UHGV virus genome: UHGV-0063983
Source of the DNA: a virus
Reading direction: 5' to 3' (one strand)
DNA length: 24,510 bases
Below, in pieces: positions 1 through 24,510 of this stretch (positions within the stretch are counted from its first letter, which is position 1; each line of letters opens with the position of its first letter). Below the pieces are notes generated by a model that was not told the DNA's origin, made no database searches, and saw nothing but the letters and a program-made list of their open reading frames with translations. The translations under genes were made by a program, and so were the position numbers.

Positions 1-10
1 TTAGCAAGGT

Positions 11-28
11 TGTGTACATTTGTACACA
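11..28. promoter_or_regulatory. Perfect palindrome TGTGTACA-TT-TGTACACA overlapping the 5' end of the TetR-family gene; probable autoregulatory operator
   Basis: Read directly: bases 11-18 tgtgtaca and 21-28 tgtacaca are exact reverse complements, 22 nt upstream of the ATG at 50. TetR-family repressors commonly bind palindromes at their own promoters. Confidence 0.45.
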
Positions 29-49
29 ATTGCAGACAGAGGAAATGAC

Positions 50-586
50 ATGCGTCGCGCTAACGATCCGCAACGGCGAGAAAAAATTATCCAGGCCACG
101 CTGGAGGCGGTGAAACTTTACGGAATACATGCTGTTACGCACCGCAAAATTGCTACCCTTGCCGGGGTACCGTTGGGATCGATGACCTACTATTTTTCAG
201 GAATTGATGAGTTGTTGCTGGAGGCGTTCAGCAGTTTTACTGAGATTATGTCCCGGCAATATCAGGCATTTTTTAGCGATGTTAGTGATGCTCAAGGCGC
301 ATGCCAGGCTATCACCGATATGATCTACAGCTCACAGGTTGCAACGCCGGATAATATGGAGCTGATGTACCAGCTCTACGCGCTGGCTAGCCGAAAACCG
401 CTATTAAAAACGGTAATGCAAAACTGGATGCAGCGCAGTCAGCAAACGCTCGAACAATGGTTTGAACCCGGAACCGCCCGCGCGCTTGATGCGTTTATTG
501 AGGGGATGACGCTGCATTTTGTCACCGACCGTAAGCCGCTATCGCGCGAGGAGATTTTGAGGATGGTTGAGAGGGTTGCAGGGTAG
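50..586 (+). CDS. rcdA: TetR/AcrR-family transcriptional regulator (host gene flanking the prophage), likely RcdA/YbjK
   Basis: 178-aa product starting [41 protein letters not shown], with an N-terminal TetR-type helix-turn-helix. ATG at 50 is preceded by GAGGA; the ORF-track start at 20 is a TTG extension. Symbol assigned from memory of the E. coli sequence, not from a search. Confidence 0.8.
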
Positions 587-603
587 TAGATAAATTTTAG
601 ATA

Positions 604-631
604 ACAAAAAACCCATTTATGTAAACGGGTT
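604..631 (-). terminator. Putative intrinsic terminator on the minus strand downstream of int
   Basis: Minus-strand RNA reads AACCCGUUUA-ca-UAAAUGGGUU (about 10-bp stem with one G-U pair) followed by UUUUUUG. On the plus strand the stem has an A-C mismatch and no T-run follows. Confidence 0.4.
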
Positions 632-690
632 AATGAAAACAACAAGTTAGATTAAAAACAATAAGTTAGGTTGGTGGTCAGTGGTGGTTA

Positions 691-1743
691 TTACGGGGTA
701 ATGCCAACCGCTGCCGCCACTTTGTCGCCACTTGGCAGCGTTGCCAGAGGATTGAAACGGAGCGCCGTTTCCAGATGATCTGGTGCCAGATGTGCGTAAC
801 GCATAGTCATTTTTATATCGTGGTGTCCGAGAATTTTTTGTAAGGCCAGAATGTTTCCACCCGACATCATGAAGTGCGCCGCAAACGTATGGCGCAGAAC
901 GTGTGTGAGTTGACCGCGAGGGAGCACGATAGACGTTTTTTCCATCACGGATAAAAATTGAAAATAGCAGTCTGTGAAGAAATTGAACCCATCAAGCGCC
1001 ATGATCTCTTCGTAAAGCTCTTTACTGATAGGGATACTTCTGTTTTTCTTCCCCTTCGTTCTTACAAAGGTAATTCGGTATTTGGTCACCTGTGAACGAG
1101 TAAGATTTACGGCTTCTCGCCAGCGTGCGCCTGTGCTTAAGCATATCTTAACTACCAGTGCTAGAATTGGGTCCTGACGTTTGCAATCAGCCAGTAATTC
1201 AACAATCTGCTCATGGGTAAGCCATGCCATCTCTTTTTCTGCGATGGTGAATTTTCGCATGTTCTCCAGTGGGTTCGGATACGACCATTCGCCCAGACGG
1301 GATAGTTCGCTAAAAACACTACTTAGATAGCTTTGCTCCAGGTTAATGGTGACCGGGCTTGCTCCTTTCTTCCATTTCTCGCTGAAGTAGATCTCGCCTG
1401 TCAGGCGTTTATCTCGATAGTGGGCAAACATTTTAGAGGTGAGATCGGTTGCAAGAGGATTGCCCAGAGCGTCAACCATCAGCAGCAATTTGTCATAGAC
1501 ATGCTGCCCAGCAGTCAGAGATTTACCATGTAGTTTGAACCATAGCTCAACCACGTCTTTCAGGGTTCGACGATCCACTGATTCGCCCAGCCATGGCTTT
1601 GATTCGGTTTCTTCCATAGTGTGACGCTCAAAAGCCAGAGCTTCGCCTTTGGTGGCGAATTGTTTACGCACACGACGCCCACTTCGTCCGGCGGGGTAAC
1701 ATTCGCAAAGCCATTTCCCTGTGGTGAGTTTTCGTACTGCCAT
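691..1743 (-). CDS. int: P2/186-family tyrosine integrase
   Basis: Product begins MAVRKLTTGKWLCECYPAGRSGRRVRKQFATKGEALAFERH, the typical P2-type Int N-terminus, and carries the C-terminal catalytic region (ARWREA..., HVLRHTFA..., MRYAHL). The ORF-track start at 1899 is an upstream in-frame extension; ATG at 1743 chosen by homology pattern. Confidence 0.9.
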   Translation of the reverse strand: MAVRKLTTGKWLCECYPAGRSGRRVRKQFATKGEALAFERHTMEETESKPWLGESVDRRTLKDVVELWFKLHGKSLTAGQHVYDKLLLMVDALGNPLATDLTSKMFAHYRDKRLTGEIYFSEKWKKGASPVTINLEQSYLSSVFSELSRLGEWSYPNPLENMRKFTIAEKEMAWLTHEQIVELLADCKRQDPILALVVKICLSTGARWREAVNLTRSQVTKYRITFVRTKGKKNRSIPISKELYEEIMALDGFNFFTDCYFQFLSVMEKTSIVLPRGQLTHVLRHTFAAHFMMSGGNILALQKILGHHDIKMTMRYAHLAPDHLETALRFNPLATLPSGDKVAAAVGITP

Positions 1744-1931
1744 AAAAAATGCCCTCCAGTAGAGAGCATTTTTACTGTATGTATAACCAGTGTCAATGTA
1801 TGAAATCCTACGACCATACATCTCACTGAAGCCATAATGAAGTTGGCTATTCTTTTTGCTATGTGAGCATGTAACTTTTGCGGTTAACCTGCGGCTCATT
1901 TTTATTTTAGACGCAGATATAAAAGCAAAAG

Positions 1932-2123
1932 TTATCGTGAGTTTTTAGTACAGATTTTTTTGGATTTACTAATAGTTCCATCATTGCAAACGAATTTGCC
2001 ATCTGAGGTACAGTGAGAAACACCTCCCTTTTTCCCTGAGCAGGGATAATTTCTAGCATAGGTAGTTAGTGGGTTTAATAACAAAGAACATGACAAAACC
2101 ACAAAAAATACCTTACCAAGCAT
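1932..2123 (-). CDS. Small secreted cysteine-containing protein (63 aa) with signal peptide; cargo gene between cI and int
   Basis: Hydrophobic N-terminus [23 protein letters not shown] followed by a roughly 40-aa lysine-rich mature part with 4 Cys. Strong GGGAGG ribosome-binding site 5-6 nt upstream of the ATG on the minus strand. AT-rich, and begins 15 nt downstream of the cI stop on the same strand. Confidence 0.6.
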
Positions 2124-2138
2124 AGTTTCCTCCCGGTA

Positions 2139-2714
2139 CTATTTAACATACTTGACTGTTAAACTTATAATTTTACCAATTATTTCAATGTCTTCTATCT
2201 TACATTCGAAGGCTCTGTTTCCACCCTCGACGAAGATTCTTCCACCGGGTAAACGAGTAATGTCACGGATCGTTACTTCGCCATCAATACTTATTACCCA
2301 TTTACCATCACGTATATCATCAAATTCTTTATCACAAATAAATTCAGAATTGTTATCTGTGATGACAAAAGGTTTTTTAAACGTAGAGGGTAAAAATCCC
2401 TTATCAAAAATATAAAAACCGTCTTCACGCAAGGCACCATCAGATAATACATATTTAGCAACTTCCATAGTATTTGTATTACCTGAAGTTTGCTTTGAAC
2501 CATGTCCGGTTGTGAGCCAATTAAGCGAGGTGCCCGTTTCAAGGGCGCACTGGATTACCCATTCTGCTGGGAATGAGTCACGCATGTAGCGTGTGGCGAG
2601 TGTACTTTTAGAGATTCCTAAATGATCGCACAACGCCTGTCGAGTTTTGAATCCATAAGCTTCTACCATGCGCTCTATAGCGCCTCGTCCGCCTTTCTCC
2701 AAATTCATGGTCAC
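2139..2714 (-). CDS. cI: 186-type CI immunity repressor
   Basis: 191 aa with N-terminal helix-turn-helix (AYGFKTRQALCDHLGISKSTLATRYMR... CALETGTSLNWLTTGHG), matching the size and organisation of phage 186 CI; located between int and apl on the leftward strand. Confidence 0.85.
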   Translation of the reverse strand: MTMNLEKGGRGAIERMVEAYGFKTRQALCDHLGISKSTLATRYMRDSFPAEWVIQCALETGTSLNWLTTGHGSKQTSGNTNTMEVAKYVLSDGALREDGFYIFDKGFLPSTFKKPFVITDNNSEFICDKEFDDIRDGKWVISIDGEVTIRDITRLPGGRIFVEGGNRAFECKIEDIEIIGKIISLTVKYVK

Positions 2715-2733
2715 TCCAAGTGAACTTTTATCT

Positions 2734-2762
2734 TGACGATTTCATTGTGCGATCGTATGTTT
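2734..2762 (+). promoter_or_regulatory. Putative sigma-70 early lytic promoter (pR-like) driving apl-cII
   Basis: TTGACG (2734-2739), 17-nt spacer, TATGTT (2757-2762), in the cI/apl intergenic switch region. Confidence 0.35.
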
Positions 2763-2833
2763 ATGGTGTTCACAAAATACAAACGATCCGTATTCGTCCT
2801 GATTAATCATCATTAAACGAGGAATGTTGCATC

Positions 2834-3055
2834 ATGAGACCTAACATTTCAATCACTCTTACCACGCCTCATGTGACTATTGAGCGCTATAGCGAGCTGA
2901 CAGGGCTGTCCATCGATACCATCAATGACATGTTGGCTGACGGACGCCTTATCCGTCACCGTTTGCGCAAAGATAAAAAACGCGAAAAAGTGATGATCAA
3001 CATAGCAGCCATGACCGTTGATGCGCTTTCAGAATGCAATCTAAACCTTAATTAG
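2834..3055 (+). CDS. apl: Apl/Cox-like excisionase and switch regulator
   Basis: 73-aa basic helix-turn-helix protein immediately right of cI and left of cII, the position of 186 apl / P2 cox. Confidence 0.7.
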
Positions 3056-3087
3056 TTCGATTCTGAAATACATCAGAGGCATTGACC

Positions 3088-3597
3088 ATGTTTGATTACC
3101 AAGTTTCCAAACATCCACATTTTGATGAAGCCTGTCGTGCATTTGCACTGCGCCACAATCTGGTGCAACTGGCAGAACGTGCAGGCATGAATGTGCAGAT
3201 TCTGCGGAACAAGCTGAACCCAGCTCAGCCTCATCTATTAACCGCACCAGAAATCTGGCTGCTTACCGATCTGACTGAAGATTCAACGCTGGTAGATGGT
3301 TTTCTGGCACAGATTCATTGTCTGCCATGTGTACCGATTAATGAGGTGGCAAAAGAGAAACTGCCACATTACGTCATGAGTGCAACCGCAGAGATCGGGC
3401 GTGTTGCTGCAGGTGCGGTATCTGGCGATGTAAAAACCAGTGCAGGTCGTCGTGATGCTATCAGCAGCATTAACTCTGTAACACGACTGATGGCGTTGGC
3501 TGCTGTTTCATTGCAGGCCCGTTTACAGGCTAACCCTGCGATGGCGAGTGCAGTTGATACCGTGACCGGACTCGGTGCTTCATTCGGTTTGCTGTGA
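3088..3597 (+). CDS. cII: 186-type CII lysogeny-establishment activator
   Basis: [49 protein letters not shown]...[25 protein letters not shown] closely matches my recollection of 186 CII; AGAGG ribosome-binding site before the ATG at 3088. Confidence 0.85.
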
Positions 3598-3604
3598 GGT
3601 GCTT

Positions 3605-3901
3605 ATGCTGACGAAAGAACCATCATTTGCATCGCTGCTGGTAAAGCAAAGCCCGGCAATGCACTACGGTCACGGCTGGATCATGGGTGAGGATGGAAAA
3701 CGCTGGCATCCATGTCATTCACAAGATGAATTGCTGTCTGAATTGACCACGAGGAAACGGAGAAAGTCAAAATGTATGCAGCGGAAAGTGAAGTGGTTTA
3801 TCAGTTTTGTTACAGAGGGGAGAGTTATTCAGTACCTGAAGATGATTTGCTCTGTTGTTATCCGTCGTTGTCGGGCGATGGCAGTTACTTTTTCACGCTA
3901 A
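3605..3901 (+). CDS. Hypothetical early protein (position of 186 fil/dhr-type genes); true 3' end uncertain
   Basis: ATG at 3605 preceded by GAGGTG. The N-terminal roughly 55 aa look protein-like; the remainder overlaps the next ORF out of frame and looks like low-complexity read-through. Confidence 0.4.
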   Translation: MLTKEPSFASLLVKQSPAMHYGHGWIMGEDGKRWHPCHSQDELLSELTTRKRRKSKCMQRKVKWFISFVTEGRVIQYLKMICSVVIRRCRAMAVTFSR

Positions 3902-3996
3902 AGGATGGGACGTTTTTACGGGGAGAGCAGGTTAAAGAGATGGTACGAAAAAATGTATCTCCCCTTGAGCGTTACCGTAAGAACAAAGAACGATAG
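3772..3996 (+). CDS. Hypothetical early protein (74 aa)
   Basis: ATG at 3772 preceded by GGAGAAAG; protein-like composition (MYAAESEVVYQFCYRGESYSVPEDDLLCCYPSLSGDGSYFFTLKDGTFLRGEQ...). Confidence 0.5.
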   Translation: MYAAESEVVYQFCYRGESYSVPEDDLLCCYPSLSGDGSYFFTLKDGTFLRGEQVKEMVRKNVSPLERYRKNKER

Positions 3997-4018
3997 GTGC
4001 GTTTGGGGGATATGAAGT

Positions 4019-4360
4019 ATGGCAATTAATGGCGCTGCGGCGACTGTTCCATTAAGCCCCGGAGAACGCCTGAATGGACTTAATCACATTGCGGAATTAA
4101 GGGCGAAAGTATTTGGCCTGAATATTGAGTCAGAGCTTGAGCGGTTTATTAAAGATATGCGTGATCCACGGGATATCAATAACGAACAAAATAAACGGGC
4201 ACTGGCTGCCATATTCTTTATGGCAAAAATTCCAGCTGAACGTCATAGCATCAGCATTAATGAGCTGACCACTGACGAAAAGCGGGAGTTGATTAAAGCA
4301 ATGAATCATTTTCGTGCAGTGGTGAGCTTATTTCCCAGACGGCTAACCATGCCGAATTAA
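4019..4360 (+). CDS. Hypothetical early protein (113 aa)
   Basis: Intact ORF in the early operon, same strand as cII and A; no recognisable motif. Confidence 0.55.
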   Translation: MAINGAAATVPLSPGERLNGLNHIAELRAKVFGLNIESELERFIKDMRDPRDINNEQNKRALAAIFFMAKIPAERHSISINELTTDEKRELIKAMNHFRAVVSLFPRRLTMPN

Positions 4361-4427
4361 CCAACCAATGAAATTAATGGCGTAAACCCGCCGGGCATCC
4401 CTTTATCTAAATTCAGGAGAATTGATT

Positions 4428-4661
4428 ATGCGTAATATTGAAACCCTCTCGACCAAAACCGGACCGGATGACGCAGGGCTTAATATTTTACTGACAGAGG
4501 CTCGTCTGGAAGAACGCCGGGCAAGGGCTGAAGCAATGGCAGCTCGCCTTGATAGCCTGGCGTGTCATATCACATCCCGCCAGCTAACCCACGTCGAAGC
4601 GGCAGAACTGCTTCGTGTGACTGCTGAAGCAATCCAGAACGAAGCGCAGGAGATCCACTAA
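4428..4661 (+). CDS. Hypothetical early protein (77 aa)
   Basis: ATG at 4428 preceded by CAGGAGA; stop overlaps the start of the next gene (TAATG). Confidence 0.55.
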   Translation: MRNIETLSTKTGPDDAGLNILLTEARLEERRARAEAMAARLDSLACHITSRQLTHVEAAELLRVTAEAIQNEAQEIH

Positions 4662-4888
4662 TGGCTGATGCAATGGATCTCGTACAGCAGCGCGTTGAAG
4701 AAGAACGCCAACGCCATATCCGTGCTGCCCGTGCCAAAACGCCGGGCGTGTCCCGCGTGCTTTGCATTGAGTGTGAAGCGCCAATTCCGCCAGCACGCCG
4801 CCGTGCCATTCCGGGTGTGCAGCTTTGCATTACCTGTCAGGAAATCGCAGAGCTGAAAGGCAAACATTACAACGGAGGTGCTGTATGA
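4661..4888 (+). CDS. TraR/DksA-family C4 zinc-finger protein
   Basis: CIECEAPIP...CITCQ: a CxxC-N17-CxxC zinc finger in a 75-aa protein, as in the phage TraR/DksA family; translationally coupled to dam (ATGA overlap). Confidence 0.75.
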   Translation: MADAMDLVQQRVEEERQRHIRAARAKTPGVSRVLCIECEAPIPPARRRAIPGVQLCITCQEIAELKGKHYNGGAV

Positions 4889-5742
4889 GCACCATCCTGA
4901 AATGGGCGGGAAATAAAACTGCCATAATGTCCGAACTGAAAAAACATCTTCCTGCTGGCCCGCGACTGGTTGAACCTTTCGCGGGTTCCTGTGCTGTGAT
5001 GATGGAGACGGATTATCCCAGCTATCTGGTTGCGGATATTAATCCTGATTTAATCAACCTCTATAAAAAGGTTGCCGCTGATTGTGAATCGTTTATATCT
5101 CGCGCCAGAGTTTTATTTGAGATCGCAAACAGGGAGGTGGCTTATTACAACATAAGGCAGGAGTTTAATTACTCAACTGAAATTACTGATTTCATGAAAG
5201 CGGTATATTTCCTGTATCTCAATCGTCACGGTTACCGTGGTTTATGTCGCTATAACAAGAGCGGGCATTTCAACATTCCCTACGGTAATTATAAAAATCC
5301 GTATTTCCCTGAAAAAGAAATTCGCGCATTTGCAGAAAAGGCCCAGCGAGCAACGTTTATCTGCGCCAGCTTTGATGAAACGCTGGCGATGTTGAAGGCG
5401 GGGGATGTGGTGTATTGCGATCCGCCGTATGACGGTACGTTTTCCGGCTATCACACTGACGGCTTCACTGAAGATGACCAGTATCACCTGGCATCTGTTC
5501 TTGAACATCGGTCATCAGAAGGACATCCGGTCATTGTTTCTAACAGTGACACATCCCTGATCCGTTCGCTGTATCGCAATTTTACTCACCACTACATCAA
5601 GGCAAAACGCAGCATCGGTGTGGCAGCTGGCGAGGGTAAATCAGCAACAGAAATCATTGCTGTTTCCGGGCCGCGCTGCTGGGTGGGATTTGATTATTCG
5701 CGTGGCGTGGATAGTTCTGCCGTGTACGGAGTACGTGCATGA
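4885..5742 (+). CDS. dam: Dam-like DNA N6-adenine methyltransferase (orphan, phage-encoded)
   Basis: N-terminal ILKWAGNK...EPFAGSCAV (AdoMet-binding) and catalytic DPPY ([10 protein letters not shown]). GGAGG before the ATG at 4885; stop overlaps the gene A start (ATGA). Confidence 0.85.
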
Positions 5743-8153
5743 GTCATGCCGATATGAACAACTGCTGCGGCTTTAACGAAGCTGCCGCATCGTTCTCATG
5801 GAACAGCCCGAAAAAGGCCATTAACCCTTATCTGGACCCGGTGGAAGTTGCGCCGGTTTCTACGCTTTCAAACCTGATCACTCTGTACGCTGCCGATAAC
5901 GAGCAGGAACAGCTGCGCCGTGAGGCGCTGAGTGATCAGGTCTGGGAGCGTTATTTCTTTAATGAATCCCGTGATCCTGTCCAGCGCGAAATGGAACAGG
6001 ATAAGCTCATTAGTCGGGCAAAGCTGGCGCATGAGCAGCAGCGTTTTAATCCGGATATGGTCATTCTGGCGGACGTCAACGCCCAGCCTTCCCATATCAG
6101 CAAGCCGCTGATGCAACGTATTGAATACTTCAGCAGCCTGGGCAGGCCAAAGTCTTATTCCCGCTATTTACGTGAGACGATTAAGCCATGTCTGGAACGA
6201 CTGGAGCATGTACGCGACAGTCAGCTATCTGCATCTTTTCGCTTTATGGCAAGCCATGAAGGGCTGGACGGCCTGCTGATCCTGCCTGAAATGAGTCAGG
6301 ATCAGGTGAAACGCCTGTCCACCCTGGTAGCTGCGCATATGAGTATGTGCCTTGATGCCGCTTGTGGCGATTTGTATGCCACCGATGACGTTAAGCCAGA
6401 AGAAATCCGCAATACATGGGAAAGGGTGGCAGCGGAAACCCTGCGTCTGGATGTCATCCCGCCTGCGTTTGAGCAACTCCGTCGGAAAAGAAACCGCCGT
6501 AAACCCGTGCCCTATGAACTCATTCCGGGTTCGCTGGCGCGTATGTTGTGCGCCGACTGGTGGTATCGGAAATTATGGAAGATGCGTTGCGAATGGCGGG
6601 AAGAGCAGTTGCGTGCAGTCTGCCTTGTCAGCAAAAAAGCATCTCCTTATGTCAGCTATGAAGCCGTGATGCATAAACGTGAGCAGCGCCGTAAGTCGCT
6701 GGAGTTTTTCCGTTCTCATGAACTGGTGAACGAAGACGGCGACACGCTGGACATGGAGGATGTGGTAAACGCCAGCAGCAGCAACCCAGCGCATCGCCGC
6801 AATGAGATGATGGCCTGTGTTAAAGGTCTGGAGCTTATCGCGGAAATGCGCGGTGACTGCGCCGTTTTCTACACCATCACTTGTCCGTCACGTTTCCATT
6901 CCACGCTAAATAACGGCAGGCCCAACCCAACCTGGACAAATGCGACGGTAAGACAAAGCAGTGATTATCTGGTCGGCATGTTTGCTGCATTTCGTAAGGC
7001 GATGCACAAAGCCGGATTGCGGTGGTATGGCGTGCGGGTGGCTGAGCCGCATCATGACGGTACAGTTCACTGGCACCTGTTGTGTTTTATGCGCAAAAAA
7101 GACCGCCGCACCATCACTGCATTACTGCGTAAGTTTGCCATCCGTGAAGACCGCGAGGAGCTGGGCAATAACACTGGGCCGCGCTTTAAGTCTGAGTTGA
7201 TTAACCCGCGCAAAGGTACGCCAACAAGCTACATCGCGAAATACATCAGTAAGAACATTGACGGGCGTGGTCTGGCTGGCGAGATCAGCAAGGAAACGGG
7301 GAAATCCCTGCGTGATAATGCTGAATACGTTAATGCCTGGGCGTCTCTGCATCGTGTTCAGCAATTCCGCTTCTTTGGCATTCCGGGGCGTCAGGCTTAC
7401 CGTGAACTGCGATTGCTGGCTGGTCAGGCGGCAAGGCAACAGGGGGACAAAAAAGCAGGTGCGCCGGTACTGGATAACCCGCGCCTTGATGCCATTCTGG
7501 CTGCTGCTGATGCTGGTTGTTTTGCCACCTACATCATGAAGCAGGGTGGCGTACTGGTTCCCCGCAAATATCACCTCATCAGAACTGCTTATGAAATCAA
7601 CGAAGAGCCGACCGCCTATGGCGATCACGGCATTCGTATTTATGGCATCTGGTCACCTATTGCAGAGGGCAAGATCTGCACTCATGCCGTGAAGTGGAAA
7701 ATGGTTCGTAAGGCCGTTGACGTTCAGGAGGCGGCAGCCGACCAGGGCGCTTGCGCCCCTTGGACTCGTGGCAATAACTGTCCCCTTGCTGAAAATTTGA
7801 ACCAGCAGGAGAAAGATAAATCAGCTGATGGGGACACCAGAACGGACATTACCTGCATGGATGACAAGGAGTTGCACGATTATCTGCACAGTTTGAGCAA
7901 AAAAGAGCGCCGGGAACTGGCTGCAAGGTTACGCCTGGCTAAGCCGAAACGGCGTAAAGACTACAAACAGCGAATTACAGATCATCAGCGACAACAGCTC
8001 GTCTATGAGCTGAATTCCAGAGGATTTGATGGTAGCGAGAAAGAGGTCGATTTACTCCTTCGCGGCGGCAGTATTCCGTCAGGAGCAGGCCTGCGTATCT
8101 TCTATCGGAACCAGCGTTTGCAGGAAGATGACAAGTGGCGGAACCTGTATTAA
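5739..8153 (+). CDS. A: P2/186 gene A rolling-circle replication initiator
   Basis: 804 aa, with an HUH-like motif ([15 protein letters not shown]) and a catalytic tyrosine pair ([10 protein letters not shown]) typical of P2 gpA-family initiators; sits after the early genes and before the accessory region. Confidence 0.9.
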
Positions 8154-8245
8154 TTACGCGGGTTAACAATTCGTGCTCTTAATAATACCAGGCATATCAG
8201 GCTGATGAACGTAAAAAAACGTTTTACATCAGTAAGATTATTATA

Positions 8246-8265
8246 TACTGTAAATATAAACAGTG
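8246..8265. promoter_or_regulatory. LexA (SOS) box overlapping a putative promoter -10
   Basis: taCTGTaaatataaACAGtg fits the CTGT-N8-ACAG LexA consensus with an AT-rich spacer; overlaps a TATACT -10-like hexamer (8244-8249), about 40 nt upstream of the small ORF at 8307. Confidence 0.6.
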
Positions 8266-8306
8266 GTTATGTATACAGTGTTGCTTGTGGTGTCATAGGA
8301 GGAAAG

Positions 8307-8495
8307 ATGCAGGACTATTTTTTGGAGTCTTTGAAGCTCCAGCGCATTGATTTTTTTCTTAAGCTTGTAGCGGCCAGTGAGTGTAGTGATGAAGAGAAGA
8401 GACTGGCTATCCAGTGGGTTTCTGAGCTGACTGACGAGTTGATGGCGAAAATTCGTAACTATGAATACAGCCGTACAATGGACGCTACCAGCTAG
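8307..8495 (+). CDS. Small hypothetical protein (62 aa) downstream of the LexA box; possible N-terminal part of a Tum-like antirepressor
   Basis: ATG at 8307 preceded by AGGAGG. The ORF-track start at 8205 is an upstream extension that would overlap the LexA box. Confidence 0.4.
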   Translation: MQDYFLESLKLQRIDFFLKLVAASECSDEEKRLAIQWVSELTDELMAKIRNYEYSRTMDATS

Positions 8496-8505
8496 GGGAA
8501 AACCT

Positions 8506-8691
8506 ATGCGCATTGAAACAATGATCGATAAAGAGCAGTAAATTAGCTAGGCGCTGTTAGAAGCCGTTGAATCCGAGCTTTACCGCAACCTGCAGCCTAT
8601 CTATCCAAAGACAGCAATCCGCATTCGTAAAGGTTCGGCAAACGGCGTTGAGCTGAGCGGCTTAAAACTTGATGAAGACAAAAGCGAGTGA
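8506..8691 (+). pseudogene. DinI-family gene disrupted by two in-frame stops
   Basis: Frame from ATG 8506 reads MRIETMIDKEQ*IS*ALLEAVESELYRNLQPIYPKTAIRIRKGSANGVELSGLKLDEDKSE. The MRIE start and the ELxRxxQ / VxxR pattern resemble DinI (MRIEVTIAKT...AGELSRRIQYAF...VSVRY...). TAA and TAG interrupt at codons 12 and 15. Confidence 0.5.
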
Positions 8692-8758
8692 TGGAAATCA
8701 TGCAGCATGTTTGGGAAGATGAGAGCTGCTTTTAAATATCGATTTAGGGGAAAATCTC

Positions 8759-8784
8759 AACCTCATGCAGTATCGCATGAGGTT
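8759..8784 (+). terminator. Perfect 10-bp hairpin, possible terminator or regulatory element between the SOS module and the cargo operon
   Basis: aacctcatgc-agtatc-gcatgaggtt: exact inverted repeat with a 6-nt loop; the downstream T-run is weak (cattta). Confidence 0.3.
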
Positions 8785-8951
8785 CATTTAGGCGAAATTT
8801 GTGGGAATTTTCTACAAGTTTATGAGCGAATAATTCATTTTTGATGTGTTAATTTCTTAACAATTTGGGCTTTAATTCTTGTAAAGCAAGACATAACGTT
8901 TATGATTGATAAATATAAAAAATCTGAATAGGCAGGAAAGGAGTTTAACTC

Positions 8952-9467
8952 ATGCCTGGGTTAGAAAATGCACAGCAAAATCAAGTTGATGAAATCGTTC
9001 CAGCAATGCAAATCGCATTGGTCGAAGAAGATATAGAACAACCCATCGCTGCCGAATACCTATACAGCCAGCATATAAGTGCGCTTGTGCCACAATGCCC
9101 TCCTGCCGAAGCGACAGAGTGCGATAGAGAATGCTGGCGTTTTACACTGAATCCTATAAGTCACAACTGCTTTTGGCCTCCAAAAAGAAGATCACCGCAG
9201 CGAATTGCTTCCGACGATGCGGAGGAGTGTTCTATGTGGGCGTTGTCTATGTATGAATCAGAGGCCCAGGCTACAAGAGCCTATACCATGTTAGCGAAGA
9301 AGATGAAAAATATCAGAAAAGCTATTGGTGATCACCTTGCTGTGGGTTCAGTAACCTGTAGTGATGGTAAATGTATGCCTGCTAGCAGAACCGGTCACTT
9401 TGATTTTCATCCTTATGTGGATGCGGATTTCGTTAACGGGTTCCAAGTAATACGAGCATTACCATGA
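8952..9467 (+). CDS. Hypothetical protein, 171 aa (first gene of the accessory operon)
   Basis: ATG at 8952 preceded by AGGAGT at good spacing; AT-rich coding region; no motif I recognise; stop overlaps the next gene start (ATGA). Confidence 0.65.
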   Translation: MPGLENAQQNQVDEIVPAMQIALVEEDIEQPIAAEYLYSQHISALVPQCPPAEATECDRECWRFTLNPISHNCFWPPKRRSPQRIASDDAEECSMWALSMYESEAQATRAYTMLAKKMKNIRKAIGDHLAVGSVTCSDGKCMPASRTGHFDFHPYVDADFVNGFQVIRALP

Positions 9468-10555
9468 TAAAATTAGATGCTAGAAGAATAAATGCGTCAA
9501 CTGTCGGAGATTATTCTTGGTACTCTGACCTCGTATATTTCGATGGTCCCCTAATTTGCTTGTTTAGAGGAAGCGGATATAAAGATGCTCTTTATGTCTG
9601 GCTTGATAATTCGGAGCGTGCCAATCGTTGGTGCTTGATTCCAGTATCAAGATCTACTTTGGACTCTTATCTTAACCAAAGAATGAGTTTAAGGGAGATT
9701 ATACAATCGAGCGAATATACATATATCTGCGATCATTTTGCGAAAACCGGAAGGAAGCACTACAACATTTTGCACGTTGATAGTTTTCCTGAGGAGTATA
9801 TGCCTGATGAAGATTCATATTTGTATGAAGAAATATGTACTGATGATGCATTGCTGTTGAAGCAGGAGCGCACCTCCAGTTATATGCTTGGATTAGATAA
9901 TCAGTTGTTTATAAATGATTTATCTGTAATACCAAAAATTTTCGAACAGCTCTATTCTTTCCATTACGGATTGGCTCATTTAGGACGGTTGTCGATTAGA
10001 AATACCATGTTGCGTCTGATGGGGAATTGGACGGGTGGAATATCAGCAGTAAATATATTTTCAGGGTTGAAAAATGTTATTCCTGTTTTGCATCGACCAG
10101 AGATTAGCTCTCTCCAATACAATTCACCGGGGCATATTGAGTTAAATTTACTTCCTGATTTGGCTCAAAGTGTTCAAGATGCATCTATTCGTGTGAAAAG
10201 TGAGCTAGTTTATGACCGTCTGGAGAAAATGTATAAAAATACATATGCATACTTCAAGGATAATGGGCTGTCAGGCTTTGATGAAGACGGCGGCATTGAA
10301 ATTAGAAATATCGATAGTGATACCACCGAAAACCTACGTAAACGCGTAAGAATATTTTTTAGATGTTTGGGGTGGTCAAGTTATCAAGCTCAGTTTGATC
10401 TGATCGGTGCCCATCCTCTACAACAATTACGTGCTGTGATGGCCTACTACAGGCGGCTCAAAATCTTGCGTGAATACATTGTCTCCGAGAAGCTTTTTGT
10501 TGGTCAGTCTCGGGTGTTACAGCAGCCACAAATTGCTCTGCCTCCTGAGGATTAG
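9464..10555 (+). CDS. Hypothetical protein, 363 aa (second gene of the accessory operon)
   Basis: Long intact ORF, translationally coupled to the upstream gene; AT-rich; no Walker A or other obvious nuclease or ATPase motif found by eye. Confidence 0.7.
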   Translation: MIKLDARRINASTVGDYSWYSDLVYFDGPLICLFRGSGYKDALYVWLDNSERANRWCLIPVSRSTLDSYLNQRMSLREIIQSSEYTYICDHFAKTGRKHYNILHVDSFPEEYMPDEDSYLYEEICTDDALLLKQERTSSYMLGLDNQLFINDLSVIPKIFEQLYSFHYGLAHLGRLSIRNTMLRLMGNWTGGISAVNIFSGLKNVIPVLHRPEISSLQYNSPGHIELNLLPDLAQSVQDASIRVKSELVYDRLEKMYKNTYAYFKDNGLSGFDEDGGIEIRNIDSDTTENLRKRVRIFFRCLGWSSYQAQFDLIGAHPLQQLRAVMAYYRRLKILREYIVSEKLFVGQSRVLQQPQIALPPED

Positions 10556-10680
10556 ATTCTGCGTTATGCTGCATGAATCCGCATGATCGTTTGAGGATCG
10601 TTCTAGATGAGGCCCGTCAGCAATGGCGGGCTTTTGCTAATGTCATGCTGGCGCATGAAAACCACTACATAAAGCGGGCA

Positions 10681-10699
10681 GGCGTGGCGGGGATACGAG
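10681..10699. other. Putative cos (cohesive end) site of the P2/186 type
   Basis: GGCGTGGCGGGGATACGAG: the first 13 nt match my recollection of the 186 cos sequence (GGCGTGGCGGGGAAAGCAT; P2 is GGCGAGGCGGGGAAAGCAC). It lies in a 254-bp non-coding gap on the cos-proximal side of Q. Confidence 0.35.
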
Positions 10700-10809
10700 C
10701 GCGCGCTCATGGTTGAATTAATGAAATTATGGTGTTAAATAGGCTAGCTTTTTAAGTCGTGAATATTCAATTTTTCAACTCATTTTTTTCATAGGGAGGA
10801 GCAATTGAC

Positions 10810-11508
10810 ATGGTTATGTTAGTGGATGACTGTCCACGATGTGGATCACAAAAAATAGCGTTTGATGTTAATGGGCTGAATTGCACTAGGGTTTACAATG
10901 CATTGGGCGGGGGTAAAACATACGAATACGAGGTCTATTGTGTTTGCCGAGAGTGTCATAAAACGACAATGTTTCTTTGCAGACCTTTAACGAAAAATAA
11001 AACTTTAGATGGCTATAATTGGGAAAGTGGAATATTCGGCTTAAAGGAAGTTGCAGAGGTTGTTAGGCCTATATCACCGGCAGACTTAGCAGTAGAGGAG
11101 CCGCCAGAGTTCTTACCTGAGCATATCAATAGTGCATATGAGGAAGGGGCGAAATGTTTGGCTATTGGTTGTTATAATGCAGCAGCAACCATGTTTAGGC
11201 TTTGCCTTGATTATGCAACAAAAGGACTTCTTCCTGATGGGGAGCAAGGGCCTGCGCAAAAAATAAGGAGAAGCCTAGGGTTAAGAATGGATTGGTTATT
11301 TGATAATCATCTATTGCCTGAAGCTTTAAGGGAACTAGCTGAATGCGTTAAAGATGACGGAAATGATGGAGCGCATGAAGGTATTTTGGATAAAGCTGCT
11401 GCTGAGGATCTTGAAGATTTTACCTATCTTTTTTTAGAACGGCTTTACACTGAACCTCAACGCCTTATCGAAGCCAAGACAAGGCGTGAACAAAGAAGAA
11501 ACAAATAA
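10810..11508 (+). CDS. Zinc-ribbon protein with C-terminal DUF4145-like helical domain (232 aa)
   Basis: N-terminal CPRCGSQK...CVCRECHK (CxxC...CxxC zinc ribbon). C-terminal region (AAATMFRLCLDYATKGLL...LRELAECVKDDGNDGAHEGILD) resembles the [RK]-x2-GN-x2-AH signature I associate with DUF4145. GGGAGGA ribosome-binding site; AT-rich. Confidence 0.65.
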   Translation: MVMLVDDCPRCGSQKIAFDVNGLNCTRVYNALGGGKTYEYEVYCVCRECHKTTMFLCRPLTKNKTLDGYNWESGIFGLKEVAEVVRPISPADLAVEEPPEFLPEHINSAYEEGAKCLAIGCYNAAATMFRLCLDYATKGLLPDGEQGPAQKIRRSLGLRMDWLFDNHLLPEALRELAECVKDDGNDGAHEGILDKAAAEDLEDFTYLFLERLYTEPQRLIEAKTRREQRRNK

Positions 11509-11516
11509 GTTCGGAA

Positions 11517-12554
11517 TTATTCTTCTGAAAGAATATAGGGCGTAAATTTAATCACTTCTTCGCCCAGCCAGTCGTTCAGCTCTTGTAGCCTTTTTTGCAA
11601 GGGCGTTAATTCATTACGTACAAATACGCGACTGGCCTTCTCCACATCCCCAAAACCCCCAACATTATTCGGCAAAATTCCCATCATCTGGGGCGGTACG
11701 CGGTGCGCCGCCATCATGTCATCACGGCTGACGTTCTTGATGTTCAGAAATTCATCCTTCGCTGCGACTTCTGACAACGGGATAATCTGAAGTCCGTCTT
11801 TTTTACCATTAGGCGAGTACATAAACAGATTGCGGAAGTTACCCGGACCTTTGGCGCTTTTCATTGCGTTGCGGAGGTTGTTCACATCCTCCTGGTTCTG
11901 CGCGGCATCGGTCATATACATGATGAAGCCAGCATGACTGCCATTGATGTAATATTTACGGCGGAACAGCGTGGCGGACTCGTTGAGCAGGGCTGACGGA
12001 ATGGCAGAAAGATAACCGGGCAGGCCGTAGATCTCCTGGTTGATGTCCGGTTCTATCAGATGAAAGATGCAGCCTTTCGTGAACTGATACGGCTGCGTGG
12101 TCATGCCGTATTGCACAAACCAGTAGGTATCCAGGTCTAAACCGCGTCGGGTGTATTTTGCCAGCGCAGGTTCAAGGGTGATAACTTCACCGAAGCGGTT
12201 CGTGCGTTTCTCCAGGTAGGCGTTACCAAATACCAGATAGTCCTGCACAAAACGTGAAAAAGCCTGCTGGCTGAGCAGCGGGTGAGGGATGTAGGTGCTG
12301 GTCAGAATGTTGCATTTCACCGCAATCGGTGAGCTGTGATGCACGGCGGCGCGGAAGGTTCGCGCCAGTCCGTCGAAACTCACAGGCGGCTCATACCAGC
12401 GATCCATCTGTACGCATTCCACATAGTCCAGCAGTTCACGGCGGTCCAGAACAGGAACGGGATCGCCAAAGCTGAATGCTTCGGCTGAAGTTTGGCTTTT
12501 ATGCTGGATCTGGTTCGTCGACGCAGCGCGGTTCTTCTTACTCTTTCCCATCAA
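11517..12554 (-). CDS. Q: Portal protein (P2 gpQ)
   Basis: 345 aa, immediately downstream of and overlapping (ATGA) the large terminase on the minus strand, matching P2 gene order and gpQ size. Confidence 0.85.
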   Translation of the reverse strand: MMGKSKKNRAASTNQIQHKSQTSAEAFSFGDPVPVLDRRELLDYVECVQMDRWYEPPVSFDGLARTFRAAVHHSSPIAVKCNILTSTYIPHPLLSQQAFSRFVQDYLVFGNAYLEKRTNRFGEVITLEPALAKYTRRGLDLDTYWFVQYGMTTQPYQFTKGCIFHLIEPDINQEIYGLPGYLSAIPSALLNESATLFRRKYYINGSHAGFIMYMTDAAQNQEDVNNLRNAMKSAKGPGNFRNLFMYSPNGKKDGLQIIPLSEVAAKDEFLNIKNVSRDDMMAAHRVPPQMMGILPNNVGGFGDVEKASRVFVRNELTPLQKRLQELNDWLGEEVIKFTPYILSEE

Positions 12555-14317
12555 AAAATCTCCACAATATTGCTGGTATTGGCGGACTCGCCCTGCAGCG
12601 GTTCGTTAAACAGTGCGTGCATTGTTGCCCAGGCTAGATCGGCATGGCTGGCTTCTTCACTGCGGCTGGCTTCATAGGTCGGGCGGTTGCCACTGGCGGT
12701 GGTGGCGCGACGGATTGCCATAAATGACTGCGCGATGTCGGTATGCCCGGCGTCAAACTCCAGACGGCGGTGGCTGATAATGTCGTAGGCCTTGAGTACC
12801 AGGGCGTTTTTAACGTTGGGGTTGTAGACAAACTCCCGGACGGCAGGAAAGAACGCTTTCACGTTCTCATAAACACCGTGACCGACACCTGTCGAGTCGA
12901 TGCCGATATAGGTCACGTTGTACTGTTCGGTCAGTTTTTTGATGGCGTCAGCCTGGGCGCGGAAGTCCATCCCGCGCCACTGGTGACGCTCAAGAATGCG
13001 AAACTTACCGCCAGGCACGGCTGGCGGTGCCACCACCACGCATCCGGCGCTGTCGCCGTTCTGCGTACCTTTTGCCGGGTCATAACCGATCCACACTTCG
13101 CGCCAGCCAAACGGGCGCAGGGCCAGAGCATGAAAGTCGGTCCAGACTTCCCAACTGTCCACCATGCACGCCTGCAGCTCGCTGAGCGGAAACACGGACG
13201 CGAGATCGTCCACAAACTCGCACATCAGCAGGTTCTGGTATTCGTCCGGGCTGTACTCCATGCGCAACTGGTCAAGGTCGAACAGGTTACAGCCGCCGCG
13301 CACCGCATCTTCCACGGTGACTATCTGGCGGTATTGCCCGTCTGCGCACAGCAGGCCGGGGGCCAGATTGCTGTGGGACAGGTCGATGTCCACCTTATCG
13401 GCTTTGTTGCGCCCACGGTTGAACAGCGCACCGGACCAGAACGGATAAGCACTGTGTGTCAGACTGGATGGCGTGGAAAAATAGGTCTGTCGCCATTTCT
13501 TGTGAATAGCCATACCGGAAGCCACTTTGCGCAGCTCCTGGAATTTCGGTATCCAGAAATATTCATCCAGATACAGGTTGCCGTGGTAACTCTGGGCCGT
13601 GCGGGCATTGGTGCCGAGGAAGTACAGCGTGGCCCCGTTAGGAAGCACCATCGGATCGCCTTTCAGCTCCACCTCCACTTCTTTGGCGAAGTCGATGATG
13701 TACTGCTTAAAGACGTGGGCCTGTGCCTTGCTGGCGGAAAGGAAAATCTGGTTACGCCCGGTTAGCAGGGCGTCAATCAGGGCTTCACGGGCAAAATAGA
13801 AGGTCGCGCCGATCTGGCGTGACTTCAGCAGGTTGCGGATGCGGTTGGTTTTTCCGGCTTCCCACCAGTGGCGCTGGTAGTTGAACATGGAGGAATGGAA
13901 GATTTCTTCCAGCTTCTCAATCTGTTCATCGGTGAAAACGTTCTTTTCCGGCTGACGGCGCGGGCCTTTGTTGCGGTTGGCGACGTTAGGGTTTAAGTCG
14001 GCTTCGTTGCCGCCGTTGTTAAACTTGCCGATCCGCGCATGGCGCTCCGACTGGCGCGCCAGCAGGTCAATCTCTTTGAAATCTTTCCCTTCTTTGTGCT
14101 CCTTCATAATGAGCTGGCAGTAGCGTGCGGCGGTGGTGAGCTGCATCTGATCCAGCGGCCCATAGTCACTCCACTTGTCGCGTTTTTTCCAGCTGTGAAC
14201 GGTTGCAACTTTCTCGCCCAGCATTTCAGCAATGCGGGCTACGCGGTATCCCTGAAAGTACAGCAGCATGGCCTGCCGACGGGGATCGAGATCTGCGGGT
14301 GTCAGTGTGGTGTTCAT
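12551..14317 (-). CDS. P: Terminase large (ATPase) subunit (P2 gpP)
   Basis: 588 aa, divergent from the capsid operon; size and position match P2 gpP. Confidence 0.85.
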   Translation of the reverse strand: MNTTLTPADLDPRRQAMLLYFQGYRVARIAEMLGEKVATVHSWKKRDKWSDYGPLDQMQLTTAARYCQLIMKEHKEGKDFKEIDLLARQSERHARIGKFNNGGNEADLNPNVANRNKGPRRQPEKNVFTDEQIEKLEEIFHSSMFNYQRHWWEAGKTNRIRNLLKSRQIGATFYFAREALIDALLTGRNQIFLSASKAQAHVFKQYIIDFAKEVEVELKGDPMVLPNGATLYFLGTNARTAQSYHGNLYLDEYFWIPKFQELRKVASGMAIHKKWRQTYFSTPSSLTHSAYPFWSGALFNRGRNKADKVDIDLSHSNLAPGLLCADGQYRQIVTVEDAVRGGCNLFDLDQLRMEYSPDEYQNLLMCEFVDDLASVFPLSELQACMVDSWEVWTDFHALALRPFGWREVWIGYDPAKGTQNGDSAGCVVVAPPAVPGGKFRILERHQWRGMDFRAQADAIKKLTEQYNVTYIGIDSTGVGHGVYENVKAFFPAVREFVYNPNVKNALVLKAYDIISHRRLEFDAGHTDIAQSFMAIRRATTASGNRPTYEASRSEEASHADLAWATMHALFNEPLQGESANTSNIVEIF

Positions 14318-14363
14318 GGCACAAACCTACAGCCTTGAATGAAGGCTTTCCCCGCCTGCGGTT

Positions 14364-14381
14364 TGTGTGGTTGTCGGTACA
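14364..14381. promoter_or_regulatory. Late-promoter activator site (TGT-N12-ACA) in the divergent P/O control region
   Basis: TGTgtggttgtcggtACA has exactly 12 nt between TGT and ACA, the motif bound by Ogr/B/Delta-family late activators in P2-like phages; it is the only such site between the P and O starts. Confidence 0.5.
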
Positions 14382-14459
14382 AATACCGCGCATTGTTTCA
14401 CTGCCCCTATCACCGCAACCATAAGGCTCCAGTAAGTTTTTTCTAACGGAGCACGGCTC

Positions 14460-15293
14460 ATGACAGTGAAAGCAAAGCGTTTTCGCATCGGGGTGGAAGG
14501 TGCCACCACCGACGGACGCGAAATCCAGCGTGAATGGCTGGAACAGATGGCAGCCAGCTATAACCCGGCGGTGTATACCGCGCTGATTAACCTTGAGCAC
14601 ATCAAGTCTTATCTGCCGGACAGCACCTTTAACCGCTACGGCAAGGTGACGGCGCTGTTTGCTGAAGAAATCACGGAAGGTCCGCTGGCAGGCAAGATGG
14701 CGCTGTATGCTGACGTTGAGCCAACGGAGTCCCTGGTGGAACTGGTGAAAAAAGGCCAGAAATTATTCACCTCTATGGAAGTCAGCCCGAAGTTCGCTGA
14801 TACGGGCAAAGCCTACCTGGTCGGCCTGGCTGCCACTGATGACCCTGCCAGTCTGGGTACGGAAATGCTGACATTCAGCGCCAGTGCAGCCCATAACCCG
14901 TTGGCAAACCGCAAGCAGAATCCTGCCAATCTCTTTACCGCTGCAGAGGAAACGGTGATCGAACTGGAAGAAATCCAGGACGACAAACCGTCCCTGTTTG
15001 CCCGCGTCACGGCGCTGTTTACCAAAAAAGAGCAGTCCGATGACGCCCGGTTCTCTGATGTGCATAAGGCCGTGGAGCTGGTCGCCACTGAGCAGCAAAA
15101 CCTGAGCGCACGCACCGAAAAATCCCTGTCTGAGCAGGAAGAACGCCTGTCTGAGCTGGAGACTGCCCTGCAGGCACAGCAGACCGCCTTTAACGAACTG
15201 GTGAATAAGCTGAGTCATGAAGACAGCCGCCAGGACTACCGCCAGCGTGCAACAGGCGGTAACGCCCCCGCTGACACTCTGACCAATTGCTGA
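14460..15293 (+). CDS. O: Capsid scaffolding protein (P2 gpO)
   Basis: 277 aa, first gene of the rightward capsid operon; acidic and coiled-coil-rich C-terminal half. Confidence 0.85.
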   Translation: MTVKAKRFRIGVEGATTDGREIQREWLEQMAASYNPAVYTALINLEHIKSYLPDSTFNRYGKVTALFAEEITEGPLAGKMALYADVEPTESLVELVKKGQKLFTSMEVSPKFADTGKAYLVGLAATDDPASLGTEMLTFSASAAHNPLANRKQNPANLFTAAEETVIELEEIQDDKPSLFARVTALFTKKEQSDDARFSDVHKAVELVATEQQNLSARTEKSLSEQEERLSELETALQAQQTAFNELVNKLSHEDSRQDYRQRATGGNAPADTLTNC

Positions 15294-15309
15294 TGGAGCA
15301 CAAAACCTG

Positions 15310-16368
15310 ATGAAGAAGAATACCCGCTTTGCTTTTAACGCTTACCTGCAGCAGCTGGCGCGTCTGAACGGTGTGGCAGTTGAAGAACTGTCCAGCAAGT
15401 TCACTGTGGAGCCGTCTGTGCAGCAGACGCTGGAAGACCAGATCCAGCAGTCCGCCGCTTTCCTGACGCTGATTAATGTCACCCCAGTGACTGAGCAGTC
15501 CGGTCAGCTGCTGGGGCTGGGTGTTGGCAGCACCATTGCCGGAACCACTGACACCACCGCGAAAGAGCGTGAACCTGTCGATCCGACGCTGATGGTCGAT
15601 GTGGAATATAAATGCGAGCAGACCAACTTTGACACGGTGCTGACCTACGCGAAGCTGGACCTGTGGGCGAAGTTTCAGGATTTCCAGGTGCGTATCCGTG
15701 ACGCCATCGTGAAACGTCAGGCACTGGACCGCATCATGATCGGCTTTAACGGCGTGAAGCGTGCGAAAAACTCCAACCGCAGCGAAAACCCGCTGCTGCA
15801 GGATGTTAACAAAGGCTGGTTGCAGAAAATCCGTGAAGATGCACCGGATCACGTCATGGGCAGCACCACCACGGGCGGCGAAACCACTCCGGGTGCGGTG
15901 AAAGTCGGGAAAGGTGGCGAATATGCCAACCTGGACGCTGTGGTGATGGATGCCGTCAATGAGCTTATCGACGTGGTTTACCAGGACGATGACGATCTGG
16001 TGGTGATTTGCGGTCGTGAACTGCTGTCTGACAAGTATTTCCCGCTGGTCAACAAAGAGCAGGAGAACAGTGAAAAACTGGCTGCAGATATGATCATCAG
16101 CCAGAAACGCATGGGTGGCCTGCAGGCCGTGCGTGCGCCGTTCTTCCCGCCGAATGCGCTGCTGATCACCCGTCTGGATAACCTGTCCATCTACTGGCAG
16201 GAAGACACCCGCCGCCGTTCAGTTATCGACAACCCGAAACGTGACCGGATTGAAAACTTTGAATCCGTTAACGAAGCCTATGTGGTTGAGGACTACCGCT
16301 GCGCCGCACTGGTGGAAAACATCCAGATTGGTGACTTCAGCGCCGCCGCAGCAGAAACCGGAGCGTAA
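15310..16368 (+). CDS. N: Major capsid protein (P2 gpN)
   Basis: 352 aa following O; size and position match gpN. Confidence 0.85.
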   Translation: MKKNTRFAFNAYLQQLARLNGVAVEELSSKFTVEPSVQQTLEDQIQQSAAFLTLINVTPVTEQSGQLLGLGVGSTIAGTTDTTAKEREPVDPTLMVDVEYKCEQTNFDTVLTYAKLDLWAKFQDFQVRIRDAIVKRQALDRIMIGFNGVKRAKNSNRSENPLLQDVNKGWLQKIREDAPDHVMGSTTTGGETTPGAVKVGKGGEYANLDAVVMDAVNELIDVVYQDDDDLVVICGRELLSDKYFPLVNKEQENSEKLAADMIISQKRMGGLQAVRAPFFPPNALLITRLDNLSIYWQEDTRRRSVIDNPKRDRIENFESVNEAYVVEDYRCAALVENIQIGDFSAAAAETGA

Positions 16369-16371
16369 TTC

Positions 16372-17022
16372 ATGAGCCTGAGTCCCGCACGGCAGCATCG
16401 CCTGCGCGTTCAGGCTGAACAGGCCGCCCGCGAGGGTGGCAGTGTTCGCCACGCGTCGGGCTATGACCTGATGCTGCTGCAACTGGCGGAAGACCGCCGC
16501 CGTCTCAAGGGCGTTCAGTCCACGGTCAAAAAAGCGGAAATCAAGGTGGAGCTGCTGCCGAAGTACGCCGCCTGGGCGGAGGGCGTCCTGGCTGCCGGAG
16601 GCGCTCAACAGGATGACGTGCTGATGTACGTGATGCTGTGGCGCATTGATGCCGGAGATTATGCCGGGGCGCTGGAGATCGGGCGTCATGCCCTGCGTCA
16701 TGGCTGGGTGATGCCGCTGGGTAACCGCAACGTGCAGACCGTGCTGGCAGAGGAAATGGCAGATGCAGCGCAGAGCGCAATGCTTGCCGCCACCGACTTT
16801 GATGCCGATCTGTTGCTGCAGACGCTGGAGCTGACAGACGGTCTGGATATGCCGGACCAGTCACGGGCGCGTCTGCATAAAGCGATTGGCGCTGTCCTGA
16901 GTGAAAGCAATCCGGCTTCCGCCCTTAATCATCTCAACCATGCGTTACAGCTCGATCCCCGCTGTGGCGTGAAAAAAGACAAACAGCAGCTGGAGCGCAG
17001 ACTGCGCAATGACAGCCGCTGA
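16372..17022 (+). CDS. M: Terminase small / endonuclease subunit (P2 gpM)
   Basis: 216 aa; the VMLWRIDAGDYAGALEIGRHAL segment resembles P2 gpM (MLWRLDTGDIAGALEIARYAL as I recall it). Confidence 0.8.
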   Translation: MSLSPARQHRLRVQAEQAAREGGSVRHASGYDLMLLQLAEDRRRLKGVQSTVKKAEIKVELLPKYAAWAEGVLAAGGAQQDDVLMYVMLWRIDAGDYAGALEIGRHALRHGWVMPLGNRNVQTVLAEEMADAAQSAMLAATDFDADLLLQTLELTDGLDMPDQSRARLHKAIGAVLSESNPASALNHLNHALQLDPRCGVKKDKQQLERRLRNDSR

Positions 17023-17117
17023 CAGAACGTGCCCCCGCGCACGGGCGGCACGGGGTGGCGAAAGGCACTGCCACATCAAAATCCCGTCCACCGCCCTCTA
17101 TTTCAGGAGAAAGCAGC

Positions 17118-17582
17118 ATGAAGTTTGTTGCGCCAGAACAGGCACCGGAACAGGCGGAAATCATCAGAAATACGCCGTTCTGGCCTGATGTGGACCTGTC
17201 GGAGTTTCGCTGTGTCATGCGCACTGACGGCACGGTGACGCAGCCGCGTTTAAAGCAGGTTGCGCTGTCGGCAATTTCGGAGGTCAACGCAGAGCTGTAT
17301 GAGTTTCGCAGACGTCAGCAGATGCTGGGATATGCCTCGCTGGCAGAGGTTCCGGCGGAACAGCTGGACGGCAAAAGTGAGCGCATTCATCACTATTTCA
17401 ACGCGGTTTACTGCTGGGCACGCGCCATGCTCAACGAGCGTTATCAGGACTATGACGCCACGGCATCCGGTGTGAAGCGGGGCGAGGAACTGGCGGAAGC
17501 AAGCGGTGATTTGTGGCGTGACGCCCGCTGGGCCATCAGCCGGGTGCAGGATGCGCCGCACTGCACAGTGGAGCTTATCTGA
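17118..17582 (+). CDS. L: Head completion/stabilisation protein (P2 gpL)
   Basis: ATG at 17118 preceded by CAGGAGA; about 154 aa in the gpL position. The ORF-track start at 17055 is an upstream extension. Confidence 0.75.
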   Translation: MKFVAPEQAPEQAEIIRNTPFWPDVDLSEFRCVMRTDGTVTQPRLKQVALSAISEVNAELYEFRRRQQMLGYASLAEVPAEQLDGKSERIHHYFNAVYCWARAMLNERYQDYDATASGVKRGEELAEASGDLWRDARWAISRVQDAPHCTVELI

Positions 17583-17785
17583 TGAAAGTGCGTGCGCATC
17601 AGTATGACACGGTGGACGCGCTTTGCTGGCGTCATTACGGGCGCACGCAGGGTGTCACGGAGCAGGTACTGAAGGCAAATCCGGGGCTTGCCGAATACGG
17701 CCCCTTTTTACCTCACGGGCTGCAGGTGGAGCTGCCGGACATTCCGACAACCACCACCGTGCAGACCGTCCAGCTATGGGACTGA
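17582..17785 (+). CDS. X: Tail protein X (P2 gpX)
   Basis: 67 aa, overlapping the L stop; size and position match gpX. Confidence 0.75.
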   Translation: MKVRAHQYDTVDALCWRHYGRTQGVTEQVLKANPGLAEYGPFLPHGLQVELPDIPTTTTVQTVQLWD

Positions 17786-17788
17786 ATT

Positions 17789-18004
17789 ATGACGCTTGAG
17801 CGAATCAGCGCCTTTATCACGTATTGCATCGCCGTCGTGCTGGCCTGGCTGGGCGATTTGTCCATCAAGGATGCCTCAACGCTGGGCGGCCTGATGATTG
17901 GTGTACTGATGCTGGCTATCAACTGGTACTACAAACACAAAGCCTACCAGCTTCTGCGCGACGGGCAGATCTCGCGGGAGGACTATGAATCCATCAATCG
18001 TTAA
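17789..18004 (+). CDS. Holin
   Basis: 71 aa with two hydrophobic transmembrane stretches and a charged C-terminus, immediately upstream of the endolysin. Confidence 0.7.
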   Translation: MTLERISAFITYCIAVVLAWLGDLSIKDASTLGGLMIGVLMLAINWYYKHKAYQLLRDGQISREDYESINR

Positions 18005-18497
18005 ACGCTGCCTTGTCGGGGCCGTGCTGGCTATTGCTGCCACGCTGCCGGGTTTTCAGCAGCTTCACACCTCCGTGGAGGGGCTGAAACTGATTGCTGA
18101 TTACGAAGGCTGTCGTCTGCAGCCGTATCAGTGCAGCGCGGGTGTCTGGACCGACGGCATTGGTAATACGTCGGGCGTCATTCCCGGCAAAACCATTACG
18201 GAGCGACAGGCAGCAGAAGGGCTGATCTCCAACGTGCTGCGTGTGGAGCGGGCGCTGGAAAGGTGTGTGAAGCAACAGCCGCCGCAGAAGGTGTATGACG
18301 CTGCGGTGTCGTTTGCCTTCAACGTGGGAACGGGCAATGCCTGCAGTTCCACACTGGTGAAATTACTCAATCAGCGGCGCTGGGCGGATGCGTGCCGACA
18401 GTTGCCGCGCTGGGTTTATGTGAAAGGTGTTTTTAATCAGGGGCTGGATAACCGCCGTGCGCGGGAGATGGCCTGGTGCTTACAGGGAGCAAACTGA
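17985..18497 (+). CDS. K: Endolysin (lambda-R-like lysozyme, P2 gpK position) with N-terminal signal-anchor-release-like hydrophobic segment
   Basis: EGLKLIADYEGCRLQPYQCSAGVWTDGIGNT matches the glycoside hydrolase family 24 lysozyme catalytic region; hydrophobic N-terminus (LVGAVLAIAATLPG); GGGAGGA ribosome-binding site. Confidence 0.8.
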   Translation: MNPSIVKRCLVGAVLAIAATLPGFQQLHTSVEGLKLIADYEGCRLQPYQCSAGVWTDGIGNTSGVIPGKTITERQAAEGLISNVLRVERALERCVKQQPPQKVYDAAVSFAFNVGTGNACSSTLVKLLNQRRWADACRQLPRWVYVKGVFNQGLDNRRAREMAWCLQGAN

Positions 18498-18498
18498 A

Positions 18499-18876
18499 AT
18501 GAAAAAGAAAGTAATCAGCGGGCTGTTTCTGATGTTATGGATGGCGCTGTTGAACGCAGCAATGGTGTATCCGCAGGGGATTTTTCCGGTACTGGCAGCG
18601 TCCGGTGTCTGGGTAGCCTGTCTGCTGACATGGGCGGTAATTCCGGTAGCACTGGCTGCGTTAATTAAGAACGGCCCGCTCTGGCAGGAGTTGAGGGCAT
18701 CTTTGCTAAAGACCATTACCCGAAAAGAAAACGTATTTATCAGCTGGGTGATGCGATTGCTGATTGTCGTAAGTTTCGCCTGGACGGGGTGGGCTATTAC
18801 CCTGGTCTTTTATCTGCTGACCGTTATTGCCTTCTGGATGATCCGTAATCAGATTGCGCAACAGGTAGCAGCATGA
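18499..18876 (+). CDS. lysA: LysA-like membrane protein (lysis timing)
   Basis: 125 aa with several transmembrane segments, between the endolysin and lysB as in P2; ATG at 18499 preceded by GGGAGC. Confidence 0.65.
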   Translation: MKKKVISGLFLMLWMALLNAAMVYPQGIFPVLAASGVWVACLLTWAVIPVALAALIKNGPLWQELRASLLKTITRKENVFISWVMRLLIVVSFAWTGWAITLVFYLLTVIAFWMIRNQIAQQVAA

Positions 18877-19301
18877 ACCGGTTGCTGATGGTTGTGCTGG
18901 CGTTATTACTGGCGGCGCTGGGCTGGCAGACGTGGCGGCTGGCTGATGCCAGCCAGATCATCAGCACGCAGGCAGACGAGCTTCGGAGCAAAAGCCAGGC
19001 ACTGGCAAAGAGCAACAGCCAGCTTATCAGCCTGTCCATTCTGACTGAAACCAATAACCGGGAGCAGGCGCGGCTCTATGCCGAAGCAGAACAGACCAGT
19101 GTACTGCTGAGACAACGACAACACCGGATTGAGGAACTGAAACGTGAGAACGAGGATTTACGCCGCTGGGCTGATACTCCTTTGCCTGCTGACATTATCC
19201 GGCTGCGGGAACGCCCCACACTCACCGGAGGTGCAGCTTACCGTCAGTGGTTGTCCGCGAGTGACGCCGTGTCGGCTGGATCAGGCAGCGCCGCGCACTA
19301 A
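18873..19301 (+). CDS. lysB: LysB (Rz-like inner-membrane spanin)
   Basis: 142 aa with N-terminal transmembrane segment and coiled-coil periplasmic domain. Confidence 0.75.
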   Translation: MNRLLMVVLALLLAALGWQTWRLADASQIISTQADELRSKSQALAKSNSQLISLSILTETNNREQARLYAEAEQTSVLLRQRQHRIEELKRENEDLRRWADTPLPADIIRLRERPTLTGGAAYRQWLSASDAVSAGSGSAAH

Positions 19302-19434
19302 CGGTGATCTGAACGCGTTGCTGGATGAAACGGAGGCCGCCTGGGCGGTCTGTGCAGACAAAGTGGACATGATTATTGCGTGTCAGGAGCGAAACAGTGA
19401 ACAAACCACAATCCCTGCGCCACGCCCTCAATAA
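19144..19434 (+). CDS. lysC: LysC (Rz1-like outer-membrane lipoprotein spanin), start embedded in lysB in another frame
   Basis: Signal peptide with lipobox (LTLSGC), about 96 aa; the start overlaps the 3' end of lysB in a different frame, as in P2. Confidence 0.65.
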   Translation: MRTRIYAAGLILLCLLTLSGCGNAPHSPEVQLTVSGCPRVTPCRLDQAAPRTNGDLNALLDETEAAWAVCADKVDMIIACQERNSEQTTIPAPRPQ

Positions 19435-19828
19435 AGCGGTGCCTTATGTCCGCAATAACCCGGACAAACTGCATCTGTTTGTGGATAACGGTTCGCTGGT
19501 TGCCACGGGGGCCGGCTCCATGTCATGGGAGTACCGTTACACCCTGAACGCGGTGATTGAGGATTTCAGCGGCGACCAGAATCTGCTGATGGCCCCGGTT
19601 TTGCTGTGGCTGAGGGATAACCAGCCCGATGCCATCAATAATCCGGCGTTACGGGAAAAACTATTCACCTTTGAGGTGGATATTCTGCGCAACGATGTCT
19701 GTGATATCAGCCTTAACCTGCAACTGACGGAGCGTGTGCTGGTCAGCACTGACGGCAGTGTGTCGAGCGTTGAAGCTGTAGCAGAACCCGATGAACCTGA
19801 AGAAATGTGGACGGTGAAACGTGGCTGA
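19397..19828 (+). CDS. R: Tail completion protein (P2 gpR)
   Basis: GTG start at 19397 preceded by AGGAG; the N-terminus VNKPQSLRHAL...NPDKLHLFVDNGS parallels what I recall of P2 gpR. Confidence 0.7.
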   Translation: MNKPQSLRHALNKAVPYVRNNPDKLHLFVDNGSLVATGAGSMSWEYRYTLNAVIEDFSGDQNLLMAPVLLWLRDNQPDAINNPALREKLFTFEVDILRNDVCDISLNLQLTERVLVSTDGSVSSVEAVAEPDEPEEMWTVKRG

Positions 19829-20267
19829 ACTGCAGAAGGTGGACGACTGGCTGAGTGCTTTGCTGGCGAATCTGGAGCCAGCCGCCAGAAGCCGCATGAT
19901 GCGCCAGCTGGCGCAGGAACTGCGCCGGGCACAGCAGCAGAACATCAGGATGCAACGCAATCCTGATGGCAGCAGCTATGAACCGAGGCGAGTAACAGCA
20001 CGCAGTAAAAAAGGCCGCATCAAACAGCAGATGTTTACAAAACTTCGCACCAAAAAATACCTGAAAACCGCCGCCAGCACGGATTCTGCCAGCGTGCAGT
20101 TTGAAGGTAAGGTGCAGCGTATTGCCCGCGTTCACCATTACGGCCTGCGTGATCGCGTCAGTCGCAAAGGACCTGAGGTCCGTTACGCAGAGCGTCGTCT
20201 TCTGGGCGTAAATGATGATGTTGAGGCAATGACCCGCGACATGATTCTGCAATGGCTGGCGGGGTGA
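19821..20267 (+). CDS. S: Tail completion / virion morphogenesis protein (P2 gpS)
   Basis: 148 aa, GTG start overlapping the R stop; position matches gpS. Confidence 0.7.
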   Translation: MAELQKVDDWLSALLANLEPAARSRMMRQLAQELRRAQQQNIRMQRNPDGSSYEPRRVTARSKKGRIKQQMFTKLRTKKYLKTAASTDSASVQFEGKVQRIARVHHYGLRDRVSRKGPEVRYAERRLLGVNDDVEAMTRDMILQWLAG

Positions 20268-20271
20268 TCTT

Positions 20272-20289
20272 TGTATCAGCACTGATACA
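20272..20289. promoter_or_regulatory. Late-promoter activator site (TGT-N12-ACA) upstream of V
   Basis: TGTatcagcactgatACA, nearly palindromic, in the S/V intergenic gap where P2 has its V late promoter. Confidence 0.5.
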
Positions 20290-20335
20290 AGTTGCAGCAC
20301 TGCCGCCTTTCTTCCCCTGATGGCAACCTTTCCCT

Positions 20336-20914
20336 ATGAACGCACAATTAACCGAAATCATGCGCCTTATCACTAACCTGATCCGCACTGGGGTAGTCAC
20401 CGAAGTGGACCGGGAAAACTGGCTTTGTCGGGTGAAAACGGGCGACCTTGAAACCAACTGGATTAACTGGCTGACGCTGCGCGCGGGTAATGCCCGTACA
20501 TGGTGGAAACCATCGGAAGGTGAGCAGGTGGTGCTGCTGAGTCTGGGCGGCAATCTGGAGACCGCCTTTGCGCTGCCCGCTGTCTATTCGAATCAGTTCG
20601 CACCACCGTCGACGTCGGCGGACGCCTGCGTGACAGAACATCCTGACGGTGGCTGGTTTGAATACGAACCCGCCACCGGGCGCTGGTATGTCAGGGGCAT
20701 CAAATCAATGGTCATTGAGGCCGCTGACAACATCACCCTGAAAACCAGTGAGTTTGTACTGGAGGCTGACCGCACGCGCATTAACAGCGAAGTGGTGATC
20801 AATGGTGGCGTTACCCAGGGCGGCGGAGCGATGAGTTCTAACGGGATCGTGGTTGATGCGCATCAGCATACTGGCGTCCTGAAAGGCGGCGATACAACCG
20901 GAGGTCCGGTATGA
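20336..20914 (+). CDS. V: Baseplate spike protein (P2 gpV)
   Basis: 192 aa; the N-terminus MNAQLTEIMRLITNLIRTGVV...WLTLRAGNARTWWKPSEGEQVVLL resembles P2 gpV. Confidence 0.85.
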   Translation: MNAQLTEIMRLITNLIRTGVVTEVDRENWLCRVKTGDLETNWINWLTLRAGNARTWWKPSEGEQVVLLSLGGNLETAFALPAVYSNQFAPPSTSADACVTEHPDGGWFEYEPATGRWYVRGIKSMVIEAADNITLKTSEFVLEADRTRINSEVVINGGVTQGGGAMSSNGIVVDAHQHTGVLKGGDTTGGPV

Positions 20915-21270
20915 CGCTTTATAGCGGGATGAACAATACCAGCGGCAAAGCCATTACTGATATTGACCATCTGCGCCAGTCGGTGCGGGACATTCTGCTG
21001 ACGCCGCAGGGTAGCCGCATTGCTCGCCGTGAATATGGTTCCCTGCTGTCGGCACTGATAGACCAGCCACAAAATCCGGCGTTACGCCTGCAGGTCATGT
21101 CGGCAGTGTATGTGGCGCTGAGTCGCTGGGAGCCACGGCTGACGCTGGATTCCATCACCATTAACAGCAATTTTGACGGTTCAATGGTGGTGGGACTGAC
21201 TGGGCGGCGTAATAACGGTGTGCCTGTTTCCCTTTCCGTATCAACAGGAGCAGAGAATGGCAGTGATTGA
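20911..21270 (+). CDS. W: Baseplate wedge protein (P2 gpW, gp25-like)
   Basis: 119 aa, overlapping the V stop. Confidence 0.8.
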   Translation: MTLYSGMNNTSGKAITDIDHLRQSVRDILLTPQGSRIARREYGSLLSALIDQPQNPALRLQVMSAVYVALSRWEPRLTLDSITINSNFDGSMVVGLTGRRNNGVPVSLSVSTGAENGSD

Positions 21271-22165
21271 CCTTTCGCAGTTGCCTGCGCCGCAGATTGT
21301 CGATGTGCCGGACTTTGAGACGTTGCTTGCCGAACGCAAGGCCGAATTTGTTGCGCTTCATCCGAAAGATGAGCAGGAAGCCGTGATCCGCACGCTGGAA
21401 CTGGAATCTGAACCCGTCACCAAATTGCTGCAGGAGAACGCTTACCGTGAGTTGCTTCTGCGCCAGCGCATTAACGAAGCCGCGCAGGCGGTGATGGTGG
21501 CTTACGCGATGGGCGGCGATCTTGACCAGCTCGCTGCCAACTACAACGTGAAACGCCTGACGGTGACGCCTGCTGATAATGACGCTGTGCCACCCGTTGC
21601 GGCTGTGATGGAAAGCGATGAAGCGTTACGCCTGCGTGTGCCCGCAGCCTTTGAAGGGCTTTCAGTTGCGGGGCCAACTGCAGCTTATGAATTTCATGCC
21701 CGAAGCGCCGACGGTCGGGTGGCGGATGCCAGTGCAACCAGCCCGGCACCTGCAGAGGTGGTGCTGACTGTCCTTAGCCGCGAAGGCGATGGAACTGCAG
21801 AAAAAGACCTGCTGGACGTGGTGGAAAAAGCTCTGAACAGTGAGAACGTCCGCCCGGTGGCTGACCGTCTTACGGTTCGCAGCGCAGAAATCATCCCGTA
21901 TCGCGTGGAAGCCACCATTTTTCTCTATCCGGGACCGGAAGCAGAGCCGGTAATGGCAGCGGCAAAAGCCAGCCTGCAGAAGTACATCGCCAGTCAGACA
22001 CGTCTTGGTCGGGATATTCGCCGTAGCGCCATCTTTGCCGCCCTGCATGTTGAGGGTGTGCAGCGTGTGGAGCTGGCTTCTCCTCTGGCGGATGTGGTCC
22101 TGAACAAAACACAGGCGGCATCATGTACGCAGTGGAGCGTAACCAACGGAGGAACGGATGAATAG
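21257..22165 (+). CDS. J: Baseplate protein (P2 gpJ)
   Basis: ATG at 21257 preceded by AGGAG; about 302 aa, between W and I. Confidence 0.8.
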   Translation: MAVIDLSQLPAPQIVDVPDFETLLAERKAEFVALHPKDEQEAVIRTLELESEPVTKLLQENAYRELLLRQRINEAAQAVMVAYAMGGDLDQLAANYNVKRLTVTPADNDAVPPVAAVMESDEALRLRVPAAFEGLSVAGPTAAYEFHARSADGRVADASATSPAPAEVVLTVLSREGDGTAEKDLLDVVEKALNSENVRPVADRLTVRSAEIIPYRVEATIFLYPGPEAEPVMAAAKASLQKYIASQTRLGRDIRRSAIFAALHVEGVQRVELASPLADVVLNKTQAASCTQWSVTNGGTDE

Positions 22166-22763
22166 TCTGCTGCCGCCGGGTTCAACACCACTGGAGCGCC
22201 GACTGGCGCAAACCTGCAGCGGGATTTCTGATCTGCAGGTGCCGCTTCGTGACTTGTGGAATCCGGCAACCTGTCCGGTCAGTTTCCTGCCTTATCTCGC
22301 CTGGGCGTTCTCTGTGGATCGCTGGGACGAGGGCTGGACAGAAAGCGTCAAGCGCCAGGTGGTGAAGGATGCTTTTTATATTCATCAGCATAAAGGGACC
22401 ACCAGTGCCGTGCGGCGGGTGGTGGAGCCGTTCGGCTTTCTGATCCGCATTATTGAGTGGTGGCAGACCGGAGAGGCACCGGGCACGTTTCGCCTGGATA
22501 TCGGCGTGCAGGACCAGGGCATCACTGAAGATACCTATCTGGAACTTGAGCGACTGATAAGCGATGCCAAACCATGTAGCCGCCACATGATCGGCATGTC
22601 CATCAATCTGCAGACCAGCGGCCCGCATTGGGTGGGAGCCGCCAGCTATCTTGGCGAAGAAATCACGATCTATCCGTATATCAACGAAACGATTATTTCC
22701 GGTGGCACCGCGCATGAAGGCGGGGCGGTCCATGTTATTGACACAATGAGAGTGAATCCATGA
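22158..22763 (+). CDS. I: Baseplate/tail protein (P2 gpI)
   Basis: 201 aa, overlapping J and H. Confidence 0.8.
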   Translation: MNSLLPPGSTPLERRLAQTCSGISDLQVPLRDLWNPATCPVSFLPYLAWAFSVDRWDEGWTESVKRQVVKDAFYIHQHKGTTSAVRRVVEPFGFLIRIIEWWQTGEAPGTFRLDIGVQDQGITEDTYLELERLISDAKPCSRHMIGMSINLQTSGPHWVGAASYLGEEITIYPYINETIISGGTAHEGGAVHVIDTMRVNP

Positions 22764-24286
22764 GCACAAAATTTTATACCCTGCTGACGGATATTGGCGC
22801 GGCGAAACTTGCCAGCGCCGCCGCGCTCGGTGTGCCGCTAAAAATTACCCATATGGCGGTGGGCGATGGCGGCGGAGTATTGCCAACGCCGGACGCAAAG
22901 CAGACGGCACTGGTAAATGAGAAACGCCGGGCTGCGCTGAATATGCTTTATATCGACCCGCAGAACAGCAGCCAGATTATTGCTGAACAGGTGATCCCTG
23001 AAAACGAGGGCGGTTGGTGGATACGTGAAGTGGGCCTGTTTGATGAGTCCGGGGCATTGATTGCCGTGGGAAACTGCCCGGAAAGCTATAAGCCGCAACT
23101 GGCTGAAGGCAGCGGGCGTACCCAGACCGTGCGCATGGTGCTGATTACCAGCAGCACGGACAATATCACCCTGAAAATCGACCCTGCTGTAGTGCTGGCA
23201 ACCCGTAAATACGTGGATGATAAAGTCCTGGAATTAAAGCTGTATGTGGATGACCAGATGAGAAACCACATTGCCGCACAAGATCCTCATACCCAGTATG
23301 CGCAGAAACATAATCCGACATTTACCGGAGAACCAAAAGCGCCGACGCCTGCAGCAGGAAATAACACCACTCGGATTGCGACCACAGAGTTTGTTCAGGC
23401 CGCTATTACTGCTCTGATTAACGGTGCGCCAGCCACGCTGGACACACTGAAAGAAATTGCCGCAGCCATTAACAATGACCCGAAATTCAGTACCACTATT
23501 AATAATGCGCTGGCACTGAAAGCGCCGCTGTCGAGTCCGGCACTCACCGGAACGCCAACAGCACCTACTGCGGCACAGTCGGTCAACAATACACAGATTG
23601 CCACCACGGCATTTGTGAAATCGGCGATTGCGGCAATGGTGGGTTCTGCACCTGCGGCACTGGATACACTGAACGAACTGGCGGCGGCACTGGGGAATGA
23701 TCCGAACTTTGCCACGACAATGCTTAATGCGCTGGCAGGTAAACAACCGCTGGACAATACGCTGACTCATTTGAGTGGAAAGGATGTAGCAGGTCTTCTC
23801 GCATACCTTGGTTTGGGAGAAGGTTCGGCATTACCCGTTGGCGTGCCTGTTCCGTGGCCTTCAGCCACTCCGCCAACAGGCTGGCTGAAATGCAATGGTG
23901 CACCTTTTTCTGCCGAAGAGTATCCGGAACTGGCAAAAGTTTATCCGACAAATAAATTGCCAGATTTACGTGGTGAGTTTATTCGTGGCTGGGATGACGG
24001 GCGTGGGGTCGATTCAGGGCGAGCGCTGCTGTCCGCACAAGGTGATGCTATAAGGGACATATCAGGGAAGCTCTTGGGACTTATGACCACTGCGGGAAGC
24101 CAGAGGACAGCAGACGAGTGGGTAACAGGGCCATTTAATGCTGTATACGAAGGCGGCGCTGGTCAAACAACCTCATCGCCCGGTAATAGGTATGACGTAG
24201 GTTTTTCCGCCGCCAGAGTTGTACCAACTGCGGAAGAAAACCGACCACGTAACATTGCATTTAACTACATTGTAAGGGCATCATGA
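22760..24286 (+). CDS. H: Tail fiber protein (P2 gpH) with tandem fibre repeats and C-terminal tail-collar-like domain
   Basis: 508 aa. Conserved N-terminus (MSTKFYTLLTDIGAAKLA...), two internal repeats, and a C-terminal region (VPWPSATPPTGWLKCNGAPFSAEEYPELAKVYP) typical of tail-collar receptor-binding domains. Confidence 0.85.
   Translation: MSTKFYTLLTDIGAAKLASAAALGVPLKITHMAVGDGGGVLPTPDAKQTALVNEKRRAALNMLYIDPQNSSQIIAEQVIPENEGGWWIREVGLFDESGALIAVGNCPESYKPQLAEGSGRTQTVRMVLITSSTDNITLKIDPAVVLATRKYVDDKVLELKLYVDDQMRNHIAAQDPHTQYAQKHNPTFTGEPKAPTPAAGNNTTRIATTEFVQAAITALINGAPATLDTLKEIAAAINNDPKFSTTINNALALKAPLSSPALTGTPTAPTAAQSVNNTQIATTAFVKSAIAAMVGSAPAALDTLNELAAALGNDPNFATTMLNALAGKQPLDNTLTHLSGKDVAGLLAYLGLGEGSALPVGVPVPWPSATPPTGWLKCNGAPFSAEEYPELAKVYPTNKLPDLRGEFIRGWDDGRGVDSGRALLSAQGDAIRDISGKLLGLMTTAGSQRTADEWVTGPFNAVYEGGAGQTTSSPGNRYDVGFSAARVVPTAEENRPRNIAFNYIVRAS
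23318..23752 (+). repeat. Tandem duplication of a roughly 70-aa tail-fibre repeat unit inside H
   Basis: Unit 1 (...NTTRIATTEFVQAAITALINGAPATLDTLKEIAAAINNDPKFSTTINNALALKAPL) and unit 2 (...NNTQIATTAFVKSAIAAMVGSAPAALDTLNELAAALGNDPNFATTMLNALAGKQPL) align residue for residue. Confidence 0.7.
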
Positions 24287-24510
24287 TGACCACAAAAAAA
24301 ATCACTTTGGATGAAAACGGATTTGCCACGGAAGCTGGCTTTATTACCGTTTACAACTACAACGGAGAAACGCGGGAATATATTTCTACATCAACTGAAT
24401 ATCTCGCTGTCGGCGTCGGTATTCCGGCGTATTCCTGTTTAGATGCTCCTGGTACATATAAGGCTGGTTATACTATCTGCCGTTCAGCAGATTTAAAATC
24501 ATGGGAATAT
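24283..24510 (+). CDS. G: Tail fiber assembly chaperone (P2 gpG), 5' partial (truncated by window end)
   Basis: ATG overlaps the H stop; the N-terminus MMTTKKITLDENGFATEAGFITVYNY is typical of tail-fibre assembly proteins; the ORF runs off the window. Confidence 0.7.
   Translation, partial: MMTTKKITLDENGFATEAGFITVYNYNGETREYISTSTEYLAVGVGIPAYSCLDAPGTYKAGYTICRSADLKSWEY

Follow-up and report, generated by a model that had tools for sequence, protein, structure and literature searches.

A YdcA-family mini-protein gene behind the cI repressor of a 186-like Escherichia coli prophage as a candidate for lysogenic conversion

The window analyzed here, a stretch of 24,510 nucleotides from the virus genome UHGV-0063983, is flanked by rcdA (ybjK) at positions 20..586, and E. 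coli chromosomes match its entire rcdA-int-ORF-cI-apl region at 99.9% identity. The element encodes cI, an apl-like gene, cII, fil, a Dam methylase, and replication gene A, and its gene content and flank indicate that it is a 186-like E. coli prophage integrated beside rcdA. The integrase gene (350 aa) occupies 691..1743 on the minus strand, and the 186-type cI repressor gene lies at 2139..2708 on the same strand, where it is recognized by Phage_CI_repr (PF07022) and Phage_CI_C (PF16452). RefSeq annotates the cI start as the ATG at 2708, and the GTG at 2714 is also open. The gene under study, a ydcA-like ORF of 63 aa at 1932..2123 on the minus strand, sits between the two, with cI as its upstream cistron. 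The first 3.1 kb of the window is found at a coverage of at least 80% in 626 of the 5,426 complete E. coli genomes, and DNA similar to the ORF itself is present in 648 of them, including BL21(DE3), in which the copy, B21_RS23140 at NC_012892.2 873696-873887, lies in a defective prophage. In all, the gene is carried by about 600 of the 5,426 genomes.

The layout of the locus agreed with most of what the initial annotation had described. The cI gene stops at 2141..2139 and the ORF opens with its ATG at 2123..2121, which leaves a gap of 15 nt, with a GGGAGG Shine-Dalgarno sequence at 2129..2134 (minus strand) located 5 nt upstream of the ATG. The ORF is the cistron directly following cI, and a sequence scan detected no promoter-like or terminator-like site in this 15-nt gap. 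The predicted signal peptide (aa 1-23) is encoded by 2123..2055 and the mature 40-aa peptide by 2054..1935, and the frame closes with a TAA stop codon at 1934..1932, all on the minus strand. Several observations argue that this frame is a bona fide, strongly conserved gene. An open frame of 63 codons is computed to arise by chance at about 1% per frame at 35% GC. The product scores 115.8 bits against NCBIfam NF007463 (cut-off 93, residues 5-63) and matches PHROG 6000 with an E value of 1.9e-34. Furthermore, the BL21(DE3) allele is 93.7% identical at the DNA level, and 11 of its 12 changed codons are synonymous, the twelfth being the conservative substitution R24K. Among the best 80 IMG/VR loci, which are near-identical copies on viral contigs and add no new contexts, the frame is intact in every case, and nine DNA alleles encode only three proteins. 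The variants amount to 15 synonymous and 2 non-synonymous changes (T20A and R24K), none of the latter falling in the 32-residue core, and GGGAGG is kept in 78 of these copies, the remaining two reading GGGAGT. This allele pattern indicates that selection on the ORF is purifying. An identical protein is recorded on at least 1000 contigs, and the RefSeq product name at the locus is either "YdcA family protein" or "hypothetical protein."

The surroundings of the ORF called for two corrections. It had been placed in an AT-rich insert between cI and int, and an AT-rich zone (30-37% GC) does span about 1750-2500. However, this zone also covers the C-terminal half of cI, which has 33% GC, and is therefore not specific to the insert or the ORF. 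In phage 186, cI and int overlap by 1 nt, so that the ORF together with its 188-nt downstream spacer represents extra DNA relative to 186. A comparison with P2 had been made at the outset, but the switch of the phage is of the 186 type (cI/apl/cII/fil) rather than P2-like.

The product of the ORF has the features of a small exported protein, in line with the signal peptide and lysine-rich mature part of about 40 residues with four cysteines proposed initially. Its N-terminus shows an n-h-c layout with K4, a hydrophobic core of 12 residues (5-16), and T-Y-A at positions -3/-1, and the -3/-1 rule and the alignment place the predicted cleavage between TYA and R, after Ala23. The mature 40-mer contains 4 Cys, 7 Lys, 2 Arg, and 2 Asp, for a pI of 9.7, and the core cysteines are C28, C38, C46, and C58. 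Among homologues, the first 23-26 residues are only 18-50% identical while keeping the n-h-c layout in all cases, whereas the 32-aa core is 78-97% identical, and the conservation break falls exactly at the predicted cleavage site. A variable N-terminus followed by a constrained core is the pattern expected of a cleaved signal peptide with a mature domain. A fifth cysteine, C12, lies inside the signal peptide and is absent from homologues. A lipoprotein of the Bor/Cor/Llp type was considered and rejected because, taking a conserved +1 Cys that ends a signal peptide of at least 15 residues as the lipobox criterion, the V-L-S-C at residues 9-12 is too near the N-terminus and C12 is not conserved. 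We conclude with high confidence that the ORF encodes a basic YdcA-family mini-protein that is probably exported and disulfide-bonded, and it is probably co-expressed with CI. The protein is devoid of catalytic features and is best read as a non-enzymatic module.

A small, cationic, cysteine-rich peptide could also be a secreted, bacteriocin-like toxin, and YdcA copies do occur on very small plasmids. Conversely, the retention of the gene in the defective prophage of BL21(DE3) could be that of a non-functional or untranslated leftover. We consider this pair of possibilities extremely unlikely. No conserved immunity or export partner lies alongside the gene, and the Sec signal peptide would deliver the product to the periplasm only, both of which speak against a toxin. 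The leftover ORF is excluded by the purifying selection and by the intact frame in 80 of 80 copies.

The homology search suggested along with the ORF was carried out and identified the family that had been missed, the matches to NF007463, PHROG 6000, and PF27300 indicating that the product is a member of the catalogued YdcA family. This family is recorded as Pfam PF27300, NCBIfam NF007462-NF007464, and PHROG 6000, and includes K-12 ydcA/b1419. Homologues of the ORF product carry the precomputed Pfam domain PF27300 "YdcA"; an older Pfam release, which predates this entry, gave a GULLO2-like domain as its sole match (E 0.075), which was rejected as noise. The score against NF007462 was 68.5 bits, below its cut-off of 118, and the lpg1681 family matched weakly (E 0.11). 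A profile search of 1.84 billion representatives retrieved 460 clusters, defined at 50% identity, with an E value of at most 1e-3, including 256 at 1e-10 or below. The YdcA domain comprises 30-32 residues with the pattern C-S-G-x-K-G-G-[IV]-x-x-C-x(3-4)-F-[VI]-C-x-[DN]-G-x-x-S-x-S-K-K-x-C. The four core cysteines are invariant in a core-only alignment of 40 sequences, and in a full-length alignment of 44 sequences two of them are invariant and the other two at least 90% conserved. The ORF product has all four family cysteines and the CSGxKGG ... FVCxDGxxSxS core, and it shares with the family its size and a Sec-type signal peptide. Members of the family are found in housekeeping chromosomal contexts of other Proteobacteria, on Acinetobacter and Rhizobium plasmids, including mobilizable ones of about 4 kb, and in phages that infect Haemophilus, Moraxella, Acinetobacter, or Pseudomonas. 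Free-standing copies on temperate phages and plasmids are notable in the naturally competent genera Haemophilus, Moraxella, and Acinetobacter as well as in 186-like coliphages. A literature search on the RefSeq accessions, PF27300, PHROG 6000, and PRK10040 returned incidental mentions only. The ORF is thus already known as an object, belonging to a catalogued family that RefSeq annotates in hundreds of genomes, and since K-12 has a paralogue as well, it is not a new kind of object.

K-12 YdcA is 57% identical to the ORF product (E 1e-19), and the K-12 gene is a chromosomal paralogue of the prophage gene; it lies in the hokB-ydcA-rydC-cybB locus, and the prophage copy sits behind cI. K-12 YdcA is a protein of 57 aa with a signal sequence and a predicted periplasmic location (PMC11340327). 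In E. coli W, deletion of ydcA causes sensitivity to 300 mM 3-hydroxypropionate, the only phenotype reported for the family, which the authors relate to acid resistance; the same study cites the gene as YdcI-controlled and induced at pH 5 (PMC7642389). Moreover, a binding site for the sigma-S holoenzyme lies within the rydC-ydcA intergenic region, upstream of ydcA (PMC5493296). These reports raise the possibility of a host-fitness gene, with the prophage copy performing the role of chromosomal YdcA in tolerance to envelope stress, acid, or organic acids and being supplied constitutively as part of the repressor operon. The core, 78% identical between the two proteins, the housekeeping contexts of other family members, and the strong purifying selection would all fit a host-directed function. 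However, E. coli already has ydcA, so that a second copy would add nothing except through its dosage or timing. The link to acid is also thin, consisting of one deletion phenotype that is overridden by deletion of yieP, and the recurrent fusions to nuclease and secretion-system domains (see below) and the preference for mobile elements are left unexplained. We therefore regard this explanation as possible but on the whole unlikely.

The structural evidence pointed to a single relative. An AlphaFold2 model based on the 44-sequence alignment gave pLDDT values of 84-90 for residues 31-60, which adopt a short hairpin-based fold. The only PDB match, both by sequence profile and by Foldseek, was Dis2 (7MUC/7MUD), a subunit of the Legionella Dot/Icm system. 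In hmmsearch, the full-length profile gave an E value of 2e-4 and a profile restricted to the mature domain one of 1e-3, and hhalign returned a probability of 83% (E 9e-6). Foldseek ranked 7MUC and 7MUD as its top two hits, with probabilities of 0.98 and 0.84, everything else being at 0.1 or below. A near-identical homologue of Dis2 is itself recorded as PF27300, and each lobe of Dis2 carries the YdcA motif (CCSKMGGINYC..GRLVCNNGFYS in one and ..GGV....GLVVCNDGYVSE in the other). Both sequence and predicted fold thus support homology of the ORF product to Dis2 at the level of the lobe. Two further families surfaced in the PDB profile search, LDL-receptor class A repeats (E 0.015-0.1) and plant type-II proteinase inhibitors (E 0.25-8); both were rejected as cysteine-pattern coincidences because the number of cysteines differs, only half of the domain aligns, and nothing else supports them. 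Dis2 consists of two similar lobes pinned by five disulfide bonds in total, is exported and located near the outer membrane (PMC8486379), contacts DotD, DotK, and DotC, and is dispensable in Legionella (PMC8486379, PMC12716638). Both papers describe it as Legionella-specific and without structural relatives (PMC8486379, PMC12716638). In contrast with these two tandem lobes, the ORF product is a single lobe with four core cysteines, and while Dis2 is a stoichiometric part of a type IVB machine, the ORF lies in a 186-like prophage.

Fusions offered a second view of the domain. Longer family members contain the YdcA unit in tandem, two or three times. The unit also forms the N-terminus of secreted nucleases that have three unrelated folds, namely, Endonuclease_NS (three proteins), SNase (one), and PLD-type (one). 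In one member it precedes a T6SS VasL domain, and it also occurs ahead of a PBCV-basic-adaptor-like tail. These arrangements fit a portable module that binds or anchors rather than an enzyme, and its ligand may be nucleic acid or an envelope component close to the outer membrane. The homology to Dis2 and the VasL fusion could alternatively suggest that the ORF encodes a secretion or conjugation accessory, that is, a Dis2-like subunit or modulator that would tune or sabotage a type IV (or type VI) machine in the lysogen. The UniRef name "Conjugal transfer protein" given to some identical sequences points in the same direction, as does a copy that adjoins a traD-like gene on a 3.9-kb mobilizable Acinetobacter plasmid. 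However, this name was assigned automatically, the ORF product has one lobe instead of two, and Dis2 can be lost from Legionella (PMC12716638). No secretion-system genes were found in the ORF lists or annotations of the prophage or next to most of the YdcA copies that were looked up, and we rate such an accessory as very unlikely.

The position of the gene behind cI proved to be a recurrent feature. In every contig looked up for diverged enterobacterial homologues, the gene is directly downstream of a 186-type cI. The order is cI, ydcA, a KAP NTPase gene, and int both in Klebsiella and in an E. coli locus encoding a 67% identical protein. Yersinia has ydcA directly before int, and in Hafnia a 347-aa membrane protein gene separates the two. 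Haemophilus phage HP2 has an unannotated homologue of 60 codons that begins on the last base of the cI stop codon and is followed by orf1 and then int. Across these loci the gap from cI to ydcA ranges from -1 to 49 nt, and identity to the cI of the window is as low as 34-95% among the partner cI proteins, compared with 78-100% for the YdcA core. Elsewhere, a Xenorhabdus copy adjoins an ogr/delta gene, and the copies in Moraxella and Acinetobacter phages are inserts in head/tail modules. Within E. coli, megablast of the int-spacer-ORF-cI segment recovered the contiguous arrangement in 590 genomes, and about 500 further genomes share int only, up to 1803-1821, with other cargo or another cI. The variants of the slot in this species include cI-ydcA-KAP-int, cI-KAP-int, and cI-ATPase-int, and alternative cassettes are present in sister prophages at the same rcdA site. 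From these variants and the int-only genomes it follows that ydcA behaves as a facultative cassette of the cI-int slot, one that keeps the cI-proximal position while the distal cargo turns over. No conserved partner gene was found beside ydcA; the neighboring genes frequently encode membrane-anchored or exported proteins, but these show no homology from one taxon to another.

In P2-related phages, the gap between cI and int is a hotspot for cargo and defense genes, and about 8% of P2 defense systems lie between int and primase (PMC9122126, PMC13586616). The cargo of this hotspot (KAP NTPase, ATPases, and defense genes) occupies the same variable slot as the ORF (PMC9122126), the ORF product being much smaller, non-enzymatic, and predicted to be exported, and its gene staying next to cI. 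The closest precedent in position is Glo of Vibrio phage K139, a P2-related phage, which like the ORF lies between cI and int in the lysogenic operon and is periplasmic (PMC4870250), and whose annotation reads periplasmic protein involved in phage exclusion. These parallels, the defense hotspot, the KAP NTPase cassettes adjoining ydcA in relatives, and the YdcA inserts in phage head/tail modules suggest superinfection exclusion, in which the periplasmic peptide would keep phages, related or not, from injecting their DNA, in the manner of Glo in K139. Glo is nevertheless a protein of 137 aa that is unrelated in sequence (E 0.16 by BLASTP, no homology), PADLOC matched no family to the ORF product, and no experimental hint exists for any YdcA family member. 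In addition, paralogues exist in core chromosomes, and the sequence hardly varies between hosts that have different phages; such near-invariance across genera is unlike the usual arms-race exclusion factor. Exclusion in this strict sense seems to us distinctly unlikely.

We then considered how the gene might be transcribed. The lysogenic operons of 186 and K139 are annotated as running from pL through cI to int. In the window, a candidate pL lies at 2824..2852 on the minus strand (-35 TTGAAA at 2852..2847, a 17-nt spacer, and -10 CAACAT at 2829..2824), opposite the start of the apl-like gene and with the geometry of the annotated 186 pL. With a weak -10 (3/6), it falls below the threshold of the consensus scan, and its assignment as pL is suggested by position only. 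Downstream of the ORF, the 188-nt spacer has an unusually stable computed fold (-59.4 kcal/mol, z = -5.3), and it contains a long imperfect hairpin at 1873..1933 (minus strand) that begins at the stop codon of the ORF. Closer to int, an inverted repeat of the 186 CII-site type, ATGTATG-N12-CATACAT, is found at 1796..1821 (minus strand). It abuts the -35 of a candidate CII-activated int promoter on the same strand (TTGACA at 1796..1791, a 17-nt spacer, and -10 AAAAAT at 1773..1768). In type, the repeat matches both the CII site annotated in 186, ATGTTTG-N13-CAAACAT, and the window's own CII-type site at 3088..3114. In relatives, half-sites of the ATGTTTG type (ATGTTTG or ATGTTTAA) occur in four loci and those of the ATGTATG type elsewhere. 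The repeat also marks the recombination boundary of the int module, with a megablast breakpoint at about 1803-1821.

Directly ahead of int lies a terminator-like hairpin, AAAAAUGCUCUCU-ACU-GGAGGGCAUUUUU (1745..1773, minus strand), whose U-run ends at the int AUG and whose 3' arm corresponds to the int Shine-Dalgarno sequence at 1757..1752. The sequence scan did not report this hairpin, and RNAalifold yielded no consensus for the int leader, because MAFFT set two hairpin classes out of register. Single-sequence folds used instead gave hairpins of different sequence at this position in relatives from E. coli, Klebsiella, and Hafnia. The hairpin at 1745..1773 is likely the 3' end or an insulator of the cI-ydcA transcript, and together with the CII-type promoter it suggests a maintenance transcript formed by cI and ydcA, with int on a promoter of its own. 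Such an arrangement strengthens the idea that the ORF would be expressed in the lysogen, which we infer from the gene order and from analogy with the 186 and K139 operons. The gene does not, however, behave as the moron initially proposed, at least not as a classical autonomous one, having no promoter of its own and a downstream hairpin that belongs to the int module.

As the explanation that best accommodates these observations, and that we hold to be fairly probable, the ORF would encode a Sec-exported YdcA mini-protein, the second cistron of the cI operon, acting as a binding or adaptor module in the periplasm. The 63-aa precursor would be exported by Sec and cleaved after Ala23, and in the periplasm the basic 40-mer presumably forms a small domain stabilized by two disulfides. 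As the second cistron of the lysogenic operon, ydcA is probably made together with CI in every lysogen, from a transcript whose 3' end or insulator is most likely the hairpin immediately ahead of int. Given the homology to the Dis2 lobe and the nuclease fusions, the mature peptide most likely serves as a rigid module for binding or as an adaptor. It would recognize a polyanionic ligand or partner that is highly conserved and lies on the periplasmic side of the outer membrane, for instance DNA, or a complex of peptidoglycan, lipopolysaccharide, or lipoprotein. More specifically, we propose with low confidence that the free-standing module acts by binding, either to the periplasmic surface of the outer membrane or to DNA in the periplasm. 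Made constitutively, it would alter what docks at or crosses the periplasmic compartment. The sequence data show that the gene is real, that it belongs to the family and has the four-cysteine core, and how synteny and selection act on it, and we infer from them export, disulfides, co-transcription with cI, a binding role, and a phenotype.

The benefit for the lysogen can be ranked only tentatively. Interference with incoming foreign DNA, that of a superinfecting phage or possibly that entering by conjugation or DNA uptake, comes first, with low confidence, because the position of the gene, the hotspot, the nuclease fusions, and the secretion-system relative support it. Envelope or acid-stress tolerance, by analogy with what has been linked to chromosomal ydcA, comes second and is held with similarly low confidence. 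A secretion-machine accessory, a toxin, and a leftover ORF rank much lower. A broader proposal is that the YdcA/Dis2 unit is a widespread periplasmic module that would bind DNA or a DNA-passage partner close to the outer membrane, the phage and plasmid copies then forming a new class of entry-interference factors; we consider this speculative and rather improbable.

The ORF is a sound candidate for lysogenic conversion. What our analysis adds to the catalogued family is the recurrence of the order cI, ydcA, variable cargo, and int in Escherichia, Klebsiella, Yersinia, Hafnia, and Haemophilus HP2. The relationship to Dis2, the nuclease fusions, and the elements of the int leader further turn an orphan family into a testable one. 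The gene is a handle on about 460 clusters, a K-12 y-gene included, whose sole structural relative is a secretion-system subunit regarded as Legionella-specific in the literature. Since ydcA is part of the repressor operon in many 186-like prophages across genera, its product should be made in any culture of BL21(DE3). If the prophage copy blocks DNA entry or hardens the envelope, it would constitute a very small and portable lysogenic-conversion factor. Should the reading as a DNA-entry module prove true, it would give a function to the orphan ydcA, explain the presence of Dis2 on a machine that translocates DNA and protein, and reveal a block, acting in the periplasm, to superinfecting phage, conjugation, or transformation.

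Just 5' of the integrase gene int, the minus strand carries, in order, a CII-type inverted repeat (ATGTATG-N12-CATACAT), a promoter-like TTGACA-17-AAAAAT element and a terminator-like hairpin, all within 1745..1821. The 3' arm of this hairpin is the int Shine-Dalgarno sequence, and its U-run ends at the AUG. The same layout is retained, with differing hairpin sequences, in relatives from E. coli, Klebsiella and Hafnia, some of which have ATGTTTG-type half-sites at their int leaders; in Yersinia it is harder to recognise, and phage 186 lacks this layout of three elements. Judged from the sequence, this arrangement suggests that int may be expressed from a separate CII-activated promoter and be insulated against read-through from pL, the candidate lysogenic promoter ahead of cI.

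The 188-nt spacer between the YdcA gene and int (1744..1931, minus strand) is itself predicted to be strongly folded, with a folding energy of -59.4 kcal/mol (z = -5.3) that was equalled by none of 200 shuffled sequences. It includes an imperfect hairpin of 61 nt (1873..1933, minus strand) beginning at the stop codon of the YdcA gene, and the fold could serve as a 3' stabilizer of the mRNA. On the opposite strand lies a near-consensus sigma-70-like site (TTAACA-17-TATAAT, 11/12 matches; 2143..2171, plus strand), from which transcription would enter cI at its 3' end, in antisense orientation. This site may be a chance occurrence, since its surroundings are AT-rich and as many promoter-like sites were found as shuffling predicts.

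Beyond single-domain proteins, the YdcA unit was found N-terminal to nuclease domains (Endonuclease_NS, SNase or PLD-type) and to a T6SS VasL domain, while other family proteins contain two or three units in tandem (fusions and tandems being seen in family members P0195, P0151, P0181, P0111, P0184, P0116 and P0079-P0083). Dis2 (Lpg0823), a subunit of the Legionella Dot/Icm secretion system, has been described as Legionella-specific and without structural relatives (PMC8486379, PMC12716638). However, both of its lobes match the YdcA domain, which is widespread, and a close Dis2 homologue carries the PF27300 record of the YdcA family (entries concerned: PDB 7MUC/7MUD, chain AN, and proteins P0228 and P0229).

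Elsewhere in the window, replication gene A (5739..8153) and, on the minus strand, the portal gene (11517..12554) flank the classical P2 gpA-Q defence hotspot, which is occupied in this phage. Its contents (8952..10555 and 10810..11508, plus strand) are a PD-T4-10 A/B defence pair, recognised by PADLOC with E 1e-75 and 2e-172, and a DUF4145 protein that matches PD-T7-4 weakly.

The cI-YdcA gene-int arrangement also occurs in the defective B-strain prophage of E. coli BL21(DE3) (NC_012892.2, 872493..876297), where truncation has left cII and the replication gene as pseudogenes. The YdcA gene (B21_RS23140) is nevertheless intact in this prophage, as are cI and int, so that BL21 is immediately available as a test strain.

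Follow-up and report, generated by a model that had tools for sequence, protein, structure and literature searches.

Has a P2-family prophage lost its SOS switch when the DinI-like gene of its SOS operon is broken? The question is raised by a 797-bp region of the virus genome UHGV-0063983, which lies within a stretch of 24,510 nucleotides that we analysed as a whole and refer to here as the window. The original prediction had read this region as a tum-type induction module inactivated by a frameshift and nonsense mutations, with loss of SOS inducibility as a possible step towards domestication of a prophage that retains its cargo genes. We examined the operator, the two reading frames and their relatives in other phages and bacterial strains. 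The coordinates of the features are collected in Table 1.

The gene content of the window, with an integrase, a 186-type CI repressor, Apl, CII, Fil, Dam and A followed by late genes, is that of a 186/Fels-2-like P2-family prophage. The gene A product is 98% identical to Cartapus gpA. The SOS module begins directly after the gene A stop codon, the placement expected of a tum-type module in a phage with 186-type CI, Apl and CII. All other window genes that we compared with annotated relatives are full length; this check covered the early genes, A, and the genes for portal, terminase, capsid, lysis, baseplate and tail fibre, and ~10 kb at the end of the prophage lie beyond the window.

Table 1. 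Positions in the window of the SOS module and of the phage genes associated with it
Feature	Position	Strand	Detail or basis
186-type CI repressor, presumed antirepressor target	2142-2714	-	Pfam Phage_CI_repr 2.8e-33, Phage_CI_C 5.4e-29
Replication endonuclease gene A, 804 aa	5739-8153	+	ORF list; PGAP 'replication endonuclease' in identical DG342-2 region
-35-like hexamer TTTACA of p95-type promoter, A tract upstream	8223-8228	+	AAAAA..TTTAC block conserved in 36 species-level loci
LexA box 1 (distal) TACTGTAAATATAAACAGTG; left arm TACTGT (8246-8251) is also the putative -10 hexamer	8246-8265	+	
LexA box 2 (proximal) CAGTGGTTATGTATACAGTG, core GTGG-N8-ACAG	8261-8280	+	Near base-for-base alignment to colicin operators
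Shine-Dalgarno AGGAGG of the 62-aa ORF	8297-8302	+	Direct reading; GGAGG before ATG conserved in relatives
tumA-type gene, 62 aa, intact	8307-8495	+	ATG 8307, stop 8493-8495
tumB/DinI-like pseudogene	8506-8735	+	Alignment to intact Cartapus gene; PGAP pseudogene in identical DNA
Perfect 10-bp hairpin AACCTCATGC / GCATGAGGTT, 6-nt loop, weak T tract	8759-8784	+	

Upstream of the first gene of the module is a candidate promoter overlapped by a LexA operator. The distal box, TACTGTAAATATAAACAGTG, differs at three positions from the 20-mer LexA consensus TACTGTATATATATACAGTA and has the core CTGT-N8-ACAG at 8248-8263. Sites of this kind occur once in the 24.5-kb window and not at all in 100 shuffles. 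The -35-like hexamer and the TACTGT hexamer are separated by a 17-bp spacer, an architecture that matches the annotated p95 promoter of 186; p95 also lies after gene A, is repressed by LexA, and has as its -10 hexamer the TACTGT that forms the left arm of the LexA site. The promoter/terminator scanner that we used did not call the p95-type promoter of the window, in which TACTGT agrees with TATAAT at only 3/6 positions, and the real 186 p95 would also fail the rule of the scanner for the same reason. The box overlapping a -10-like hexamer, the 62-aa ORF downstream of it and a following DinI-family frame with TAA and TAG at codons 12 and 15 had all been pointed out in the original prediction, and each of these was confirmed.

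The operator extends beyond this site to a second, proximal LexA box (CAGTGGTTATGTATACAGTG), which the original prediction did not contain. Its core (8263-8278) overlaps that of box 1 by one base, and the centres of the two boxes are 15 bp apart. When 8240-8285 was searched by BLAST against plasmids, small Col plasmids were matched, and the operator as a whole (8246-8280) resembles at nearly every base AAACTGTATATAAAACCAGTGGTTATGTGTACAGTATT of colicin N (cna) and of a Klebsiella colicin-like bacteriocin gene. The cna-type operator and that of the window both consist of the cores CTGT-N8-[AC]CAG and GTGG-N8-ACAG with one base in common, so that the window carries, at the sequence level, the two 16-bp cores with one shared base of a colicin-type double overlapping SOS operator. 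At colicin genes, two LexA dimers bind cooperatively (PMC2994835), and by analogy the operator of the window may be occupied by two LexA dimers as well. The colicin operators precede a bacteriocin gene, whereas that of the window precedes a homologue of a phage antirepressor. Only one LexA site is annotated in 186, and an alignment of 186 and PSP3 shows a single box, in contrast to the two seen here.

We compared this control region among 36 loci from different species, which included Enterobacter, Citrobacter, Kluyvera, Serratia, Pantoea, Erwinia, Tatumella and others. The motif CTGT-N8-[AC]CAG stands upstream of the homologous ORF in 32 of the 36 loci, and in 22 of the 36 a second ACAG follows exactly 15 nt 3' of the first. 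The elements retained in the resulting phylogenetic footprint are the A tract with TTTAC, TATACTGTA, AAACAGTG, a second TATACAGT that is part of box 2, and GGAGG, whereas the intervening spacers vary. LexA is predicted to bind at 8246-8280.

The family to which the 62-aa ORF belongs (phrog_698) is labelled 'hypothetical protein' in every database. The ORF product is 85.5% identical to Fels-2 STM2728, 87% to Cartapus gp44 and 89% to the SopEPhi orthologue. Pairwise BLASTP gave no alignment of the 62-aa protein with either 186 Tum or PSP3 TumA, and PSP3 TumA and 186 Tum also failed to align with each other. We therefore used profiles, because pairwise searching is too weak for these short, fast-evolving proteins. 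The ORF matches phrog_698 (2.4e-35), phrog_8554 (8.7e-8) and phrog_1993 (4e-3), and residues 1-61 of 186 Tum match the same families (phrog_1993, 1e-22; phrog_8554, 1.4e-11; phrog_698, 2.4e-5) in the same register. A family profile was also derived from an exhaustive HMMER search, in which the 85 cluster representatives were nearly all small stand-alone proteins. Compared by hhalign with the N-terminal 68 residues of 186-type Tum, this profile gave a probability of 95% (P 3.7e-8), with columns 4-44 aligned on 4-44. The family and the Tum N-terminus have in common a loop cysteine followed by the motif [LI]A[LI]xW/L[VI][SA]E[LI]. PSP3 TumA and the 62-aa protein gave a P of 0.013 in a direct hhalign comparison and are linked only through the N-terminus of 186 Tum. 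No DinI fusion was found among the 85 representatives, so that there is no fused-gene link inside the family itself.

Other searches with the 62-aa protein gave only a sub-threshold chance match in Pfam, and nothing from PADLOC or from a PDB sequence search. An AlphaFold2 model of the protein is a helical hairpin (mean pLDDT 88.5), for which Foldseek against BFVD returned generic helical hairpins only, none at E <= 0.001. The protein is acidic (pI 4.6), as are the Tum N-terminus and TumA. From the profile matches we conclude that the 62-aa ORF represents a stand-alone, TumA-type homologue of the non-DinI half of 186 Tum, and its product is presumed to be an antirepressor.

The ORF is under strong purifying selection, with a median pairwise dN/dS of 0.06 at a mean dS of 1.2, and it is intact in 34 of the 36 species-level loci. 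At one of the two loci with a broken ORF (L042) the LexA box is degenerate as well, and this joint degradation is what real decay of the module looks like. Some gene callers extend the ORF of the window to 96 aa (8205-8495). We rejected this extended form, which starts upstream of the promoter and whose frame is broken in Cartapus by a 1-bp indel.

How the two reading frames relate to tum becomes clear from other phages. In 186, Tum is a single 146-aa polypeptide, with internal starts that also give the DinI-like part alone; its N-terminal half is homologous to the 62-aa ORF and its C-terminal half is DinI-like and 43% identical to the Cartapus protein. In Fels-2 (STM2728 / STM2726.1), PSP3 (tumA / tumB) and Cartapus (gp44 / gp45), by contrast, there are two separate genes 10-13 nt apart, and in Fels-2 and PSP3 this arrangement has been described as tum split into two halves (PMC3121763). 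The tumA gene of PSP3 is annotated 'similar to 5' end 186 tum; UV induction of prophage' and has a LexA box ahead of it. PSP3 tumB is DinI-like, and its product has 92% identity with the DinI-like protein of Cartapus, which corresponds in intact form to the pseudogene in the window. Antirepressor activity in PSP3 is attributed to the upstream gene on the basis of a personal communication, cited second-hand (PMC3121763). The modules of Fels-2 and Cartapus (Felsduovirus/Elveevirus) also follow gene A; their LexA box 1 is identical to that of the window, the rest of their promoter-operator region differs from it by a few bases, and their first gene is 85-87% identical. Their DinI-like gene is intact and encodes 77 aa, whereas that of the window is interrupted by two stops and a frameshift and is altered at its 3' end. 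Between the CI of the window and the CI proteins of Fels-2 and Cartapus, identity is only 38-41%.

The DinI-like frame of the window begins with an ATG ten bases past the 62-aa ORF, in another frame. We mapped its lesions by alignment to the intact 77-aa Cartapus orthologue, which matches the DinI family PF06183 at 2e-24 and to which codons 1-59 of the pseudogene are 88% identical. Codon 12 has changed from AAG to TAA (8539-8541) and codon 15 from CAG to TAG (8548-8550). In addition, the A run at 8680-8683 has four A where intact relatives have five, which is a -1 frameshift, and the replacements I5T, L21V, D73E and W75C (the last at 8729) fall at positions that are invariant in 19 intact homologues. 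Neither the frameshift at 8680-8683 nor these replacements were included in the original prediction. The uninterrupted ORF of ~77-81 aa ending in a C-terminal acidic helix (WEDxSW) that characterizes the DinI family (PF06183) is thus lacking, and PGAP labels the gene as 'frameshifted; internal stop'. The DinI-like partner expected downstream in a tum-type module is present here, as a genuine pseudogene.

Beyond the pseudogene, the hairpin listed in Table 1 could be the equivalent of t95a, the partial terminator annotated after tum in 186, and could mark the end of the module. The promoter/terminator scanner did not call this hairpin, and Rfam searches found no family anywhere in the window. 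A repeat search returned short two-copy matches only, among them a 13-nt repeat on either side of the pseudogene, which is no more than expected by chance.

The module itself occurs in about 1,100 E. coli genomes, and strains carrying the dead allele come from Germany, Mali, Viet Nam and Hong Kong. Over the 797 bp, identity is 100% for the chicken isolates DG341-351, 99.6% for 200088, a human isolate from Mali, and 98.6% for four further strains. The TAA, the TAG and the frameshift are all present in DG342-2 and 200088. In 13C1079T and EC20-4B-2, the two of the four 98.6% strains that we examined, the TAA and the frameshift are present and codon 15 is still CAG. The allele occurs with two CI types that are only 55% identical to each other, and the TAG variant occurs with both, which means that the block recombined between prophages of different immunity after the last lesion had arisen. 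In the four strains in which the downstream regions were examined (DG342-2, 13C1079T, 200088 and EC20-4B-2), the dead allele is linked to the PD-T4-10 A/B defence gene pair. The cargo downstream of tum in 186 is orf97.

We then asked how often the DinI partner is lost. Among the 36 species-level loci, a sample ascertained on the 62-aa ORF and hence biased towards intact tumA, the DinI-like gene is intact in 16, broken by stops or frameshifts in 4 and missing in 16. Where it is missing, the 62-aa ORF is usually followed directly by a GC-rich hairpin, and DinI remnants are present in 2 of these loci. A second survey was ascertained on the C-terminus of gene A and comprised 80 IMG/VR loci, 78 of them usable. 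Both genes are intact in 71 of these, tumA is intact with DinI broken or absent in 4, and tumA is itself broken or absent in 3. Among these close E. coli relatives, loss of either gene is therefore rare, with no significant asymmetry, and tumA-only modules with LexA boxes are common across genera. DinI loss is recurrent and is compatible with long-term maintenance of tumA.

The Gifsy prophages offer a parallel. Their dinI-gfoA/gftA operons combine a LexA-controlled DinI homologue and a small antirepressor, a pairing comparable to that in the window, and non-polar deletions of dinI are without significant effect on induction (PMC3121763). One SNP in the promoter ahead of dinI-gfoA is enough to abolish induction. 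Gifsy has the reverse gene order, with dinI first, so that a dinI nonsense mutation could be polar there; in the window the tumA-type gene comes first and the DinI-like gene second, and the nonsense codons are for this reason not polar on tumA. The repressors and antirepressors of Gifsy have no sequence relation to those of the window.

These comparisons lead us to favour, as the likely explanation, a Fels-2/186-type P2-family SOS operon in the split tumA/tumB form, which has retained its antirepressor switch and has a dead DinI-like partner. In an undamaged cell, LexA on the double operator (8246-8280) would cover the -10 hexamer and the transcription start region and keep the operon off. After DNA damage, RecA-stimulated self-cleavage of LexA would free the p95-type promoter, and the acidic helical-hairpin protein of 62 aa would then be made. 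Homology to the N-terminal half of Tum and the analogy with PSP3 TumA suggest that this protein would bind the 186-type CI and stop it from binding DNA, so that lytic development would start. Where the second gene is an intact member of the DinI family, its product could modulate RecA and the SOS response. Loss of the DinI-like gene is probably not fatal to inducibility, because this gene comes after the antirepressor gene and related prophages often lack it, and the loss probably alters at most the strength or timing of induction. The DinI-like gene may thus be dispensable in this phage, and the prophage has probably not lost its SOS switch.

Could the lesions be artefacts, or could they have brought down the whole module? 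A change in the length of an A run is a typical sequencing error, yet at least six strains, sequenced independently in different studies and countries, share the same TAA and four-A run, and the TAG is confined to a subset of strains. This nested pattern indicates descent and not sequencing error, and the additional non-conservative substitutions at invariant residues fit relaxed selection; that the stops and the frameshift are sequencing or assembly errors in an intact DinI-like gene is hardly conceivable. The idea that the entire tum-type module has been inactivated by nonsense and frameshift mutations, with the SOS response lost and the prophage domesticated around its retained cargo, has more in its favour. 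The DinI-like half is certainly dead and has suffered further damaging substitutions, the 186 antirepressor is one protein that includes the DinI-like domain, and in every strain whose downstream region was examined the dead allele is linked to PD-T4-10 as defence cargo. We nevertheless regard this idea as distinctly unlikely. The two-gene layout is ancestral in the lineage, so that the separate frames, which the original prediction had taken for a frameshift lesion of a fused tum, are the normal state in Fels-2, PSP3 and Cartapus. The tumA-type gene, its promoter, its operator and its ribosome-binding site are all intact, purifying selection acts on the gene, and the stops in the downstream gene are not polar on it. 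In other genera, tumA-only modules are common and have kept their LexA boxes. None of the other window genes that were checked is truncated, and recombination has carried the allele into prophages that differ in immunity type. What stands of the original prediction is a LexA-controlled tum-type module whose DinI-like gene is dead; its further step, loss of SOS inducibility on the way to domestication, finds no support, since both the antirepressor-type gene and the region controlling it are intact and conserved.

A different objection is that the 62-aa protein is SOS-regulated and has some other role in DNA damage, with induction of the prophage proceeding through another factor. This is consistent with the 'hypothetical protein' label and with the lack of pairwise BLASTP similarity to Tum or TumA. 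It is also consistent with the relation between the 62-aa protein and its presumed target. The co-variation of tumA type and CI expected of a specific antirepressor was not found (Spearman 0.31), and one identical allele of the 62-aa protein, at 56 loci, is found with 14 CI clusters whose mutual identity is <70%. Furthermore, Cartapus, which has an intact module, is not among the LF82 prophages reported to be induced by ciprofloxacin. Against the objection stand the profile-profile homology to the N-terminal half of Tum with its PHROG cross-matches, a position and regulation identical to those of tum and tumA, the treatment of the Fels-2 pair as a split tum (PMC3121763), and an N-terminal domain of CI that is conserved enough to be a shared target. 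On balance, we consider a role other than antirepression unlikely. The missing co-variation, unexpected for a specific repressor binder, and the absence of Cartapus from the ciprofloxacin-induced prophages also count against a retained antirepressor switch, the reading that we prefer. So do three further points: the two halves form one polypeptide in 186, and the DinI-like domain might aid antirepression in some lineages; the claim for the PSP3 antirepressor is second-hand; and in the gene A survey loss of tumA (3/78) is about as rare as loss of DinI alone (4/78).

With a retained switch as the preferred reading, the pairing of one tumA allele with many repressors suggests a possible target. 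The N-terminal domain of CI is more conserved than the C-terminal domain, with a mean top-residue frequency of ~0.7 versus 0.43-0.56, and this DNA-binding domain could be the common target of the 62-aa protein. An extended proposal, which we put forward only tentatively and hold to be rather doubtful, is that the TumA-type protein is a generalist antirepressor of many divergent 186-type CI repressors, probably acting through their N-terminal domain. P2-family prophages of different immunity, whether already resident together or newly incoming, would then be co-induced, loss of DinI would be tolerated or favoured, and the double operator would delay induction until damage is severe.

In summary, modules of this kind are already known from Fels-2 and PSP3, and RefSeq already flags the pseudogene. 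A broken DinI-like gene at this place in a P2-family prophage should not be equated with a lost SOS switch, since it is the small gene upstream to which antirepression is attributed. The 62-aa family phrog_698 can be annotated as TumA-type and homologous to the N-terminus of Tum. The double colicin-like operator and the lack of co-variation between tumA and CI bear on co-induction across immunity types and are modest leads.

The two LexA boxes upstream of the 62-aa TumA-type gene, a presumed antirepressor, overlap and on their sequence together form a predicted double SOS operator of the colicin type. Both the layout and the sequence of this operator are nearly identical to those of the cna (colicin N) operator. 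By contrast, one LexA site is annotated in phage 186, and the alignment of 186 with PSP3 likewise has a single site.

Features of the SOS module, the repressor gene and the adjacent cargo in the window
Feature	Coordinates	Remarks
LexA box 1	8246-8265	
LexA box 2	8261-8280	overlaps box 1
TumA-type gene	8307-8495	62 aa
CI repressor gene	2142-2714 (-)	
PD-T4-10 protein A (predicted)	8952-9467	PADLOC match 9.8e-76
PD-T4-10 protein B (predicted)	9464-10555	PADLOC match 2e-172
DUF4145 protein	10810-11508	weak PD-T7-4 match; next after the PD-T4-10 pair

Some gene callers report the TumA-type gene as a 96-aa version (proteins P0001-P0004) that begins at the ATG at 8205 (8205-8495). We rejected this form, as its start lies upstream of both the promoter and the LexA boxes and its frame is broken by a 1-bp indel in Cartapus, a relative with an intact DinI-like gene. 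The conserved form of the ORF is the one of 62 aa. It is frameshifted in Siccibacter turicensis (L042), in which the LexA box is also degenerate, and is damaged at three further loci (L041, L089 and L123). These four loci exemplify real decay of an antirepressor-type gene.

The neighbouring DinI-like gene has been lost in more than one way. Two loci scored as lacking DinI carry short remnants of it downstream of the 62-aa ORF: L026 has a stretch similar to KTAIRIRKG, and L035 has a tail that reads QQVWKDNS. DinI has therefore been lost by deletion as well as through point lesions. In the window, the DinI-like pseudogene is flanked on both sides by a 13-nt direct repeat, TAGGGGAAAA(C/T)CT (8493-8505 and 8745-8757). 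This repeat could delimit a DinI cassette, but it may be meaningless, given that the rough chance expectation for such 13-nt repeats here is about 0.2.

Across loci L009-L124 we found no co-variation between the TumA-type gene and CI. A single identical 62-aa allele, present at 56 loci, is paired with 14 CI clusters, between which identity is below 70%. Within CI, conservation is clearly higher in the N-terminal HTH domain than in the C-terminal one.

The window is a mosaic that none of 5,426 complete E. coli genomes contains in this form; the top match among them has a coverage of 91% and an identity of 96%. The DG34x strains carry a 100% identical 797-bp module and a CI that is only 55% identical to that of the window; the CI of strain 200088 is 98% identical to the window's. 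Between their integrase and CI genes, relatives have a further cargo slot (DG342-2, L001 1292-2968; EC20-4B-2, L288 1-433). This slot encodes either a protein with a SNIPE-associated domain or one with DUF4041; in the window it is an empty 240-bp gap (1899-2139).

The cargo directly 3' of the SOS module is identified by its PADLOC matches as the predicted anti-phage system PD-T4-10. Its two genes and that for the DUF4145 protein are housed in a variable slot that extends from the tum module to the portal gene. In the examined relatives with the dead-DinI allele, in which the DinI-like gene has one or two internal stops and a frameshift, the PD-T4-10 pair is retained while the next gene varies; its products include an AIPR-family protein and an unrelated hypothetical protein.

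Follow-up and report, generated by a model that had tools for sequence, protein, structure and literature searches.

PD-T4-10 was reported by Vassallo et al. (2022, Nature Microbiology; PMC9519451), who recovered it from Escherichia coli ECOR65 in a functional selection against phage T4. The system consists of two overlapping ORFs without predicted function. In ECOR65, PD-T4-10B acts as a toxin that PD-T4-10A fully neutralises; no deletion of A could be made, and deletion of B abolished resistance to T4 (PMC9519451). The pair confers abortive-infection (Abi) protection against T-even phages, and the protection measured was strong (PMC9519451). HHpred searches by the original authors gave no match above 20% probability for either protein (PMC9519451). 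Our survey of the literature on PD-T4-10 and on DUF6575 turned up, besides the original paper and its preprint, a single 2024 survey, which lists the function as unknown, and no later mechanistic work.

The closest described relatives in genetic organisation are type II toxin-antitoxin (TA) Abi systems such as RnlAB and the TA-like systems PD-T4-9 (CmdTAC) and PD-lambda-2 from the same screen, where the antitoxin gene precedes the toxin gene and overlaps with it. As in PD-T4-10, a protein expressed together with the toxin neutralises it, and defence proceeds by abortive infection. In genomic position, the nearest counterparts are tin and old of phage P2, which occupy the slot between gpA and the portal gene and serve the same role as interchangeable, prophage-borne anti-phage cargo. 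Cassettes of this P2 hotspot were reportedly also described by Rousset et al. in 2022. The content of the gpA–portal slot is almost exclusively defence cassettes, tin and old among them (PMC9519451).

The DNA analysed here (the window) is a stretch of 24,510 nucleotides from the virus genome UHGV-0063983. It carries a two-gene operon, which an earlier preliminary description, made from the sequence alone, had placed in the A-to-Q accessory hotspot of a P2-like prophage. The features of the operon and its surroundings are as follows.

5739–8153: gpA, left flank (PF05840, E 8e-128)
8879–8906, plus strand: sigma-70-like promoter candidate, TTGTAA-16-TATGAT, about 46 nt upstream of A (consensus scan)
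8934–8943, plus strand: ribosome-binding site AGGAAAGGAG upstream of A (read directly from the sequence)
8940–8943, plus strand: Shine-Dalgarno GGAG, 8 nt 5′ of the A ATG
8952–9467, plus strand: ORF of gene A, PD-T4-10A antitoxin, 171 aa, ATG start (PADLOC PDLC04023)
9464–9467, plus strand: ATGA overlap of the A stop and the B start, translational coupling (read from the sequence)
9464–10555, plus strand: ORF of gene B, PD-T4-10B toxin, 363 aa, ATG start (PADLOC PDLC04024)
9464–9856, plus strand: B N-terminal beta-rich domain, DUF6575-like, residues 1–131, acidic, pI 4.7 (AF2)
9857–10498, plus strand: B C-terminal, mainly helical domain, residues 132–345, basic, pI 8.9 (AF2)
about 10609–10640, plus strand: terminator-like GC-rich hairpin followed by a U-run, 54 nt 3′ of the B stop
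10810–11508: third, independent ORF in the A-to-Q slot, missed by the preliminary description
11517–14317, minus strand: portal and large terminase, right flank (Pfam scan)

Both proteins of the operon were identified as components of PD-T4-10 when we ran the PADLOC and HMM searches that the preliminary description had proposed as a check. Protein A matched PD-T4-10_A with E 9.8e-76 and 250.5 bits, its residues 27–171 covering positions 3–148 of the 148-position model, and protein B matched PD-T4-10_B with E 2e-172 and 571.5 bits, its residues 1–351 covering positions 1–351 of 353. The gene order is that of PD-T4-10, with A upstream of B, adjacent, on the same strand and with overlapping ORFs. 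The two genes together span 1,604 bp, the same as the ORF span in ECOR65 (QOYX01000006, 196254–197857), and identity to the ECOR65 proteins RCO36089.1 and RCO36088.1 is judged by HMM scores and equal length. ORF order, span, host species and P2-like prophage setting are all shared with the ECOR65 system. We detected no substantive difference from it; the downstream neighbour in the slot varies among strains.

The operon is therefore the already published PD-T4-10 toxin-antitoxin Abi system in its usual P2-like prophage slot. The preliminary description had guessed at an anti-phage defence cassette, and this guess is upheld by the PADLOC matches to an experimentally validated system; its view of the pair as uncharacterised and novel does not survive the same matches. 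PD-T4-10 was discovered, given its name and validated in 2022 and has its own PADLOC models, so the discovery claim falls. A genuinely novel, undescribed defence system might have been read from the lack of any recognisable functional domain and from the RefSeq labels of the two proteins (hypothetical or DUF6575), but the strong full-length matches of both to curated models and the published validation (PMC9519451) leave that reading with practically no probability. We consider it very likely that the window operon is a PD-T4-10 copy carried as cargo in the gpA–portal hotspot, where it would shield the population of lysogens against T-even phages through abortive infection.

The layout of the operon agrees with this assignment. 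The two ORFs of 171 and 363 aa and their ATGA overlap lie on the plus strand exactly where they had first been placed, and the expectation of a small partner coupled to a larger effector is matched by the antitoxin A and the toxin B. The longest open frame of the segment has 372 codons, against a mean of 91 and a maximum of 182 in 1,000 shuffles of the segment, so the A and B ORFs lie far beyond chance. Both are also conserved as proteins across many genomes. The same 4-nt overlap of A and B is present at six further loci (L003, L005, L006, L007, L034 and L052). The promoter candidate matches the consensus at 9 of 12 positions; since the whole scan returned fewer sites than shuffled sequences did, it is weak evidence taken alone. 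It falls inside the 101 bp upstream of the ORFs that were enough for the ECOR65 clone to function, as judged by comparing the cloned region with the ORF coordinates. For the hairpin downstream of B, the predicted RNA fold has a dG of −22.3 kcal/mol and a z of −2.94 against shuffles. The composition of the operon is foreign to its surroundings, as had been proposed from its AT-richness: GC content is 41% in the operon against 51–57% in the gpA, portal and terminase flanks (0.413 versus 0.529 for gpA, 0.513 for the portal gene and 0.569 for the terminase gene, with 0.563 for the late genes), and GC3 is 0.37 versus 0.57.

With gpA on one side and the portal and terminase genes on the other, the operon lies in the A-to-Q slot of a P2-like prophage, where it had initially been placed. 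We compared this slot among related prophages, and the cassette swapping that had been anticipated was borne out. Between an identical A–B pair and the portal gene we found at least nine kinds of second cassette, all in P2-like prophages:

second cassette 1: a GmrSD_N protein
second cassette 2: an AIPR protein
second cassette 3: an AAA_13 ATPase
second cassette 4: a 324-aa protein with DUF4325
second cassette 5: a three-gene set
second cassette 6: a Zn-ribbon-DUF4145 protein, the arrangement of the window
second cassette 7: a 208-aa reverse-strand gene
second cassette 8: a DUF4062 protein
second cassette 9: a 416-aa ATPase-like protein

The pair occupied the gpA–portal slot on 11 of the 17 IMG/VR contigs that carry B, and the phages with this arrangement include divergent members of the P2 family whose gpA is 32–37% identical. 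These observations show that the P2 A–Q slot is a set of independently exchangeable sub-cassettes. The proteins of tin, old and other cassettes of the P2 hotspot are unrelated to A and B. The cargo status of the pair is shown by its low GC content, its rarity in E. coli, the variety of second cassettes beside it and its recurrence in the same slot of divergent P2-family phages.

Within E. coli the cassette is rare, being present in 13 of 5,426 complete genomes, where it is always chromosomal and in P2-like prophages. The assembly GCA_000351905.1 (KB732923.1) is 100% identical to positions 3464–16555 of the window. In one sequence collection the exact A protein occurs on 524 contigs, and the index of that collection lists the exact B protein in 105 of its blocks. 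At 90% identity, the homologues of B in Gamma- and Betaproteobacteria fall into 81 clusters. In an exhaustive profile search with B, 1,957 cluster representatives (clustering at 50% identity) reached E ≤ 1e-3, and 1,146 of them E ≤ 1e-10.

An A-like ORF of 116–171 aa lay directly 5′ of B at every full-length locus that we examined (about 35 loci, down to 24% identity). It was found at 15 of 15 bacterial loci, at 3 of 3 loci with a distant B (27–30% identical; HMM E 3e-25 to 3e-35) and at 17 of 17 viral loci, in 16 cases by HMM and at L052 by motifs. The overlap with B was usually 4 nt, and distant A–B pairs were likewise recognised by the PADLOC PD-T4-10 models. Because an A-like ORF accompanies every full-length B, the two genes form an obligate two-gene module. 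An apparent confinement of A to Enterobacterales was rejected as an artefact of word-based searching and of gene callers that shortened A to 72–73 aa.

Protein A consists of a conserved core of about 140 aa preceded by an acidic N-terminal tail (residues 1–35, charge −8.5), which is specific to the Enterobacterales versions. Among 30 diverse members, down to 21% identity, R63, C93, S99, G139 and H149 are invariant. Nearly invariant in the same 30 members are C49-P-P (C49 in at least 90%), F74, P76, P82, R84, G126 and G148-x-F150, and the recurring motifs are CPP, W/Y-x-LS and GHF. Searches of Pfam, NCBIfam, PHROGs and the PDB, including broadened profiles, gave no match for A, no enzyme family and no detectable family of homologues. 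No DNA-binding domain of the HTH, RHH, AbrB or Phd type was found in Pfam, NCBIfam or PHROGs searches of 20 members at E values up to 5. An AF2 model of A alone, built on a shallow alignment of 13 sequences, had a pLDDT of 35 and was unusable; at that low confidence it places C93 in a helix and H149 56 residues later, after two short strands. A zinc finger was considered and is not supported, as only C93 and H149 are invariant while C61, C141 and H153 vary. A papain- or NlpC/P60-like Cys–His arrangement found no HMM support and is speculation.

For B, the AF2 model is confident (pLDDT 90.4, pTM 0.88) and resolves the two domains listed above, the beta-rich one spanning residues of about 1–145 in the model and the mainly helical one about 150–340, with a beta hairpin at residues 213–229 within the C-terminal domain. 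The C-terminal domain carries the motifs QLYSFHYG, WxGG(I/F)S, Y(N/A)SPG and YYRRL. Hydropathy analysis detected no transmembrane segment, and B is predicted to be soluble. Conserved polar residues of the close family include D22, D48, R55, R63, Y112, Q162, Y164, H167, Y168, H210, R211, S221, R323, Y328, Y329, R330 and R331. Across the superfamily, P29, W46, W56, L76, Y112, P114, Y164, G192 and S221-P222-G223 are kept in at least 90% of members. No catalytic motif is kept at that breadth; what remains is S221-P-G, Tyr, Trp and Gly residues, R/K323 and R331. The Rx4-6H motif that accompanies the four-helix fold of HEPN proteins is absent from B.

Database searches place B no further than DUF6575. 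Residues 43–116 matched positions 39–115 of 218 in PF20215 with 22.3 bits, below the GA of 26.6 (E 9.7e-5), and this sub-threshold match was the only one in Pfam, NCBIfam and PHROGs. Relatives of B at 94–99.6% identity carry the DUF6575 label in the Pfam precomputation and in RefSeq; as the family has no known function, membership adds no mechanism. When PDB sequences were searched with profiles of A and B, both single-family and broadened ones, nothing significant emerged, and matches to influenza HA2 had E values above 0.1 and were dismissed as chance. Fold searches returned no solved structural analogue of B; a 113-aa stand-alone viral protein is an analogue of its N-terminal domain (TM 0.80). 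The remark in the preliminary description that neither protein has a recognisable motif thus held, with Pfam, NCBIfam, PHROGs, PDB and fold searches yielding nothing beyond DUF6575.

The two domains of B also recur separately. One metagenomic protein, P0236 (401 aa), begins with a region resembling EAD1 (17 bits, sub-threshold), continues with TRADD-like_N (24.1 bits, above GA) and then has the C-terminal domain of B, which is recognised by BLASTP at E 8e-17 and by PADLOC PD-T4-10_B at E 5e-39. Its gene adjoins those of an EAD1-trypsin protein, a type IIG RM enzyme and a Cas4-like nuclease, and the N-terminus of P0236 resembles that of the neighbouring trypsin protein (E 4e-6). In the scheme of Kaur et al. 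(2020, PMC7159879), EAD1 adaptors serve to bring in effector domains, and the architecture of P0236 accordingly puts the B C-terminal domain in the effector position. A second protein, P0228 (263 aa), joins the N-terminal domain of B (E 1e-23) to a CbtA-toxin-like region (21.6 bits, just below GA), and no A-like gene was found beside it. These swaps, each seen in one metagenomic fusion protein and in part identified by domain scores below threshold, suggest that the C-terminal domain is the toxic effector and the N-terminal domain a portable control or sensing module. We infer that the latter could be regulatory, partner-binding or sensing.

The P0236 architecture links B to the EAD1/TRADD-N conflict systems of Kaur, Burroughs, Iyer and Aravind (2020/2021), in which the B C-terminal domain takes the variable effector position in that one metagenomic protein. 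The B of the window differs in having no EAD or TRADD-N adaptor and, compared with NTP-dependent conflict systems, in that its control falls to a dedicated small partner, A, and not to an NTPase core system. The type II TA comparison holds for gene order, since A lies upstream of B and is translationally coupled to it in an arrangement kept at about 35 loci. It departs from that class in that A has no DNA-binding domain, that A and B are unrelated to any known toxin or antitoxin family, and that B, a two-domain protein of 363 aa, is unusually big for such a toxin.

On this basis a course of events can be proposed. A and B, whose genes are arranged for coupled translation, would be produced from one transcript. 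B is toxic and A neutralises it in the ECOR65 system, and the near-identity of the window copy suggests the same here. Neutralisation would most likely occur by direct binding of A to B in a type II-like manner, as the inseparability of the two genes across the whole family suggests. Infection by a T-even phage may then release or activate B, whether because A is lost once the host is shut off or because a phage product intervenes. The basic C-terminal domain of B, under the control of the acidic N-terminal domain, would arrest or kill the cell before phage release, as the domain swaps would have it. As a soluble protein without membrane segments, B probably acts on a macromolecule of the cytoplasm.

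This scheme has to be weighed against other readings of the pair. Invariant Cys, His, Ser and Arg residues are unusual for a simple labile antitoxin, which is why we kept an enzymatic or metal-dependent role of A as a rival. The operon would still be PD-T4-10, but A would be a small Cys/His enzyme, or else a protein that relies on a metal or on redox chemistry, and would neutralise B by catalysis, through type VII-like modification or processing, or would itself sense infection. The five invariant residues together with the CPP, W/Y-x-LS and GHF motifs look more like an active or metal site than a disordered antitoxin, and the lack of an HTH, RHH or AbrB domain points the same way. Yet A resembles no enzyme family in Pfam, NCBIfam, PHROGs, the PDB or the original authors' HHpred searches (PMC9519451), and its conserved Cys and His could be structural or lie at the interface with B. 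We regard this reading as unlikely. A killing mechanism through membrane damage, by pore formation or depolarisation as with many Abi effectors, is more improbable still. It would draw on residues ~189–209 of B (WTGGISAVNIFSGLKNVIPVL), the least confidently modelled and most hydrophobic stretch with the highest hydropathy in the protein, for which the original HHpred searches gave faint matches to PilN, GspL and CLN3 (PMC9519451). However, the Kyte-Doolittle mean over 19 residues peaks at 1.21, short of the value of about 1.6 that usually marks a transmembrane segment; AF2 models these residues within a globular helical domain, and B has neither a signal peptide nor an amphipathic repeat.

The role of the pair in the prophage can also be read differently, as mainly a module for addiction or stabilisation, or a device for superinfection exclusion, with protection against T-even phages as a side effect. 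Its classic toxin-antitoxin genetics (PMC9519451), its constant location on mobile elements or in variable regions and the presence of some homologues outside recognisable prophages (e.g., in Marinobacter at L003, between metabolic genes) would be in keeping with such a role. The company that it keeps speaks for defence, however: the recorded content of the slot is almost exclusively defensive, and its partners are defence-type genes (GmrSD_N, AIPR, AAA_13, DUF4062 and DUF4145). Moreover, once integrated, a prophage can do without plasmid-style post-segregational killing, and the measured protection is strong (PMC9519451). Defence and addiction are compatible roles, and we think it improbable that addiction is the main one. 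Abortive infection with A as antitoxin and B as toxin remains our preferred reading. A bolder version of it is tentative and in our view somewhat doubtful: the B C-terminal domain may be a new class of cytoplasmic effector, with a fold and activity unlike those of characterised toxins and common to about 2,000 A–B Abi clusters and to EAD1/TRADD-N systems, while A, with its invariant Cys93 and His149, may be a dedicated neutraliser working as an enzyme or as the infection sensor instead of a simple labile plug.

New in the present analysis are the pairing of A and B at all of the approximately 35 loci, the presence of at least nine second cassettes, the separate recurrence of the B domains and the invariant residues of A. 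The remaining value of the locus lies in a widespread B superfamily (1,957 clusters at 50% identity) with a confident two-domain model that has no solved analogue, and in an obligate partner A with a conserved Cys and His. The domain swaps offer a concrete hypothesis open to test, in which the C-terminal part of B is the effector and the N-terminal part controls it, and the locus illustrates how the P2 A–Q slot is assembled from sub-cassettes that are exchanged independently of one another.

The slot between gpA and the portal/terminase gene of this P2-like prophage holds the following features besides the PD-T4-10 antitoxin-toxin operon (PD-T4-10A and B):

8205-8495, plus strand, small conserved ORF directly 3′ of gpA, phrog_698
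8507-8735, plus strand, DinI-like gene remnant, disrupted by a frameshift and by an internal stop codon (MRIETMIDKEQ-stop)
about 8761-8783, inverted repeat 3′ of the DinI-like remnant
10565-10600, 36-bp stretch directly 3′ of PD-T4-10B, with sequence matches elsewhere
10810-11508, plus strand, third ORF of the slot, 232 aa, zinc ribbon and DUF4145

The third ORF encodes a protein with an N-terminal CxxC...CxxC zinc ribbon, a DUF4145 domain (PF13643; 30.5 bits, above GA) and a match to phrog_1305 (E 1e-52). PADLOC gave a weak match (E 1.4e-6) to PD-T7-4, described as "Zn finger-HEPN" by Vassallo et al. (PMC9519451). At a coverage of at least 80%, the ORF was found in 43 complete E. coli genomes, LF82 among them, whereas only 13 carried PD-T4-10; it is therefore a cassette independent of PD-T4-10, and probably a second defence gene of the slot. 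The 36-bp stretch recurs, with 92-100% identity, in E. coli genomes lacking the PD-T4-10 cassette and at the right end of the 33,368-bp sequence of phage Cartapus (33285-33320); it may represent a junction conserved in the hotspot or a site of recombination there.

On the gpA side, the small ORF matched phrog_698 over residues 35-96 (E 1e-34), and a 62-aa version of its product is labelled hypothetical in RefSeq (WP_001568678.1). Because all related prophages examined carry this ORF, it belongs to the backbone and not to the cargo, even at a GC content of 40%. In relatives, RefSeq labels the stretch of the DinI-like remnant a frameshifted DinI-like pseudogene (L001, 8843-9036; L002, 9343-9536). 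L001, the sister prophage of E. coli EC20-4B-2, carries the same PD-T4-10 as the window, and its integrase-repressor gap (211-1887) encodes a PD-lambda-1-type DUF4041 protein (Vassallo et al., PMC9519451). This gap is the second P2 defence hotspot; in L002 (strain 200088) it contained a small YdcA-family gene only.

Two single-domain relatives of PD-T4-10B and one distant A-B pair were found at further loci:

L030, 778-3027, P0236, EAD1/TRADD-N joined to the C-terminal domain of B
L029, 1727-2518, P0228, N-terminal domain of B joined to a CbtA-toxin-like domain
L031, 2564-7029, distantly related A-B pair, with a B of about 29% identity

Genes next to P0236 encode an EAD1-trypsin protein, a restriction-modification enzyme of the MmeI type and a Cas4-like nuclease; no A-like gene was found near P0228. 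The L031 pair, directly 5′ of NurA-like and DUF87 (HerA-type ATPase) genes, may form with them a further defence-type neighbourhood.

Public records of B (9464-10555) and of two comparison loci, L003 (Marinobacter) and L005, contained systematic annotation errors. Many B entries are 251 aa long, with the start placed at internal Met113, and the PADLOC model PDLC04025 spans only residues 113-354. Distant A homologues were shortened to 72-73 aa by gene callers, although the ORFs encode 143-167 aa with the conserved N-terminal motifs present. Such shortening masks the wide spread of the A family.

Follow-up and report, generated by a model that had tools for sequence, protein, structure and literature searches.

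A candidate RAZR-like defense gene between cos and the portal gene of a P2-family prophage

What is the function of a gene that lies between the cohesive end and the portal gene of a P2-family prophage and encodes a zinc ribbon joined to a DUF4145 domain? The question is raised by the window analyzed here, the whole 24,510-nucleotide stretch of virus genome UHGV-0063983, which is a 186/Fels-2-like prophage of the P2 family (Elveevirus) with the gene order host TetR gene, integrase, CI, CII, Fil, Dam methylase, gpA, cargo, cos, DUF4145 gene, Q, P, and late genes. A first-pass annotation, made from the letters alone, had described the DUF4145 gene as an insertion with a link to defense and as a second, independent cargo locus. 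Here, the gene, its protein, its transcription, and its family were examined, and the results are weighed against several explanations of its function.

An accessory gene on the Q side of cos

The gene is a plus-strand open reading frame (10810..11508) with an ATG start that encodes 232 aa and has matches in Pfam, PADLOC, and PHROG. The AT-richness and separate ribosome-binding site annotated in the first pass were both borne out: GC across the gene is 0.41 to 0.43 (∼42%), with 0.50 to 0.64 in the late genes to its right, and a Shine-Dalgarno sequence read off the sequence, GGGAGGAG (10794-10801, plus strand), lies 8 nt 5' of the ATG. The portal gene Q (11517..12554, minus strand; Pfam Phage_portal) is convergent with it, the two stops being separated by 8 bp (11509-11516), and the location originally described, at the left end of the packaged genome just right of cos, is correct. 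The protein CARTA_1 of Escherichia phage Cartapus, a P2-like phage carried as a prophage by E. coli LF82, is 99.6% identical to the window protein and is encoded by CDS 1 (162-860) of that record, directly past the annotated cos (bases 1-59). That the ORF is a genuine gene and did not arise by chance is evident from its full-length homologues, which number in the hundreds (E values down to 1e-157), and from dN/dS, which is far below 1 in every comparison where dS can be measured. PHROG 1305, labeled "DNA binding protein," matches the window protein over its full length (E = 1.1e-52) and is the phage-encoded part of its family; the label is an unverified annotation, and fold and motif (see below) point to a HEPN nuclease-type domain. 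In NCBIfam, no model was found for the window-protein family or for the defense protein RAZR discussed below.

The cos cohesive-end 19-mer, GGCGTGGCGGGGATACGAG (10681-10699), is identical in Cartapus, Fels-2, MLG42, and Klebsiella P2-like phages, in all of which it lies upstream of cargo and Q. The conserved cos region (10565-10707) is common to Fels-2, SopE-phi, and Yersinia and Klebsiella P2-like phages, and similarity to P2-like relatives that do not carry the DUF4145 gene stops at ∼10707. The cos-portal stretch has matches in 1,252 complete E. coli genomes; 43 of these contain the gene and ∼97% do not. The same cos-Q slot is occupied by unrelated cargo in other P2-like phages: a 565-aa protein in Fels-2, a TIR-domain protein in phage 500465-1, and an ATPase with a RloB-family protein in a Klebsiella phage. 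The DUF4145 gene is accessory cargo of the prophage and not a conserved core or packaging gene. A 47-aa ORF (10573-10716, plus strand) spans the cos core, and several records of P2-like phages list it as a "hypothetical protein." It is probably not a gene, given that it has no Pfam match and that its conservation would be accounted for by cos function.

Left of cos, and separate from the DUF4145 gene, PADLOC identified the toxin-antitoxin defense system PD-T4-10 (8952..10555, plus strand), in which the A (8952-9467) and B (9464-10555) genes overlap (E = 9.8e-76 and 2e-172, respectively). PD-T4-10 is a validated toxin-antitoxin-type defense against T-even phages (PMC9519451). Both flanks of cos thus hold cargo in this prophage. 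E. coli LF82 has the same DUF4145 gene right of cos but other genes left of it, and therefore left- and right-of-cos cargo assort independently. Past gpA (5739-8153, by the window gene assignments), an AT-rich stretch of ∼800 bp (8154-8951) is without the DinI-family gene found there in LF82, Fels-2, and other relatives; its only ORF (96 aa, 8205-8495) has no Pfam match.

The P2 gpA-gpQ interval, which spans cos, is a published defense hotspot (PMC9122126, Rousset et al. 2022; PMC9519451) that was termed "P2 defence hotspot #1" by Vassallo et al. 2022 (PMC9519451). The DUF4145 gene sits within it, between gpA and Q, adjoining cos and in some prophages only. The proposal of a second, independent cargo locus holds insofar as the gene assorts independently of the left-of-cos cargo, as LF82 demonstrates, but not as a locus apart, because both positions fall within this single published hotspot. 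Table S5A of Rousset et al. (PMC9122126) already contains the exact protein, WP_000245245, under the label "DUF4145" and in several arrangements; the protein is outside the set of systems that were cloned and tested in that study (PMC9122126). Rousset et al. did clone a "putative HEPN" of the P2 hotspot (pFR103), which was considered and is a different protein. In Serratia P2-like prophages, HicA/HicB lies between cos and the DUF4145 gene (L010/L011 5347-5942), and in Enterobacter wuhouensis ∼1.1 kb of extra DNA lies between the DUF4145 gene and Q (L020 5697-6798); the cos-Q interval can thus house more than one cargo gene.

Zinc ribbon, HEPN domain, and relationship to RAZR

The CxxC...CxxC zinc ribbon read from the 232-aa ORF in the first pass is present. 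It is an N-terminal Cys4 ribbon (10831..10956, plus strand) in which C8-P-R-C11 forms knuckle 1 (10831-10842) and C46-R-E-C49 forms knuckle 2 (10945-10956). All four Cys residues are invariant in an alignment of 30 homologues (A1) and in a broader alignment (A2), and RPB9/RPA12 zinc ribbons gave weak profile matches to the N-terminal region. An AlphaFold2 model built on the 30 homologues (mean pLDDT of 85) is in agreement, with predicted strands at residues 3-6, 16-30, 36-46, and 52-59, the Cys pairs in the joining loops, and a helical C-terminal domain.

The helical domain comprises residues 104-231, of which residues 114-203 (11149..11418, plus strand) match PF13643 (DUF4145) at 30.5 bits, above the gathering cutoff of 23.1 (E = 4e-7), so that the DUF4145 assignment, initially a prediction, is supported by Pfam. 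The alpha-helical HEPN fold is found in the window protein, while the conserved Arg...His motif of HEPN domains (Rx4-6H; R-x7-H in DUF4145/RAZR) is not, the Arg position being K181. The putative active-site motif, aligned to RAZR residues, is K181-D-D-G-N-D-G-A-H189 (11350..11376, plus strand), in which K181, N185, and H189 are invariant in the 30 homologues. The K-x2-GN-x2-AH motif noted earlier is therefore present, but its Lys is not the DUF4145 norm and replaces the catalytic Arg of DUF4145/RAZR. This position is Lys in 57 of 57 P2-borne copies and is Lys (68), Arg (27), Gln (4), or His (2) in other family members; with Lys or Arg in ∼95% of fetched family members, charge at the position is kept. 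Even close relatives differ in having Lys or Arg here, chromosomal copies remote from any phage among them, and Arg is found at the K181-equivalent position in distant homologues from an Stx phage (POCJ13 gp20), Burkholderia phage phi644-2, and Gordonia phage Meyran (gp1). No variation is seen at N185 or H189, even in the distant homologues.

A protein with these two domains has been characterized. PD-T7-4 was found by functional selection as a single-gene "Zn finger-HEPN" (Vassallo et al. 2022, PMC9519451) and, renamed RAZR in 2026, is a validated abortive-infection RNase (Zhang et al., Nature 2026, PMC13017515). RAZR combines an N-terminal Cys4 zinc-finger domain, the part that varies most and that determines specificity, with a C-terminal DUF4145/HEPN RNase, in which R146 and H154 are essential for defense and R146A abolishes it (PMC13017515). 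By itself RAZR is nontoxic; activation occurs when 24 copies assemble around phage rings, either the T7/T3/SECphi18 portals or the Erf-like Gp77, and the activated protein cleaves RNA nonspecifically, resulting in aborted infection (PMC13017515).

PD-T7-4 was the sole PADLOC match of the window protein (25.9 bits, E = 1.4e-6), which supports the link to defense that had been suggested at the outset. For comparison, RAZR of E. coli UMB1727 (RRL46918.1; PDB 9Y9C) was taken as the reference; most of its sequence was extracted from the HMMER alignment to 9y9c_OA and then tested with the PD-T7-4 model. That model scored a 124-residue authentic RAZR fragment at 220.6 bits versus 25.9 bits for the window protein, which is not a family-level member of PADLOC PD-T7-4. 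PDB sequences searched with the single sequence and with the narrow profile (A1) yielded no match; only the broader A2 profile, distant relatives included, reached the RAZR chain 9y9c_OA (E = 3.6e-6), and in the profile alignment K181, N185, and H189 correspond to R146, N150, and H154 of RAZR, and R130 corresponds to R105. BLASTP of the window protein against RAZR gave 27% identity over 134 residues covering the linker and HEPN domain (E = 1e-5), the zinc-ribbon halves of the two families gave 5.3 bits (not significant), and hhalign of the two family alignments gave a probability of 19% (E = 1.2e-3). RAZR homologues score 50 to 54 bits with PF13643, compared with 30.5 for the window protein. 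Distant plasmid and phage homologues (Burkholderia, Vibrio, Corynebacterium, Stx phages, and Meyran) were tried as bridges to PD-T7-4 and rejected, since they match it weakly or not at all. As judged from these profiles and alignments, the window protein has the RAZR architecture and a homologous HEPN domain yet constitutes a separate family.

Transcription of the gene and its junction with Q

Expression was assessed from published RNA-seq of LF82, in which the gene is CARTA_1 (LF82_788; L097 6246-6944); these data come from a protein 99.6% identical to the window protein and not from the window's own strain. CARTA_1 levels, as log2(fpkm+5), were 4.65 and 4.71 in LB, 7.0 to 7.6 in DMEM, and 9.2 to 9.6 inside macrophages, while the adjacent portal gene was at 2.5 to 3.1 in all conditions (PMC9928086 S1 Table). 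Expression of CARTA_1 rises ∼30-fold in macrophages, with the late genes remaining at background, and CARTA_1 appears to be read from the prophage independently of the late genes. Normalized counts in LB were 25.6 for CARTA_1 versus 7.7 for the portal gene, under the 5-fold moron cutoff of the LF82 study (PMC9928086). CARTA_47, the left-of-cos neighbor in LF82/Cartapus, shows the same macrophage rise (PMC9928086).

The gene's own promoter must lie in 10708..10809 (plus strand), the gene-specific upstream region and putative promoter region, which begins where similarity to gene-less relatives ends (∼10707). No plus-strand promoter was found upstream of the gene by consensus scan, nor was one found by conservation, the region not being conserved beyond close relatives. 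In the 8-bp gap between the gene and Q, a terminator scan and RNA folding revealed no terminator hairpin, and the convergent transcripts of the gene and Q in E. coli therefore probably overlap. Around the junction, the sole structure in positions 11495-11560 is a weak, AT-rich stem that falls within the 3' end of Q. In distant P2-like loci (L010, L138, L143, and L148), a strong GC-rich bidirectional terminator hairpin is present at the gene-Q junction that the E. coli lineage does not have. Portals can be sensed by RAZR-type proteins, and so one conceivable, if speculative, route to self-tolerance is that late P-Q transcription silences the gene in antisense.

Spread of the family and function of the gene

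At 50% identity clustering, the family comprises 1,909 clusters with E values of ≤1e-3, of which 229 have E values of ≤1e-30. Full-length members at 42 to 53% identity occur in Pseudomonadota, Nitrospirota, Omnitrophota, Planctomycetota, Verrucomicrobiota, and others. The two halves of the protein evolve at different rates. Identity to the Serratia copy is 41% in the N-terminal half versus 73% in the HEPN half; mean column entropy is 1.87 bits in the zinc ribbon, 2.31 bits in the linker, and 0.92 bits in the HEPN domain; and dN is 0.13 to 0.36 in the N-terminal half versus 0.07 to 0.08 in the HEPN half, indicating 2 to 5 times faster N-terminal evolution. Because dS is saturated for most pairs, only the contrast in dN, and not dN/dS, was used per domain. 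On these sequence measures, the variability of the presumptive sensor half matches the pattern published for the RAZR sensor domain.

The neighborhood of the gene was compared across loci. ORF clustering of 80 genomic loci identified no conserved neighbor except the P2 Q and P genes in 5 loci, and the gene is therefore a single-gene unit. These P2-like loci make up 5 of the 80 species-level genomic loci; the other 75 have no P2 genes nearby. Among IMG/VR viral contigs, the gene is tail-to-tail with a P2-like Q in 50 of 80 loci, usually within 14 to 48 bp, and this adjacency persists as protein identity declines from 99.6% to 49% and that of Q from 98% to 62%. Dickeya and Serratia prophages also have the gene tail-to-tail with Q. 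Portal adjacency as a general trait of the family was nevertheless rejected: in non-P2 phages the family member adjoins C5 methylases or tape-measure genes, and most chromosomal copies are without nearby phage genes. Since the non-P2 phage neighbors differ in this way, portal adjacency reflects the P2 hotspot. In three unrelated IMG/VR non-P2 phage contigs (L162, L176, and L156), the member adjoins, convergently, a C5 cytosine DNA methylase gene. Among the distant Arg-type homologues, that of the actinophage Meyran (Gordonia; L004 94-783) is gene 1, right past the cohesive end and before terminase, and another is found in Shigella phage POCJ13 (L002 4040-4714); in Stx phages, the Arg-type homologue adjoins a Ren-like exclusion gene and a RelE/ParE pair. 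These distant homologues (Meyran and POCJ13) occupy other moron positions.

We consider it likely that the gene functions in defense or abortive infection. With somewhat less assurance, we favor the reading that it encodes a single-protein RAZR-like anti-phage sensor-effector, carried as accessory cargo of P2-family prophages and expressed in lysogeny. By analogy with RAZR, the fast-evolving Cys4 zinc ribbon would recognize a protein of the infecting phage; in the case of RAZR, that protein is a large ring, for example, a portal dodecamer or an Erf-like ring. Binding of the trigger would rearrange oligomers such that paired HEPN domains form active RNase sites (K181, N185, and H189), after which indiscriminate RNA cleavage would stop translation and abort the infection, protecting the lysogen population and hence the prophage. 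That activation would occur on a ring specifically is put forward only tentatively, on the strength of that analogy.

Several observations weigh against the RAZR-like reading. The scores described above (25.9 versus 220.6 bits with the PD-T7-4 model and 19% with hhalign) suggest a distant relationship, and homology of the zinc ribbons does not reach significance. The Arg that is essential in RAZR is a Lys, and differences from RAZR extend to the inter-domain region, which is longer, and to the C-terminal helix. A phage that builds its own portal ring while expressing a portal-sensing effector would need a means of self-tolerance, and expression of CARTA_1 in LB is under the 5-fold moron cutoff. 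On the comparisons presented here, the gene is most likely to be a RAZR-like, probable abortive-infection gene, that is, a variant of a known defense type and not a new kind of system.

The ribbon may instead sense another phage protein, a nucleic acid, or a stress signal, in which case the gene would encode a HEPN RNase for defense that is not ring activated and needs no 12- or 24-fold scaffold. We regard this as unlikely, although it is the main alternative: the zinc-ribbon halves of the window family and RAZR have no significant similarity, the linker is longer and the window family is separable from RAZR, and DMEM and macrophages strongly induce the LF82 copy without phage, so that regulation by host physiology is possible. 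The two-domain layout, size, and single-gene status nevertheless match RAZR, and a variable sensor half is what RAZR-type trigger recognition predicts. The macrophage induction (∼30-fold) also bears on the improbable reading that defense is not primary and that the gene is a prophage-stabilizing toxin, an addiction-type module, or a host-physiology moron, acting, for example, in stress-induced RNA turnover during intracellular life. HEPN domains are common as toxins of toxin-antitoxin systems (PMC3710099), and a HicAB pair adjoins the Serratia copies; on the other hand, no antitoxin-like partner is conserved over the 80 loci, RAZR alone is nontoxic (PMC13017515), and the hotspot in which the gene resides is dominated by defense systems (PMC9122126).

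Replacement of the catalytic Arg in all 57 P2-borne copies, together with the loss of RAZR defense in R146A (PMC13017515), raises the question of whether the Lys variant is catalytically dead and acts by binding only, for example as a decoy that poisons a host RAZR-type defense by co-assembling with it (anti-defense) or as an RNA- or DNA-binding regulator, as the "DNA binding protein" label of PHROG 1305 would have it. Lys is a conservative substitution that interchanges with Arg in close relatives, chromosomal copies among them, the PHROG label is unverified, and a dead site is hard to square with the data because N185 and H189 are invariant; we hold this reading to be still more improbable. 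The persistence of Q adjacency over deep divergence (99.6% to 49% protein identity; 50 of 80 IMG/VR loci) would be expected of a conserved packaging or head-assembly accessory of this P2 subgroup. This explanation is hardly credible given that ∼97% of matching E. coli genomes, as well as Fels-2 and the other P2-like relatives inspected, are without the gene, that 75 of 80 species-level loci have no P2 genes nearby, that the gene elsewhere adjoins methylases or tape-measure genes, and that it is expressed while the late genes are off (LF82 RNA-seq).

Returning to the RAZR-like sensor-effector that we favor, if it is active, then the RAZR principle, an immune RNase switched on by phage-assembly geometry, would extend to a second, much larger family with another sensor domain and Lys at the catalytic Arg position, ranging from Enterobacteriaceae to Nitrospirota, Planctomycetota, and Omnitrophota. 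It would also add a defined system to the catalogue of the P2 hotspot, where the gene currently stands as "DUF4145"; the hotspot, this listing, and a mechanistically solved relative, RAZR, are already known. PADLOC-type models match the family weakly (∼26 bits), and defense annotation may therefore overlook it. The locus further raises the question of self versus non-self, namely, how a phage with a possible portal sensor beside its own portal gene avoids triggering it. One joint reading, which we consider quite unlikely, is that Lys-type "KDDGNDGAH" zinc-ribbon HEPN proteins form a distinct and very widespread sister family of RAZR (∼1,900 clusters at 50% identity, many phyla), and that their tail-to-tail pairing with Q in P2-like phages has been kept over deep divergence because the phage has to make a suicide RNase that senses rings or portals compatible with assembly of its own portal; loss of the terminator in the E. 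coli lineage would allow late P-Q antisense transcription to silence the sensor gene when the phage's own portal ring appears.

The gene can be compared with known systems at three levels. Like other cargo of the gpA-gpQ hotspot (old, tin, PD-T4-10, and others), it adjoins cos, is patchily present, and is AT-rich; unlike gpA-side cargo, it is on the Q side of cos, is convergent with Q, and assorts independently, and among hotspot cargo its position is the extreme left end of the packaged genome. It shares the HEPN effector domain and an association with defense with other DUF4145/HEPN defense proteins (BxaP, PMC10799925; Ishtar, bioRxiv 10.64898/2026.07.06.735840) and with DUF4145 fused to REase/helicase modules (PMC3710099). 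In these proteins the partners (HEAT-like, beta-rich C-terminal, REase, and helicase) and the domain orders are different, and none has the N-terminal zinc ribbon of the window protein. The comparison with RAZR reveals differences in detail. The window motif is acidic (KDDGNDGAH), whereas that of RAZR is CRIVGNQAVH, with catalytic R146 corresponding to Lys (K181), a conservative substitution; the inter-domain region is ∼25 residues longer and has an extra strand; the C-terminal helix is long and basic and differs from that of RAZR; and the location differs, the P2 cos-Q slot for the window gene and, for PD-T7-4, a position that "often overlaps an integrase gene." The two have in common a single gene of ∼210 to 230 aa that encodes a Cys4 ribbon at the N terminus and a DUF4145/HEPN domain at the C terminus, the spacing of the motif (position x7 His) with N and H aligned, a hypervariable N-terminal half with a conserved HEPN half, and carriage on mobile elements of Enterobacteriaceae.
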